From assembly GCA_963845185.1 (NCBI GenBank), contig CAWJRG010000001.1:256001-320000 (forward strand): 64,000 nucleotides of DNA. Direction: 5' to 3'. Source of the stretch: an uncultured bacterium. Lineage in GTDB: Bacteria > Oederibacteriota > PGYV01 > CAWJRG01. Of this stretch, positions 1 to 64,000 are shown in pieces; position 1 is the first letter of the stretch, and each line of letters starts with the position of its first letter. Made by a program: the position numbers and the translations under genes. Under the pieces are notes generated by a model. That model did no database searches. It was not told the DNA's origin and was given only the letters and a program-made list of their open reading frames with translations.

Positions 1-142
1 CCGGGATATATCTGTTTTTTTCAAGCAATTCAAGGGCTTTTATGCTTTTGCTGTATATATGTACCCTTTTCAATGAACTCAAATACCCTGCTTCTTTTAT
101 AAGCGTCCCGTCCCTGTCTATAAAAACTGCCTTATTTTTCAT
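1..142 (-). CDS. gmhB: HAD phosphatase, D,D-heptose 1,7-bisphosphate phosphatase-like (N-terminal part; runs off window)
   Basis: Manual translation from ATG at 142: MKNKAVFIDRDGTLIKEAGYL..., HAD motif DRDGT typical of GmhB/HisB-N; next to msbA. Confidence 0.75.
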   Translation of the reverse strand, partial: MKNKAVFIDRDGTLIKEAGYLSSLKRVHIYSKSIKALELLEKNRYIP

Positions 143-281
143 GCATTCCTCATCTAATATTATACAAAAATTTATTCTGCTTTACTCTTATATTGTGGCA
201 AGTGGTAAGTGGTATGAGATATTTAATAAATAAAATTTTAAATTTCCCATACCATATAGCACCTATCACATATCACAGTTT

Positions 282-2027
282 TCACTCATTCTTCGTCATA
301 TTAAACTGCATATCATAAAGTTTTTTATAAAGCCCTTTCTTCCTCATCAGCGACTTATGATTTCCACGCTGGACTATTTTTCCTTTCTCAACGACTATTA
401 TCTGGTCCGCGTGCCTTATTGTGGACAGCCTGTGCGCTATTACAAAAGTAGTCCTGTTTTTCATAAGGTTGTTTATTGCTTTCTGTACAAGTATCTCGGA
501 ATGGCTGTCGAGCGACGACGTGGCCTCGTCAAGTATAAGTATTGGAGGGTTTTTAAGAATAGCCCTTGCTATCGCCAGCCTCTGCCTCTGACCTCCGGAA
601 AGCCTCACTCCCCTATCGCCTATTAAAGTGTTGTATTTTTCCGGCATTTTTTTTATAAACTCGTGGGCATTTGCCGCCTTAGCCGCCTCTAACACATGGT
701 CTTCGTCCATGTCTTCATGCCCATAAGCAATATTGTTTTTTATCGTGTCGTTAAAAAGTATGGTCTCCTGTGTCACTATGCCTATCAGTTTGCGCAAAAA
801 CTCTATCTTTATTTTTTTTACATCATGCCCGTCTATTGTTATGCTGCCCGAATCAACATCGTAAAACCTAGGCAAAAGGTCTGCAATTGTGCTCTTGCCT
901 GCGCCTGACGGCCCTACAACCGCAAACACCTCTCCTTTTTTGATTTTAAAATTGATTTTGCCGAGCACCTCTATGCCTTTGATATACGAGTAACTGACGT
1001 TCTTAAAATCCACTTCTTTTTTGAATTCATCCATTGACACTGCGTGCGGGTCATCCTTTATATCCGGTCTTTTATCCAGTACTGAAAATATCCTCTCGGA
1101 TGCCGCAAGCGCCTGCATGATGGTGTTGTTCATATCGTTTATTTTTTTTATCTGCGGGTACAGCAATATCAGCCCGCCTATGAAAGCTAAAAATGTGCCG
1201 GCTGTCATATGCCCGTTCATGACCAGTCCGCCCACGTACCATACAATGACCGCTATTCCGACCGCGCCTATTGTTTCCATAACAGGCGACGACAGCGACG
1301 AATATCTAACTCCCCTCATTGTATAGTCAAAATATTTGCGGAGCTCAATAAGGAATCTGGAAGACTCATATTTTTCCATGCCAAATGCCTTCACAACCCT
1401 TATGCCGTTGAATGTCTCGTTCAGGACCGATGTAACTTCTCCCATCTTTTCCTGGGACAGCCTTGCTGACGATTTCATTTTTTTGGCGAATTGTGTTATG
1501 GGCAGAACCGCTATCGGGAAAACTATGATCGCTATAAGCGCGTGTCTCCAGTCCAGATAAAAAATAAGCCCGACAAGTCCTATAATATTCAACACACTGC
1601 CTATAAGGTTGCTCATCACATCAGATATCGCGCCCTGTACGTTTGTCACGTCGTTTGTAATGCGTGACTGCAGGACACCCATTCTCTCGTTGTTAAAAAA
1701 ACTCATGGAAAGCGATGTTATATGCCTGTAAAGCTGGTCCCTCATATCGACTATTATGCGGTTACCAACATACCTGACAAGGTAAATCTGGATGTAGGTG
1801 CAAATGCCTTTTGCAAAATATATTATAATTATGGCAAAAGGCAGGATCGCAAGCCAGTGGGCGGCTTCGGCCTTATTCGGGTTCGTAAAGATTTTATCAA
1901 AAACCGGCTTGACAATGTACATGGAAAGAGGCGTCAAAATAGCAGTAAAAAGCAGGAATATAAGCGCCAGAATGACCCTTTTCATATAAGGCTTTGTGTA
2001 TCTTAAAAGGCGGAAATATGTGTTCAT
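282..2027 (-). CDS. msbA: Lipid A export ABC transporter ATP-binding/permease
   Basis: TM domain plus NBD with GPSGAGKS, LSGGQRQR, ILILDEATS; LPS gene context. Confidence 0.8.
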   Translation of the reverse strand: MNTYFRLLRYTKPYMKRVILALIFLLFTAILTPLSMYIVKPVFDKIFTNPNKAEAAHWLAILPFAIIIIYFAKGICTYIQIYLVRYVGNRIIVDMRDQLYRHITSLSMSFFNNERMGVLQSRITNDVTNVQGAISDVMSNLIGSVLNIIGLVGLIFYLDWRHALIAIIVFPIAVLPITQFAKKMKSSARLSQEKMGEVTSVLNETFNGIRVVKAFGMEKYESSRFLIELRKYFDYTMRGVRYSSLSSPVMETIGAVGIAVIVWYVGGLVMNGHMTAGTFLAFIGGLILLYPQIKKINDMNNTIMQALAASERIFSVLDKRPDIKDDPHAVSMDEFKKEVDFKNVSYSYIKGIEVLGKINFKIKKGEVFAVVGPSGAGKSTIADLLPRFYDVDSGSITIDGHDVKKIKIEFLRKLIGIVTQETILFNDTIKNNIAYGHEDMDEDHVLEAAKAANAHEFIKKMPEKYNTLIGDRGVRLSGGQRQRLAIARAILKNPPILILDEATSSLDSHSEILVQKAINNLMKNRTTFVIAHRLSTIRHADQIIVVEKGKIVQRGNHKSLMRKKGLYKKLYDMQFNMTKNE

Positions 2028-2162
2028 AATGAGAGTATTTTAAATGATTTTTGCAGGCAGGTCAAGGACAATAAGGATTTTAGGTAAAAGCTTAAAATTT
2101 GCCAACACCATATCATTATTGTAATGGTTTGCTAATTCCCCTAAAACCGTTCCTGTTATGCT

Positions 2163-3068
2163 TTACCTAATAAATTGAGCGATAATAAGTGCAAGCCCTG
2201 TTATCAAATGCGCAACAATAGTCATAACGCATGCAGGAGCAAGCTGCAAAGGATTGTCAAAATTTTTGTCGAGCAATGTTATTGCTTTTAAAGAAGGCAA
2301 AAGCCCCAGCAAACTCAAAAGCGACCAGACCGGGATAGCACGCAGGATTACCGCTGTCACGATTATTGCGTACGCAATAAAAACAATTACAGCATGAAAA
2401 ATGCTGCCGTTTTTCCTGCCAAGCCTGACCACCAAATTCCTTTTTCCGGTTTCTTTGTCAGCCTCATAATCAGGAAACTGGTTTATGTCCACTATCGCAG
2501 AGGCAAGCAGCCCTACGGGGATTGACGCAAGCAGCGAGCCAAAGCTTGCATTGCCAGCGAATGCATAATACGCGCCTGTAACCATTATGGGCCCAAACCC
2601 CAGGAAAATAAAAAACTCCCCAAGCCCCCTGTGCGCCAATTTAAGTGGCGGAGCCGTATAAAATACCCCGGCAAACAAAGACAAGCCGAGCAAAAACAAA
2701 AGATACATGCCCTTAAAATATGAAACAATGCATAGTAAAACGCTCCCGAGCAAAAAAAGTACGACTGCTTCGCCAAGCACAGCCTTTGGTGCCAGGACGC
2801 CTGACTGTATGAGCCGCGACCCGCCGGTAAAAGGAAAAATAAACTGCTTGTTTATCCTGTCTGTGCCGTTGATATCGTCAAAGTAATCATTAAGAACATT
2901 TGTAGCCAGGTGCAGGAAAATAAAACCTGCGAGCACAGCCGAAAATATTGCTCCGTTAAATTTAGCGCCGGTTTTAATTGCCATTTCACTCCCCAGCAGC
3001 ACCGGTATTATTGTAACAGTCAAAAAAGGCGCCCTTGTTTCAAGCATCAAAGCCTTAATCTTGTTCAT
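2163..3068 (-). CDS. menA: UbiA-family prenyltransferase, MenA-like
   Basis: NVLNDYFDD and NQFPDYEADKETGKRNL motifs; likely start MNKIKAL at 3068 after AGGAG; the longer ORF extension is repeat-derived. Confidence 0.75.
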   Translation of the reverse strand: MNKIKALMLETRAPFLTVTIIPVLLGSEMAIKTGAKFNGAIFSAVLAGFIFLHLATNVLNDYFDDINGTDRINKQFIFPFTGGSRLIQSGVLAPKAVLGEAVVLFLLGSVLLCIVSYFKGMYLLFLLGLSLFAGVFYTAPPLKLAHRGLGEFFIFLGFGPIMVTGAYYAFAGNASFGSLLASIPVGLLASAIVDINQFPDYEADKETGKRNLVVRLGRKNGSIFHAVIVFIAYAIIVTAVILRAIPVWSLLSLLGLLPSLKAITLLDKNFDNPLQLAPACVMTIVAHLITGLALIIAQFIR

Positions 3069-3079
3069 CGTAATCTCCT

Positions 3080-3199
3080 GTGGAACCTCGCCGGCAGGAA
3101 TCGGCGGCTCCTTTAAAAACCACCGGAGGTTTATTGTAAGTTCCCTCCGGAAAGGTATAATGCATCCCTCCAACCAGAGTTGGGGGATTTCTTTCCGGA
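3080..3199 (-). mobile_element. Non-autonomous IS200/IS605-type palindromic element (PATE/MITE-like), copy 1, 120 bp
   Basis: Homologous to 14177-14395 and 45642-45759; subterminal hairpins; on minus strand follows TTAA and ends in CCAC; no target duplication. Confidence 0.75.
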
Positions 3200-3266
3200 T
3201 TAATTTTCATTCGTTGATTGCTCCCACTATCGGATTTTGTATGTGAAAACTTTAAACTTAACGCAG

Positions 3267-3953
3267 TCAGTTTGCGCTCTTTTCTATCCTGCCGTCGCTT
3301 AAAACAACCGTTCTTTTCGCCTGCTCCATTACCCGCTGGTCGTGGGTAGAGAATATAAAAGTCGCGCCGTGCTCCTCGCTCATGCGCTTCATAATTTTTA
3401 AAATATTCATGCCGTTTGCCTTGTCCAGATTCGCAGTAGGCTCGTCAGCGAGTACGAGCTTCGGGTTTGTGACAAGCGCCCTTGCTACAGCTATCCTCTG
3501 CCTCTGCCCGCCTGAAAGCTCGTCAGGTTTGTGCTTTATGAATTCCTCCAGCGCCACATCTGTTATTAACTCATTAACCCTTTCTTCCCTTTCAGCTTTT
3601 GGAACCCCTTGTATGATAAGCGGGAATTCAATGTTTTCATAAACGTTCAGTACGGGTATCAGGTTAAATGTCTGGAAAATGAACCCTATGTTGTCCCTGC
3701 GCATCAGCGTGGCGTCCCTGTCGGATATATGTGAAATATTGTATTTTTCAAACAGGGTTATTTCACCTGATGTAGGCGAATCAAGGCATCCAATGAGGTT
3801 CAGGAACGTGGTCTTACCTGACCCTGACGGCCCTACTACGCATAAAAACTCGCCCTGTTTCACATCAAGATCCACACCTTTAAGCGCCTCAACTTTTGTC
3901 TTGCCCAGTATATAGTCTTTCTTTACATTCCTTGCTGAAATAATATTTTCCAT
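3267..3953 (-). CDS. ABC transporter ATP-binding protein (LolD/MacB-like)
   Basis: GPSGSGKT, LSGGQRQR, LADEPTANLD. Confidence 0.9.
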   Translation of the reverse strand: MENIISARNVKKDYILGKTKVEALKGVDLDVKQGEFLCVVGPSGSGKTTFLNLIGCLDSPTSGEITLFEKYNISHISDRDATLMRRDNIGFIFQTFNLIPVLNVYENIEFPLIIQGVPKAEREERVNELITDVALEEFIKHKPDELSGGQRQRIAVARALVTNPKLVLADEPTANLDKANGMNILKIMKRMSEEHGATFIFSTHDQRVMEQAKRTVVLSDGRIEKSAN

Positions 3954-4057
3954 TAGCGTTCTCCTTTATTAATGATTTCTAATTTCTAGTTGCATTATCT
4001 GTCACCTATCACCAATCATCTTTCTCTTACTCTTACCCCTTACCACTTTCCCCTGTC

Positions 4058-5245
4058 TTAAAGGTACGCCCTTAATCTTAACTCCAGATAATTATATATT
4101 GGTATTCCTGTCTGCCCTTCGCCGCTGCGGCTGGTCGTGCAGTTCTGCAGATAACCCAGCAGGATGTCAAATCCCTGATTCTCAAGCCAAATAATTTGAG
4201 GATAGACCAATGCCATGCCATCGTCCATACCATATATGCCTGTGATTGCAAGGGTCAGCTTGTCGTTCCAGTTATATGAAAAGCTCATCATCCCGTAATC
4301 TTTTTTTATTACGAGCTGCGAAAGCCCGAGTATCGAAGGCGTCGTCTGTGCCATACTGTACATCCTGTCATATTCAGTATTATCCACCCCCCAGTTGTTC
4401 CTGAAGTACTCGATGTATAAAAACGTATCCTGGGTAATCTGTTTCTGTACCCCTGCAAGCCAGTTGTACTGTATAGTTGCCCCGTTATCCAGTCCCATAT
4501 TTGTCCTTATGTTGTCGGCAGTGTTTATATACCGCACAGCTGCACCCTCGAGGTTAAGTATTGCCGGCCCGAAATCCCATGATATTGCGCTGCCTATTGT
4601 CTGCAGGGTCTGGTACTGGTATATGGAATTCAGGAAAAAGTCGGCTGTGCCGATGAGCTTATAAAGCTGCAACGCAAAGCGATAGTTCTGCGCAACAGGC
4701 GTGTTTAAAGCCTGTGTGTCCGGGGATATAATCAGCGAAGGCGTTATAAAGTCATTTGAATACTCGGCGCGGAGGGCGTAAATCCCTTCCAGGTACCTGC
4801 CCGGCTCTAAAAGGTCTTTTGTTGGCTGCAGAAGGTCGGTTGGGTTCCATGAGTACCCTGTGCCCCATTTTATTCTCTGCTTACCGGTATAAAGCACAAA
4901 GCTGTCGTTAGTATAAGAAAAATAAGCATTATCAATGACATAACCTATACTTTCCACTCCCGGGCTTATATAAAACCTGCTGTCAAAAACGAATTTTACG
5001 TTTGATAATTCCTGGTTCAGTTTCAAGGTTATTTGTTCAAAAGCCTGCGTGCTTGACTGGCTCAACTGCAATGCCTGCGGCACTGATGCCGGGGCAGACT
5101 GCATCAGTGACAGTTCCTCTGACAGCGCCTGATTTTTTATGTAGTTGTAGTACAGCGCGTCCGTCTCAAGGTCTACGTTATAGTCAAGGGCAAGCGCTAA
5201 ACTCGAGAGCAAAACTGTTGCAGTTATAATTAAAATTTTTTTCAT
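4058..5245 (-). CDS. Putative outer-membrane beta-barrel protein of the ABC locus
   Basis: Signal peptide, GKQRIKWGTG motif, C-terminal LELRLRAYL beta signal. Confidence 0.6.
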   Translation of the reverse strand: MKKILIITATVLLSSLALALDYNVDLETDALYYNYIKNQALSEELSLMQSAPASVPQALQLSQSSTQAFEQITLKLNQELSNVKFVFDSRFYISPGVESIGYVIDNAYFSYTNDSFVLYTGKQRIKWGTGYSWNPTDLLQPTKDLLEPGRYLEGIYALRAEYSNDFITPSLIISPDTQALNTPVAQNYRFALQLYKLIGTADFFLNSIYQYQTLQTIGSAISWDFGPAILNLEGAAVRYINTADNIRTNMGLDNGATIQYNWLAGVQKQITQDTFLYIEYFRNNWGVDNTEYDRMYSMAQTTPSILGLSQLVIKKDYGMMSFSYNWNDKLTLAITGIYGMDDGMALVYPQIIWLENQGFDILLGYLQNCTTSRSGEGQTGIPIYNYLELRLRAYL

Positions 5246-5350
5246 ATTTTAGCCTCTTCCTTTATTTGTGTTGAGTGCTGCGTACTGCGTGCCACGGAAT
5301 AACAAAAACGTTCTTCCATCGCACATCGCACGTCACACTTAGCACGCTGC

Positions 5351-6166
5351 TCATCTTCCCATCTGGCTCTGGTCAAAAAGATAATCCGGCAGGCTATCCT
5401 GCTTTACAAGCGTTTCCATTATAACTTCGGTATACGACCCCTTTTCAAGCAGGTCTTCCATTTTCATATGTGAGGGCCTCATGACGCCGTTAAACTCCTT
5501 CAGTTCGGTAAAGTACATTTTTTTTATCGCCTTGCCCGAAAGCCCGTAGTAAGTCGCCTCCGTAGGTATCATTTTTTCCTTATCGACCCAGAAATCAATG
5601 AAAGCATAAGCCACGTCTTCCCTTTTAGCGCTCAGCCTGAGCAGCACAAGGTTCCCTTTCTCGTCAATAATATCCGGGTCATAGTCGTCCACCATTTTTG
5701 AGCTCATAAGGTCCTCGTTTGAGAATGTCGTGCCCATGAAGCTCTGCTTTCTCGTAAGCCTTATCGGCCTAGACACTTCCGGCATGTACATCCATAAATT
5801 ATCCTTTGTCATGAGTATTTTTTTGCCTTTTTCCCTCGGCGGCCCGGCAATCTTTAACAACGCCGTTGTGTTGTTTTTCGAATATATCTCATAATCGTAT
5901 TCCAGCGGCTCCCTGCCGTTCCTGTATGTCGTCATTTTCAGCGTGCCCTTGAAAATCGGCGGGTACATGGACTCGTCTGTCTTTTTCAATATCTTGTCCG
6001 CAAGCTCCTTTGCCTCTGCCTTGGTCATCTTTGTCTTCTTGACTGCCGCAGGCGCCGGCTTAGCCGTGGCTGTCGTTGTGACCTCCACAGCCGTTATTGT
6101 TGTGTCTTCTGCAAATAAAACTGCCGCAGCCATAATTATAAAAGCCAGCATTATTAATCTTTTCAT
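5351..6166 (-). CDS. Outer membrane lipoprotein-sorting protein (LolA-like)
   Basis: Signal peptide; LWMYMP...RPIRL...SFMGTTFSNEDL family motif. Confidence 0.8.
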   Translation of the reverse strand: MKRLIMLAFIIMAAAVLFAEDTTITAVEVTTTATAKPAPAAVKKTKMTKAEAKELADKILKKTDESMYPPIFKGTLKMTTYRNGREPLEYDYEIYSKNNTTALLKIAGPPREKGKKILMTKDNLWMYMPEVSRPIRLTRKQSFMGTTFSNEDLMSSKMVDDYDPDIIDEKGNLVLLRLSAKREDVAYAFIDFWVDKEKMIPTEATYYGLSGKAIKKMYFTELKEFNGVMRPSHMKMEDLLEKGSYTEVIMETLVKQDSLPDYLFDQSQMGR

Positions 6167-6229
6167 TTTAGTTCTCCTTTTCTTTTGTCATTTAATATCT
6201 GCTATCTCATATCCAATATCTAATATGCC

Positions 6230-7471
6230 TTATTTAACTCCACGCTTCAGCGCGTCCACTATCTTTGTCTCTGCCGCCATATTCGCTGGAAAATATGCGC
6301 CGAATATTCCGGCGATTATGCATATTACCCCTGCCATTATCCATATTATAGGGCTATTTGCCGCTTTCATATGAAAATCCATGGGCACGCTCAGGGCCGC
6401 TGTTATCTTCGGGTCTATGTAAATGCCGTGCGTTACCATGTAATACATCATCGGAGCGGAAACAATATACCCGATTATCACGCCGAATATGCCCAGCAAA
6501 ATGCCCTCGGTTATGAATATGCCCCGTATCTGCCCCTTTTCCAGTCCCATGGCGCGCAGCGTGCCTATTTCAGGAATGCGCTCATATACGGTCATGGTTA
6601 TGGTATTGGTAATAATAAAGAAAGCCAGAAACAGCAGCACTGCGGCAAATACAGCAAAAGTCGTGTATTTCATCCTGACAGTATCTATGATCTCAGGCGC
6701 TTCTTCTTTCCAGTCAAGCGCCTCAAGCCCAGGGAACTGGCTCGCAAGGACGCCCTTAATATATTTTGTTGCCTGCGGCACGCTTCCCATATCTTTCAAT
6801 TTTATTATTATCTCTGTCGCATGACCTTTCATGTCAAAAAACCTTTGGGCAAAAGCATAAGGGATAAACACATTCATTTTTTCCATATTGTCGAAACCCA
6901 CGCTGTATATGCCTTTTACATCTACGTCTTCCAGGTTGTTGGCGTTATACACGGTCTGGGAATAAAGCAGCAGGTTTTCATTTCCCGACAGCTTCATTAT
7001 CTCCGCGAGTTTTTTTCCTACAAGCACTTCTGCGCCGCTTCCAAGCCCGGAACCGTTTATCCTGTCATACGCTGTAAGTATTTTTTTTTCCATGTCCATG
7101 TCAATGCCGTTTATTATCACGTTCATTTTCCTATTCGTATCGCTTATTATCCCCGGGTGTATTATACGCGGGCTTGCGGCCACAAAACCCGGAGCTCCCT
7201 TTATAGCTTCTATCACTTTTTTCGGGTCAGCGATATTTATATCAAGCGGCAGGGTGCGCTTCTCGTCCGTATAGCCTTTCGCGTATATTTTTATGTGGCC
7301 TATGCGCAGGTCTATCATCTTGTTTATCATGCTGTCGAGCTGGCCCTGCTGCATACCGAATCCTACGAGTATCACGAGTACATTCAGCGCGAAGGTGAGT
7401 ATGTTCAGCGTGGAGCGCCTTTTATTCTTGAATACGTTCCTCAAAGCGATAAAAAATACTTTATTGTTCAT
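6230..7471 (-). CDS. FtsX-like (LolC/E-type) ABC permease
   Basis: ALRNVFKNKRRS start, ERIPEIGTLRAMG motif, 4 TM layout. Confidence 0.85.
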   Translation of the reverse strand: MNNKVFFIALRNVFKNKRRSTLNILTFALNVLVILVGFGMQQGQLDSMINKMIDLRIGHIKIYAKGYTDEKRTLPLDINIADPKKVIEAIKGAPGFVAASPRIIHPGIISDTNRKMNVIINGIDMDMEKKILTAYDRINGSGLGSGAEVLVGKKLAEIMKLSGNENLLLYSQTVYNANNLEDVDVKGIYSVGFDNMEKMNVFIPYAFAQRFFDMKGHATEIIIKLKDMGSVPQATKYIKGVLASQFPGLEALDWKEEAPEIIDTVRMKYTTFAVFAAVLLFLAFFIITNTITMTVYERIPEIGTLRAMGLEKGQIRGIFITEGILLGIFGVIIGYIVSAPMMYYMVTHGIYIDPKITAALSVPMDFHMKAANSPIIWIMAGVICIIAGIFGAYFPANMAAETKIVDALKRGVK

Positions 7472-8706
7472 TCCAGTACCCTCATTATGTCCGACGGCTT
7501 TTTGACCGCAGCCAGCACCGCTGGATAGAGTGAAGCGACGACCGATATGAGTACGCCGGTAAATAGTATTACAACAAGCGAGGCAGGCACCAGTATGAAC
7601 CCCAGTGTGGCATCCATCGCGCCCATGCCCGAGCCCTCCATAAGCTTCATTATATTCTGGAAGTTAAAGGGATTTGCTTCCAGGTATTTCACCACCATTG
7701 TGCCGGGTATTATTCCGGCTATTGTCCCTGTTACGCCGAGCATGAAGGACTCGGTTAAAATCATTCCGAATATCTGCCATTTTCCGACGCCCATTGCCCT
7801 GAGCACGCCGAACTCCTGCATCCTGTTCATGATGTTCATCAGGAAAGAGTTCAATATTCCCAGCGACGCGGCGAATATAATTATTATTGAAAGTATCAAT
7901 ATTGCCACATCTACTATTTTCAAATAAGAAACTACGAAAGCCTGCCCCACCTGCCATGGCACTGCTATGGCGTCTGTTGGGAGCATTTTCTGGATTATAC
8001 CGGCTTTTATATGCGCTTCTACAGGGTCTTCTATGTTTACGGTTATCTCGGTCACTTTTCCCTCGAGCGCGAGCAGCTTTTGCGCCAGCGGCAGGCTGCA
8101 TACCACGAGGCTCTCGTCCTCAATGGAGCTGTTTGTTTTTGACAGGCCTACGAGCCTTCCCTCGGCCGCGTTTATCCCGCCATACTGGTCCACGCTGAGT
8201 AAAATGATGCTGTCGCCCAGCTTCACATGCAGGGATTTTGCCGCCTTGTACCCCAGCACTATGTCCTTTTCGCTTTGTATAAAATGCCCCTCGACCATCA
8301 TTTTTTCCCTGTGCTCATAGTTTTTTTCCACGTCGTGCGGGTCAACAGCCTTTACTATACACTCGATATTTTCCGTGACAGAGTTCGCGATAGCCCCGAA
8401 ATTCATTTCCGGTATGACATTCTCCACGCTTGGCACAGCCTTAAGCTTATCAAGCATTTTGGTGTCATAAAGCATATTGAACTCGGTCCTGGAAAAATCG
8501 AGTTCCTTGTAATAATTGGCATTGTAAATCTTGATATGCCCCGCTGCCTTCAGAAAGTCATTGATGATTTTCGACTTAAACCCGTCAATGAACCCGACCC
8601 CGAACTCCATCAGGAACACGCAGACAAAAACTACAATAAGTATGGTTAACGACGTCCGCCTGTTCTTTATCAAATTTCCGAAAGCTATCTTTAAAAATAT
8701 TGGCAT
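7468..8706 (-). CDS. FtsX-like (LolC/E-type) ABC permease
   Basis: NLIKNRRTS start, RMQEFGVLRAMG motif. Confidence 0.85.
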   Translation of the reverse strand: MPIFLKIAFGNLIKNRRTSLTILIVVFVCVFLMEFGVGFIDGFKSKIINDFLKAAGHIKIYNANYYKELDFSRTEFNMLYDTKMLDKLKAVPSVENVIPEMNFGAIANSVTENIECIVKAVDPHDVEKNYEHREKMMVEGHFIQSEKDIVLGYKAAKSLHVKLGDSIILLSVDQYGGINAAEGRLVGLSKTNSSIEDESLVVCSLPLAQKLLALEGKVTEITVNIEDPVEAHIKAGIIQKMLPTDAIAVPWQVGQAFVVSYLKIVDVAILILSIIIIFAASLGILNSFLMNIMNRMQEFGVLRAMGVGKWQIFGMILTESFMLGVTGTIAGIIPGTMVVKYLEANPFNFQNIMKLMEGSGMGAMDATLGFILVPASLVVILFTGVLISVVASLYPAVLAAVKKPSDIMRVLE

Positions 8707-8773
8707 GTCTTTTCACCTCATCAATTCTGCATCTCTTTTCCTTAGCACATCCCACATAGCGCGCAGTACGTTT

Positions 8774-9427
8774 TTATTTATATATTCCGTTCTTAAGTAT
8801 TTTCTTAACAAGTACCAGATTTGTGTTGTACATTTTCTTTATTTCCTTTGCTGTAGTTTCGCTGTTTATTTTTGACATCACTTCTGTATCCAGCGCCGTG
8901 TCTATCCACATGAATAGTTTTACAAGTTCCCGCTTGCTCAGCGAGTATTTTGACATGTCAACGCCTTTCGAAATCGTTAGCAGCAGAGGCATCATGTACG
9001 GCTCCCACTCTTTCCTCAACTTCATAAGTATGTCCCCGCCGCGATCCGAAAGCATTGTTTTAAAAAGTTTAAACATCTGCAAATCCTCGCCAAAATGGTC
9101 ATACATATGCTCTATCATATGCAGGTAAAGGTCAACGGCATCTTCTGTTTTGCCCGGCAGGTTTTCAATTATATGCTGTATAAAGCTTCCAAACATTTTT
9201 TCTGCAAGAGCGAGGAACAGTTTTTCTTTCGTGCCGAAATATTTAAAGATGGCGCCCTTTGACACGCCTGCTTTTTTGGCTATACGGTTGGTTGACGCCA
9301 TTTCATATCCGGTATCGGCAAATTCGTCAACAGCTGCCTTAATTATTTTTTCCCGTTTTTTTGGCTTTATGCGGTCAAAAGCGTTCTTTTTATTAAGTAC
9401 TTTATTAATATCGAGTTTTCCGCTCAT
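8774..9427 (-). CDS. TetR/AcrR family transcriptional regulator
   Basis: HTH GYEMASTNRIAKKAGVSKGAIFKYFGTKE. Confidence 0.9.
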   Translation of the reverse strand: MSGKLDINKVLNKKNAFDRIKPKKREKIIKAAVDEFADTGYEMASTNRIAKKAGVSKGAIFKYFGTKEKLFLALAEKMFGSFIQHIIENLPGKTEDAVDLYLHMIEHMYDHFGEDLQMFKLFKTMLSDRGGDILMKLRKEWEPYMMPLLLTISKGVDMSKYSLSKRELVKLFMWIDTALDTEVMSKINSETTAKEIKKMYNTNLVLVKKILKNGIYK

Positions 9428-9852
9428 TTATTTTTCGTCCTTTGTCCGGCAAAATACTCCATTTTTACGGACACTAAAAGCAGCCATAAAAATATTAGGG
9501 TAACTAATACTCCCGTAATTCCGTTGAATAATTCCTCTTTAAACATCCTGATTGCATCGGCTGCCCCGTTTAAAACGAAAAAAACCATTGCAGTATATAT
9601 TGCCCACTTTTGCCTTTTTATCATGCCTACTCCAACAACAAATAACGCGGCCGAAAGCGTCAATAAAATCGGTGCTACCATCTGTCCGTAATAGTGTATT
9701 TTTGCGGCCGCACCCTTTCTCAGCTTCCATATTGCGTCAAGTGGTGTCCCTGGAACATATATAGTGAAACTCACGAGCAGACACATTGCTACCGCAAAAA
9801 ATAAAAATACTGTAACAATCAGGCTTTCGTAAGGCATTTTTTGCTTTTCCAT
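9424..9852 (-). CDS. Hypothetical membrane protein (about 4 TM)
   Basis: Hydrophobic ORF overlapping tetR start (ATGA coupling). Confidence 0.6.
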   Translation of the reverse strand: MEKQKMPYESLIVTVFLFFAVAMCLLVSFTIYVPGTPLDAIWKLRKGAAAKIHYYGQMVAPILLTLSAALFVVGVGMIKRQKWAIYTAMVFFVLNGAADAIRMFKEELFNGITGVLVTLIFLWLLLVSVKMEYFAGQRTKNK

Positions 9853-9935
9853 TATTTACCTTTCTCCCCCTTTAACAAAGGGGGCCAGGGGGTTTTTACT
9901 TTTCTACGTTAATTCCAAATCCAAAATCCGTAATC

Positions 9936-10017
9936 AAAAATGACCTACTGGTCATTTTTGTAGATTTATACACAATTGAATTGTATTTGTCAAGCAAATA
10001 ATGACCGCATGGTCATT
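9936..10017 (-). promoter_or_regulatory. Sigma-70 promoter bracketed by two TetR-type operators ATGACC-N4-GGTCAT
   Basis: Palindromes at 9936-9959 and 10000-10017; minus-strand TTGACA (9988-9993) 17 bp from TATAAA (9965-9970). Confidence 0.7.
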
Positions 10018-10084
10018 TTTTTAAAAAAATTATAGTATTTCAATACAAGCCAAGGTCGGAGCACTATAGTCGAAGGAATATAGA

Positions 10085-10831
10085 TTAGTTGGAATTTAAT
10101 ATTTCTTTTAAGCGAGTTTTAACATCTCTTAAATCGACTTTCCTAAATTTTCCTTTATTATTATCAAAAATAAGCACTTTACCTTTTGTTTCTTTTTCCT
10201 TTTTTTTATTGTATATTTTAATATATATAGCCAATATTTTTATACCAAACTCAGGATTTTTTTTACTTGATTTTGTATTTTGATTTACAATTTCACCAAA
10301 CCACTCTTTCAATTTGTTAATAGAATTCTTAGTGTCGCCAGAGTCTTCCGCTCGATGAATATGTATTAAGTGACCACGCTTTTTCGAATGAGATACTTTA
10401 TTATAATCTCTTAAAATATGGTCTCGATTATTTGTGTTTTCAGTCCCAAATTCAATTATATAAGCAGGCTCTACATATCCTTTGGACGATGAATCTATTT
10501 TTAGTTTCTTATTTTTAATCTCTCCTATCGTTCCTTTATCTAAAATAACTATATCACTTCTTTCATAATCTTTTTGGTTGTTACCATATTCTGTGTGTAC
10601 TAACATTGTTTTATATAACCCCTTTGAGGGTTTTCCATTTTTCCAACCAAGATGCAATCCTGTTTTGCTTAAATTGTTTTTATTATCCGGATTGAGAACA
10701 TTAATTTTCATTAATTCGCGTGAAACTAACACATGTATATCGATTTCAGATAAAAAAATTAATGGCTCATTACAAATTTTATTCAAAATATTAATTATTT
10801 TTTCCTCTATTTTTATACATATTTTCTCCAT
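10085..10831 (-). CDS. AT-rich hypothetical protein, possible PD-(D/E)XK-fold nuclease
   Basis: 248 aa ORF with low GC; SEIDI..HTEY..RSDIVIL..IIEFG pattern only suggestive. Confidence 0.45.
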   Translation of the reverse strand: MEKICIKIEEKIINILNKICNEPLIFLSEIDIHVLVSRELMKINVLNPDNKNNLSKTGLHLGWKNGKPSKGLYKTMLVHTEYGNNQKDYERSDIVILDKGTIGEIKNKKLKIDSSSKGYVEPAYIIEFGTENTNNRDHILRDYNKVSHSKKRGHLIHIHRAEDSGDTKNSINKLKEWFGEIVNQNTKSSKKNPEFGIKILAIYIKIYNKKKEKETKGKVLIFDNNKGKFRKVDLRDVKTRLKEILNSN

Positions 10832-11027
10832 TTTTCGTCCTTAAATTTTTATCGTTGTTTTTGAAAGCAGAAACATAGTATACTACCTCGTCCCCCCGCG
10901 TTTTTCAGCGATAGTGTCCTCAAACTCAAAAAGAATTGACTACTTGTATCAGTTAATTAATTGTACCAAACGTAAGGGTTTGCATAAAGCAAATTTTTAT
11001 GTATACTTTCATCGAGGAGAGTGACAA

Positions 11028-11360
11028 ATGACTGACAACCAACAGAATAACGGATTGAAGAAACCAAAGTTAACCCCAGAACAACTTTTTGATATTTATC
11101 AGGAATGTTCCTTACCCAACGCGCCAGTAAAAGCCATCCTGGAACGGTGCGGGCTTAAACCGTGGCATCTTATTGCCTTGCGTAAGAGAATCAAGCAAGC
11201 TGCCCTGTCAGAACTATCGAATCCGGCAAAATCCGGCAGAAAGAAGTCCATGGTTCCCGTAGAAAGCCTTGCTCAAGTGGATAAGGAACTTTCTCAAACA
11301 AAGGACGCGCTGGCTGCTGTCGGGCATGAGCTTGCGTTGTTAAAAAAAAAGATGAGTTGA
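11028..11360 (+). CDS. IS transposase OrfA (HTH plus coiled coil)
   Basis: RBS GAGGAG; ends ELALLKKK over an A9G slippery run at 11342-11351. Confidence 0.7.
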   Translation: MTDNQQNNGLKKPKLTPEQLFDIYQECSLPNAPVKAILERCGLKPWHLIALRKRIKQAALSELSNPAKSGRKKSMVPVESLAQVDKELSQTKDALAAVGHELALLKKKMS

Positions 11361-12358
11361 GTCTCAAGGGTCCTTTGAAGGGGCACTATCCGGCCCAAGT
11401 TAGGCAGATAGTTGTTATCACTATAAACGAAGCCGTACTATCCGGTTTCACGCAGAAAAGAGCTTGTTTGATCTTTGACATAGACGCCAGAAAATTCAGA
11501 CGCTGGGCTAAACTAAAAAAGAGAACGCCAAGAACGGCATGTAACAAACTGTTGCCGTTTGAAAAGACATCGATTATTGACTCTGCCTTTAGACCTGAAA
11601 ATATAGGCAAGCCATTGAGCCATATTTACGTATATGGCCATAATTCAGGCGCTTTTCATGCTTCTCTATCGACTGTATACAGGTATCTAAAAGCCGAAGA
11701 TCTCGTAAAACCATTCGAACCCAAAAAACGGAAATCTAATCATGTTTCGGCTCACGATCTTTTGGATGCTGGATTTTCCCTTTTGACCTATGACGGTTCA
11801 TGCTTCAAAACCGAGTCCGGCGTAACTGTTTGGTCCATACCGGTTCTGCTTCTGCCTTACAGGTATCTGCTGCATATCGGACACAGTTTACGCGGCGTCA
11901 GTTCAGCGGATTTACGGGATGCCGTTGCTCAAGCCATACTTGAACTGCCGGATGACTTTCCTGACAACATAGTGGCTTTTTCAGACCGCGGATCTGCTAT
12001 GAAAGCCAAAAAGACTGTTGCCTTCCTGGAAGATGTGCTAAAAATTCCTGTACGCTACGGACGCCCAAACACGCCGGATGACGAACCATGGATTGAGGCC
12101 CTGAATAAAAACTCGAAGTATCACAGGGATGTGCCGGCTGTCTTTCCAACGGTTTCAGATGTACTGGACTGGTTAGAAAAATTTAAACCACTGCATAACA
12201 ACGATCCTCATAGCTCGCTACATTATGTTACACCGGCTGAGGCGTTCGCGGGAAAAATGGAGGTGATTTTAAGCCAGAGAAAGAACAACCTGATCACTGC
12301 AAACATTATAAGGTTGGAGGCTTTCAGGGCTTCCAAGCTTCAAGTAGTGATTGGGTGA
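11357..12358 (+). CDS. IS transposase OrfB (DDE integrase core)
   Basis: TYDG..FSDRGSAM..RPNTPDDEPWIE..HSSLHYVTP; lies in the -1 frame relative to OrfA. Confidence 0.8.
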   Translation: MSLKGPLKGHYPAQVRQIVVITINEAVLSGFTQKRACLIFDIDARKFRRWAKLKKRTPRTACNKLLPFEKTSIIDSAFRPENIGKPLSHIYVYGHNSGAFHASLSTVYRYLKAEDLVKPFEPKKRKSNHVSAHDLLDAGFSLLTYDGSCFKTESGVTVWSIPVLLLPYRYLLHIGHSLRGVSSADLRDAVAQAILELPDDFPDNIVAFSDRGSAMKAKKTVAFLEDVLKIPVRYGRPNTPDDEPWIEALNKNSKYHRDVPAVFPTVSDVLDWLEKFKPLHNNDPHSSLHYVTPAEAFAGKMEVILSQRKNNLITANIIRLEAFRASKLQVVIG

Positions 12359-12368
12359 CGGTTTGAGG

Positions 12369-13121
12369 TCAATTAAGCTGAAAAACTCCGGTCCAGTTAG
12401 TACTCTCATTTATAATTACCTTTACTAACGTTTCTGATGCATCGTACCATTCCTGTTTAAAATCATTGCCTTTACCGTCATAGAAGGACTTATCCGCCAT
12501 AGTCAACTTTCCTGATGCATCGTAATATTCCCATTTAACATTATTGCCTTTACCATCATAAAAAAACCTACTAATTGCAATCAATTCTCCTGACGCATTG
12601 TACCTTTCACATTTAATTTTGTTATTCTTATCATCATATAAGAATTTATCCGCTTCAGTCAACTCCCCCGATGCATCATACGCATTATCCTTAAAATCAT
12701 TGCCTTTCTTATCATAAAAGTGGTTTATCACATCCGTCAACTCCCCTGATGCATTATATATTTTACCTTTAAGCGGCTTTCCTTTATTATCATAGAAAAC
12801 TTTAGTAATTTCTTTCAATTCTCCCGAAGCATCGTAAAATTTCTCCTTAATCTTGTTGCCTTTACCGTCATAGAAGGACTTAATCGCCATAGTCAACTCT
12901 CCCGATTCATTGTACACTTCACATTTAACTTCATTACCTTTATCATCGTAAAATTGTTTCTCCATACCAATTAACTTACTTTTATCTATCTTTCCAAAGC
13001 TAACACCATACGCTGAAGAAGTTACTACTTGGTTCACATACTTAGCTTCCAAACTCATAAATAAACTCATAAACAAAACTACAAACGACACACAAACAAT
13101 TAATTTTTTGTGAGTAGACAC
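12369..13121 (-). CDS. Secreted protein with about 8 tandem 24-aa YD-like repeats; intron at start codon, C-terminus cut by IS
   Basis: Signal-peptide-like KKLIVCVSFVVLF; repeats FYDxKGNxxKxxxYDASGELT; last about 11 codons lie in the IS right end. Confidence 0.7.
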   Translation of the reverse strand: MSTHKKLIVCVSFVVLFMSLFMSLEAKYVNQVVTSSAYGVSFGKIDKSKLIGMEKQFYDDKGNEVKCEVYNESGELTMAIKSFYDGKGNKIKEKFYDASGELKEITKVFYDNKGKPLKGKIYNASGELTDVINHFYDKKGNDFKDNAYDASGELTEADKFLYDDKNNKIKCERYNASGELIAISRFFYDGKGNNVKWEYYDASGKLTMADKSFYDGKGNDFKQEWYDASETLVKVIINESTNWTGVFQLN

Positions 13122-13894
13122 CTTTTATAACCTCCTTTGGTTACTTAATGCCCCTCTCAGAACCGAACGTGACCGTTTCGGTCATTCGGCTCCACGGGAA
13201 TACTTCCTAATACGATGACAGCGCATAGGTTAGATGATATACCATTATACTCCGTAATTGCCCAGGGCTTTATCTTTCTTTAGCTCTCCAGGACATTCCA
13301 AAAGAGAACCCTCATTGAGCAGGTGTATATGTGTCTCTTAACTCAACTTTGGATTTTCCTTTGCACGCATAGTCAGGGTCTTAAGTTTCGTTGCCATTCC
13401 ATCTCCACCTCTGTGTGTGGCGGATGTATCCCTTACGACCCCACGCTTTTCCCTCTATCCCCTTTTCTCCATCTACTTTCATAGACTTCATCGATACTAT
13501 GGGATAGTCAGACTGCCGGGACATCTTTTACGGCTCCTCATCTTTTGGAATTTGTCGCCGCATACTCTCCTTTTGAGGATGTCTCGGCTCTCCCGAGTTC
13601 ATATCTGTTCCTTGACATCTTGACACGGCCTTAGACCCCGTCGGGTTCCCACTCTCTCGCCTTTTATGATTGTGGGACTGCTGCCTGCTTCGTTATGAAC
13701 AGTGTCGGCCTCCGACACGATGGCGATTTCGGGGCTCAATACCTTCACTTGCGTTGTATCCCGATGTCTCCCGCCTTCCAGCTTCATTTAGTTCGTTGCC
13801 TCCCTAAATGTGGAATTTGGTATTGGGCTGGTGGCTGACCTTTGCCCAAGCTGGATTTTCACCAGCGCGAACCGATACGCTTTTCTCGGCGCAC
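13109..13894 (-). mobile_element. Group II intron, non-autonomous (RT ORF internally deleted)
   Basis: 5' GTGCG at 13894; domain V GAGCCGAATGACCGAAACGGTCACGTTCGGTTC near 13160-13195; domain VI ending CTACTCAC(A); RT remnant in domain IV. 3' boundary is 13109 or 13110. Confidence 0.9.
13218..13397 (-). pseudogene. Remnant of group II intron reverse transcriptase/maturase
   Basis: MATKLKTLTMRAKENPKL*..HLLNEGSLLEC..ELKKDKALG resembles the intron RT N-terminus, fused to a short tail; no YADD region. Confidence 0.75.
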
Positions 13895-13910
13895 TCATTT
13901 ACGCCTCCCT

Positions 13911-13968
13911 TGATGATGTTTATTTTGTCGAACCGTCAACAGGCGAAAACAAAATATTACAGCACTCA
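13911..13968 (-). promoter_or_regulatory. Leader RNA motif, hairpin 2 only, upstream of RBS of the intron-interrupted gene
   Basis: GTAATATTTTG..CCTGTTGACGG..CAAAATAAAC followed by AAGGGAGG; homologous to 16731-16788. Confidence 0.55.
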
Positions 13969-14015
13969 ATTCCAGCAAAACGTTAGTGAAGCTGGATTCA
14001 TCTTATCCATATATA

Positions 14016-14043
14016 ATTATACCCCTTCTTTTCACGCTGTCAA
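14016..14043 (-). promoter_or_regulatory. Sigma-70 promoter for the intron-containing gene
   Basis: Minus strand TTGACA-16 nt-TATAAT. Confidence 0.6.
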
Positions 14044-14073
14044 TTAATATGCATCTTCTCAGCCCATTTTTCC

Positions 14074-14423
14074 CTATCTTTTCTTCATCCACTTTTCACC
14101 CACTTCACAACCTGCTTGAATATCGCATGCCCTATCTTGCCGAAAAGCGGCTTCGGCACATGGTTCTCCGCCTGCGGTGGAACCCCGCCGACAGGAATCG
14201 GTGGTCCCTTAATAACCACCGGAGGTTACTGGAGCTACCGCTTCCAGTCCAAATAGCTAATATGCGACGTCCGCCGAAGCAGAACTTTCTGCGTAGGCGG
14301 ATAATGAGTTCCCTCCGAAAAGGCCATAGTCCCGAGCGAAGTCGAGCGGATATAATTTCATCACCAACTGGAGTTGGGGGGAATTTCTTTCCGGATTATT
14401 ATATTGTGCACCAGCTCAAAGCC
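14074..14423 (-). pseudogene. Relic of the 3' end of the ParB-domain gene, interrupted by the repeat element
   Basis: Aligns with 15453-15584 including stop codon; carries a 1-bp deletion and the 219 bp insertion. Confidence 0.8.
14177..14395 (-). mobile_element. Non-autonomous IS200/IS605-type element, copy 2 (219 bp, expanded by nested mini-palindromes)
   Basis: Boundaries defined by the empty paralogous site at 15556/15557 (gcctgcg|ttataat); no TSD. Confidence 0.8.
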
Positions 14424-14594
14424 GGGGTTTGAAGTACTTACAGTTTCTAGTTTATGATTTCTAGTTTCTAGTGCAGTTGAGCTTTACTTGTCATTACTTA
14501 CCACTTTCCCATTACAACTTACAACGTCCTTTTCCTTTTCTTTGCCTGGAAACTTGAAACTAGAAACTAGAGACTTGCCTGAGATTTCCCCGGC

Positions 14595-14948
14595 TTACCT
14601 GCGCGCGGCGGCCCGTCTGTGTCCCGGGGAATTAACAAGTTCCAGCCTTAAGCTTTTACCAAGGCCATTCGCTATTTTTTTTAAGGTCTGATATTTCGCG
14701 TCGTCAATATTTTCCATCGCGCGTGATAAAACAAAAGGATTTATCCCCGCATTTTTGGCAAGGGCGTATTTGGTCATATGCTTTTTTTTCAGTTCTTTAT
14801 TTACCTTTTCCATGAAATAAAAAAGCTCCATTTCATCGGCATAGGCTTTGCGCCCTTCTTCGCTTTTACCGGCTTCGTCAAAAATCTTTTGAACCTCATC
14901 CTTTGGCGCGATTTTTAAGTCCGCTTCAGTAATTTTGATTTTTTTCAT
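14595..14948 (-). CDS. XRE/HigA-like HTH antitoxin
   Basis: MTKYALAKNAGINPFVLSRAME..TLKKIANGLG; translationally coupled to toxin. Confidence 0.75.
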   Translation of the reverse strand: MKKIKITEADLKIAPKDEVQKIFDEAGKSEEGRKAYADEMELFYFMEKVNKELKKKHMTKYALAKNAGINPFVLSRAMENIDDAKYQTLKKIANGLGKSLRLELVNSPGHRRAAARR

Positions 14949-15289
14949 GTTGTTTTTCTCCTTTCCAGCATAATGTTTTTTATTATATTCCCTTTCTCAT
15001 ACTCCCGCCTGTTTTTCTTCTTCTGGTTTTTCTCCACAAAAGAATTGACAAACTGCGCGTGATTGCCCGACCAGAAATAAATCAGCCTGTATTCGATATT
15101 GTTAAAGCCCGGCCTCAATTCGTAAAGATTTGTAAAACCCTCGATTTTATCGGAATAAGGCTTTCTGATGTCGTGCCCTTTAATCAGCAGTATGTCTATA
15201 TACGCCTGAATTTTCTTTTTCAAACCGTCCGATAAATCCATAATTTGCTGTTTTACTGTTTCATTCAAACTGTATGTCACGGGCTCCAC
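14945..15289 (-). CDS. RelE/ParE (HigB/Gp49-like) toxin
   Basis: KPYSDKIEGFTNLYELRP..EYRLIYF..FVNSFVEK; likely GTG start at 15289 after AAAGGAG; palindrome TACACAT-TT-ATGTGTA at 15318-15333 may be the operator. Confidence 0.75.
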   Translation of the reverse strand: MEPVTYSLNETVKQQIMDLSDGLKKKIQAYIDILLIKGHDIRKPYSDKIEGFTNLYELRPGFNNIEYRLIYFWSGNHAQFVNSFVEKNQKKKNRREYEKGNIIKNIMLERRKTT

Positions 15290-15386
15290 GCGTTCATCTC
15301 CTTTATCAATAAGATTATACACATTTATGTGTACATTATCAAGCGTTATTTATGATCCTCAATTTCTTTTATTACATATATTTCCA

Positions 15387-15450
15387 TTACGAGCATCCTT
15401 TATGAACATCTCTTACGAACATTTTTATAGAACATTTCTTCGAACATCTT
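15387..15450. repeat. Five direct repeats with about 13 bp period, core GAACAT
   Basis: ttacgagcatcct / ttatgaacatctc / ttacgaacatttt / tatagaacatttc / ttcgaacatctt. Confidence 0.7.
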
Positions 15451-15452
15451 TC

Positions 15453-16715
15453 CTATCTTTTCTTCATCCACTTTTTCACCCACTTCACGACCTGCTTGAA
15501 CACCGCATGCCCTATTTTGCCTAAAAGCGACTTCGGCACGTGGTTTTCCGCCTGCGTTATAATATTGTGCGCCAGCTCAAAGCCAGAATTCAATTTGGGA
15601 TTTTCAGAGTTTGGAATTTGTGATTCACTTACCATACCCTCACCCTGAACATCTTGAGCTTTTGAACCTTGAACTTTTCCTACCTCTTGCCCCCCTTGAA
15701 CATTGAGCCTTGAACCTTGAACTTCTTTTATGATCGCCGGCAAGTCTGCCCAATACGGGTTATCCTCCAGTTTGCTATCCTTGTGTCCCAGCCACCATAT
15801 TGCTCCTGCTGCGCCAAGCGCTGCCAATACGCCGCTATCCTCGTCCGCTATTATAATATGAACACCACCCTTTGCCGGACTTTTTATCTGAAAATATCCA
15901 GTCTCCCTCATCTCCTGTAACAGCTTGGCATACCGCCCGTCTTGCCCATCGCCCGCCGAATGTTCCCCCTCACCCAGACCCTCTCCCGCAAGGGGCGAGG
16001 GGTGTGTTTTGCCGCCCTCCCCGAAGGATTCCGGTGTATTGCCTGCTTTTATCCATGCAGCTATCTTTTTGGCTTGTTTTTCAGTCATTTTCCGCTCAAT
16101 AAGCACTTTTATGGTCTTTTCCATCTTATCCACGTCATCTGGATAGCCATTCGCAAGCCCAGTAAGGGCAATAACAGCAGATTCAGGTATCTTCCAGCCT
16201 GTGGATAACTCCGGATTCCGGAGTTGTCCACATATTTGCTCCCTTGCCGCTGTATTCAACAGCCCCATTACCTTTGCCACATTCCCTACATATTGAAACC
16301 TTAACTGGAGCCTGTCCGCGACTTCCTGATTGTTGAGATCAGGGCATAAAGCCATGTATTTTTCAATACCCAGGTAGTTGTCAAACCAGTTCGGCGGCTC
16401 CGCTTTATTGCCCATAATCAACTCCAGCATCTCATCCGCCGGGCTGAGGCCCTTCACAACAACCGCCTCTATCTCGGTCCAGCCGTTCTGCTTAGCGCCT
16501 GCGTACCTGTAGTGCCCGCATAGGATGTAATAATTGATTCCCTGACCCAGTAGGCCATCGCCGGCCTTTCTATCGTCAGTCAAAAGCGCCAGCTTGACAG
16601 GGTTCAGCAGCCCGTCCTTATCCATGGACTTCGCGACAGCATCCGTAATGTCCTGCTGCAGGAAGCTCCTCGGGTTGTTTGGATGCGGCTTAATCTCGGA
16701 AATAGGTATCTTCAT
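15453..16715 (-). CDS. ParB/Srx N-terminal domain protein with HTH and repeat-derived C-terminal region
   Basis: IPISEIKPHPNNPR..GLLNPV..ILCGHYRYAGA; NQEVADRL HTH. Confidence 0.75.
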   Translation of the reverse strand: MKIPISEIKPHPNNPRSFLQQDITDAVAKSMDKDGLLNPVKLALLTDDRKAGDGLLGQGINYYILCGHYRYAGAKQNGWTEIEAVVVKGLSPADEMLELIMGNKAEPPNWFDNYLGIEKYMALCPDLNNQEVADRLQLRFQYVGNVAKVMGLLNTAAREQICGQLRNPELSTGWKIPESAVIALTGLANGYPDDVDKMEKTIKVLIERKMTEKQAKKIAAWIKAGNTPESFGEGGKTHPSPLAGEGLGEGEHSAGDGQDGRYAKLLQEMRETGYFQIKSPAKGGVHIIIADEDSGVLAALGAAGAIWWLGHKDSKLEDNPYWADLPAIIKEVQGSRLNVQGGQEVGKVQGSKAQDVQGEGMVSESQIPNSENPKLNSGFELAHNIITQAENHVPKSLLGKIGHAVFKQVVKWVKKWMKKR

Positions 16716-16730
16716 ATTATAACCTCCCCT

Positions 16731-16888
16731 TAGATAGCGTTTGTTTTGTCAAGCCGTCAACAGGCGCTGACAAAACACTACGCTATCTTAGTACCCGCTC
16801 CAGTCATGGTTTTACCCTGACAAGCGGTATCAATTTGTTTTGCCAAGCCGATCAAGTCCGAGGCTACTGCCAAGGACAAGCGGCGCTT
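16731..16888 (-). promoter_or_regulatory. Structured 5' leader: two copies of hairpin 1 plus hairpin 2 of the shared leader motif
   Basis: See findings; promoter TTGAAC-17-TATAAT at 16948-16920 gives an about 200 nt UTR. Confidence 0.6.
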
Positions 16889-17052
16889 GAATTTTTAGCG
16901 TACTGCCAATCGTGGATACATTATAATACTACGAAATGAAGGGTTCAAGAAATATTTTGATGGAAATTTTTGGAATTAATAATTGGAATTGCCCTTTTGT
17001 TGCCTACACATCCCCCTTACCACTTACCCCGTCTTTTGTCTGTTTTATGCTT

Positions 17053-17433
17053 TTATTTCAGGTTATTTTTTACCATGGCAATAATTTCTTTTGCCTTGGC
17101 AGTACAGCTTTCAGCCTGTTTAAATGTCGGCTCTATAAATTCATCAGGGTAACGCACCTGCACCGCGTAAAAATTCAATTCAGCCGCTTCAATTTTATTA
17201 AAAGACCCGTCATATTCCGCACAAAGCTTTAAAAGCATCGCAATATCATGTGTTTTGCCCGTTGTTTTCCCCTTATCGGCGAGAAATGCTTTCAGGTATT
17301 TTTCGGCGGCCTGCTGCGCATGGAAACAGACGGCGCCTTTTGCGCATTCAGTTTTCCCAAGCTTCAATTCGTGCCCGACGACTTTCATATCTTCGTCCGC
17401 TTTTTGAATCCATCGGGCCGAAATATCTTTCAT
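17053..17433 (-). CDS. HEPN domain protein (toxin of MNT-HEPN pair)
   Basis: CFHAQQAAEKYLKAFL..KTHDI..RYP. Confidence 0.9.
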   Translation of the reverse strand: MKDISARWIQKADEDMKVVGHELKLGKTECAKGAVCFHAQQAAEKYLKAFLADKGKTTGKTHDIAMLLKLCAEYDGSFNKIEAAELNFYAVQVRYPDEFIEPTFKQAESCTAKAKEIIAMVKNNLK

Positions 17434-17765
17434 ATCGCGACGCCTTCTTTTTCCGCTTCATAGGATATTGTCCCTGCCTGCCTGGAAAGGACGGAAAATT
17501 CACTTTCTGTTTTTATTATTATATCGGAAGGTATGAGTTCCCCCGCAAGCGCGTTGTTTATTTCCTTAAAAAGGGCGATTTTTTCTTCAAAGCCAATATC
17601 CTGCCCGACCACCAGCAGGATATCAAAATCGCTGTCATTGTCATTATCCATTCTCGCCCTCGATCCGAAAAGTATTATTTTTTCTATAGCAAGATTTTTG
17701 GCTTCAGCGCGGGATTCGATAATCTGTCTTATTTTTTCAATATTTTTATCCGTCTCATTTTTCAT
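17430..17765 (-). CDS. Minimal nucleotidyltransferase (MNT antitoxin)
   Basis: IILFGSRAR..DSDFDILLV. Confidence 0.9.
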   Translation of the reverse strand: MKNETDKNIEKIRQIIESRAEAKNLAIEKIILFGSRARMDNDNDSDFDILLVVGQDIGFEEKIALFKEINNALAGELIPSDIIIKTESEFSVLSRQAGTISYEAEKEGVAI

Positions 17766-17839
17766 ATTTTACGCCTTCCTTTGATTGATATTATACGCCG
17801 CTGCATTTGCTCCGTCAACTCCGCATTTAAAGCTTGAAT

Positions 17840-18028
17840 TTATAGTTTCTTAAAGAAATCATTCCCGTTGTCAACGCGTATAAACCTGCCGCTGAGTGCG
17901 TCTTCCAGCCCTTTGCGTATCGCGCCTATAACCATGGGGTTCCTGTATACCCACGCTTCCCTGTCGGGAATCTCGGCAGTCGGCGAAGTCGCTTCTTTTG
18001 CCTTTTTTGGCTTTTTATATGTTTTCAT
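17840..18028 (-). CDS. Small hypothetical protein, antitoxin C-terminal-like
   Basis: RBS GGAAGGTG; IPDREAWVYRNP..IRKGLEDA resembles antitoxin tails. Confidence 0.45.
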   Translation of the reverse strand: MKTYKKPKKAKEATSPTAEIPDREAWVYRNPMVIGAIRKGLEDALSGRFIRVDNGNDFFKKL

Positions 18029-18182
18029 TTTTTCACCTTCCTACCTAAAGTATAGCCGAAAGCGGGAAAGGTCTCAAGTGGAAAAATGGATAAAATATTC
18101 CCTAAATACATATATTTCTTGCTTTTAATTTCAAAAGCAGTTAAAATTTCTTGTATTTAATTCCAAAATAGTGGAGATAAGA

Positions 18183-19097
18183 TTGGAAAACAAAAGCATT
18201 ATTGATACAGCAACAAAAGTTGCGCATGGTATCAGGAAGCGGGTTCTTGAGCACACCATCAAAAACGGCGGCGGGTACTTGAGCCAGGCTTGCTCATCTG
18301 CAGAAATATTTGCATGCCTTTATTCGGGGATCATGAATCTCGAAAAAGTAAAAACCCCTATTATGCCAAGGCTTTTTGCGGGAGTACCATCTGCATCCAA
18401 TAAGGATTATACACTGGGTTATTTCTTTAACGGCCCTCATACACGCATCTCAGACAGGTTTATTCTCTCCCCCACTCATTATTCGCTTGTATTATACGCC
18501 GCGCTCATAGAATCAGGCAGGATGGACAAGACCGGCCTTGACCTGTTCAATAAGGACGGCTCGTCTGTCGAAATGATAGGCGCCGAGCACTCTCCCGGTA
18601 TGGAGGTCATGACAGGCTCACTTGGTCAGGGACTGAGCCAGGCAATAGGCATGGCTCTTGGCCGCCGCATGAAAGGTGAAACGGGAAAAACCTTTGTTTT
18701 CATGTCTGACGGCGAATTCCAGATAGGCATGGTATGGGAAGCTTTCCAGTTCATGAACCATCATAAACTTGATAATGTCTTAATATTCGTCGACGTCAAC
18801 AAACAGCAGTGTGACGGCGCTATTAATTCAGTAATGAAAATAGACCCGTTTTCAGACAGGCTCAAAGCCTTCGGCGCCGAGGTTTTATCAATAGACGGCC
18901 ATGATGTCAATGCTTTGTTTGAGGCTGCAAAAAATCTGCATAAAGACAAACCACTGGTCGTGCTGTGCAATACCGACCCGTGCAGGTGTATCAGCGAGTT
19001 AAGGACTAACGCAGGCAAGCTGCATTATTTGAGGATAAAAAGCGATGAAGAAAGAAAGAAATACGAAGAAATTTTAAAGGAAATGGAAGGTCTGTAA
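18183..19097 (+). CDS. Transketolase-like, N-terminal (ThDP-binding) subunit
   Basis: TGSLGQGLS, SDGEFQIG..DVN ThDP motif; TTG start after GGAG (alternative GTG at 18171). Confidence 0.85.
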   Translation: MENKSIIDTATKVAHGIRKRVLEHTIKNGGGYLSQACSSAEIFACLYSGIMNLEKVKTPIMPRLFAGVPSASNKDYTLGYFFNGPHTRISDRFILSPTHYSLVLYAALIESGRMDKTGLDLFNKDGSSVEMIGAEHSPGMEVMTGSLGQGLSQAIGMALGRRMKGETGKTFVFMSDGEFQIGMVWEAFQFMNHHKLDNVLIFVDVNKQQCDGAINSVMKIDPFSDRLKAFGAEVLSIDGHDVNALFEAAKNLHKDKPLVVLCNTDPCRCISELRTNAGKLHYLRIKSDEERKKYEEILKEMEGL

Positions 19098-20104
19098 TGG
19101 AAATCCTTTCACAGGTCCACAACAGGAATTTAAAAGAATTCGGCAAGGATAAAAAAGAAGTGCTTGTCCTCACCGCCGACCTGACTTCTTCATGCGAAGC
19201 TGATTATTTTAAAAGCACCTATCCCGACAGGTTCATCTCCTGCGGCATCTCTGAGCAAAACATGCTATCTGTCGCAGGCGGGCTTGCGCGCGAGGGTTTC
19301 ATGCCATTTGTGCATACTTTTGCCGTATTTATATACCGCAGGGCGTTTGACCAGATAGCCATGTCAGTCGCCTATCCCAACCTGCCTGTTAAGATGTTCG
19401 GGTTCCTTCCAGGCATTATGAGCCCTGGCGGCCCAACGCATCAGGCAATTGAGGATATAGCAATAATGCGCTCCCTGCCCAATATGACCGTGCTGGAGGT
19501 TGGCGACGCTACAGAAGTGGAAAGCGTGCTTGAGCTGGCTTATGAAATCAAAGGGCCAGTATATATAAGGATGCTGCGTGGGGAAATCCCGCGGCTTTTT
19601 GATAAAAGAGAGCCAATAAAACTCGATACTCCCAGGATTATTTCAAGCGGGACTGATGTCCTTATAATATCCAGCGGCATCTGCACCGAGGAATGCATGC
19701 GTGCCGTAAATGCCTTGAAGGCAAAGGGCGTGTCAGTCGCGCACGTGCATATATCAACTCTAAAACCTTTTAACAGCAAGGAAATTGCGGACATACTCGC
19801 CATGCCAAAACACGGGATAATAACAGTCGAGAACCACACAACAACAGGCGGGCTCGGCTCTATAATCGCGGAAAAAATGGTTGAAAAAGGAATAAATAAA
19901 AAACTTTCAATGCTCGGCTTAAAAGATACTTTTGCCCATGGTGCGAGTAAACGCTACCTTATGAAGGAATATGGTTTTGACGCCTTTGCAGTTACTGCCG
20001 AAACTGAAAAGCTTATTGGGTTTAAACTCGGCATCACCGAAAAAGATCTGACAGATGCACGAATCGAAGCAGTGCATTCTGCTGCAAAGCCAGAGGCCAT
20101 GTAA
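19097..20104 (+). CDS. Transketolase-like, C-terminal subunit
   Basis: TADL, GISEQNM, RRAFDQI, GPTHQAIED. Confidence 0.85.
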   Translation: MEILSQVHNRNLKEFGKDKKEVLVLTADLTSSCEADYFKSTYPDRFISCGISEQNMLSVAGGLAREGFMPFVHTFAVFIYRRAFDQIAMSVAYPNLPVKMFGFLPGIMSPGGPTHQAIEDIAIMRSLPNMTVLEVGDATEVESVLELAYEIKGPVYIRMLRGEIPRLFDKREPIKLDTPRIISSGTDVLIISSGICTEECMRAVNALKAKGVSVAHVHISTLKPFNSKEIADILAMPKHGIITVENHTTTGGLGSIIAEKMVEKGINKKLSMLGLKDTFAHGASKRYLMKEYGFDAFAVTAETEKLIGFKLGITEKDLTDARIEAVHSAAKPEAM

Positions 20105-20135
20105 TATTGTTGATTGTCAAAAAAACGGAGGAAAA

Positions 20136-21245
20136 ATGAGGTTTTCAGTAATCTATTCTATCTCAGGGTCAATAGCAGAGGTTAAAAAGCGGGCTTTTAA
20201 TGTATGCATAGAACAAACCATAGAATTTCCTTTTCATTTAGTTAAAGATAAGTATATTAGAAATGAGATTGTCGGCAAAATAAAATCACTCAAGCCTGTT
20301 TCAAAAAATCGCTTTCTTGCTGAAATTACTTATTCCGAAGCCTCTGCAGGAAACGAGCTCACGCAGTTTTTAAATGTTGTTTTTGGCAACACCAGCATTA
20401 ATCCAGGTATAAGGATCGAGTCTATCAAATTATCCCCGGGGTTGCTGGAAAAATTCAAAGGCCCGCGTTTTGGTGTAAAAGGCATAAGAAAACTTCTAAA
20501 GGCTTATAACAGGCCACTGATTTGCTCTGCAATAAAACCAATGGGCTTGACCCCAAAAGAACTTGCCGACTTGGCCTATAAGTTTGCCCTTGGCGGAGTT
20601 GATTTTATAAAAGATGACCACGGTCTTGCGAACCAGCTGTTTTCCCCATATGAACAGAGGGTAAAACTTGTAGCGCAGGCAGTAAAAAAAGCTAATAAAA
20701 TAACAAAAAAGACTTGTCTTTATGCGCCAAATATCACTGCTGACGGAGATGATGAGATAATCAGGCGCGCAAAATATGCTAAAAAAGCAGGCGCAGGTGC
20801 TCTTGTAATATCCCCGGGTCTTGCCGGTTTTAATATTGTCAAAAAGATATCTTCTATCAAGTCAATAAATCTTCCTATTCTTTTACATCCTGCCCTTCTC
20901 GGCAGTTTTACAGTGGATAAATACTCCGGCTTTTCCCATTTTTTCCTTTATGGCCAGCTAGCGCGCATGTGCGGGGCAGACATATCAATATTCCCGAATT
21001 ACGGCGGCAGATTTTCTTTTTCAAAAGAGGATTGCAAAAATATAGCTTTTGGCTGTAAGGCCAAAATGGGCAATATTAAAAATATATTTCCCGGCCCCGG
21101 CGGCGGCATGACATTGGCAAACGTAAAGCAGATGAAGGAGTTTTACGGTAACGACGTGGTATTTTTAATGGGCGGCGGCCTTCACGAAGCAGGCCCGGAT
21201 ATTGTAGAAAACGTTAAAAAATTCAGGAAATTAATTTCAGGTTAA
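20136..21245 (+). CDS. RuBisCO-like protein (form IV, KDDHG type)
   Basis: EQTIEFP, FGNTS, GPRFG, IKPMG, GGVDFIKDDHGLANQ, PGGGM; ATG at 20136 after GGAGG. Confidence 0.85.
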   Translation: MRFSVIYSISGSIAEVKKRAFNVCIEQTIEFPFHLVKDKYIRNEIVGKIKSLKPVSKNRFLAEITYSEASAGNELTQFLNVVFGNTSINPGIRIESIKLSPGLLEKFKGPRFGVKGIRKLLKAYNRPLICSAIKPMGLTPKELADLAYKFALGGVDFIKDDHGLANQLFSPYEQRVKLVAQAVKKANKITKKTCLYAPNITADGDDEIIRRAKYAKKAGAGALVISPGLAGFNIVKKISSIKSINLPILLHPALLGSFTVDKYSGFSHFFLYGQLARMCGADISIFPNYGGRFSFSKEDCKNIAFGCKAKMGNIKNIFPGPGGGMTLANVKQMKEFYGNDVVFLMGGGLHEAGPDIVENVKKFRKLISG

Positions 21246-22040
21246 ATTCAGCAGTTTTTGCGCGTTCTTATAATATATTTTATCCTTTATCTCTTTATCG
21301 TTTATAACCTGCTCTATTTTTTTCTTTATATTTGCAGCCCTCTCCCACGGAAAGTCGGTGCCGAAAAGTATTTTTTCCGGGCCATGGGCTTTTATCATTT
21401 GCCTGTATAAATCGTCATTGATTTCATCTGTATATGCAGTATCAAAATAAACATCTTTACCGATAAGGTATTTCATTACATCATCCCACTGCCTGTATCC
21501 ACCCATATGCGCGAGTATAAGTTTTAAACCCTTGATTTTTAAAACTTCGGCAAATCTTTGTGGGGTGCTGTGCACATCATCATAAGCCAGGTCCACACCG
21601 GCATGAAATAAAATTACAAGGTTGTTTTTCCTGCAGGCATCGTATATTTTATTCACCCTTTCTTCATCCGGGTAAAAACCCATGTAATCAGGGTGAAGTT
21701 TGATCCCTTTTATACCGGATTTTGCTATAAACTCCAGTTCTTCATGAATATTGCCTATTTTATCAAAATCAGGATGCATTGCGCCAAAGCATATGATTCT
21801 TCCGTCAGATTGCTGGTTATTCTCAATCATTTTCCTGTTTATGCCTGTTACTTGCTCGGGTTTAGTAGCTACAGGTTGGTTTATGGAAATAGACACGCCG
21901 TCTTCGTCCATTTCTTTCCTTAACGTCGCCATATTATAGCCATATGACTTTACTTCTTCTTTTGCATTATGTATCAACAATTCCACTGCTTTTTCCGCAA
22001 TACTATCCGGGAAAAAGTGCGCATGCACGTCAATCAGCAT
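21237..22040 (-). CDS. Amidohydrolase family protein (TIM barrel)
   Basis: IDVHAH, GIKLHP, FHAG, LAHMGG, LFGTDFP. Confidence 0.85.
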   Translation of the reverse strand: MLIDVHAHFFPDSIAEKAVELLIHNAKEEVKSYGYNMATLRKEMDEDGVSISINQPVATKPEQVTGINRKMIENNQQSDGRIICFGAMHPDFDKIGNIHEELEFIAKSGIKGIKLHPDYMGFYPDEERVNKIYDACRKNNLVILFHAGVDLAYDDVHSTPQRFAEVLKIKGLKLILAHMGGYRQWDDVMKYLIGKDVYFDTAYTDEINDDLYRQMIKAHGPEKILFGTDFPWERAANIKKKIEQVINDKEIKDKIYYKNAQKLLNLT

Positions 22041-22048
22041 AAAGCCTC

Positions 22049-23131
22049 CTAGTAGTTTTTTCCAAAAACAGCCAGTCTTTTAAAAATCTTGCCTTTTTCA
22101 GAAAGTTCAATTTTTGAAGTATTGACGATTTCTTTCAAAAAGTCAATATTTCTATCGTAAAGTTGCCTGTTTACAGGATACGGTATACCGTCTTTGCCGC
22201 CATGGGCAAAGCTATATGTTATTGGATCCTTATAAGATGGCTCCTTTTTATAAATCAGCTCTGATATTAAAACGAGTGAACGCATTGACTTTGGTCCGAA
22301 GCCTTTTGTCAAAAGCAGGCTTTCGAAATCTCCGGGTTGCGTCTCGTAGGTTTTTAGCAGTATTTTTTCCATGTTTTTCGGGTTTATATCTTCCCTTATT
22401 ATCTCGTGCCTTGCAGGAAGGTCATAATTTGATATTATCCTGACCTCGCCCAGTACTTTCTCCGGGTTCTCTTTTGAAATACCAAGTGTGACATCGCGCG
22501 CGTCTTTGCTTTCATTTGCGGTCATATTCAGGACTTCATCCTCTTTTTTCTCTCCGCATATTGCCTTATGCGGCTCAATGATAAAACTTTTTATATCATC
22601 CGAAAGCCAGTGATAGCGCCTTGCGTATTTTGTCGTCCCGTTCATTCCCTGCTGGATTACGGCCCATTTGCCTGATTTTGTAAAAAGTATATGGTGAAGG
22701 TAAAGCTGGTATCCGTCCTGTATTGCGACTGAGTCGACTTTTGCCGTAAGTTTGCTTATTCTCACGTAATTTGAAGTATCTGCTCCCAGTGCTTTTGCAT
22801 GCGCAAGCAGTTCGTCCGGTGTGTTTCTTGATTTCCCGCCTTTGCCGCCTGCAACAAACACGCCTGTGTCTTTTTCCGTGCCTGCAAGAGCTTCTTTTAC
22901 CGCAGCGTTTACAGTCGTCGTAAGCCCGCTTGAGTGCCAGTCAAAGCCGAGCACGCAACCGAATGCCTGGAACCATAAAGGGTCAGACAGCCTGGATAAA
23001 ACTTCATCGGGCCCGTATTCTTTGATTATTAAAAAAAGCATTTCACGGGCAAGTTTTTTCATACGGTTAAAAAGCCAGGCAGGTGCTTTTCCTCCGTGCA
23101 AAGGTAGGTTTGCAATAGATTTTGTTATCAT
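22049..23131 (-). CDS. DUF763 domain protein
   Basis: LPLHGGKAPAWLF, GFDWHSSGLTT, SFAHGGKDG. Confidence 0.85.
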   Translation of the reverse strand: MITKSIANLPLHGGKAPAWLFNRMKKLAREMLFLIIKEYGPDEVLSRLSDPLWFQAFGCVLGFDWHSSGLTTTVNAAVKEALAGTEKDTGVFVAGGKGGKSRNTPDELLAHAKALGADTSNYVRISKLTAKVDSVAIQDGYQLYLHHILFTKSGKWAVIQQGMNGTTKYARRYHWLSDDIKSFIIEPHKAICGEKKEDEVLNMTANESKDARDVTLGISKENPEKVLGEVRIISNYDLPARHEIIREDINPKNMEKILLKTYETQPGDFESLLLTKGFGPKSMRSLVLISELIYKKEPSYKDPITYSFAHGGKDGIPYPVNRQLYDRNIDFLKEIVNTSKIELSEKGKIFKRLAVFGKNY

Positions 23132-23155
23132 CTTATTTCGTGCTCCAATCCAAAT

Positions 23156-24019
23156 CTATCTTATCTCTTTTAATCTGGATTCGTAATAAATCCTCTTGTT
23201 CTGCTCAATTTTATTCATAGTGTAAAGGTGTATGCCTTTTACGTTATTTTTTATCAGGTGGTTTATCTGGCCGACAGTGTATTGCACCGTGTCCTCGCAT
23301 ACATGCGCGTTTATGTCGCAGGAAGCTGTTGCTTTCCTGAACCTCTCAGGTATTTCAATGCTGCACAGGTTTGCCATTCTTTCCAAATTTGCTATCTTTG
23401 TAGCGGTCATAATACCCGGCAAAACAGGCACTTTAATCCCTGTTTTTACAAGCATTTCGAAATATCTGTAAAAATGATCGTTGTCAAGGAAAAGCTGAGT
23501 GGTGATAAAATCCGCGCCTGCATCTGTTTTTTCTTTCAAATGTTTTATATCTTCATCAATATTTTTTGCTTCCGGGTGTTTTTCCGGATAGCCAGCCACG
23601 CCAACACAAAAATCCCAGCCTTTTTTTATGAATTTCACAAGGTCAACTGCATACCTGAAATCCAGGAACGGTTTTTTTTCGTTTTCCGGCAAATCCCCTC
23701 TCAAAGCAAGTATATTCTGGATATTTTTATTTTTAAGCTCGTCAAGGATTTTGGCGATTGAATCTTTTGTCGCGCCTATACACGTGAGGTGGGCAAGTGC
23801 TGGAATACGATAGCTATTTTCTATTTTGTCCGCTATTTCGACTGTCCTGCCTTTTGTCGAACCTCCCGCGCCGTATGTGACACTGATAAAATCAGGCTTT
23901 AATTCCTTCAGCTGCTCGATTGTATTGTATATTACGGATATGTCATCATCGCGCTTTGGCGGGAAAACTTCGAGCGAGAAAATGAATTTTTTATTATTTA
24001 ATATGTCTTTTATTTTCAA
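23156..24019 (-). CDS. metF: Methylenetetrahydrofolate reductase
   Basis: SLEVFPPK, SVTYGAGGS, AHLTC, LALRGD, AGYPEKH, ITTQLF. Confidence 0.92.
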   Translation of the reverse strand: MKIKDILNNKKFIFSLEVFPPKRDDDISVIYNTIEQLKELKPDFISVTYGAGGSTKGRTVEIADKIENSYRIPALAHLTCIGATKDSIAKILDELKNKNIQNILALRGDLPENEKKPFLDFRYAVDLVKFIKKGWDFCVGVAGYPEKHPEAKNIDEDIKHLKEKTDAGADFITTQLFLDNDHFYRYFEMLVKTGIKVPVLPGIMTATKIANLERMANLCSIEIPERFRKATASCDINAHVCEDTVQYTVGQINHLIKNNVKGIHLYTMNKIEQNKRIYYESRLKEIR

Positions 24020-24032
24020 TTTTACTGCCTTT

Positions 24033-24785
24033 TTATCGTCTGCTTCTTAATTTGGCAAGCAGGTTCAAAATCTCTATGTAAAGCCATACCAGGGTGACTA
24101 TTATGCCAAACGCAGCATACCATTCCATATATTTCGGCGCGCCTGCCTCTGCCCCTGACTCAATAAAATCAAAATCAAGAACCAGGTTCAATGACGCTAT
24201 TATAACGACAAAAACCGAAAACCCGATTCCTATCCATCCGCTCTGGTGTATATAAGGGATTCCTATATTGAAAAATCCGAGTATTAAATCAATCAAATAA
24301 ACCAGGGCAATTCCGGCTGTGGCGGCAAATACACCCAGCTTGAATTTTTCCGTAACTTTTATTATCCGCGACTTATATGCAAATAAAAGCATAAGGAGCA
24401 CTCCAAGCGTAAGCGACACTGCCTGTATGACAATACCCGGGTATTGCTTTTCAAATATGGCCGAAATGCCGCCAAGCACCAAACCTTCGCACAAAGCGTA
24501 TAAAGAGCCTGTAATTGCAGCTATTTTTTTGATGAATATTGTAAGTAAAGCAAAAACAAGCCCTCCAATAATCCCTGCCCACAGACAAGCCATTACTGTT
24601 TGAATATCTCCCTTATAAAACTCCCTCCATGTCCATAAAGCCGTGCATAAAAGCAATACAGAAAAGAAAAATGTTTTATTTGTGGCACCATCTATTGTCA
24701 TTTTCTGCCCGCCCGCGGCACTTTCAACTGCCTTAAAAGTGTTCTGCCCCAGAGCTGGGTTTGATGTCCTAAAAAGTCCCGGCAT
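24033..24785 (-). CDS. Bax inhibitor-1/YccA family membrane protein
   Basis: RTSNPAL start, NLVLDFDFIE..GAPKYMEWY..LVWLYIEIL. Confidence 0.85.
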   Translation of the reverse strand: MPGLFRTSNPALGQNTFKAVESAAGGQKMTIDGATNKTFFFSVLLLCTALWTWREFYKGDIQTVMACLWAGIIGGLVFALLTIFIKKIAAITGSLYALCEGLVLGGISAIFEKQYPGIVIQAVSLTLGVLLMLLFAYKSRIIKVTEKFKLGVFAATAGIALVYLIDLILGFFNIGIPYIHQSGWIGIGFSVFVVIIASLNLVLDFDFIESGAEAGAPKYMEWYAAFGIIVTLVWLYIEILNLLAKLRSRR

Positions 24786-24893
24786 ATTAGTCTCCTTATG
24801 TTTGGTTTGCTTTTATAATCGTATAATCTTTATATAAAAACATCTTAATGTTTTTATATCCTGATGTCAATATTAAACAAATTCTTGATAAAT

Positions 24894-24923
24894 AAAAAAG
24901 GCAACCTGTCAGGTTGCCTTTTA
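24894..24923 (-). terminator. Rho-independent terminator
   Basis: aaaaggcaacctgtcaggttgcctttt hairpin downstream of the GH94 gene. Confidence 0.7.
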
Positions 24924-24944
24924 TCTTTTTAATCAAATTACAGC

Positions 24945-27293
24945 TTACCCCATTATAACTTCTATAGAATGCTCCTTGTTGTCTTTAAATATCGGCACTA
25001 AATTGCCCTTTATTATCTTGCCATCGGCCGTGACTTTTTTTACGCCTTTATTTACACCATCGGGGTTTTTTACTGTGATATTGTAAGTCGCGCCCCTGAA
25101 TACCCTTTTTACCTTGAACCCCTTCCACTTTTTTGGTATACAGGGATCAATTATAAGCCCGTTAAAATCAGTCCTTACTCCAAGTATATATTGTGATATT
25201 GCCACAAAGTTCCATGCGGCTGTGCCTGTGAGCCATGAATTTTTTGCCTGCCCAAAGTCCTTGTGTTCTTTTCCGGCTATCATCTGCGAATAAACATAAG
25301 GCTCGGTCCAGTGTACATCGGCTATGTCGTTAAGTGCTGCTGGAAGTATGGTCTTATAGTACAGCATTGCTTCCTCTCCCCTGCCCGCCATGGCTTCGGA
25401 GCACATTGCCCATGGGTTTGTATGGCAGAATATTGCCGCGTTTTCCTTTAAGCCCTTGGGAAATACCGAAACATATCCAAGTTCCTCGTGGTGTTCCGAA
25501 TATGCCGGCCAGAAAAGGACTATGCCGTATTTTGTATATAAATTTTTCTTTATGCTGTTTAAAGTGGTTATCATTCTTTCGCCTTCGGCCACTCCGGATA
25601 AAACCGCCCATGTGTTCGACTCAATCCATATTTTACCCTCCTTATTATTGGAAGAACCTACCGGTGTGCCGTCGTCTTCAAAAGCCCTTAAATACCATTC
25701 CCCGTCCCATGCTTTTTCATTTATCCTTTTCTTCATCTCTATTGCCATTTCCCTGTATTTTTCCACGTCAAGAACCCTGCCGGATTTCTCGGCAAGTTCG
25801 GCAAGAAGGTTTGCGCCAAGAACGAACTGACAGGCTATCATTACCGAAGACCCCATGCCTTTCGGCCCTGCTAAATTCAGACAGTCGTTCCAATCTGCTT
25901 TACCCGCTTTCGGCAGGCCTTGCCAGCCTGTATTATTCCATGAATATTCAATCGCCCTCTGAACATGCTCGTACATTTTTCCTTTGCTTTCATCGTTATA
26001 AGGCACTATCTCATTTAAAAAATTGATGTCCCCAGATTCTCTTATGTAATTATGTACAGCCTGAACAAGCCATAAATGATCATCGCCAAATCCATCGCCC
26101 CTGCCCTTTTTGGTAAGCGGCGAGTAACCGTGCATGGCGCAGCCTTCGGGAAACTGAACCGAAGCTAATTCAATAAGTCTCGCCCTTACTTTATCCGGTA
26201 TCTGGTGGGCAAATCCCAGCGTGTCCTGGTTTGAATCCCTGAAACCCATTCCGCGCTCCCCGCCCGCCTCGTAATATGATGCCGACCTCGACCAATTGAA
26301 TGTTGTCTTGCACTGATATTGGTTCCATATATTTACCATGGAATTAATTGCCGGATCCGGGGTTTCCGCGGAATATTTGCTTAAATTATCGTCCCAGTGG
26401 CTGCGTAAATCCGCAAATTCCTTGTCAACCGAGCCTGGCTTTTTATATTTTGCAAATACTTTTTTTTCCTCGCCCATCTTTTCCTCATAACCAAGTATAA
26501 AAGTCACCTGCTTTTCCTGCCCTGCTTTGAGGCTTACGTTAATATTAAGCCCTGCAAAAGGTGCCCATCCTACTGCGAGAGAGTTTGAGCATTTGCCTTT
26601 TTCTACGGCTATTGGGTTTGCTTCACCCCTGTACGGCCCGGTAAAAGACTGTCTAACGCCGTCATATGAGGCTACTTTTTTATCCGCCCAGAAATAGGAA
26701 AAACAATTCTGGTGCGCGTGATAGTTAGTTACATGGTATATTGCGTTATTTAAAAATTTTGTCTGGCCTATATTAAGGTTGTACTGAAAATCGGTTGCGT
26801 CATTTTGTGCGTCCCACATGCAGAATTCCACATAAGTAAAAAGGCTTAAACTTTTCACTTTTTTCGAATTATTTTTGATTTTAATACGCCATATTTCATG
26901 GCTTTCTCCGATAGGAACAAAGTAAGTTGTCTCGGATGCTATACCTGCGTATTCGGCCCTAATCTTGGTATAACTTAACCCGTGCCTGCATTCGTATTTA
27001 TATTTTTTTAAATCCTTGTTTGTAGGTTGCCAAGACGCAGACCAGTAATCTTTTGATTTATTATCCCTGATATAAATATACCTTCCGGGCCTGTCGCTGG
27101 GAACATTATTATAACGGTATCTAAGTATTCTCCTGTGGGCCGCATCGCGGTAAAAACTGTACCCTCCCGCGGTATTTGACATAAGACCGCAGTAAACATC
27201 CACTCCAAGATAATTAATCCATGGCAGCGGCGTATCCGGCCTTGTTATGACATATTCCCTGTTTTCGTCGTCAAAATACCCATATCGCATCAT
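24945..27293 (-). CDS. GH94 glycoside phosphorylase (cellobiose/chitobiose/cellodextrin type)
   Basis: YGYFDDENREYVIT..PWINY, GFRDSNQD, ADWNDCL, KNSWLTGTAAW. Confidence 0.9.
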   Translation of the reverse strand: MMRYGYFDDENREYVITRPDTPLPWINYLGVDVYCGLMSNTAGGYSFYRDAAHRRILRYRYNNVPSDRPGRYIYIRDNKSKDYWSASWQPTNKDLKKYKYECRHGLSYTKIRAEYAGIASETTYFVPIGESHEIWRIKIKNNSKKVKSLSLFTYVEFCMWDAQNDATDFQYNLNIGQTKFLNNAIYHVTNYHAHQNCFSYFWADKKVASYDGVRQSFTGPYRGEANPIAVEKGKCSNSLAVGWAPFAGLNINVSLKAGQEKQVTFILGYEEKMGEEKKVFAKYKKPGSVDKEFADLRSHWDDNLSKYSAETPDPAINSMVNIWNQYQCKTTFNWSRSASYYEAGGERGMGFRDSNQDTLGFAHQIPDKVRARLIELASVQFPEGCAMHGYSPLTKKGRGDGFGDDHLWLVQAVHNYIRESGDINFLNEIVPYNDESKGKMYEHVQRAIEYSWNNTGWQGLPKAGKADWNDCLNLAGPKGMGSSVMIACQFVLGANLLAELAEKSGRVLDVEKYREMAIEMKKRINEKAWDGEWYLRAFEDDGTPVGSSNNKEGKIWIESNTWAVLSGVAEGERMITTLNSIKKNLYTKYGIVLFWPAYSEHHEELGYVSVFPKGLKENAAIFCHTNPWAMCSEAMAGRGEEAMLYYKTILPAALNDIADVHWTEPYVYSQMIAGKEHKDFGQAKNSWLTGTAAWNFVAISQYILGVRTDFNGLIIDPCIPKKWKGFKVKRVFRGATYNITVKNPDGVNKGVKKVTADGKIIKGNLVPIFKDNKEHSIEVIMG

Positions 27294-27402
27294 TTTTCTC
27301 CCGATAACTGTCTTTGTTTTATTCCTGATGATTTTTTTTGGCGGGAACTATATATAAACTCCCTCACCAAACAATCACTTCCAAGATTATTTCACAAGAA
27401 TA

Positions 27403-27453
27403 ATACAGATAAAAATAAGGGGAAATTTATTTTCCCCTTATTTTTATCTGTAT
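27403..27453. terminator. 23-bp perfect inverted repeat, probable terminator or stabilising hairpin
   Basis: atacagataaaaataaggggaaa-tttat-tttccccttatttttatctgtat. Confidence 0.7.
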
Positions 27454-27472
27454 ATTGTAATAACTTTTATTT

Positions 27473-28501
27473 TTAAAATTTACCTATTACTGACAGATAT
27501 TGCAAAGGAGTTAATTCATTATTAACCCATGCGTAATCCAATCCGATAAAATACCATCTTAAACTCGCTCCTAGCGTCCATGTAGGTTGCTGCTGCAGCC
27601 CCTGAGATATTTCGCTATAACCCTGTAATCCGCCTCTAATTCCTATCATCCTGTTCCACCAGTACTCGGCTCCAACATGGTATATAAGCTGGTATTTTGT
27701 GTCAATATCAGCCGCAATGATAAACTCGCTTTTCATTTGTTTTAAAAAATCCATTGGCAGATTATACGCAAGCCCTGTCTTTACATTTATAGCAACCTGT
27801 TCCATTCCGCCTAGAAAGGCGTTGATGCCAGTGCCTACTGAACCCCAGTCCATTGCACTATATATATCCTGAAAATTTACGCCGAGCGATAATCCCTGTA
27901 ACCCACTTGAAAGCGTGGCCATATTCAGATAAAGCCCTGCGTCAACACCACCACCGCTGTAATTTACTGTAGACAGGCTATAGCCCGATGGAGCAGAAGC
28001 ATTTGCTATTGTCGCCGGATAATTTCCAAGCAACAGTTTACCCGATACTCCGATTGAAAAACCCTCAATAAGATTTCTTGCATATGAAACATAAATAGTG
28101 TTATCAGCATTTTCCTCCGTACCTAGAAGAGTGCCGCTACTATCCGTTATTTGTATGCCTCCAATTCCCTGCCTCAACCATGCCACGCCGAATGCGCCAA
28201 TATCATTACTTACGTTATAAACAAGATTAACGTAAGTATACTTGGTGTCAATCTGGTTATTGAAGCTCTGCGTCAATTTCACGTCCGATACTTCCACACC
28301 TTTAACATTCACGAGTCCCGCAGGGTTCCAGTATGAGGTAGAAGCATCGTCTGCCACAGCCGCAAACGCACCTCCCATGCCAAGCGCCCTCGCGCCAACG
28401 CCAATTGCCATCGATTCACCCGCATAGTCATCCGCATATAAACTGATTGCAAAAAACGTAAACACAACCGCCACTAAAACCATCTTCATCATTAACTTCA
28501 T
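27473..28501 (-). CDS. PorV/PorQ-like (FadL-type) outer-membrane barrel
   Basis: GARALGMGGAFAAVADDASTSYWNPAGL; C-terminal F. Confidence 0.75.
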   Translation of the reverse strand: MKLMMKMVLVAVVFTFFAISLYADDYAGESMAIGVGARALGMGGAFAAVADDASTSYWNPAGLVNVKGVEVSDVKLTQSFNNQIDTKYTYVNLVYNVSNDIGAFGVAWLRQGIGGIQITDSSGTLLGTEENADNTIYVSYARNLIEGFSIGVSGKLLLGNYPATIANASAPSGYSLSTVNYSGGGVDAGLYLNMATLSSGLQGLSLGVNFQDIYSAMDWGSVGTGINAFLGGMEQVAINVKTGLAYNLPMDFLKQMKSEFIIAADIDTKYQLIYHVGAEYWWNRMIGIRGGLQGYSEISQGLQQQPTWTLGASLRWYFIGLDYAWVNNELTPLQYLSVIGKF

Positions 28502-28524
28502 AATCTTCTTACCTCCTTCAAAAG

Positions 28525-29625
28525 TTATATTATTGCCGTTTCGTTTGACGCGTCAAAAAAATGCGCCTTGTTCATGTCAAATACCAGCTCGAGTTCCTGG
28601 TTTATGTCTATCTCCGCGTCGGAGTCCATCTTCGCTATGAACGGCGTCTTCCCTGTCGTCAAATACACCAGGTTTTCGCTTCCAAGCGGTTCCACTACCT
28701 CAACCGTTGCCACCACCGTATTGTCCGCGCTCGCGTTCGGAGCGTACACCTTGTCGTATATGTCTTCCGGCCTTATTCCCATTATTATCGGCTGCCCTGC
28801 CTTGCCCTTCAGCAGCGCTCCCATCGACTCCGGCACCTTTACCTCGAAATTCTCTTCGTTGAAAAATAATCCCCCTTTCTTTTCCTCCAGTATTCCGTCT
28901 ATGAAATTCATTGACGGGCTCCCTATAAATCCTGCACAGAATTTGTTCACTGGCTTATCATACAGTGTCTTCGGGTCCGCTATCTGCTGTATCTCTCCGT
29001 CCTTCATTACCACTATCTTCTCCCCCATTGTCATTGCTTCCACCTGGTCGTGCGTTACGTATATCATTGTCGCCTGCAGCCTCGTGTGCAGCTTTGAAAG
29101 CTCTGCCCTCATCTGCACCCTTAGTTTTGCGTCCAGGTTCGACAACGGCTCGTCAAACAAGAATACCTTCGGCTTCCTTACTATCGCCCTTCCTACCGCT
29201 ACCCTCTGTCTCTCTCCTCCGGACAGCTCTTTCGGCCTCCTCTTCAGCAGTTTCTGTATCCCGAGTATATCAGCCGCCTCGTCTACCCTCTGCTTTATCT
29301 CTGCCTTCGGGTATTTCCTAAGTTTTAACCCAAATGCCATATTTTCCTCTACTGTCATGTGCGGGTATAACGCGTAGTTCTGGAATACCATTGCTATATC
29401 CCTGTCTTTCGGCGGCACGTCATTTACCATCATGTCGTCTATAAATATCTCTCCTGCCGTGGCTTCCTCCAGTCCTGCCACCATCCTCAATGTCGTTGTC
29501 TTTCCGCATCCGGATGGCCCTACCAGTATTAAAAATTCTTTATCTTCGCATACTATATTTGCACCTTTTACTGCAAGTACGTTTCCGTATTTCTTCATTA
29601 CATTTTTCATTACTACTCTCGCCAT
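28525..29625 (-). CDS. Sugar ABC transporter ATPase (MalK/MsmX/UgpC type)
   Basis: GPSGCGKT, VFQNYALYPHM, FDEPLSNLDAKLR, TOBE domain. Confidence 0.92.
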   Translation of the reverse strand: MARVVMKNVMKKYGNVLAVKGANIVCEDKEFLILVGPSGCGKTTTLRMVAGLEEATAGEIFIDDMMVNDVPPKDRDIAMVFQNYALYPHMTVEENMAFGLKLRKYPKAEIKQRVDEAADILGIQKLLKRRPKELSGGERQRVAVGRAIVRKPKVFLFDEPLSNLDAKLRVQMRAELSKLHTRLQATMIYVTHDQVEAMTMGEKIVVMKDGEIQQIADPKTLYDKPVNKFCAGFIGSPSMNFIDGILEEKKGGLFFNEENFEVKVPESMGALLKGKAGQPIIMGIRPEDIYDKVYAPNASADNTVVATVEVVEPLGSENLVYLTTGKTPFIAKMDSDAEIDINQELELVFDMNKAHFFDASNETAII

Positions 29626-29641
29626 TTTGTCCTCCGCTATT

Positions 29642-30030
29642 TTACAAAATTTTTAAATATAATTCCCTGCTCCTGGGACCGTCAAATTCGCAAAAATAAA
29701 TTCCCTGCCATCTGCCGAGTACCATTTGCCCGCTTTTTATAAAAAAAACAATTCATTCCCAAATACCGATGATTTTATATGAGAATCCGCATTTCCTTCT
29801 CCGTGCGTATATCCGTCGCCTTCTGGTACGATTTCGCTAATTTTTCTCATTATATCATTTCTTACAGCAGGATCCGCGTTCTCATTTATAGTAAGTCCCG
29901 CAGTTGTATGCGGTACATATAAAAAAACCATGCCTTCTTTTATCTTTTCCGCAGCAACTAATTTACGCACTTCATCAGTTATTTCTATAAACTCCATTCT
30001 TTTCCTGGTGTTTATATTAATAACTTTCAT
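29642..30030 (-). pseudogene. yjbQ: YjbQ (UPF0047) family gene with homopolymer frameshift
   Basis: HTTAGLTINENADP..NADSHIKS then T8 tract (29741-29748); another frame continues [18 protein letters not shown] to a stop at 29642. Confidence 0.8.
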
Positions 30031-30971
30031 TTAAATTTTAATGTTAATCCTATTCTGTGCGTGCTGCCAAGAACGCCGTAATCTTGAAACGCGTAATCAA
30101 GTTCATAAATATCAAATTTTATACCTGCCCCTATTACAAATCCTGCCATAATTTGAGGCGTAGCTACGCCTTCTGTAACGTGATTCATATCAAACATACC
30201 CTGATATTGATAGCCTGTTCTAACAACAAGCAGGTCTCTGTACCAGTATTCAAAACCCGCAGCCAGAATCCCGTTTGTTTCAATTGGTTGAATATAGTCA
30301 AGCGTTAAAACCATATTGTAGAACCCCTTGTATGCCGCTCCTAGCTTAACCGTTACCGGTGGCAAAAAAGATTCTCCAAACCCAAATTTCGGCCCAAGAT
30401 TCTGCAGGCAAGCCCCAAATTGAAGTCCCGGTACTTCTTGAATTTTATATATACCTCCAATATCGGCAACAAAACCAAAAGAACCTTGGTTGGCAATGGT
30501 TTCATTAAAAAGTTTTATTGATATACCTAAAGACAATTGTTTATTGATCTGTGTGCCGTAGCCGAGATCTATGCCCAGATCTCCCGCAGAAAAAGCCGCT
30601 TGCGGATTGCCGTTAATATCCCATCCCGGAATGTCGCCGGAATTAACGTAAACGATTGCAAGTCCAAGCGTACCAATATCACCAAAAGGATATGCGCCGG
30701 CAAGGTAATCATAAAAAATACTCTGCAGCCATATACTATGCATAAATGTGGCTTCGAAGCTTGGAAGTAACGCAAGTCCAGCTGGATTCCAGAGAGTTGC
30801 GTTTACATCGTCGGCTAAAGCCGTAAAAGCGCCTCCCATTGCAATAGGTCTGGCACCCTCTTCCAGCTTTAAAAATGCCGCTGCTGTAGTTCCCTGATCG
30901 GCCAATACAGTAAGCCCTGATGACAATATTATTGCTACTGTAATAACGATCAAAACCACTTTTTTACCCAT
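30027..30971 (-). CDS. PorV/PorQ-like outer-membrane barrel
   Basis: AFLKLEEGARPIAMGGAF..WNPAGL..LGSTHRIGL. Confidence 0.8.
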   Translation of the reverse strand: MGKKVVLIVITVAIILSSGLTVLADQGTTAAAFLKLEEGARPIAMGGAFTALADDVNATLWNPAGLALLPSFEATFMHSIWLQSIFYDYLAGAYPFGDIGTLGLAIVYVNSGDIPGWDINGNPQAAFSAGDLGIDLGYGTQINKQLSLGISIKLFNETIANQGSFGFVADIGGIYKIQEVPGLQFGACLQNLGPKFGFGESFLPPVTVKLGAAYKGFYNMVLTLDYIQPIETNGILAAGFEYWYRDLLVVRTGYQYQGMFDMNHVTEGVATPQIMAGFVIGAGIKFDIYELDYAFQDYGVLGSTHRIGLTLKFK

Positions 30972-31183
30972 AAAAACACTTCCTCTCGGTATTTTTTAAA
31001 ATATTAGCATTTCTTTTTATAAGTGTCAAGTTTAAACTATTCATAGTTAAACCTTACTTTACTTCTTAATCTTTTTAGACAAATTATAAAATCAAAAGTT
31101 CCGTTTATTTTATAGTATATTTATATAGTACCATCAACGGCGTCCACGTTATGAAACATTTGTGCTAAAAACTTACATTTTCT

Positions 31184-34159
31184 CTATTTTATAGCGGCAT
31201 TGCCCTTATAAATAACTTTGCCACCACGTTTTATTATATACAAATATAGGCCGCTGCTGACTTGGCTCTTGCCTGTATTTGTCCTCCCGTCCCAACAACA
31301 GGAATAACCGTTATCATCCCAATTCATGGGTATCTTTTTTATCAACTCAGCCGCAATATTATAGATATACATATACATTAATGTGTTTGATGGCTGTTCG
31401 CCCAAAACCGTGACACAAAAATTCTCTCCTTTTTCCGGATGAAATAAGTTATTTTTTATTATCACTTTAACGCCTGCAGGCGTGGCAGTTGGCACTGGAG
31501 TATTCATATAAAATCCCATGTTTTCAACAGCTACACATGCGCTTGCATGAACAGTGCTTGATGGCTGGAAAGAAATTGCTAGTATATTTTGCCTGGTGAA
31601 AGGCGTTCCGGTTATTCCCCACGAAGCTTGGGTCATATTCGCGAACGGGAACATGTAATAAGCCCAAAAGGTGTTTGAATTAAAGTCCATTCCATAGTAA
31701 TCATAATTTGGAATATTGTTCTGATTTAAAAACACCCTTGCCTGCAATCCGTCACCTTTATATAAAAACATTATGCCATCATAACTGCTTACATCCGTCG
31801 GCGACCATGAAGGACTCAATGGCGCGCTCAACCCAAATCCCCATGCGCCTGAATTCGAAGACACAGTACCGGTAACTATTGCGTAATAACACATTGAGCC
31901 ATTTACGTTTCCATATGCCTTTGCGTTAAAGGGGTTTGGCGACCACACGCTTCCCAGCGTGTCGCCGTAACTGTCCCATATCCCTCCCCAAAGATCTATA
32001 GTGCTGGCGTTTCCGCAGTCATCTACCATATCGCCCCCGTAAGCGATCGGGGTTGGAGTTAAAGTTGCCGTTGGCCCTGGCGTAGGAGTATTCGACGGCG
32101 TAAACGTCGGCTGAGTTGAATCGTACATAGTTATTATCGCAATATTGTAAGGCGCCACCGAATAATTAAAATTCGATGACGCGTTATTTATCTGCGTTTC
32201 CATTGGCAGTAAATCCGGGTCAGCGTGTGATTGCTGAGTTGCGGCTACCCATGAATATTGCTGCGGCGAATATGTTGTTACATCGGCAGACGAAAGTGGC
32301 GTGAAACCCGCAATAGCAATATTGGAACTCATGGTATTTGTGGAGCTCGTGTTTACGAGAATCACCGATAATTTCCTATCCCCCCTTTTATTTGCATAAA
32401 CATTAAGGCTTGTATTGTTTGATGTAGCGCTCACAAGAGTATTGCCGAGGGCTTCTGCAGCTGAAAATTTATTGCTCAGCATCCAAAGCGCCCAGTATGA
32501 CGAACGCGGCTGGTACTTAAAAGCTGCATTATTGCCGGTAAGCCCGCCTCCCTCAATGCAGCCAAAATCAGAATATATTGACTTGTCAAATTCTCCAGGC
32601 CCAGGTGTGCCAAAATCCTGGAAAAGGCAGCTAAAGCTGCCGCCGTTTTTTAAATAATCCAATATATAAGAAGAAATAAACAAACTATTAGAAAAATGAT
32701 TTGTAAACCCGCTGTCTATGCCGTCATTATATTCCGTTAGCCATATTGGCACGCTCTGTCCCGGGCAATAAGTGCTTATCCAGGTTGTCAAAGGCGTCAA
32801 TCCTGTATCCCAGAAATTAGATTGCGCCAGAACTGTAGCTTCGCTTGCAGGCTCAAAAGTTGGATATTTGTGGATAGAAATACCTTGTAAAGACGATAAC
32901 CTGCCCTGTGTCTGCAGATAATTAAAAAAGTCTTGTATATAATAGTTATAAGCATTTGGCGGGCAACTAGCATTCAATGTAACATTTTCCGGGTCTGAAA
33001 CGCTGTTAAATTGGGGTATTACCGTTATGGTTATGCCGTTGGCATTTGCAACAGCGGTCATTGCATCAAAAAACGCAAGAAAGCGCCTCGCGTACATCTG
33101 CGCATTTACAGGCCCGCCAGCTTCCCAGTCACCCCAATTTTCATTCCCTATCTCCCAGTACTTTATATTATATCCTTTGATGACATCAGCGTAATAAACC
33201 CAGTCAGCAGCTTCCTGTGTTGTACCTGTAAAAAAATTAATTGTTATAAGCGGCTCCGCGGGTGGTGTCATAGACTTGCAGATACTCATGAACTGCTCAA
33301 AATCCATGCCGCCAGAGTAATAGTATTTGTCGCCAAGAGCCACGGAAGATGAAACCGACGCTGTCTGCGCAACAGTTGTTACATTTGTGCTTATTTGTGT
33401 TGAACCGTTAAAAAGTGTTATCTCTTTAATAGCATATTGATTTGTTGCTACTGAAGAATTCAGGCAAAGCACCCTTATATACTCCGCGGTTACAGTATTA
33501 AAACTCATATCAGCGTGCCCGGTGGTGTTGGTTATTCCAAGCGAAGTGTCTGTCCATGCAGTATCGTTATATGCCCATTCTCCCATGCCGTTCCAGCAAC
33601 TGGAGGTTGCGTACTGAACTTTATACTGGCTAGCGTAAGTATTGCTGTCCCAGTCAATCACTATTCTGTTTATTGTTTGGTTCGACGATAGATCAAGGTA
33701 AATCCACTGCGGGGTTGTTTCGTTCGGGTAACTTAGCCATTCAGTAGTAAGGTCTCCGTCAGTAACCATGGCTGGATGTCCATAGCCAGCTGAAGTCGAG
33801 CCTCTGTGTATGGAAAGATCTATAAATCCCGGAGAGAATGTTGTTGGAATAGGGCTGCCGGTAACCGTCCATATTGAATTCGAATCGTACGAGCCATTGC
33901 CGTTCCAGTGGTATTCGTTTGAATTGCTACCGCCCGGGAACCGCAATATTTTAAATCCAGCTGCCTGGAACTGCCATGTGTTTGTACTTAACGTAAAGTA
34001 AGAGTCGTATTCTGCTGAATTCAATCCAAAAGCCTGGTACGGCAAAAACGGACGCGAGTTACCATTTATGGTGGCGTCAACAGAAACAGTTACATTATCC
34101 GAATAAGCAGATATAAAAAATATAAAGATAATTATAGCCAACATTGATATTTTTTTCAT
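31184..34159 (-). CDS. Secreted clan GH-A glycoside hydrolase with discoidin (F5/8) insert, PT linker, CBM11-like module and FlgD-Ig-like C-terminal domain
   Basis: LRFPGGS, YWEIGNE, WLTEYN catalytic motifs; TPTPGPTATLTPTP linker; WDGRT..SSGLYLY tail. Confidence 0.7.
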   Translation of the reverse strand: MKKISMLAIIIFIFFISAYSDNVTVSVDATINGNSRPFLPYQAFGLNSAEYDSYFTLSTNTWQFQAAGFKILRFPGGSNSNEYHWNGNGSYDSNSIWTVTGSPIPTTFSPGFIDLSIHRGSTSAGYGHPAMVTDGDLTTEWLSYPNETTPQWIYLDLSSNQTINRIVIDWDSNTYASQYKVQYATSSCWNGMGEWAYNDTAWTDTSLGITNTTGHADMSFNTVTAEYIRVLCLNSSVATNQYAIKEITLFNGSTQISTNVTTVAQTASVSSSVALGDKYYYSGGMDFEQFMSICKSMTPPAEPLITINFFTGTTQEAADWVYYADVIKGYNIKYWEIGNENWGDWEAGGPVNAQMYARRFLAFFDAMTAVANANGITITVIPQFNSVSDPENVTLNASCPPNAYNYYIQDFFNYLQTQGRLSSLQGISIHKYPTFEPASEATVLAQSNFWDTGLTPLTTWISTYCPGQSVPIWLTEYNDGIDSGFTNHFSNSLFISSYILDYLKNGGSFSCLFQDFGTPGPGEFDKSIYSDFGCIEGGGLTGNNAAFKYQPRSSYWALWMLSNKFSAAEALGNTLVSATSNNTSLNVYANKRGDRKLSVILVNTSSTNTMSSNIAIAGFTPLSSADVTTYSPQQYSWVAATQQSHADPDLLPMETQINNASSNFNYSVAPYNIAIITMYDSTQPTFTPSNTPTPGPTATLTPTPIAYGGDMVDDCGNASTIDLWGGIWDSYGDTLGSVWSPNPFNAKAYGNVNGSMCYYAIVTGTVSSNSGAWGFGLSAPLSPSWSPTDVSSYDGIMFLYKGDGLQARVFLNQNNIPNYDYYGMDFNSNTFWAYYMFPFANMTQASWGITGTPFTRQNILAISFQPSSTVHASACVAVENMGFYMNTPVPTATPAGVKVIIKNNLFHPEKGENFCVTVLGEQPSNTLMYMYIYNIAAELIKKIPMNWDDNGYSCCWDGRTNTGKSQVSSGLYLYIIKRGGKVIYKGNAAIK

Positions 34160-34276
34160 TTAATTGCCTCCGTTTTTAGATGATTCCTGATTTTCCACAA
34201 TGATTTATTTGCTATTTATAATGCATTCCCGTTGAAAAGGTTGCAATTTTATCAATTAATGATGAGATTATTACTG

Positions 34277-34705
34277 TCAGCCTCTGCGTTTTTTCTGAAG
34301 CAGCTCTATCGCCTTCATTCTTGCCAGTTCTTTCATGAGACTTATCTGTATTTTATCGAAATCAACATCCTTTGCGCTCTTGCCCTTAAGCAGTCTTTCT
34401 TTTTCATCAAGTTTTCTTTTTGCCCTCTCGGCATCTATTTCCTCTGACCTTTCCGCTGTTTCAACCAGGAGTACCACTTTACTGCTGTCTACTTCCACAT
34501 AACCACCGCTTATGGCAATTATTTCCTCTGCTCCGGAATTGTTTATTATCGTTATTATGCCTGCCTTTAACACCGTGGCAAAAGGCGCGTGACCTGGCAG
34601 AACGCCGAATTCGCCTTCAATACCCGGAGCCATTATCTCTTTTATATCGCCCTGAAAAGCAATTTTTTCCGGCGTCACTATGTCTATATGCATTATCTTT
34701 TCCAT
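34277..34705 (-). CDS. atpC: ATP synthase F1 epsilon
   Basis: DIVTPE..GEFGVLPGHAP; operon position. Confidence 0.95.
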   Translation of the reverse strand: MEKIMHIDIVTPEKIAFQGDIKEIMAPGIEGEFGVLPGHAPFATVLKAGIITIINNSGAEEIIAISGGYVEVDSSKVVLLVETAERSEEIDAERAKRKLDEKERLLKGKSAKDVDFDKIQISLMKELARMKAIELLQKKRRG

Positions 34706-34753
34706 TCTTACCTCTTCATTGATAATTGAAAATTGTCAATTGATAATTTCCGA

Positions 34754-36181
<1,428 letters not shown>

Positions 36182-37036
36182 TTATTTAAGAGCTTCAGCT
36201 CCGCTTACTATCTCAAGTATTTCTTTTGTTATGGCAGCCTGCCTTGTTTTATTGGCAAGCAAAGTAAGTGAATCTATCATATCTGATGCGTTGTTGGTCG
36301 CCATGTCCATTGCAACCATCCTCACGCCGTGCTCGGATGCCTGCGTTTCCAGCACTCCGCGGTATAAAACGGTTTTTATGTATCTCGTCAAAAGGTTCGA
36401 GAGCACGGTTTCCTCGCCTGGCTCGTATAAAAAATCCCTCACCATGCCGATTTCACTTTTTTTCTGCTCAAATACTATTGGCAAAAGCTGTTTTTTCACT
36501 ACTTTCTGCTGGAGCGAAGTCTTAAACTCGCTGAAAATCACTTCTGCACTTTTGTATTTGCCTGCTGTAAAATTTTTTATTAAAAGTTCTGCCGCCTCGT
36601 CTATGTCATCCCACTGTATCTTGTTGTCGTTGAATTTAAAAATTTCTATTTCTTTCCCGAACTTTTTCACGGAATCAAGCCCTTTTTTACCTATGATAAA
36701 AAAATTAATGTCCGGATTTTCCTTTAGTTTTATCACTGCTTCCTTTACCAGGTTAATGTTAAAACTTCCACACAGGCCTTTGTCCGAAGTTATTAAAAAT
36801 ATGGCTTCTTTTTTCACTCCGGGATTTTTCTTTAAGAGCAAATACTTTTTTTCGTCTGCCCTCCCTATCAAATCAGCTATGACTTCTTCTATCTTAGCCG
36901 AATAAGGCCTTGCAGACAAAATCTTGTCCTGCGCTTTTTTCAGCTTGGCAGCCGCCACCATTTTCATGGCTTTAGTAATTTGTTTTATATTTTGCGCGCT
37001 CTTTATTCTTTTCCGCACTGCCCTTAATGTTGCCAT
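36182..37036 (-). CDS. atpG: ATP synthase F1 gamma
   Basis: ITKAMKMVAAAK, SDKGLCGSFN, RQAAITKEI. Confidence 0.97.
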   Translation of the reverse strand: MATLRAVRKRIKSAQNIKQITKAMKMVAAAKLKKAQDKILSARPYSAKIEEVIADLIGRADEKKYLLLKKNPGVKKEAIFLITSDKGLCGSFNINLVKEAVIKLKENPDINFFIIGKKGLDSVKKFGKEIEIFKFNDNKIQWDDIDEAAELLIKNFTAGKYKSAEVIFSEFKTSLQQKVVKKQLLPIVFEQKKSEIGMVRDFLYEPGEETVLSNLLTRYIKTVLYRGVLETQASEHGVRMVAMDMATNNASDMIDSLTLLANKTRQAAITKEILEIVSGAEALK

Positions 37037-37090
37037 TTTTCTCCTAAAATATTTGGGTGCAGGATTTCATCATCGTCTCCGGCTACCCGT

Positions 37091-38709
<1,619 letters not shown>

Positions 38710-38712
38710 TAA

Positions 38713-39348
38713 TTATTTTTTCTTTTTCTTTGCTTTTTTAACAGTCTTTTTTGCCGATTTTGCCTTTGCGGCCTTTTTTGCAGTCGGCCTTCTCGCCGGT
38801 TTTACTGCTTTTACTTCGTATAATTTCGTTTTCAGCGACTGTAAAAACTGTTTTAAGCTGCCGTCTATAAGGTTGAACCTGTCCCTTATTATAATGCCTC
38901 CCAGTATGTCAGGGTTAACTTCGGTTTTTACTTTCAAAGTACTGTGCATTTTTTTCTCAAGTTCTTTTATAAGCCTGTCCCTGTCTAGCGTGCTCAAAGG
39001 ATAAGCTGTCTCCATTGTTATTTTCCTTATCCCAGCGTCCTCGTCAGCCATTTCAGCGAATATATCGCATATATCATAGAATATCTTCTCCCGTTTTTTA
39101 TCCACTACAAGGCACAAAAAATCAAATGAAAGCTTTGATATATCTTTCGAAAATATTTTTTTCAAAATATCCTTTTTTTCATCCCTGTTTATGCCCGGAT
39201 GGTAAAAAACATCCTGAACGTTAACGTTGTTTTTCATGAAAATCTCTATTGCCTTCAGGTCTTCTTTTACAACCTGCAGACTGTTTTGCTCTTTTGCAGC
39301 CTGAAACAGCGCCTCCGCGTATTTTGACGGGAGTACCAGGTTTCCCAT
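38713..39348 (-). CDS. atpH: ATP synthase F1 delta with Lys/Ala-rich tail
   Basis: YAEALF, ILGGIII..IDGSL; operon position. Confidence 0.92.
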   Translation of the reverse strand: MGNLVLPSKYAEALFQAAKEQNSLQVVKEDLKAIEIFMKNNVNVQDVFYHPGINRDEKKDILKKIFSKDISKLSFDFLCLVVDKKREKIFYDICDIFAEMADEDAGIRKITMETAYPLSTLDRDRLIKELEKKMHSTLKVKTEVNPDILGGIIIRDRFNLIDGSLKQFLQSLKTKLYEVKAVKPARRPTAKKAAKAKSAKKTVKKAKKKKK

Positions 39349-39350
39349 TT

Positions 39351-39842
39351 TTAATTCACCCTTTTCTCAATATCTTTTAAATAATTTTTGATTATCCCCA
39401 TCTGTTCCTTGCTTCCCACTTTTTTCTTTATGACCTTTTCAGCGACCATTATGGAAAGTTCCGCTATCTTATCCTTAACGCTTCCTATTGCCCGTATTTT
39501 CTCCGCCTCTATCTCGCGTTTTGCCTCGTCGATTAATTTCGCGCCTTCCTTATGCGCTTCTTCAGTCATCTGCGACTTGATTTTGTCGCCTTCGGCCACC
39601 GCTTTCTCGAGCGCGCTGCTTGATTTTTGCTCTATTTCTTTAAGGCTTTTTTCGTATTCCAGCTTCATTTTCTCAATGTCGGCTTTGTCTTTCTCGATTT
39701 TGTCAATTGATTCCCTGATAAAATCGTCTCTTTTCTTTAAGGTTCTGGAAAGCGCCTTTATAAAAAGAATCCATACCAGTGGCATTGCGATTAAAAAAGT
39801 AATTATCTGCGTTAAAAATACCGGCCAGTTTATCTCTACCAT
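39351..39842 (-). CDS. atpF: ATP synthase F0 b
   Basis: N-terminal TM then long coiled coil; operon position. Confidence 0.9.
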   Translation of the reverse strand: MVEINWPVFLTQIITFLIAMPLVWILFIKALSRTLKKRDDFIRESIDKIEKDKADIEKMKLEYEKSLKEIEQKSSSALEKAVAEGDKIKSQMTEEAHKEGAKLIDEAKREIEAEKIRAIGSVKDKIAELSIMVAEKVIKKKVGSKEQMGIIKNYLKDIEKRVN

Positions 39843-39914
39843 AGTAAACCTCCAAAATTCAAGTTTGCGTAAGTTGTTTCCATGAGTCCAAGCGGAGCTT
39901 TCGCCCCGCGTTTT

Positions 39915-40319
<405 letters not shown>

Positions 40320-40349
40320 TTATATTTTATTTTAATTCCCTGTTTTTAT

Positions 40350-41147
40350 TTACCGCGCATGCTCTTTGCTGTGTTCATCCTCTCCATGATGAGCCGCCAC
40401 TGCGCCTGCAAGGTATATTGATGTCAGCAGAGCAAAAACGCCTGCCTGAATAATACTTACTAGTGTTCCTAACACTATAATAAGCGGCCTTAAAAGGAAA
40501 GCAAAACCACCTATTAGTCCGGCAATTACTCTTTTCAGAATTTCCTGGTTACTCAAGTCAGGCCAGAACATTAAAACCAACAACACAAGCACGCCTAATA
40601 GAATTTCTTTTGCAATTAGATTTCCGAAAAGCCTGAAAGACAGTGACAATGGTCTGGATATGTCTGAAAGCATTTCAACAAAAAACATAAAAGGCTTTAA
40701 AGGCCCTGGTATACCCGGCCCTCCTGTAAAGTGCGCAAAAAATTTAATAGGCCCTACTTCAATAATGCCTGAAATCCAATACCAAAAAAATACCATTAAT
40801 GCGAGCGCTACAGTAACGGACAGGCTTGACGTTGGCGATGTAAGACCAGGTACAAGCCCAATAAAATTGCCTATTAAAATATAGAAAAAAATCATTACTA
40901 TAAGTCCATAATATTTTGGCGCTTTCTCCCCTATTATGGAGTCCGCGGTATCAGTGATATATTTGACCGTCCATTCCACAAGGTTCTGGGCTTTTTTGGG
41001 TTTCATTTTTGGATTTACTGACCCTAACGCGAATATAATAAAAATAATAAGATAGTCAAGCAGCATCATTAGTAGTATTGTAAAATAATGGTCATCAAGT
41101 CCAGGTATAAATGATTTGAATTCTATGGCTTCTTTTATTCCAGTCAT
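40350..41147 (-). CDS. atpB: ATP synthase F0 a
   Basis: RPLSLSFRLFGN, IQAGVFALLTSIY. Confidence 0.95.
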   Translation of the reverse strand: MTGIKEAIEFKSFIPGLDDHYFTILLMMLLDYLIIFIIFALGSVNPKMKPKKAQNLVEWTVKYITDTADSIIGEKAPKYYGLIVMIFFYILIGNFIGLVPGLTSPTSSLSVTVALALMVFFWYWISGIIEVGPIKFFAHFTGGPGIPGPLKPFMFFVEMLSDISRPLSLSFRLFGNLIAKEILLGVLVLLVLMFWPDLSNQEILKRVIAGLIGGFAFLLRPLIIVLGTLVSIIQAGVFALLTSIYLAGAVAAHHGEDEHSKEHAR

Positions 41148-41161
41148 TACTTTGTCTCCTT

Positions 41162-41262
41162 AGAATCCGTTGATTTTGCCTAGTGTCAACAGCAAAGGCA
41201 AAATCTTACGGAATCTTGCACCCAATCCAGTCCGAGGCTACTAATCCGAGGACGAGCGGTGC
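41162..41262 (-). promoter_or_regulatory. Shared two-hairpin leader motif upstream of atpB (overlaps the end of atpI)
   Basis: GCACCG-CTC-GTCC..GGAC-TGGAT-TGGGTGC then CCGT-AA-GATTTTG..CTGTTGAC..CAAAATC-A-ACGG then AAGGAG. Confidence 0.6.
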
Positions 41263-41636
41263 TTTTTCACTCTTGAAATCAACGCATCTGCCGCTATTAA
41301 AACAAGGGTCAAAGTAAATCCAATCAAAAATCCCTTAATACTGTAATACTTCCTGAAAATTATAAGTCCTGCCAGCGCGCATCCGATAAGCATCACTTTT
41401 AAAAAGTATATCAGGACTGTCATGATCACCGCGCCGGTTGACGGGGTATCCGGCTTGACTACTGATTTTACTGTGAACACAATCGCCGCAAAGTTTATTG
41501 TGCCTAACGCAAGCCCTGCCAGCAGCCCGGATACAATTTCTCTTCTAATTACAGCAAACAGGCAGCATGTTATCACAAAACATGCGAAAAATAAAATAAA
41601 AATCCGTTTAATGTTTATCATTACTTTTCGCGACAC
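41241..41636 (-). CDS. atpI: ATP synthase protein I
   Basis: 4 TM protein upstream of atpB. Confidence 0.7.
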   Translation of the reverse strand: MSRKVMINIKRIFILFFACFVITCCLFAVIRREIVSGLLAGLALGTINFAAIVFTVKSVVKPDTPSTGAVIMTVLIYFLKVMLIGCALAGLIIFRKYYSIKGFLIGFTLTLVLIAADALISRVKKHRSSSD

Positions 41637-41829
41637 CGTAAATTATATAGACGAAACCCGCTATAATCCCGAACAGCAGGCATCCTATTGTAAATAGCGG
41701 TTTTAAATGCGTTACTTTATCAAGCCACAGGCCCAATCCCAATCCTGCGAAAGTTGAAAGCACCAGCGTAAAGCCCAGCGCCCCGAGATTGCCCACAGTA
41801 TTTAAAAGGTCCCTTTGATCCTTATCCAT
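41608..41829 (-). CDS. atpZ: AtpZ/AtpI family small membrane protein
   Basis: GLGLWLDK..KPLFTIGCLLFGIIAGF. Confidence 0.8.
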   Translation of the reverse strand: MDKDQRDLLNTVGNLGALGFTLVLSTFAGLGLGLWLDKVTHLKPLFTIGCLLFGIIAGFVYIIYGVAKSNDKH

Positions 41830-41891
41830 TTCAATTCCTGCTTCAAAATAATTTTTTTAAAACCGGGTTCCAATTTTCATTCAAAAAAAAT

Positions 41892-42374
41892 TTATTCTTT
41901 GTAATTTATAAAATCAGATGGCTTGATGTCTTTTAAGAACTCCTTGAATTCCTTCATTTCCTTTTCGTATTTCTGCTTGTCCATTATTGTGGCTTCCATA
42001 ATGACGGTTTCGGAAACATAAATACCGGCTTCTGTCCTTAAGGCAAGCGCTATTGCGTCCGATGGCCTTGAATCTATTTCAAGTTCTTTGCCGCCGCTTA
42101 ATAAATGTATTTTCGCAAAAAATGTATTCTCTTTTATATCATGTATTACAATCCTGTCTACAGTAACCTGAAGCGTCTCAAGCATAAGCTTTATAAGGTC
42201 ATGAGTCATGGGCCTTGGTACTTTAATGTCCTCAAGTGCTACAAGTATCGCGTCTGCCTCATATACACCAATCCATATTGGTAGAAACCTTTTTTCCTCA
42301 TTATCGGTAAGTATTACTACGGGCATTTTGGATGTGCTGTCTATGGCAAGCCCGTTGACTTTCATCTCAATCAT
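41892..42374 (-). CDS. Bifunctional nuclease family (DUF151)
   Basis: LPIWIG..EA, PRPMTHDL, IDSRPSDAIALA. Confidence 0.92.
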   Translation of the reverse strand: MIEMKVNGLAIDSTSKMPVVILTDNEEKRFLPIWIGVYEADAILVALEDIKVPRPMTHDLIKLMLETLQVTVDRIVIHDIKENTFFAKIHLLSGGKELEIDSRPSDAIALALRTEAGIYVSETVIMEATIMDKQKYEKEMKEFKEFLKDIKPSDFINYKE

Positions 42375-42576
42375 CGGCTTTTTCTCCTTAAATGATGTTT
42401 AGGCATAGCTTATTAGGAAAAGTCATGAAATACTACACTATAAAAAGTATTTTTTCAAGTGTTTTTTGGTTATGGTATCCGGGCAAATAATTTTTTATTT
42501 TTTAATTGTTATTTTTTCTGCGTTGAAGTAAAATTACAAAACAACACAGAAAAAACTAAACTTTGTGAGGCTAAAA

Positions 42577-44172
42577 ATGAATAAATTCGTAAACCAGCTT
42601 TTCAGGCTAAAGAGCCTGAACCAGACTATTTCAGAAACACACGAGCCGCATCACACTTTAAAGAAGGTCCTTGGCCCGCTTGAACTTGTGCTTTTCGGGG
42701 TCGGCGTCATAATCGGCGCCGGAATTTTTACCACTATCGGCACCGCCGCGGCAGGAGACATCGCACGTCCCGGCGCTGGGCCCGGCCTCATAGTTTCCTT
42801 TATTATAACAGCTATAGCATGCGGTTTCGCCGCCATGTGCTACGCGGAATTCGCGTCTTTAGTGCCTGTATCAGGCAGCGCTTACACTTATTCGTATTCC
42901 TCATTCGGTGAACTTATTGCGTGGATAATAGGCTGGGACCTTATGCTTGAGTATTGCGTCGGCTCCATAGCTGTATCAATGAGCTGGTCGGGTTATTTCA
43001 GGGGATTCCTGCAAAGTATCGGATTCAACCTGCCGGCATGGGCAGTCATTGATTTTCGCACGGCAATGACAGGTTTTGCAAAAGCAACTGCCTTGATGAA
43101 AACCGGCGTAAATCTCGGCGGTATGTCGTCCAACCTCCAGTTTTCTTATACCGCTGTTACGTCAGCCCCGCATATTTTCGGAATTCCCGTGTTATGTAAT
43201 TTACCGGCAAGCATTATTGTTCTTTTGCTGACTTTCCTGCTTGTCATAGGCATCAAAGAAAGTTCGAGGTTCAATAATATAATAGTAGCCATAAAACTCC
43301 TGGTACTCGCCTTTTTTATTTTTATAGGCGTAAAATACATAAAACCCTCGAACTGGCATCCTTTTGCTCCTAATGGTTTTGCTGGTATAAAAGCAGGCGC
43401 TGCAATAGTTTTCTTTGCTTACATTGGCTTTGACTGCGTTTCCACGGTCGCGGAAGAAACCCGCAACCCAAAGCGCGATATGCCCATAGGAATAATAGGC
43501 TCCCTTGTTATTTCAACCTTGATTTATATGCTTGTTGCTGCGGTATTTACAGGTATAATACCGATCCAAGCTTTAAAAAACGCGATGATGAACGAAAAAG
43601 CCGAGCCTCTGGCATTCGCTTTCCGTTATATAAACCAGGGCTGGGCTTCGATAATCGTGGCTGTGGGCGCAATATGCGCGCAACTCGCCGTGTTGCTGGT
43701 GCTTCTCATGGGCCAGTCCAGGATATTTTTCTCAATGTCCCGCGACGGCCTGCTGCCCAAAGTTTTCTCCAAAGTTCATGAAAAATTCAAGACACCTTAT
43801 GTGACCACTATAGTCGTCGGCGTGGTGGTAGCAGTAATAACTGCTTTTACTAATATTGAGGAAATGGTTGACTTGACAAACATAGGCACTCTTTTTGCCT
43901 TTTGCCTCGTATGCCTTGGGATTATCATATTGCGTGTTAAAGAACCGGCAAGACATAGGACTTTCAAAGTGCCATTTAGCCCTCTTTTCCCTTTGCTGGG
44001 AGTTGTATCCTGCATATTTTTGATGTCAGGACTGCCTGTAGTAACATGGATAAGATTTGTGGTGTGGTTGGTTTTAGGCCTCGTTGTTTATTTTCTTTAC
44101 AGCTACAGCCACAGCATGCTGCATCCAAAAAACCGTAAGTTCAATCAGGAACGCGGCAATTATAAATCCTGA
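42577..44172 (+). CDS. APC family amino acid permease
   Basis: GVGVIIGAGIF, CYAEFAS..GSAYTY, FFAYIGFD..AEE..NPKRDMP. Confidence 0.92.
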   Translation: MNKFVNQLFRLKSLNQTISETHEPHHTLKKVLGPLELVLFGVGVIIGAGIFTTIGTAAAGDIARPGAGPGLIVSFIITAIACGFAAMCYAEFASLVPVSGSAYTYSYSSFGELIAWIIGWDLMLEYCVGSIAVSMSWSGYFRGFLQSIGFNLPAWAVIDFRTAMTGFAKATALMKTGVNLGGMSSNLQFSYTAVTSAPHIFGIPVLCNLPASIIVLLLTFLLVIGIKESSRFNNIIVAIKLLVLAFFIFIGVKYIKPSNWHPFAPNGFAGIKAGAAIVFFAYIGFDCVSTVAEETRNPKRDMPIGIIGSLVISTLIYMLVAAVFTGIIPIQALKNAMMNEKAEPLAFAFRYINQGWASIIVAVGAICAQLAVLLVLLMGQSRIFFSMSRDGLLPKVFSKVHEKFKTPYVTTIVVGVVVAVITAFTNIEEMVDLTNIGTLFAFCLVCLGIIILRVKEPARHRTFKVPFSPLFPLLGVVSCIFLMSGLPVVTWIRFVVWLVLGLVVYFLYSYSHSMLHPKNRKFNQERGNYKS

Positions 44173-44271
44173 TGAATTTTGTCTTAATTTTAGGATTAAT
44201 TTTGATTGATTATGATTCAGGGATTATTTTATTCCAAAATCCAAATTCTAAAATTTAAAATTAATTTTATA

Positions 44272-44838
44272 TCACCATTGACGATTTCCATTAGCATCAA
44301 GTTTTATCAAATAGGCGTAATCATTTCCTTTATTTCCGTTTAAATTGGTGCTTCCAGCAATAATGTATCCCCCGTCTTTTGTCTGCTCCGCCGAATATGC
44401 CCCATCATTATTTTTGCTTCCGAATGTCCTTGTCCAAACGCAATCCCCGTTGGCATCGGTTTTTATAATGTATATGTCTTTATTTCCCACACCGAATGAA
44501 TTTGTGTTTCCCGCGATTATATAACCTTTATCTGTTGTTTGCTGTACTGACCACCCTGCGTCATCTTCTTTTCCATAAAATGTCTTTGCCCAAACGCAGT
44601 CACCTTTGCTGTCCGTCTTTATAAGATATACATCGTATTGATTCCCGTCAAATGAGTTGCTCCAGCCTGCTATTATATATCCCCCGTCGCTTGCCTGCCG
44701 GACAGAATAGGCATGCTGAAAAATACTGTTGCATAATTTTTTATATTGTTTTTGCCCCTGCATGTCATCTGTTTTATTGCCGCAGTTTATTACAACTGCT
44801 ATGACCAGGAAGAAAAATATTATTGCCTTTTTCTTCAT
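44272..44838 (-). CDS. Lipoprotein with QQTxDGGYIIAG repeats
   Basis: Lipobox-like VINC; three repeats of SVxQTxDGGYIIAG..YLIKTDxNG. Confidence 0.7.
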   Translation of the reverse strand: MKKKAIIFFFLVIAVVINCGNKTDDMQGQKQYKKLCNSIFQHAYSVRQASDGGYIIAGWSNSFDGNQYDVYLIKTDSKGDCVWAKTFYGKEDDAGWSVQQTTDKGYIIAGNTNSFGVGNKDIYIIKTDANGDCVWTRTFGSKNNDGAYSAEQTKDGGYIIAGSTNLNGNKGNDYAYLIKLDANGNRQW

Positions 44839-44990
44839 ACTCTGCCCTCCCTTTATTTACCTGCAAACTAATCATACCATTTTAAAAATGTTTTATCAAT
44901 TGCATATTTAAATATGTTTTCAGTATCATATTTTTTATCATAATTTATCCCCTATATTACACCGCCAACCATTAATTAAAACAAAATCAT

Positions 44991-45641
44991 CTACTTTCCA
45001 GAAAACTTCAAGGCCGCCCATTTAATGATATTGAAGCTTCTTGCGAATACCGCTTTGATAAAAGGCAAAAAAGATATTTTATTTGATAATATCGAAAGCA
45101 CCAGAATTATAATTATAATGTTCATAAAAAGCACAAAAACTATTGAAAAAACAATATTGCTGTCCTCGTGCAGGTCTTTCTGGTTTATCATCAGTGAGTA
45201 AAGCGTAAGCGCTATGTGAAATGCCAGGCTCGCGCCGATAAAAAAAGCGATATAAGGCAGGAATTTCTTGTCTGCTATTATGTAAATTAAAATAAAAATA
45301 AAAGTATATAACGGGAAAAAATAAGGCGCAAGCGATATCAGAAAATTCGACTTGCTTATCATTACCCTGCCGCCTTCGCGTGCAACCCTTAATTCCTTTG
45401 TTTTCCCGCCGAAAAGCGCGGCCCAGAGCATATGCGTCAACTCATGGCTCATCACGTGTATAAAAACCGGCTTGTAAAAAATCATGTGTATTACGAGATA
45501 AACAATAAACCCCAGCAGAAAGAAAAACTCTATTTTGGAGCTTATTGAAAAATTTTTTAATACCCTGATAAACTCCACGGCTGCCGAAGCGGAAAGCAGG
45601 ACAAATAGCGCGGTTAATATGATGAATATTGCTTTTTTCAT
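44991..45641 (-). CDS. M50-like membrane metallopeptidase
   Basis: HELTH, ISLAPYF; likely start MKKAIF at 45641 directly after the repeat element. Confidence 0.7.
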   Translation of the reverse strand: MKKAIFIILTALFVLLSASAAVEFIRVLKNFSISSKIEFFFLLGFIVYLVIHMIFYKPVFIHVMSHELTHMLWAALFGGKTKELRVAREGGRVMISKSNFLISLAPYFFPLYTFIFILIYIIADKKFLPYIAFFIGASLAFHIALTLYSLMINQKDLHEDSNIVFSIVFVLFMNIIIIILVLSILSNKISFLPFIKAVFARSFNIIKWAALKFSGK

Positions 45642-45759
45642 GTGGAACCCCGCCGACAGGAGTCGGCGGCTCCTTAAAAACCACCGGAGGTTTATCATGA
45701 GTTCCCTCCGGAAAGGTATGATTTATCCCCCAACCGGAGTTGGGGGATTTCTTTCTGGA
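45642..45759 (-). mobile_element. Non-autonomous IS200/IS605-type element, copy 3, 118 bp
   Basis: Perfect hairpins cgccgac-agga-gtcggcg and tcccccaac-cgga-gttggggga; follows TTAA on minus strand and ends CCAC immediately before ATG. Confidence 0.8.
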
Positions 45760-45768
45760 TTAAAGTTG

Positions 45769-48048
45769 TTACTTTACATCCTGCACTTTTGCGAGTCTTT
45801 CGTTTATTTCTTCCAGGCGTTTTTTGGCCGTGACATGGTCGGGCGCCATCTGCAGCGCCGAAATTATTTTTTCCCTAGCCTCTTTTAATTTGTTGTCGTT
45901 GTACAAATCCATTGCTTCTTTGTATTTATTCTGCGCCTCTTCTTCTATCATCGGCCTCACATCCCTCAAAAATTTGAGTGTGTATTCGTTTGTAGGGTCG
46001 AGTTTTAAAATGGCATTCGAGTAATTTGTCATTTCAACCACATTTTTTGTTCTGTATGCCTCGTCCATTTTTTCAATCAGTTCCTCAAGCCTCGCCTTGA
46101 ATATATCTTTTGCCCTGTCTATGTAATCTTTTAACTTTTTATCAAGCGGCCTTTTCTCCTGAGTTTTTTTCCACTCCTTTATTGTATCAACATAATTTTC
46201 TTTCAAAAATTCATCAAGGCCTTTTTTAAATGATTCCACTGCCACTTCTGAGTCAACGCTTTTATCCGCTGATATGCTGTCGCTTATAAGCCTGTTGTAA
46301 GTGTCGTCAAAATTTTTCTGTATTTCCTGGGAGTCAGGCTTTAAATTAAGCGCCTTTTTGAGGCTGAAAATAGCCTGAAGCAGGTTCCCCGCCTCAGCTT
46401 CCTCGACGCCCTTTTTATGCAGCTTCTCTATTTCTTTTTTAAGCCTGAATTCCTTTAGTTTTTGTTCTGCACTTTCAATATAAGCTTTTGCCTGGGCGTT
46501 TGTAGGGTCCATTTTCAGGACTTTTTTCCACGTATTTATCGCTTCCTCCACTTTTCCTGTCTTGTATAATTCCACGCCTTCCGCGATTATTTGGGGCACG
46601 GCATTCGCGGTCTCCTGCCTTTCCTCCGCGCTTTTTATATATGATTTTGCCTGCATATTGTCAGGGTCCATATTAAGCACTTCCTGCCATTTAAGAATCG
46701 CGCCCTTTATGTTACCTTGCTTGTAAATATTTAACCCGTCATTTATCATGCTTTTAATTAACTGCTGGTTTTGTTCTTTATTGACCGTTACTTTTACTTT
46801 TTCCATTAAATCCGCTATCTCTTTGTTTGTCGGGTCCTGTGATAATATTTTTTCAAAAGCTGCATAAGCCTCCCTCATCTTATTAGCCGCAAATAAGGCT
46901 TTTGCCTGCCTTATCTGCTCTTCCAATTCCTTGTGAACCTGGTCTTTGAGCATGCTGTCCAGTATTGACTGCGCCGATGCCTTGCTTGAGCTTATCCCTT
47001 TCAACGATAAATCTATTTCCTGCTGTGATGTCGCATTACGCCTTGCTTCCTCTATAGAAATAAGCCCTTTCTTATAGAGGCTTATAAGTGACTGGTCAAA
47101 AGTCTGCATGCCGTATTGCGCGCCGTCTTTTATCATGTCTTTAATTTGGCTGATTTTTCCTTCTTCTAACAGCGCTCTTACTGTCGGCGTCACAATCATT
47201 ATTTCCACTCCAGGGACTCTGCCCACGCCGTCTGCCCTCAGAACAAGCCGTAATGACAATACTGCACGCAAGGCGCCTGCCATCTGAATGCGCATCTGAT
47301 GCTGTTCTTCCTTTGCAAAAAAATCCAGTATCCTGTTTATGGTCTGTACCGTATCTATTGTGTGAAGGGTGGAAAATACCATATGGCCTGTCTCTGCCGC
47401 GCTTATTGCCGCCTTCACTGTCTCGGAGTCCCTCATTTCGCCGATAAGTATGACGTCCGGATCCTGTCTTAGCACGTATTTCAAGGCGCTGGCGAATGTC
47501 TCCGTATCGAGTCCGACTTCCCTCTGGGATACGCTGCATTTCTTGTCCGAATGCACAAATTCTATCGGGTCCTCTATGGTCACTATATGGTGGTTGTAAT
47601 TCTCATTGACTTTGTTTATCATTGCAGCAAGGGTGGTGGATTTTCCGCTGCCTGTCGTGCCTGTGACAAGCACAAGCCCCCTGGGATAAAGCGAAATCTC
47701 GCTGAGTACCGACGGCAGGTTTAATTCTTCCAAGCTTGGTATTTGTATCGGTATGGCCCTTAATACAATTTCTATTTTCCCCTTTTGCTTGAAAACATTT
47801 GCCCTGAAACGCGCTACATCCTCAAGATTGTACGCCGAATCCATTTCGCTGGTTTCTTCAAATTTTTTCCGCTGCCTCTCATCCGCAACTACGAATATCA
47901 TTTCCTTTAGATCATCTTCGGTTATCGTCGCCATGTCAAGCGGCGATAATTTGCCGTCTATTCTTAAAAGAGGCGGCCTGCCTTCTTTTAAATGCAAATC
48001 TGATGCTTTTTTATCGAGCATTATATGCAGAAGGTCTGATATATTCAT
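45769..48048 (-). CDS. PilT/PilU type IV pilus ATPase fused to C-terminal TPR repeats
   Basis: ASDLHL, GTTGSGKST, TIEDPIE, RQDPDVILIGEMRD, GMQTFDQSL; then WQEVLNMDPDN-type TPRs. Confidence 0.88.
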   Translation of the reverse strand: MNISDLLHIMLDKKASDLHLKEGRPPLLRIDGKLSPLDMATITEDDLKEMIFVVADERQRKKFEETSEMDSAYNLEDVARFRANVFKQKGKIEIVLRAIPIQIPSLEELNLPSVLSEISLYPRGLVLVTGTTGSGKSTTLAAMINKVNENYNHHIVTIEDPIEFVHSDKKCSVSQREVGLDTETFASALKYVLRQDPDVILIGEMRDSETVKAAISAAETGHMVFSTLHTIDTVQTINRILDFFAKEEQHQMRIQMAGALRAVLSLRLVLRADGVGRVPGVEIMIVTPTVRALLEEGKISQIKDMIKDGAQYGMQTFDQSLISLYKKGLISIEEARRNATSQQEIDLSLKGISSSKASAQSILDSMLKDQVHKELEEQIRQAKALFAANKMREAYAAFEKILSQDPTNKEIADLMEKVKVTVNKEQNQQLIKSMINDGLNIYKQGNIKGAILKWQEVLNMDPDNMQAKSYIKSAEERQETANAVPQIIAEGVELYKTGKVEEAINTWKKVLKMDPTNAQAKAYIESAEQKLKEFRLKKEIEKLHKKGVEEAEAGNLLQAIFSLKKALNLKPDSQEIQKNFDDTYNRLISDSISADKSVDSEVAVESFKKGLDEFLKENYVDTIKEWKKTQEKRPLDKKLKDYIDRAKDIFKARLEELIEKMDEAYRTKNVVEMTNYSNAILKLDPTNEYTLKFLRDVRPMIEEEAQNKYKEAMDLYNDNKLKEAREKIISALQMAPDHVTAKKRLEEINERLAKVQDVK

Positions 48049-48204
48049 TTCACTTATGACTCCCCTTATCCGTTAATCTATTAAACTTGCAAAAACCCGT
48101 CTATATCCAGGTACCGATCATCCACCGAATATTTAATAATGTGATCCCTTCCCGTAGCACTATCCATCACCGCTTCTATCAGTATAAATTTTTGCTGAGC
48201 GGGA

Positions 48205-49206
48205 TTAAAACGTCATCGACAGGCCAAACCGCTGGGTATTATCCAGTACCGATCTCATAACATACTGGTAGGTATAATCCAGGGAAAAATCCTGCATGCA
48301 AATGCTTGCGCCGCCCGCCAATATGTCAGCATTATCAATAGGGTCTATTGAAATTCCTGCCCTGATGCTTGCTTTTTCAATACTGCTGTTTTTTCCAAAA
48401 TTTATGGTGTATTCAGAGCCACCGCTGTATGTTTGTATTTCAGGCACGCCTTTATCATCCTCAATCGACTTAATCTCGCCGCTGATTAAAAAATTGTCGG
48501 TTATTCCGTAATAAATCCCGGTTCTTAATTCATAAGGTATCTGCTCGCTGGTCCCTGAATCCCATTTAATATCGGAATAAATATCTTTTGCCATTATTCC
48601 TATCCTCAAATTTTCTTTTAATGCTAACATTAATCCTAAATCAAAAGATGGCCCCGTTGCCCCTGTACCTGAACCCAACAAGCTGTCGAGGTTCGACTTT
48701 TCAATCAAATACTTCGCGTTAACTCCTATTGCCAATTTTGGGTAAAGATATTTAACAAGTCCTAATGCATTGTCTATTTGTATTGCCCATGATCCGACAA
48801 GAGTCCATTCATCCCAGGAGTACTGGTTGTCTCCAGGGTAATCTGCCCCTATTTTTACTGACATATCGCTTATGCTCGCTCCGAGTGCCCCATAACCTGA
48901 TAAATCACCCTGCCCGTAGGAAACCAGCCAGCTGGATGCTCCACCTGCAGTCAGGTTAAATAAAGACGGGTCATAAGTAAAAGATACGCTTTTCTTTTTA
49001 TATAAAAAAGCAAGCCCTGCCGGGTTCCACCACGAAGCGTCAGCGTCGTCGGCTATTGCTGTATATGCGCCTCCCAGGCCAAGTGGCCTGACGGATATAC
49101 CGTTATCTGTAAAAGCGCCGCCAACAAAACTGGAACTTACGGCATGTGCGGTCCATGCCGCCGTCATAAGGCATACTGTGAAAATTATAATTGCCGACTT
49201 CCGCAT
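48205..49206 (-). CDS. PorV/PorQ-like outer-membrane barrel
   Basis: RPLGLGGAYTAIADDADASWWNPAGL; C-terminal F. Confidence 0.7.
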   Translation of the reverse strand: MRKSAIIIFTVCLMTAAWTAHAVSSSFVGGAFTDNGISVRPLGLGGAYTAIADDADASWWNPAGLAFLYKKKSVSFTYDPSLFNLTAGGASSWLVSYGQGDLSGYGALGASISDMSVKIGADYPGDNQYSWDEWTLVGSWAIQIDNALGLVKYLYPKLAIGVNAKYLIEKSNLDSLLGSGTGATGPSFDLGLMLALKENLRIGIMAKDIYSDIKWDSGTSEQIPYELRTGIYYGITDNFLISGEIKSIEDDKGVPEIQTYSGGSEYTINFGKNSSIEKASIRAGISIDPIDNADILAGGASICMQDFSLDYTYQYVMRSVLDNTQRFGLSMTF

Positions 49207-49227
49207 TTTATACCTCTTTCTTTTTAT

Positions 49228-52200
49228 TTATTTAATAACCGCTATGGTTCGTGCTGTGTTTTGACTTTTCCCGTTCGTATAGGTAATCTGCATTTTTAAA
49301 ACATAAATCCCGTTCCGGACAAGTGAACCCGCGTCGTTTTTCCCGTCCCATGAAAAATAATAATTTTTTGTGCCTGCTACCGGGTCGGTGTCAAAGTTAG
49401 AAAAAAGTGCTGGATTTTGTGTGTATTCAACCGTCCTTACAAATGTTCCTGCCATGTTGAATAAATAGCATTTGACATTTTGAATATTTACTATGCTGGA
49501 TATCCCAAGGTAAATTTTCGCCGGCCCTATATTCGGGTCAAATACTTTTGTATTCTGGAAATGAAAAGTTGATTGCATCGTTGTTGGAGGCACATACATA
49601 AACGCAAAAACATTATTTGCCACTATCTGGTTAAATGGCGGCGTAAGGCCCGTAAGTGTCGCCTGGACATAATTATCTGTTCCAGTATTTACTATGTTGC
49701 CTGTATTACTTATTTTTCTCCATGTTGCCCCGTCATACATCCATAAGCTTAAAGCGCTCTGGTCAAGTCCCATGCTTGTCAACTGGCTGATATCGCTGTT
49801 CGTAAAATGCATTACGAGAGTAACCGTGCAGAGGTTTGCATTAAAATTAAGGGGCAAAGACGAACCGCCGCCTCCAAAGGTCACTGCCGTGCTTATCTGT
49901 TTATATCCGGCAGGCGGTGCGGGAACCGAAGCGTCTGCTGAAACGGTTATTATGTTTGCAGCTACCGTATTTCCGCTCGGGTCTGTTATTCCCGAATTGC
50001 CTGCGCCTACAGCAGATATTATCATGTATGTCGAGGTGTTGTTTCCTGTCCCGCTTAAATCAACATAAGTAACAGTGCCGCTTGAACCTGTTGAAATAAA
50101 AAACTTGTATTGATATGCCCCCGAATAGTTGTTCACGGAATCAGGGGTTACTATTACGTCGTAATTTCCGTCCTGCAGCGGTACCGATGGCGTGAAAGTA
50201 AGTATATTTGTTCCTGAAACATGCGAAAGAGTGCCTGCTATTGCTTGGTTTGATGAATTAATGACCTGTATTGAGGAACTGGTCCAATTTACCTGGGCGC
50301 CGTTGGTCGAAGACCCCGATAAGATTACGGCATTAATGCTTGAAACAAAGTAATTAACCTGGGTCTGCGTTGATGAAGACAGACCTGTTGTCTGGCCTGC
50401 AGATGATAATGCGGAAACCGCGTTAATCACTGGTATTGATGTATCCACTATGCTGAACGTAAATGTTGTTGGCGCCCCTACGTTCCTGTTCGCGTCAACA
50501 GGTGTCACTATCCATGAATAAGTGCCTCCCAGCGTCAGGCTGGAAGACGGTATATAGTAAAGTTCCCATGTTTTTAAACCTGACCCTCCGTTCCACGATA
50601 CTTGTCCCGGGACTTGTGTGCCGTTTGGCCCGTATAAAACAATAGATGAATAATTAATACTGCCAGCGCCGACTCCGGTATCATTGAGCGTCACTTTAAT
50701 ATAATTTGAAGGCCCTATAACATTCGGTGATATGCTTTCAGTGTTTGAAGGGTATTCCGAATTAGTCACGATTGACGGCGGCGTATTGTCAGGAAGCGGT
50801 GGATTGTTATTCTGTTCAATTATAAAAGACGCCGTGCTCTGGTTTGAAGCAAGCCCATATCCCTGATGTCCGGCTATAATTCCTGTGCTGGCATCCCAAA
50901 AAAAACTGGGCTGCATATGATAAGCCAGATATGTATATGTTACACTGCTAGTAGTAGTAGTCCCGTTGGCACAACTTGCAGTGCCTGATTGAATTCCATT
51001 ACTGTACACCACCATTGTTTTTCCAACCAATATGCCTGAGCCGGCTACTATATAAGTCCCTGGATTAATACTCGACCATGTGTAGTCCATGCCAAAATTT
51101 CCTGTAAAAATGCCTTGTGATGCATTTTGCAGATTAACAACAACATCCCAGTCATTGCCCGTATTGCCGTCAGGCACCGTATAAAGTACGGTCGAGGTTA
51201 TACTGCACGGATTTGTAGGTAAAGGCATGTAATTATATTGGCCTATTGTTGTTACAGACAAAAGCCCGGATGGACTGATAAAGAACGGAGGATTGCTGGA
51301 TGGGTCTAAATACCACATGTCTGAATCAACGTTAGAGCTTAGGTCCTGTGGCAGAGTGCTAATCAAATTCCCGCTGCTGTCATACAGCTTAAGGCTTACT
51401 AAAAGAAATGGATAGTTTCTATAATCAAGATATCCTGTATATCCGCCTCCGGGTGAACCACCCGGGTTTGGAATATCAAACCCGAGATTCTGCAAATTGG
51501 CCTGGGTAGCGTTATTCACCTGTGCCTGCATGCTCACTATCACTCCTATCTCATTATAACTTGTATTACTGTAAATCGGGTCAATTGAAGTCACCTGCAT
51601 TGTCATATTAACAGTCGTAACTATCAAATTGCCGGTATAGGTTGTTCCTGTATTGCCGTACATATCTGTAAAATTTATTGCATACTGGTAAAGACCGTCT
51701 GCCTGCAAAGTACCGGTATTGCTCAATCCATCCCATTCTATTGGTATATTATTGCCGCCCATGCCGCTCGCGTTTAAAGTTTTTATGGTTGTACCATTTA
51801 ATAGTATGTTTAATGAAACATTGCAGTTCGTGCTCAGGTAATAACTGATAGCCAAAAGTCCTGCATTGGGGTTGAATGGATTCGGCGAAGCATTTACAAG
51901 CTGAATAGTGGGTCTTACACCGTCAATTGAGATTGGTCTTGGCGCTGCAAACGGGTCGCCGCTTGCCAAATTGCCATTTACTGAAAAATGCCCTATTATA
52001 GAACCATTTGTAATATTGAATTGATATGCTTCCCTTACAAGAAATTGAGTGGTATATACGTCAGTTCCATTAACAGTAGTGTCAGTAAGAATATTTCCAG
52101 TTACTGCTGTTCCTATGTCAAAAGTCGCTTGAATAATATTGCCACCGCCGGAATTTACTGTTGCTGCAAATACGCATGTAAAATTTGCGTATTGAATATT

Positions 52201-52638
52201 GTAATAATTTACCACAGGCTGGCCGGCTATCAGTTCACTATCATTAAGCAAAAGGGTGTTTTGTGCATTGTTATTTGGATTTGGAACGTATGGAGCTGGT
52301 ATCTCCCATGTATGGCTTCCATCATAAACATACACATTGCCACTGCCGGTTGGGAAAGTTGCAGGTAAATCAGAACCGGACAACTGCAACCAAGAAGTAA
52401 CAGCTGTTGTTGTAACATAAACAACTGTTGTCACATCCGTGTATGTTTGAGTAACATTGAGCGGTACCATGGTCACATTGATATAAGAACCAATAATCGC
52501 TACTTGAGCACTCGGGGATATTTGGTAATCAAGGGAAGCTATTATATAATTCGCATTGCTGGTTTTCGTAAATGAAAAAAAACATAAAAGCACAAAGACC
52601 GCTGTAATAAAAACTTTTGTTTTTAGGATTCTATGCAA
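49228..52638 (-). CDS. Large secreted Ig-like/FlgD-domain protein
   Basis: Signal peptide; SPNPFNPN..WDG..DGLY internal FlgD-Ig; terminal WDGKNDAGSLVRNGIYVL..IAVIK. Confidence 0.7.
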   Translation of the reverse strand: MHRILKTKVFITAVFVLLCFFSFTKTSNANYIIASLDYQISPSAQVAIIGSYINVTMVPLNVTQTYTDVTTVVYVTTTAVTSWLQLSGSDLPATFPTGSGNVYVYDGSHTWEIPAPYVPNPNNNAQNTLLLNDSELIAGQPVVNYYNIQYANFTCVFAATVNSGGGNIIQATFDIGTAVTGNILTDTTVNGTDVYTTQFLVREAYQFNITNGSIIGHFSVNGNLASGDPFAAPRPISIDGVRPTIQLVNASPNPFNPNAGLLAISYYLSTNCNVSLNILLNGTTIKTLNASGMGGNNIPIEWDGLSNTGTLQADGLYQYAINFTDMYGNTGTTYTGNLIVTTVNMTMQVTSIDPIYSNTSYNEIGVIVSMQAQVNNATQANLQNLGFDIPNPGGSPGGGYTGYLDYRNYPFLLVSLKLYDSSGNLISTLPQDLSSNVDSDMWYLDPSSNPPFFISPSGLLSVTTIGQYNYMPLPTNPCSITSTVLYTVPDGNTGNDWDVVVNLQNASQGIFTGNFGMDYTWSSINPGTYIVAGSGILVGKTMVVYSNGIQSGTASCANGTTTTSSVTYTYLAYHMQPSFFWDASTGIIAGHQGYGLASNQSTASFIIEQNNNPPLPDNTPPSIVTNSEYPSNTESISPNVIGPSNYIKVTLNDTGVGAGSINYSSIVLYGPNGTQVPGQVSWNGGSGLKTWELYYIPSSSLTLGGTYSWIVTPVDANRNVGAPTTFTFSIVDTSIPVINAVSALSSAGQTTGLSSSTQTQVNYFVSSINAVILSGSSTNGAQVNWTSSSIQVINSSNQAIAGTLSHVSGTNILTFTPSVPLQDGNYDVIVTPDSVNNYSGAYQYKFFISTGSSGTVTYVDLSGTGNNTSTYMIISAVGAGNSGITDPSGNTVAANIITVSADASVPAPPAGYKQISTAVTFGGGGSSLPLNFNANLCTVTLVMHFTNSDISQLTSMGLDQSALSLWMYDGATWRKISNTGNIVNTGTDNYVQATLTGLTPPFNQIVANNVFAFMYVPPTTMQSTFHFQNTKVFDPNIGPAKIYLGISSIVNIQNVKCYLFNMAGTFVRTVEYTQNPALFSNFDTDPVAGTKNYYFSWDGKNDAGSLVRNGIYVLKMQITYTNGKSQNTARTIAVIK

Positions 52639-52831
52639 AATTGTGCTCCTCTTTTATGTTTTCACTTCAGTCAATATGAATAATATCATATTTTTTTTAA
52701 ATGTCAAGACAAAATAAATGTTAAGTTTTTTGTTTACTTATTGCTTTTTCATTCCTATATTTAATAAGGATTTTACGCTTTCGTTGCCTTTTTGATTTAA
52801 TTATCCTTTTTTTACCTTTGTTTTTAAAAGC

Positions 52832-52861
52832 AAACGGGCCGGTTATTGAACCGGCCCGTTA
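52832..52861 (-). terminator. Rho-independent terminator
   Basis: aacgggccggtt-attg-aaccggcccgtt hairpin. Confidence 0.75.
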
Positions 52862-52888
52862 TTAAAAATTTAATTTATCTAGTATAGT

Positions 52889-53530
52889 TTAAAAGTAATA
52901 CCTAACTACTAATGGAACAACTGAAAAATCCGGCAAAGCTACACTCAAGCCAATGCTTGTACTTGAACTGGTATTGCCGTTAACTGAAGTGCTGTTGGGA
53001 TTTATTATAAGCCCTGCTCCAAAGCTACTGCCTATACTAAAATCTTTGCTTATTGCAGTCAGGAATACTTCGCCTTCAAGCCAGCATCCAAGAATCACAT
53101 TAAATGAGCTCTGAGTTGCGTTAATCCCTGCAATAGTAGTACGCCCATTATTATAACCTAACCTAATGCCTGGATCCAGATTTAAATAAAATGAGCCTGC
53201 GTTATACATTGGAAATATAATGTTCATGCCGGCGTTAAAAGTAAATGATGATTGGTTTCCTGTTGTAAAGCCAAGCCCACCGGTGAATTCCATGCCCATG
53301 TTGTAATTTGGCCAAAACCTGAAATACACATTCCTATCTATTAAGTCGTACCCGAGTGCCAGCTTGTCCTTAAACGTGGTCTCTTTCTGCACCACCGCTT
53401 CTTTCTGTACTACTACTTCTGTTTGCACTGGTTTAACCTCATCTTTTTTAACATGTTTTTTCTTAGCGGCAGTAGTAAAACTAGCGAATAACAACAACGA
53501 CAAAACAATTACAGCAATTTTTTTAAACAT
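52889..53530 (-). CDS. Putative small outer-membrane beta-barrel
   Basis: Signal peptide, alternating beta strands, terminal VRYYF. Confidence 0.6.
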   Translation of the reverse strand: MFKKIAVIVLSLLLFASFTTAAKKKHVKKDEVKPVQTEVVVQKEAVVQKETTFKDKLALGYDLIDRNVYFRFWPNYNMGMEFTGGLGFTTGNQSSFTFNAGMNIIFPMYNAGSFYLNLDPGIRLGYNNGRTTIAGINATQSSFNVILGCWLEGEVFLTAISKDFSIGSSFGAGLIINPNSTSVNGNTSSSTSIGLSVALPDFSVVPLVVRYYF

Positions 53531-53531
53531 G

Positions 53532-55013
53532 CTATACCTCCTTTAAAAATTTTTTAAAAAACTGAATCAGCAGCCTTACCCCAATACCTGAAGCGCCTTC
53601 AGGTATATATGGTTTTTCTTTTACGCCATATGCAGTGCCGGCTATATCCAAATGTATCCACGGCGTGTTTCCCGCAAACTCTTTTAGAAACATACCTGCC
53701 GTTATTGTGCCTGCACCACCCCCTCCTGTGTTTTTAATATCGGCAACCTTGCTTTTAATCTGATGCATGTATTCGTCAAACAACGGCAACTGCCACACGC
53801 GTTCGCCTGTTTCCTTTCCTGCCTCCTCCATTGTTTTCATCAGCCTTTCGCTGTTGCCCATCATGCCTATTGTATAATGCCCCAGCGCTTCAACAACGGC
53901 TCCTGTCAATGTCGCTATGTCGATTATTGCCGCGGGCTTATATCGCAAAGAATATGTTATGGCGTCAGCCAGTATAAGCCTTCCCTCGGCATCGGTTGAG
54001 ATTACTTCTATTGTTTTACCCGCGAGCGATTTTAAAATATCACCCGGCTTATATGCCTTGCCCGACGGCAGGTTTTCCGTAGCCGGCATCAGGCCTACCA
54101 CGTTTACTTTTATTTTCAACTCAGCCAGCGATTTTATGACGGCAAGTGTAATCGCCGTCCCTGACATGTCGTATTGCATTCCTTCCATTTTATTGGAAGG
54201 CTTTATTGATATCCCGCCCGAATCAAAGGTGATGCCTTTTCCTACCAGAGCAATTGGTTTTTGCGTTTTAAGCCCGCCCCTGTACTCGAGGATTATGAAT
54301 TTCGCAGGCTCGTCCGAGCCTTTCGCAACCCCGTAAAAAGCGCCCATGCCGAGGTTCTTTATATCTTCCAGTTCCATAATTTTTAATTTTAAATCTTTAT
54401 GCCCTGCTGCTATTTGCTTTGCTGTTTTTGCCAGGTATGACGGCGTTGCTTTATTTCCCGGCGCATTCATCATGTCCCTGGCGAAAAATACATTTCCCAT
54501 TATGGTTTTAATCTCGTTTATTTCATTGTTAAAATTTTTATTGTTTTTGACAAATATAAATTCTTTTAATATTTTTGGCTTTTTGTCGGTTTTATATTCG
54601 TCGTAGGAATAGTCCGCTAACAGGACGCCCTCAATCTGGGCTTTATCGATCTCGCCGCCTTTTTCCCACGATGCCATGGCAAAACTTTTAGCGTCTGAAT
54701 TTTTCATGTAGTTTAAGATGTCGCCAGCAGCTTCCCTTATTTTTTCTGCATTTATGTCTTTTACGCTGCCCAAGCCGATAAATATAATCTTTTTGATAGC
54801 GCCTTTGTAGGAAAATGCGTGTACAGACTTTTTCCCTCGGTCAAAAGCTATAACGCCTTTTTCAAAAATATTCTTTATTGTCTTTTCAAGGCCGTCGCTG
54901 CCCATGGTCCCGACTTCAAACTGGTCTTTTTTATCGCCAAAAACAGGCACCACGCAGATTTCCGCCTCTGTATCAAATAACTTTTTGTTAATAACCTTTA
55001 TTTCCACTTTCAC
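53532..55013 (-). CDS. pepA: Leucyl aminopeptidase (M17)
   Basis: VGKGITFDSGG, STDAEGRLILADA, WIHLDIAG. Confidence 0.95.
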   Translation of the reverse strand: MKVEIKVINKKLFDTEAEICVVPVFGDKKDQFEVGTMGSDGLEKTIKNIFEKGVIAFDRGKKSVHAFSYKGAIKKIIFIGLGSVKDINAEKIREAAGDILNYMKNSDAKSFAMASWEKGGEIDKAQIEGVLLADYSYDEYKTDKKPKILKEFIFVKNNKNFNNEINEIKTIMGNVFFARDMMNAPGNKATPSYLAKTAKQIAAGHKDLKLKIMELEDIKNLGMGAFYGVAKGSDEPAKFIILEYRGGLKTQKPIALVGKGITFDSGGISIKPSNKMEGMQYDMSGTAITLAVIKSLAELKIKVNVVGLMPATENLPSGKAYKPGDILKSLAGKTIEVISTDAEGRLILADAITYSLRYKPAAIIDIATLTGAVVEALGHYTIGMMGNSERLMKTMEEAGKETGERVWQLPLFDEYMHQIKSKVADIKNTGGGGAGTITAGMFLKEFAGNTPWIHLDIAGTAYGVKEKPYIPEGASGIGVRLLIQFFKKFLKEV

Positions 55014-55017
55014 CGCC

Positions 55018-55695
55018 TTACACGAACTGAGTTAAAAAACTAATCGTGTTATTATTTATAAATTCATCAGTCAGGTTCAAATTGCTGTTTATCGTATTAT
55101 TCCCCGATTTTAAATCAATCGGCTGCGGAAAATTTGCTTTGTCTTCAACAAAAAGTGTTTTGTAATCTTCCATGGAGGATTCGATTTTTATTTCGTGCGA
55201 AGTTGTATCTTCGGGAACCGGTGGAAAAAAAATCCTGCACCCCATCATATGAATCGGCCTGTTAAAGGTTTTAAAATTTTCATCCTTAAATTTAAAAACT
55301 TTTTTAATCAAAAAATCTCTCGAGTCGTCTATGCCTTTTATATTGATGAGTTTTCTTATTGTCACGCCGTGCATCAGGAATAACGGCATGCCCGTAGCTT
55401 TTGCAAAAATTTCAACGAAATCTTTTATCAGGCCGGAGTAATACGCGATGCTGCTCGTGCAGTATTCGTAAGAAATAAACAGCCTGTCTTTCATTATTTT
55501 ATATAACGCGTGGTCTGAATGTTCTTCTTTTGAACCCGTCATTTGTATTGTCGTGTCGGGAAGCGATATGTAAGAACGGATGAAATGCCCTTCGGATATT
55601 TTATCAAATATCTCCCTGTATTTTTTATCCTCTATATGCGTAGGTAAAAAAACAAGCTCTGTTACTACCGAAAGCAAGCGCGTAGAAATATCCAA
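55018..55695 (-). CDS. Hypothetical protein
   Basis: Long ORF; likely TTG start at 55695 after AAAGGAGG; adjacent to pepA. Confidence 0.6.
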   Translation of the reverse strand: MDISTRLLSVVTELVFLPTHIEDKKYREIFDKISEGHFIRSYISLPDTTIQMTGSKEEHSDHALYKIMKDRLFISYEYCTSSIAYYSGLIKDFVEIFAKATGMPLFLMHGVTIRKLINIKGIDDSRDFLIKKVFKFKDENFKTFNRPIHMMGCRIFFPPVPEDTTSHEIKIESSMEDYKTLFVEDKANFPQPIDLKSGNNTINSNLNLTDEFINNNTISFLTQFV

Positions 55696-56033
55696 AATTG
55701 CCTCCTTTAATGGCAAAAAATACTAGCTTATACTGGGTTGTTTTATTTCTGTCCTGAACTAAAATTTCACACCCAACACAATCTCGCTAAAGCGGCATAT
55801 ATCGTCCACGGTTATTTGTGGTATCTTATACTGGTTTTTCCGTTAATCAATATATTTTCATAATAACATAAATTAATTGTTTGTAAAGGATTTTCATTGC
55901 GGGCAATATTGCCTTCCTCAAAAGAGGCATAAATCGGTTTTTTCAGCAGTTTTTGCAGATAAAATCATACAAAAACAGTTTATTTTTATTTATTATGGTT
56001 AAAACAGGCGTGGGGACAAGATTTATTTTATTT

Positions 56034-56225
56034 TTAGCTGAACTTTGATTGCTTAATTTCTATTATACTGCCCATATTGCTATATTGATGGCCCTTTTTT
56101 ACCCCGCCTTTATTTTTCGCTATATTTATCGCATCAAGTATACTTTTAGCTTCTATATATATTTTTTTCTCGTTATATTTTCCTGCTCCAATGTGTCCTT
56201 CTTTTACTATACATTCAAAATTCAT
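56034..56225 (-). CDS. Small basic hypothetical protein (63 aa)
   Basis: RBS GGAGG; sigma-54 promoter upstream. Confidence 0.6.
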   Translation of the reverse strand: MNFECIVKEGHIGAGKYNEKKIYIEAKSILDAINIAKNKGGVKKGHQYSNMGSIIEIKQSKFS

Positions 56226-56262
56226 AACCTAACCTCCATATTACTAATCAAACATAATAAAA

Positions 56263-56357
56263 GCAAGATTTATACCAGTATTGTCCCCCTTTATTTTTAA
56301 AGCATTTCCTTAATTATCCATCGCAATTGTGTTAACCACGGTTAACAATATGTTAAC
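56263..56357 (-). promoter_or_regulatory. Sigma-54 promoter plus candidate upstream activator sites
   Basis: Minus strand TGGTATAAATCTTGC (GG-N10-GC) at 56263-56277; GTTAAC at 56331, 56341 and 56352. Confidence 0.65.
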
Positions 56358-56402
56358 TAAGACCGCCAATCACTTTTAAGCTCGCTATTTGGAATAAATA
56401 AA

Positions 56403-58226
56403 TTACTTGATCCCTAATTTGGTCATTTTTTTCCATAAAGCAACTCTGCTTATTCCTAAAAACTTTGCCGCTTTTGTTTTTGAGTAATTTACACTTTTCA
56501 AAACTTCAATTATTTTCCCCTTTTCAGTGTCGTTTGCCCCGGCTTTATTCGGCTTATACTGCAATATCTCTTCGGGCAGGTATTCTAATTTTACCTCTTC
56601 GTCATCATAAAGCGTCATGATCCTTTCAACTACATTTTCAAGCTGCCTCACATTACCCGGCCAGGAATATTTATAAAATGCCTCCAGCGCATCGTCTAAA
56701 AAACTTTGGAAATTTTTCCCATATTTTTCATTGAATTTTTTTAAAAAATGCTGCGCCAGTATTATTACATCTTTTCCCCTCTCTCGCAAAGGCGGCATGA
56801 AAACAGGCAATACATAAAGCCTGTAATATAAATCCTCCCTGAATTGTCCCTCGTCAACAAGCTTTTTTATATCCTTGTTTGTAGCGGCTATTATCCTCAC
56901 GTCGACTTTTTTTGTTTCTGTGCCGCCGACCCGTTCAAATTCCTTTTGTTGAACAAAACGCAAGAGTTTAACCTGCATGCCCTGGGTTATATCGCCTATC
57001 TCGTCAAGGAATACTGTCCCTTTATCTGCAAGTTCAAACCTTCCCGGCTTTGCGTTTACAGCACCGGTGAAAGCTCCTTTTTCATAACCGAATAATTCCG
57101 ACTCCAAAAGAGTCTCAGGCAAAGCTCCGCAGTTAACCACAATAAAAGGTTTCTCATCCCTCTTGCTTAACTGGTGTATTGCCCTGGCAACAAGTTCTTT
57201 GCCGGTGCCGTTTTCCCCCTGGATTAATACTGTTGTATCAGTGCTGGCGGTCTTTATTATTATTTCTTTAACCTTTTTCATTTTATCCGACTCGCCTATA
57301 AAATCAATATTTATCTCACCTAGCATTTCCTTTTTTGCCACGTTCATTATGGAGCGCGAAAGGTTAAAAACAATATCCACTCCCCTTTCATATTTTAAAA
57401 ATTCTTTGTAGTCATCTTTTACTTTGTCCTGCAACCCGCTTCTAACATATATTATGCCCAAATTATGTATGGCATCCTGATTGTCCGAGTTCAATATGAT
57501 TGCCTTTTTAAACATATTTATCGCTTCTTCAATAAGCCCTTTACGGAAGAAACAAAGCCCAATATCATTGTAAAGATATGATTTTCTAAAATAGTCGCGG
57601 CTGTTATTTATCGCTTTCTGGTAATATTTCATTGCCTCGTCGTAATTATCCTGCTTAAAATATATATCACCCAGATTTGCATTCGCAAGCTCGTTTCCCG
57701 CGTCGCTCTCCGTCACGTTTTTAAAATACTTTATTGAATTTTCTATTTTATCCAGACTTTTATATAAAACGCCGAGATAAAGGTATATGTCTATAAAAAA
57801 AACTTTTTTATTGCTGTACCTTTCGGAGTAAATCATGCTTTTTTTAAAATCAATATCCTGTTTTAATATTGCTTCCATGTATTTTATGGCTTCGCCAAAT
57901 TCGTTCCCGTTTAAATGTATAAGCGCAAGGTTAAAGTTTGCGTCCCATTCCCTTTTTTCATTTTTAATTTTCAGGTACGCTTCCTTCGCGTCATTATAAT
58001 TGCCTGTAATAAAATTCGCATCGCCCCTTATTTTATTTATCAGGTTTTTATCCCCGGCTTCGTTGCCTATATTTTTAAGTTTGTTCAATATAATACTGTA
58101 TCTTTTATTTTTAAAATCATTTGTTATATCGGCAACAACATTTTTGCCATTTTCCACTTTAGCCCCGCACTCTTTGCAGTATTTCGTGTCATCATTTACT
58201 TTTTTTCCGCAGTTTTCACAGTACAT
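56403..58226 (-). CDS. Sigma-54-dependent activator with zinc ribbon, TPR repeats, AAA+ and Fis HTH
   Basis: CENCG..CKECG; TPRs; [41 protein letters not shown]. Confidence 0.9.
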
Positions 58227-58227
58227 T

Positions 58228-58680
58228 TTATCTTCCCTTTTTTAATTTCTCTTCTTTTATCCAGCGCACGCGCTGTTCGGCAATTCCTGCAATTTTGGGA
58301 TTGTCTTTGTATTTGGGGATTAATTGTTCATAAATTTCAGCCGCTTCCTGCCATTTTTCCTCTTTTTCTTTGTCGTAACCATTCCTGAATTCCTTTTCAA
58401 ATTCAACAAGTTTTTTTCTTTCCTCTTCTACAATATGCGTGGTAAAAAGGTGACCAAGTTCCGTAAAAAATGATATAAGAAGTATATTAACAAAATAAAT
58501 AGGAAAAATACCGGCAAGTAATAGGCTTAATACGGTAAGTAATCCCCATTCTTCCTTTTTCAGGAGGGTTTTGGGCACATTGATAAATTGGTCTTTATTC
58601 TTTAGGTTATTTATTATGCTTTCTATATCTGTATACTTTAATTCTTGTTCTTTAGTTTTTTCTTCTTTTCTACTGACCAT
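58228..58680 (-). CDS. Hypothetical membrane protein
   Basis: 150 aa ORF in operon, TM hairpin and TPR-like tail. Confidence 0.55.
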
Positions 58681-58693
58681 AAATCGAACTCCT

Positions 58694-59758
58694 TTACATA
58701 TACTTTCCGAAAATATTATACATTAAATCATCTTTGATAGGAATATGTATTTTTTCTTTAGCTTTTATTTTAAGGTAAAATTCGTATAATGCGTGCAATT
58801 CAGCTTTTTTTATTCCGAAATTCGAGAATCTTTTAGGAATGTCAATTATTTCAAAAATAGATTCGATCTCCGCGAGATTCTTTTTATTTTTAAGCAATGA
58901 TTCCTGGATAATCAGTCCCATTGCCACATGCTCGCCGTGTAAAAATTGTCGCGATGCGGATATCGAAGTCATAGCGTATGATATTGCGTGCGCTACAGAA
59001 GATGTAACTGAATATCTGCCGAGTGTTGATACCATACCTGATAATACTATATTTATATCCGCAATTTCCTTTTTAACAAGTCCGTCTGCTTTTATCCACT
59101 TTTTTAACAATATTGATTTAAGCCTTTTATATAAAAATTTTGCCATATCATAAACTACTTCATCCATTAATCGTAACTTTTTTTCATATTTTCTAAAAGC
59201 CACAATCTCATAATATTTAGCAAGTGTGTCCGCCACGCCAGCCGCAAAAAAAGCAGCGGGTACTTTGTTGAATATTTCGTAATCAATTAAAAGATAATCC
59301 GCGGTAGGCACGTCAATGGTATCCATATAAGAATGATTTTCATTATAAACAACGCTAACAGCTGTAAAAGCTGCGCATGTGGCGCATGATGTCGGGACAA
59401 GGATTAATTTAATATTTTCGAATCCGCTTTTTATTATCTTGGCAATATCCATGGTTTTGCCTCCGCCCATGGCCATTATCTGTTTTATGCCCTTCTCAGT
59501 AACTATTTTTTTTATCCTATAAATTTCAGATGGGCATACTTCTCCTTTAAAAAGAACTTCGTTTATTTCGTTAGAGATTTTACAGCCGTAGGTTTTCATT
59601 ATGTATGAATCGGCTATTAGAACGGCTTCTTGCGGATTTGTAATGATTTTATTTATTTCCCCTAGTATCCCGTCGCCCTTAATGATTTTAAAGGGTGATA
59701 AAAAATATTCTTCATATTCTGGCGTAAATGAAATATTTCTTAAATGAAAATATTTCAT
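58694..59758 (-). CDS. Glycerol dehydrogenase-like (iron-containing ADH/DHQS superfamily)
   Basis: MGGGKTMDIAK, VPTSCATCA, GVADTLAKYYE, AHA, LHGEHVA. Confidence 0.75.
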   Translation of the reverse strand: MKYFHLRNISFTPEYEEYFLSPFKIIKGDGILGEINKIITNPQEAVLIADSYIMKTYGCKISNEINEVLFKGEVCPSEIYRIKKIVTEKGIKQIMAMGGGKTMDIAKIIKSGFENIKLILVPTSCATCAAFTAVSVVYNENHSYMDTIDVPTADYLLIDYEIFNKVPAAFFAAGVADTLAKYYEIVAFRKYEKKLRLMDEVVYDMAKFLYKRLKSILLKKWIKADGLVKKEIADINIVLSGMVSTLGRYSVTSSVAHAISYAMTSISASRQFLHGEHVAMGLIIQESLLKNKKNLAEIESIFEIIDIPKRFSNFGIKKAELHALYEFYLKIKAKEKIHIPIKDDLMYNIFGKYM

Positions 59759-61878
59759 TTGCCTTTATCGTTACCTTGCTCCCTTAATGCTTCTTTTCGT
59801 GAAAGCTGTATCCTGTTGTTTTTCTCGTCAATGCCGAGTACTTTTACCATGACTTCGTCGCCTTCTTTTAAATAATCCGTTACCTCTTTTACACGCTCTT
59901 CTGCTATCTGCGATATATGCACCATTCCGTCAACTCCCGGCATTATTTCAACAATTGCTCCAAAATTAAGTATACGCGTGACTTTGCCCATATAAATTTT
60001 TCCTACTTCCGCCGTAGCTGTCGCTTCCTTTATAAGCTCAATTGTCTGCTCCATCACTTTGCCGTCGGAAGCAAAAATCCTGACTGTACCGTCCTGCTCT
60101 ATGTCGATTTTCGCGCCTGTCTGCTCTACTATCCTTTTTATATTCTTTCCGCCTGGCCCAATTAAATCCTTTATGCGCTCCTTATTTATAGGGAATATTG
60201 TCATTTTGGGCGCATAAGGGGATAATTCTTTTCTTGGTTCTGCAATTGCTGTTTTCATTTTATCAAGAATAAACAATCTCGCATCTTTTGCTTTGGCAAG
60301 CGCATGTTTCATTATTTCAATAGATAATCCCTTTATTTTTATATCCATCTGTATCGCGGTTATGCCGTCTCTTGTCCCGGCGATTTTAAAATCCATGTCC
60401 CCAAAATGGTCCTCTAATCCCTGTATGTCGGTGAGTATAATAAAATTTTCGTCTTCTTTAATTAGGCCCATTGCAATACCAGCTACAGGCTTAGTAATAG
60501 GTACGCCCGCATCCATAAGCGACAACGTCCCGCCGCATACCGAAGCCATTGAGGATGAGCCGTTTGACTCAAGAATATCCGAAACTACCTGGATTGTATA
60601 TGGAAACGTTTCCTTTGAAGGTATAACGCATCTTAAAGCCCTCTCTGCAAGGACTCCATGTCCAACCTCGCGCCTGCCAGGACCTCGCAAAGGTTTCACC
60701 TCACCCACTGAAAATGGTGGAAAATTGTATTGAAGCATGTAATGTTTCAATGATTCGCCTTCAAGTTCATCAAGCATCTGCGCGTCTTCCTCCGAGCCCA
60801 GTGTTGTAGCCACAAGCGCCTGAGTCTGTCCCCTTGTAAATAAGGCCGAACCGTGTACACGCGGAAGTACGCCCACCTCGCAGGTAATTGGCCTTATCTC
60901 ATCAAATTTTCTTTCATCAAGCCTAATACGTTCCTTGTTGATTTTGTCCCTTACAATCTTTACTTCTATTTCCTCAATCACCATATTTATGTCTTTTTCT
61001 TTTTCTTCGTATGCTTCCTCGCCTAAATCTTGTTTCATTTTTTCGTCTATATCTTTCTTTATCAAGTCTATACTTTCCTGCCTTTTAATTTTATCTTTAA
61101 TCTTATATGCTTCTTCAAATTTTATTCTTGTTAGCGATTCCACTTTCTCCTTTACTGTCTTATCGACCTGATGTAATACAACTTCCATTTTTGGTTTGCC
61201 GCATTTTGTCTTGAATTTTTCAATGAAAGCTGTTATTTTTTTTATTTCCTCATGCGCAAGCACAATTATTTCCGCCATTTCCTCTTCTGATATTTCCTTT
61301 GCTTCTCCCTCTATCATGGCCACGGCGTCTTTTGTGCCTGCTACTACTATATTTAAATCGCCGTTGTCTATTTCGTCATTTGTTGGATTGACTATTAGTT
61401 GACTACCGCATTTGCCTATTCTTACCGCGGCAAGAGGGCCGTCAAAAGGTATGGAAGATATATCAATGGCGACAGCCGAACCTATTATGCCCAATATATC
61501 CGGGCTGTTCTGCATATCGGCAGAAAGTACGGTGGTTATAATCTGCACTTCGTTTAAAAAGCCTTCAGGAAATAAAGGCCTTATTGGCCTGTCTATAAGC
61601 CTAGACGTCAGGGTCTCTTTTTCCCTCGGTTTTCCCTCGCGTTTAAAAAAACCACCTGGTATTTTTCCCGATGCGTAAAATTTTTCCCTATATTCCACGG
61701 TAAGCGGAAAAAAATCAGTGCCTTCTTTCGGTTCCTTTGATGCACATGCTGTAGCAAGAATCATTGTTTCGCCGCAGCTTACGACAACCGCGCCGTCTGC
61801 CTGTTTCGCCAGTTTCCCTGTTTCAAATACCAGTTTTTTTCCTGCTATTATTATTTCTTCTTTGACGTATTTGTCCAT
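59755..61878 (-). CDS. pnp: Polyribonucleotide nucleotidyltransferase
   Basis: FFPLTVEY, SRLIDRPIRP, ESNGSSSMAS, GDMDFK, KH and S1 domains. Confidence 0.98.
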   Translation of the reverse strand: MDKYVKEEIIIAGKKLVFETGKLAKQADGAVVVSCGETMILATACASKEPKEGTDFFPLTVEYREKFYASGKIPGGFFKREGKPREKETLTSRLIDRPIRPLFPEGFLNEVQIITTVLSADMQNSPDILGIIGSAVAIDISSIPFDGPLAAVRIGKCGSQLIVNPTNDEIDNGDLNIVVAGTKDAVAMIEGEAKEISEEEMAEIIVLAHEEIKKITAFIEKFKTKCGKPKMEVVLHQVDKTVKEKVESLTRIKFEEAYKIKDKIKRQESIDLIKKDIDEKMKQDLGEEAYEEKEKDINMVIEEIEVKIVRDKINKERIRLDERKFDEIRPITCEVGVLPRVHGSALFTRGQTQALVATTLGSEEDAQMLDELEGESLKHYMLQYNFPPFSVGEVKPLRGPGRREVGHGVLAERALRCVIPSKETFPYTIQVVSDILESNGSSSMASVCGGTLSLMDAGVPITKPVAGIAMGLIKEDENFIILTDIQGLEDHFGDMDFKIAGTRDGITAIQMDIKIKGLSIEIMKHALAKAKDARLFILDKMKTAIAEPRKELSPYAPKMTIFPINKERIKDLIGPGGKNIKRIVEQTGAKIDIEQDGTVRIFASDGKVMEQTIELIKEATATAEVGKIYMGKVTRILNFGAIVEIMPGVDGMVHISQIAEERVKEVTDYLKEGDEVMVKVLGIDEKNNRIQLSRKEALREQGNDKGK

Positions 61879-61881
61879 TAT

Positions 61882-62151
61882 CTATTTTCTAATCTTCAGT
61901 TTGTCGATAAGTTTCTGATACCTGTCGTAATCGCTTGCTTTTACGTATTCAAGCAGGCGTCTTCTCCTGCTGACCATTCTGAAAAGCCCCTGGCGTGAGC
62001 TTGAATCCTTTTTATTTTTTTTCAGATGTTCTGTCAGGTAGTTTATTCTTTCCGTCAGTAAGGCGACCTGTACTTCAGGCGAACCTGTATCTTTTTCGTG
62101 CGTCTTGAAATTTCCGATCAATTCGGTCTTCCTTTCTTTCACTAAAGCCAT
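61882..62151 (-). CDS. rpsO: 30S ribosomal protein S15
   Basis: [21 protein letters not shown]; upstream of pnp. Confidence 0.98.
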
Positions 62152-62169
62152 TTTCTTGCTCCTTTCATT

Positions 62170-62242
62170 GATTTAAAATAAATCTGCCGGAGTCACGTCG
62201 GCTATTCTGATAACCCCAGCTAAGATTTTAAGGCAGAACTCA
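62170..62242 (-). promoter_or_regulatory. Probable S15 autoregulatory leader
   Basis: Structured UTR with TAGCTGGGG..GCCGACG..CTCCGGC, resembling S15 leaders containing CCGACG. Confidence 0.45.
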
Positions 62243-62321
62243 CAATAGCATAATTAAAAATGTTTGTAAAGTATTTTTGTTTGTCTTATTGCTTCGTTTT
62301 TCCAGACAAATAAACTGCCAT

Positions 62322-63353
62322 TTATATCCACTTTTTTATTTTCTCAAGAACCATCTCTGGCGTTATATGCTGCATGCATCCGCCTTTTTCGCAATCGGGT
62401 TTATGGCATGGCCTGCAGTCAACATCCGCAGCCAGTACTATATTATTATCGTCAACAAAAGCCCACCCTTTGTCATTGCTCGGCCCAAAAATACCAATTG
62501 TCCTTACGCCAAGCGCTACGGCCATGTGTCTCACTGCTCCGTCATTGGCGATAAGAAAATCGCCGTATGATAAAATTGCTGCCAGGGCCCGCAAACCGTC
62601 TCCAGGAATAATATAAACGTTTCCGTAATTTTCCAGTTCTTTGAGGAATTCTGAGGCGTCGTCCGGACTTTTCAGCACAACCATTTTTGCATCCGGATAA
62701 CTTTGCCGTATCATGCTTATCAGTTTTTTCCAGTGACTGTCCGGCCATCTCTTTATTTCCCATTTGCTTGAAACGCATAGCATTATCTTTTTACCGGACA
62801 TATTTATGCCGTTGGCTTCGTAGAATTTCCGGCCATATTCTTTTTCTTTTTGCGTGAGGCTCATAAAAATCCTGTTGTCTATCTGCTCAAAGTTGCCAAG
62901 CGGTTTTACAAGCGCCAGGTGCCTTTTTATCACATACCAATCCCCATCCGTGTAATCGACTCTGGTCCCGTAAAACATATTATATAATTCCCTTCTCTTA
63001 TCCCTTATAAGATGCCCTATTTTCATGCTTGCTTTTATCATAAAAGAAAAATATACCGAATAATAACTGCTTTCAAAATCAATAAAATAGTCGTATTTTA
63101 TATTCCCAAAATTTTTCTTAAAAAATTCCCTCATTAATAACGGCCTTAAAAACTTTGGAACCCGGGTGTTTTCTTCTGGCAGGTAAAATACTTTATCTAT
63201 ATATTGGTTGTTTTCAAGCACCGGAGCCGCCTTGTGCCCGGCAAGATAGTGAATCACAGCATCCGGAAGCAAATCCCGGGTTTTTTTGACTGTAGCTGTT
63301 GTCAGCAGCACGTCGCCTATGGCCCCTATCCTGAAAAAAAGTATTTTAATCAT
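62322..63353 (-). CDS. Glycosyltransferase family 9 (heptosyltransferase-like)
   Basis: RIGAIGDVLL, KRWP, NDGAVRHMAVALG..IFGPS, CRPC. Confidence 0.9.
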   Translation of the reverse strand: MIKILFFRIGAIGDVLLTTATVKKTRDLLPDAVIHYLAGHKAAPVLENNQYIDKVFYLPEENTRVPKFLRPLLMREFFKKNFGNIKYDYFIDFESSYYSVYFSFMIKASMKIGHLIRDKRRELYNMFYGTRVDYTDGDWYVIKRHLALVKPLGNFEQIDNRIFMSLTQKEKEYGRKFYEANGINMSGKKIMLCVSSKWEIKRWPDSHWKKLISMIRQSYPDAKMVVLKSPDDASEFLKELENYGNVYIIPGDGLRALAAILSYGDFLIANDGAVRHMAVALGVRTIGIFGPSNDKGWAFVDDNNIVLAADVDCRPCHKPDCEKGGCMQHITPEMVLEKIKKWI

Positions 63354-64000
63354 CTTTGTTCCTCTATATATTTTTTTAATTTTTTAGCTATATTTTGCCA
63401 GTAAAAATTCTTTATCTGGAATTTTCCGGCTTTTCCCATCGCCTGTTCGTAATTATTATATACGGATACCAGCTTGACCACAAGGTCGTTAAAATCAGGC
63501 TCTGACATAACAGCATTTTTTGAATTATTATCATACTGCACCAAGCCTGCTGCAACAAGCTTATATTTCAATAATTCGGAGTTTGCTTCATTTAAAAAAT
63601 CTGTATGGCCTCCCCATCCTGTCGCTATCACCGGTATACCGCATGCCAGCGCCTCAAGATAAACCATTCCAAATCCTTCGGCCCTGCTTGGCAGCACAAA
63701 ACATTTGGCGCTCCTGTACAGTTTGCCCATCTGCTCTTCCGTATATTCAGCAATAATAAACCTTATATTTTTGTGTTTCTTGTATTTTTCAATAACAATA
63801 TCATCATATTTACTCTTCCCCGGTGAATAAGACAGTTTTGCAATGAGTTCAACATCCTTTTTATCTTTAAAAGCTTCTAAAAACGCCGCCAGCAATATAT
63901 CCAGCCCTTTTCTTTTTTGTGGCATGGCTATTGTCAAAAACCGGAAAATATTAGAAGTGTTACGTTCCTGTAGCGGAGTTTTAAAATAATATTCTTGATT
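63350..64000 (-). CDS. Glycosyltransferase family 4 (C-terminal part; starts outside window)
   Basis: RKGLDILL, FVLPSRAEGFGMVYLEALACG; frame stays open to the window edge. Confidence 0.9.
   Translation of the reverse strand, partial: NQEYYFKTPLQERNTSNIFRFLTIAMPQKRKGLDILLAAFLEAFKDKKDVELIAKLSYSPGKSKYDDIVIEKYKKHKNIRFIIAEYTEEQMGKLYRSAKCFVLPSRAEGFGMVYLEALACGIPVIATGWGGHTDFLNEANSELLKYKLVAAGLVQYDNNSKNAVMSEPDFNDLVVKLVSVYNNYEQAMGKAGKFQIKNFYWQNIAKKLKKYIEEQR

Follow-up and report, generated by a model that had tools for sequence, protein, structure and literature searches.

A group II intron at a start codon carries an in-phase Shine-Dalgarno sequence and start codon in domain VI and probably represents a lineage that homes to translation starts

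How can a gene be expressed when a group II intron has inserted a single nucleotide behind its start codon, and how might such an element find this site? These questions are raised by a locus in a 64,000-nucleotide stretch of contig CAWJRG010000001.1 from an uncultured bacterium of the Oederibacteriota (assembly GCA_963845185.1), hereafter called the window. A first-pass annotation, made from the letters of the window alone, had proposed that a group II intron occupies the start codon of a gene and supplies a ribosome-binding site (RBS) and start codon of its own.

The window copy is an ORF-less group II intron of 786 nucleotides on the minus strand (13894-13109) that begins with GUGCG and ends with CUACUCACA. 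It matches the Rfam models RF02005 (D1-D4-6; 13859-13626) with 106.3 bits, compared with a gathering score of 49, and RF00029 (D5/D6; 13194-13108) with 49 bits, compared with a gathering score of 40. Other features of a group II ribozyme are present as well, including a GUGCG of the GUGYG type at the 5' end (13894), a domain I that is recognised by the covariance model, a domain V hairpin with a 2-nucleotide bulge, and a domain VI with a bulged A about 7 nucleotides before the 3' splice site. Domain V is 100% paired in an alignment of 17 introns, and six of its pairs exhibit changes on both sides. The Rfam matches, together with the same arrangement in all seven copies in the genome, confirm that a group II intron is inserted at a start codon, and the anatomy of this real group II intron is as first described (Table 1).

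Table 1. Features of the window copy and its host gene (window coordinates)
Feature	Position	Strand	Basis or remark
Partial copy of an abundant repeat/leader of about 95 nt	13900..13962	-	nhmmer, profile positions 31-93
Host Shine-Dalgarno GGAGG, 5 nt before ATG	13904..13908	-	same place in 7/7 genomic sites
Native start ATG plus one base A (5' exon end, IBS1 core)	13895..13898	-	pairs with UCAU
Domain I core	13626..13859	-	RF02005 match
Candidate EBS2-like CGCC, internal loop 5' of EBS1 hairpin	13722..13725	-	tentative
EBS1 hairpin	13683..13710	-	loop covaries with last 4-8 exon bases in relatives
EBS1 core UCAU	13698-13695	-	complementary to AUGA
Candidate EBS3 U, opposite first 3'-exon base A	13633	-	tentative
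Domain IV with decayed RT/maturase ORF remnants	13205..13524	-	ORF comparison and BLAST
Deletion junction in domain IV	near 13248-13241	-	BLAST break at query 647/654
Domain V	13160..13192	-	RF00029; all 17 aligned introns form 13/13 pairs
Domain VI: bulged branch A (13115) in the basal helix, then an internal loop and a distal hairpin	13112..13156	-	
Intron-borne Shine-Dalgarno AAAGGAGG, loop and 3' strand of distal domain VI hairpin	13131..13138	-	
Intron-borne start GTG, 13 nt before 3' splice site	13119..13121	-	paired with CAU in stem
3' exon: rest of host gene	12369..13108	-	ORF, Pfam

There are six further copies of the intron in the 3.5-Mb assembly. These are 1905-1908 nucleotides long, and in each of them the domain IV ORF stays open over 472 codons or more. 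The sibling IEP matches TIGR04416 (group II RT/maturase) with 367.5 bits, compared with a cut-off of 300, and also matches Pfam RVT_1. It ends about 35 residues past the maturase match and therefore cannot accommodate a DNA-binding or endonuclease domain. In the window copy, about 1.12 kb of the RT/maturase ORF has been deleted and the remnants are frameshifted, such that the element carries no intact ORF. A 47-amino-acid ORF (13524-13381, minus strand) begins with similarity to the N-terminal part of the sibling IEP before the frame is lost. The identity of the window copy to its six full-length siblings is 89-90% over positions 1-647 and 97-98% over positions 654-786. When the window copy is compared with an intact sibling, the ribozyme scores are 106.3 versus 101.5 bits for RF02005 and 49.0 versus 49.3 bits for RF00029. 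The window copy is an internal-deletion derivative that may or may not still splice. A search of sequencing runs for the locus listed no RNA run, and the DNA runs that it listed contained at most 0.08 of the sampled words.

All seven genomic copies are arranged as GGAGG-N5-6-ATGA, intron, AAAA, and the expectation that other copies would share the insertion site is borne out by all six of them. The upstream flanks of these sites are unrelated and the downstream genes are different, and each of these genes encodes a hydrophobic and often lipobox-like N-terminus. Among empty TATGAA sites in the genome, only 298 of 3036 have GGAG or GAGG located 4-18 nucleotides upstream of the ATG. In addition, GGAGG is followed by [CT]GG at five of the seven occupied sites versus 11 of 326 empty sites, where an empty site is defined as GGAGG-N5-8-ATGA heading an ORF of at least 60 codons. 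The insertion pattern exceeds chance, and short pairing alone would not give it.

In the window, the spacer CGTAA separates the host GGAGG (13908-13904) from the native ATG (13898-13896). On unspliced RNA, the frame that begins with this native ATG runs 36 codons into domain I and then encounters a stop codon. The GTG codon at 13121-13119 opens a 250-codon ORF that extends to 12369 on the minus strand and begins GTG TCT ACT CAC AAA AAA TTA. The product of this ORF matches the Pfam family RHS_repeat (E 5.9e-6; 27 bits, cut-off 22), and a match to MORN_2 falls below its cut-off. Given the RHS_repeat match and an N-terminus that by eye resembles a signal peptide, the host is predicted to be a secreted YD/RHS-type repeat gene. 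A protein search with the host product revealed no close homologue, wherein the best match is 41% identical over 49% of the query. With the additional RBS and start codon near the end of the intron, the gene is probably translatable whether or not the intron is removed.

The region immediately upstream of the insertion holds part of an abundant repeat or leader, which lies outside the intron and ends in the SD of the host gene. There are 171 profile matches to this leader repeat, which includes an upstream hairpin, in the genome. No Rfam match was found in nine other copies of the repeat.

The position of the 3' splice site requires some consideration, as an A is both the exon base before GUGCG and the base that follows CUACUCAC. 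If the intron ended after 13110 (CAC), then the ligated exons would be out of frame. If it ends after 13109 (CUACUCACA), then ATG-A is joined to AA-AAA-TTA to encode MKKLIV, and the spliced and unspliced RNAs are both in frame. The end at 13109 that had been chosen in the first-pass annotation is favoured by frame, by relatives, by the distance to the branch A and by an intron-less homologue. For all seven genomic copies, only an end of the 13109 type keeps the native ATG in frame with the downstream signal peptides. The corresponding last nine bases in relatives are CUACUCGAC, with the same spacing from the branch A. With this end, counting back from the 3' terminus of the intron places the branch A (13115) at the seventh base, which is the geometry of Ll.LtrB. 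Furthermore, an intron-less and 46%-identical homologue of one of the host genes, located in a genome from the same order, starts with AGGAG-N6-ATGAAAAAA. Its N-terminus reads MKKYIKIF, compared with MKIYTKIF predicted for the spliced form, and it serves as a proxy for an empty site. The exact 38-nucleotide pattern of the 3' exon was absent from the metagenome contigs searched, among which there was no true empty site.

Domain VI holds the RBS and start codon that had been noted initially, and both are in frame with the host gene as claimed: AAAGGAGG and GTG are separated by 9 nucleotides, and the GTG heads the 250-codon frame. This GTG is found only in the window copy, and all other genomic copies have ATG. 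The prediction that these other copies would also have a domain VI SD and an in-frame start holds for six of six. In most copies, GGAGG is located 7-9 nucleotides before the start codon, which is the usual spacing for an SD. The motif extends to other organisms: an SD and ATG located directly before TCTACTC are present in 22 of 27 complete foreign domain VIs and in all seven copies from this genome (with GTG in the window copy). In these 22 foreign examples, the ATG resides exactly 13 nucleotides before the 3' splice site.

Counted to the respective splice site, the distance is always 13 nucleotides for the intron start codon and 4 nucleotides for the native one, and in either case a single base of the following codon precedes the 3' exon. 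Thus, spliced and unspliced RNAs would be read in the same phase for any host gene. Of 25 copies that could be assessed, 20 have at least 69 open codons in the frame set by the domain VI start, and this length is attained in 3 of 50 cases for the other two frames. Short downstream frames are found at L031, L035, L043, L046 and L057, and four further copies are cut by contig ends.

The foreign domain VIs that lack the motif are those of L039, L045, L056, L015 and L041, the last of which has an in-frame ATG three bases earlier. The 5' junction can be seen for four of these introns (L039, L056, L015 and L041), and all four reside away from a start codon. Two other introns at non-start sites, L046 and L057, carry a weak version of the motif in domain VI. 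A strong SD-ATG is present at 13 of 13 start-codon sites versus 0 of 6 other sites, a comparison that comprises only one or two phylogenetically independent contrasts, and therefore an independent test of this association has no power.

The structural context of these signals was evaluated with the alignment of 17 introns. In the proposed structure of domain VI, 97.7% of cells are paired, a value reached by 0 of 500 shuffles, and slid controls give 32-49%. The basal helix is 98.8% paired and nearly invariant, with no double changes. The distal hairpin is 90% paired, and five of its six pairs covary, with changes on both sides. The predicted fold of the isolated domain has a minimum free energy of -15.6 kcal/mol (z -4.1). 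In 15-16 of the 17 introns, the basal helix contains the start codon paired to CAU beside the bulged A, and the GTG of the window copy retains a start codon as well as a G-U pair. Two bases of the SD also sit in a stem. Thus, with the start codon and part of the SD occluded in this manner, initiation from domain VI requires unfolding.

Recognition of the exon by EBS1 is supported by covariation. The earlier proposal placed EBS1 at a UCAU in the loop of the hairpin spanning 13710-13683, and this loop indeed tracks the exon end across the lineage. Examples of matching EBS1 and exon sequences are UCCGUG with CACGGA (L057), UAAAGA with UCUUUA (L039), UGCCGC with GCGGCA (L056), CGUGA with UCGCG (L046) and CAUAAGAG with CUCUUAUG (L059), as well as UCAAG with CUUGA at a TTG start codon (L016). 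Because the loop covaries with the exon end in relatives, EBS1 is considered to be established. At the window site, EBS1 forms only four base pairs (UCAU with AUGA). The UCAUAA of the siblings can pair with UUAUGA, and of the six full-length sites, three allow six pairs, two allow five and one allows four. A second loop carrying UCAUAA (13672-13660) was considered as an alternative EBS1 and was rejected, as it does not track the exon in relatives.

Evidence for additional contacts is more tentative. The EBS2-like CGCC listed in Table 1 could perhaps pair with a GGCG that straddles the 3' end of the SD, and such pairing would account for the enrichment of [CT]GG. This candidate applies to the copies of this genome only. 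Across the lineage, a permutation test on the internal loop gave 277 of 2000 permutations that reach the observed mean, with the introns' own intron-exon combinations scoring no better than mismatched ones, and a scan for 6-mers complementary to the exon likewise gave no lineage-wide support for EBS2. For EBS3, 14 of 17 introns show complementarity between the candidate column and the +1 base, including two of the four in which +1 is not A. The GGAGG upstream of the start codon could be read by the RNA or by the IEP, or it could only be favoured by selection after insertion.

Relatives of the intron are found far beyond this genome. There are 54 loci from a scan for the IEP that included one genome per species. 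IEPs with 79-81% identity are found in MAGs labelled Omnitrophota, with one labelled Proteobacteria. Those with 55-68% identity are found in MAGs labelled Aerophobetes, Aminicenantes, Clostridia, Syntrophaceae, Brocadia, Actinomycetota, Dehalococcoidia, Chloroflexi, Nitrospirae and Chthoniobacter, among others. A search at the DNA level of 60 genomes from relatives of the host bacterium found the intron in four, with none among 23 from the same order and four among 37 from the rest of the phylum.

There are 29 foreign 5' junctions, of which 16 are ATGA, two ATGG, one GTGA and one TTGA, such that 20 comprise a start codon (ATG, GTG or TTG) plus one base. One intron follows ATG directly, one follows ATAGA with an SD upstream, and seven junctions are not at start codons (L015, L039, L041, L046, L057 and two in L056). 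An SD-like motif is recognised by eye at 13 of 14 foreign ATGA sites with enough flanking sequence. The interrupted genes putatively encode, among others, a FlgB-like protein (L033), a sulfatase-like protein (L042) and an IS110-type transposase (L060), as suggested by inspection of N-terminal sequences.

A quick SH-aLRT tree, from which L051 and L082 were excluded (one in-frame stop each) and in which several forks are open, places all introns with an SD-ATG in domain VI within one clade. This clade includes 27 of 31 rows (SH-aLRT 97) and also holds the few non-start members, and the backbone is poorly resolved. The nearest IEPs from named organisms (52% identity) are encoded on plasmids of Arthrobacter, Peribacillus, Cytobacillus and Candidatus Megaera, followed by those on Caedibacter pKAP298 (49%) and on Sinorhizobium plasmids (43%). 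The Sinorhizobium plasmid intron is a long-branched outgroup in the tree. The introns of Sinorhizobium, Peribacillus and Megaera also match RF02005, with 134-158 bits. Domain VI of the Peribacillus intron is plain, and that of the Caedibacter intron carries AGGAG-N8-ATGTCTACTCGAC.

On the basis of the observed anatomy, insertion-site pattern and phase rule, and of the covariation in EBS1 and domain VI, it seems likely that these introns form a specialised En-minus lineage that targets translation starts for homing and has an SD and start codon placed in phase within domain VI. Members of this lineage would retrohome into translation-initiation regions by pairing of the EBS1 loop (UCAU plus one to three bases) with the start codon and one additional base. 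A weak contact of the EBS2 type may sense the 3' end of the SD together with the bases after it, and the first base of the 3' exon is usually A. Two routes to host gene expression can then be envisioned. If splicing takes place, for which the window copy would use the maturase of its six full-length siblings in trans, ATG-A would be rejoined to AA-AAA to produce MKKLIV. If the intron is retained, the domain VI SD and its GTG or ATG codon would initiate translation in the same phase, and the product MSTHKKLIV would have the same signal peptide with three extra residues. In either circumstance the insertion would be harmless to the host gene. Because the start codon is paired with CAU beside the branch A, ribosome loading and branching should compete. 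Initiation at the domain VI start would require domain VI to open, and this should exclude branching on the same molecule. The window copy itself may no longer splice or move, as it has a 4-bp EBS1 interaction and about 10% divergence in domains I-IV.

Other readings of these data deserve consideration. One possibility is that the purine run and AUG of domain VI are maintained for the sake of the ribozyme or of protein binding, for example to pair with CAU in a stem or as a loop for a tertiary or maturase contact, in which case the phase would be a by-product and the interrupted genes would fully depend on splicing. The SD-like and AUG sequences could be kept for such ribozyme reasons, since the AUG pairs with CAU in nearly all aligned introns, the basal helix is almost invariant without double changes, the SD lies partly in a stem, and the co-occurrence of SD-ATG with start-codon sites rests on only one or two independent contrasts. 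Against this view, GGAGG is held 7-9 nucleotides before the start in most copies, the 13-nucleotide distance creates the ATG-plus-one phase in every copy, and the sole change observed in the start codon is from ATG to GTG. Moreover, sublineages at non-start sites lack the motif (L039, L045, L056) or have a weak form (L046, L057), and the Peribacillus relatives have a plain domain VI despite 52% IEP identity. For these reasons we judge it unlikely that the signals exist for the ribozyme alone.

Another possibility concerns only the window copy, which might be a dead relic that neither splices nor moves, such that the YD-repeat gene is expressed solely from the domain VI GTG or never. The absence of an ORF, the frameshifted IEP remnants, a 10-11% divergence from the siblings in domains I-IV, the 4-bp EBS1-IBS1 interaction and the stop codon that ends the native ATG frame after 36 codons in domain I are all compatible with this view. 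Yet it scores as highly against Rfam as an intact sibling does, its domains V and VI share 97-98% identity with those of the siblings, six potential maturases could act in trans, and the host ORF is intact over 250 codons, and we consider the relic reading to be quite improbable. Perhaps, instead, the start-codon pattern reflects survival rather than targeting, wherein any site compatible with EBS1 can be invaded and only those insertions that fall at true gene starts persist, as the domain VI start rescues them. EBS1 and EBS3 specify only about 5-8 bases, EBS2 does not covary across the lineage, and some relatives reside at non-start sites with a matching EBS1. But intergenic insertions would survive too, and none of the seven genomic copies occupies a site without an SD, even though about 90% of empty TATGAA sites have none. 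The enrichment of [CT]GG after GGAGG also points beyond EBS1, and we therefore consider an origin by survival alone to be very doubtful.

The reading that we favour, a lineage that targets translation starts, has broader implications. The usual account of bacterial group II introns is that they stay out of genes or rely on being spliced efficiently. Whether these elements represent a fourth target specificity, namely a generic SD plus any start codon, that is coupled to an RBS and start gated by domain VI so that splicing becomes optional, is in our estimation an evenly balanced matter. If true, the intron would be a mobile translation-initiation cassette that is able to land on almost any gene in almost any bacterium, and this could explain its spread over more than 10 phyla (as labelled in record titles). 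It could further disconnect a gene from the 5' leader native to it, and it would constitute a new route to harmlessness for a retroelement. Such introns would offer a natural example of ribosome loading set against lariat formation on one helix, as well as a template for gene-targeting introns that leave their target unsilenced. There is also a consequence for annotation, in that gene calling will probably assign a false MST(R/H/Q) N-terminus to interrupted genes.

Several known introns provide useful comparisons. The intron on a Sinorhizobium meliloti plasmid (L083), which we take to be RmInt1 or its close kin (class D), resembles the present lineage in that it matches RF02005 (145 bits) and encodes an RT and maturase without an endonuclease domain, and its IEP is 43% identical over 93-94% of the length. 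The homing site of RmInt1 is a single specific location within an insertion sequence, and to our knowledge RmInt1 has not been described with translation signals in domain VI.

The concept of lineages at start or stop codons is not new, as was rightly suspected at the outset. According to the available portion of Gomes et al. (2025; PMC12584367), a specialised, monophyletic IIB1 (CL1) clade found in or next to initiation or termination codons, including Avi.groEL and EcKTE56.groEL, was reported by Michel et al. (2007). As portrayed in the same portion, this clade has IIB1 RNA, is defined by a 300-700-nucleotide 5'-subterminal insertion (subdomain Ia), and is hosted by proteobacterial housekeeping genes, and the mechanism by which the codon is found is stated as unknown. 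The introns described here are similarly located at or next to an initiation codon and spare the host frame. In contrast to that account, the whole ORF-less intron is only 786 nucleotides long and has no 5' insertion, the RNA is of the RF02005 type, the IEP is En-minus, an SD and start codon reside in domain VI, and the hosts are mostly genes for secreted proteins from many phyla. Because the 5' insertion is missing, the present intron is not a member of the published clade as this text delimits it (PMC12584367). The RF02005 match starts 36 nucleotides into the intron, and a few relatives have about 30 extra nucleotides at this location. The IEP has no room for D/En domains, and its nearest relatives from named organisms are En-minus introns.

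A literature search found no description of an SD and start codon in domain VI or of generic homing to start codons, although Michel et al. (2007) or Simon et al. (2008) might anticipate either. Neither feature is mentioned in the accessible portions of PMC4424553, PMC3552965, PMC4028801, PMC8919778 and PMC12584367. In the available part of a 2015 review (PMC4424553), three target specificities are recognised for bacterial introns, namely homing sites, terminators and attC sites, and start codons are not among them. The same part describes group IIC introns as having a motif-type target, short EBS1 pairing and an En-minus IEP (PMC4424553). The present lineage shares this combination of a generic target, a short EBS1 interaction and an En-minus IEP. 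However, group IIC introns, as described there, insert after the hairpins of terminators or attC sites, whereas the sites occupied by this lineage conform to an SD, N5-8 and a start codon, and its domain I matches RF02005, as does that of the Sinorhizobium intron.

There are 171 places in the genome that carry a repeat of approximately 95 nucleotides. Two copies lie in the window (listed below), and tandem copies are present, for example, on contig 9 (916576-917157). The repeat has nested stems that covary among copies, with a conserved apical loop, and it is often split by a second short hairpin repeat. Its 3' end usually constitutes the Shine-Dalgarno (SD) sequence of the next gene, wherein the ATG is located 5-9 nucleotides further on. 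Nine copies compared with Rfam yielded no match at E<=1. The repeat may serve as a 5' leader RNA, a promoter cassette or a mobile element.

Features of the window and of one related locus
Feature	Location	Strand	Remarks
Two-ORF transposase-like unit	window 11028-12358	+	rve_3 E 5e-5, below cut-off
~95-nt repeat copy	window 13962-13900	-	
Gp49-like/HTH pair	window 14595-15322	-	Gp49 45 bits, HTH_3 23.1 bits
ParB_N protein	window 15453-16715	-	
~95-nt repeat copy	window about 16810-16722	-	
L081 locus	Candidatus Megaera plasmid, 2864-3021		variant of start-codon theme

The Gp49-like/HTH pair looks like a toxin-antitoxin module. Together with the transposase-like unit and the ParB_N protein, this pair suggests that the surroundings of the intron-bearing gene are mobile or plasmid-like. 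Elsewhere in the window, each strand of a palindromic segment (27396-27459) gives a hit to the model of a plant microRNA, with scores of 36.8 and 35.8 bits that are far under the gathering score of 90. The segment is almost certainly nothing more than an inverted repeat.

Among loci in other genomes that carry related introns, one sublineage (L030, L031, L032, L038, L046 and L057) has about 70 additional nucleotides in domain VI, upstream of the intron-borne SD and start codon; they form a hairpin that is conserved and capped by a GAAA loop. Two of its members, L046 and L057, occupy sites away from a start codon; their SD is weakened, and the downstream frames comprise just 6-9 codons. At L056 (1181-2271; IEP identity 50%), the 5' half of a related intron is present twice, at a distance of approximately 820 nucleotides and with an identical 5' flank each time, which suggests a tandem or nested insertion.

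L059 and L081 each vary the start-codon theme. At L059, an ATG directly precedes the intron, and EBS1 forms an eight-base pairing wherein the paired stretch ends in AUG. In the Megaera intron (L081), an SD-like AGGAAA and an ATG are placed deeper in domain VI. This ATG opens an annotated 34-codon ORF that spans the 3' splice site and stops just upstream of a methyltransferase gene.
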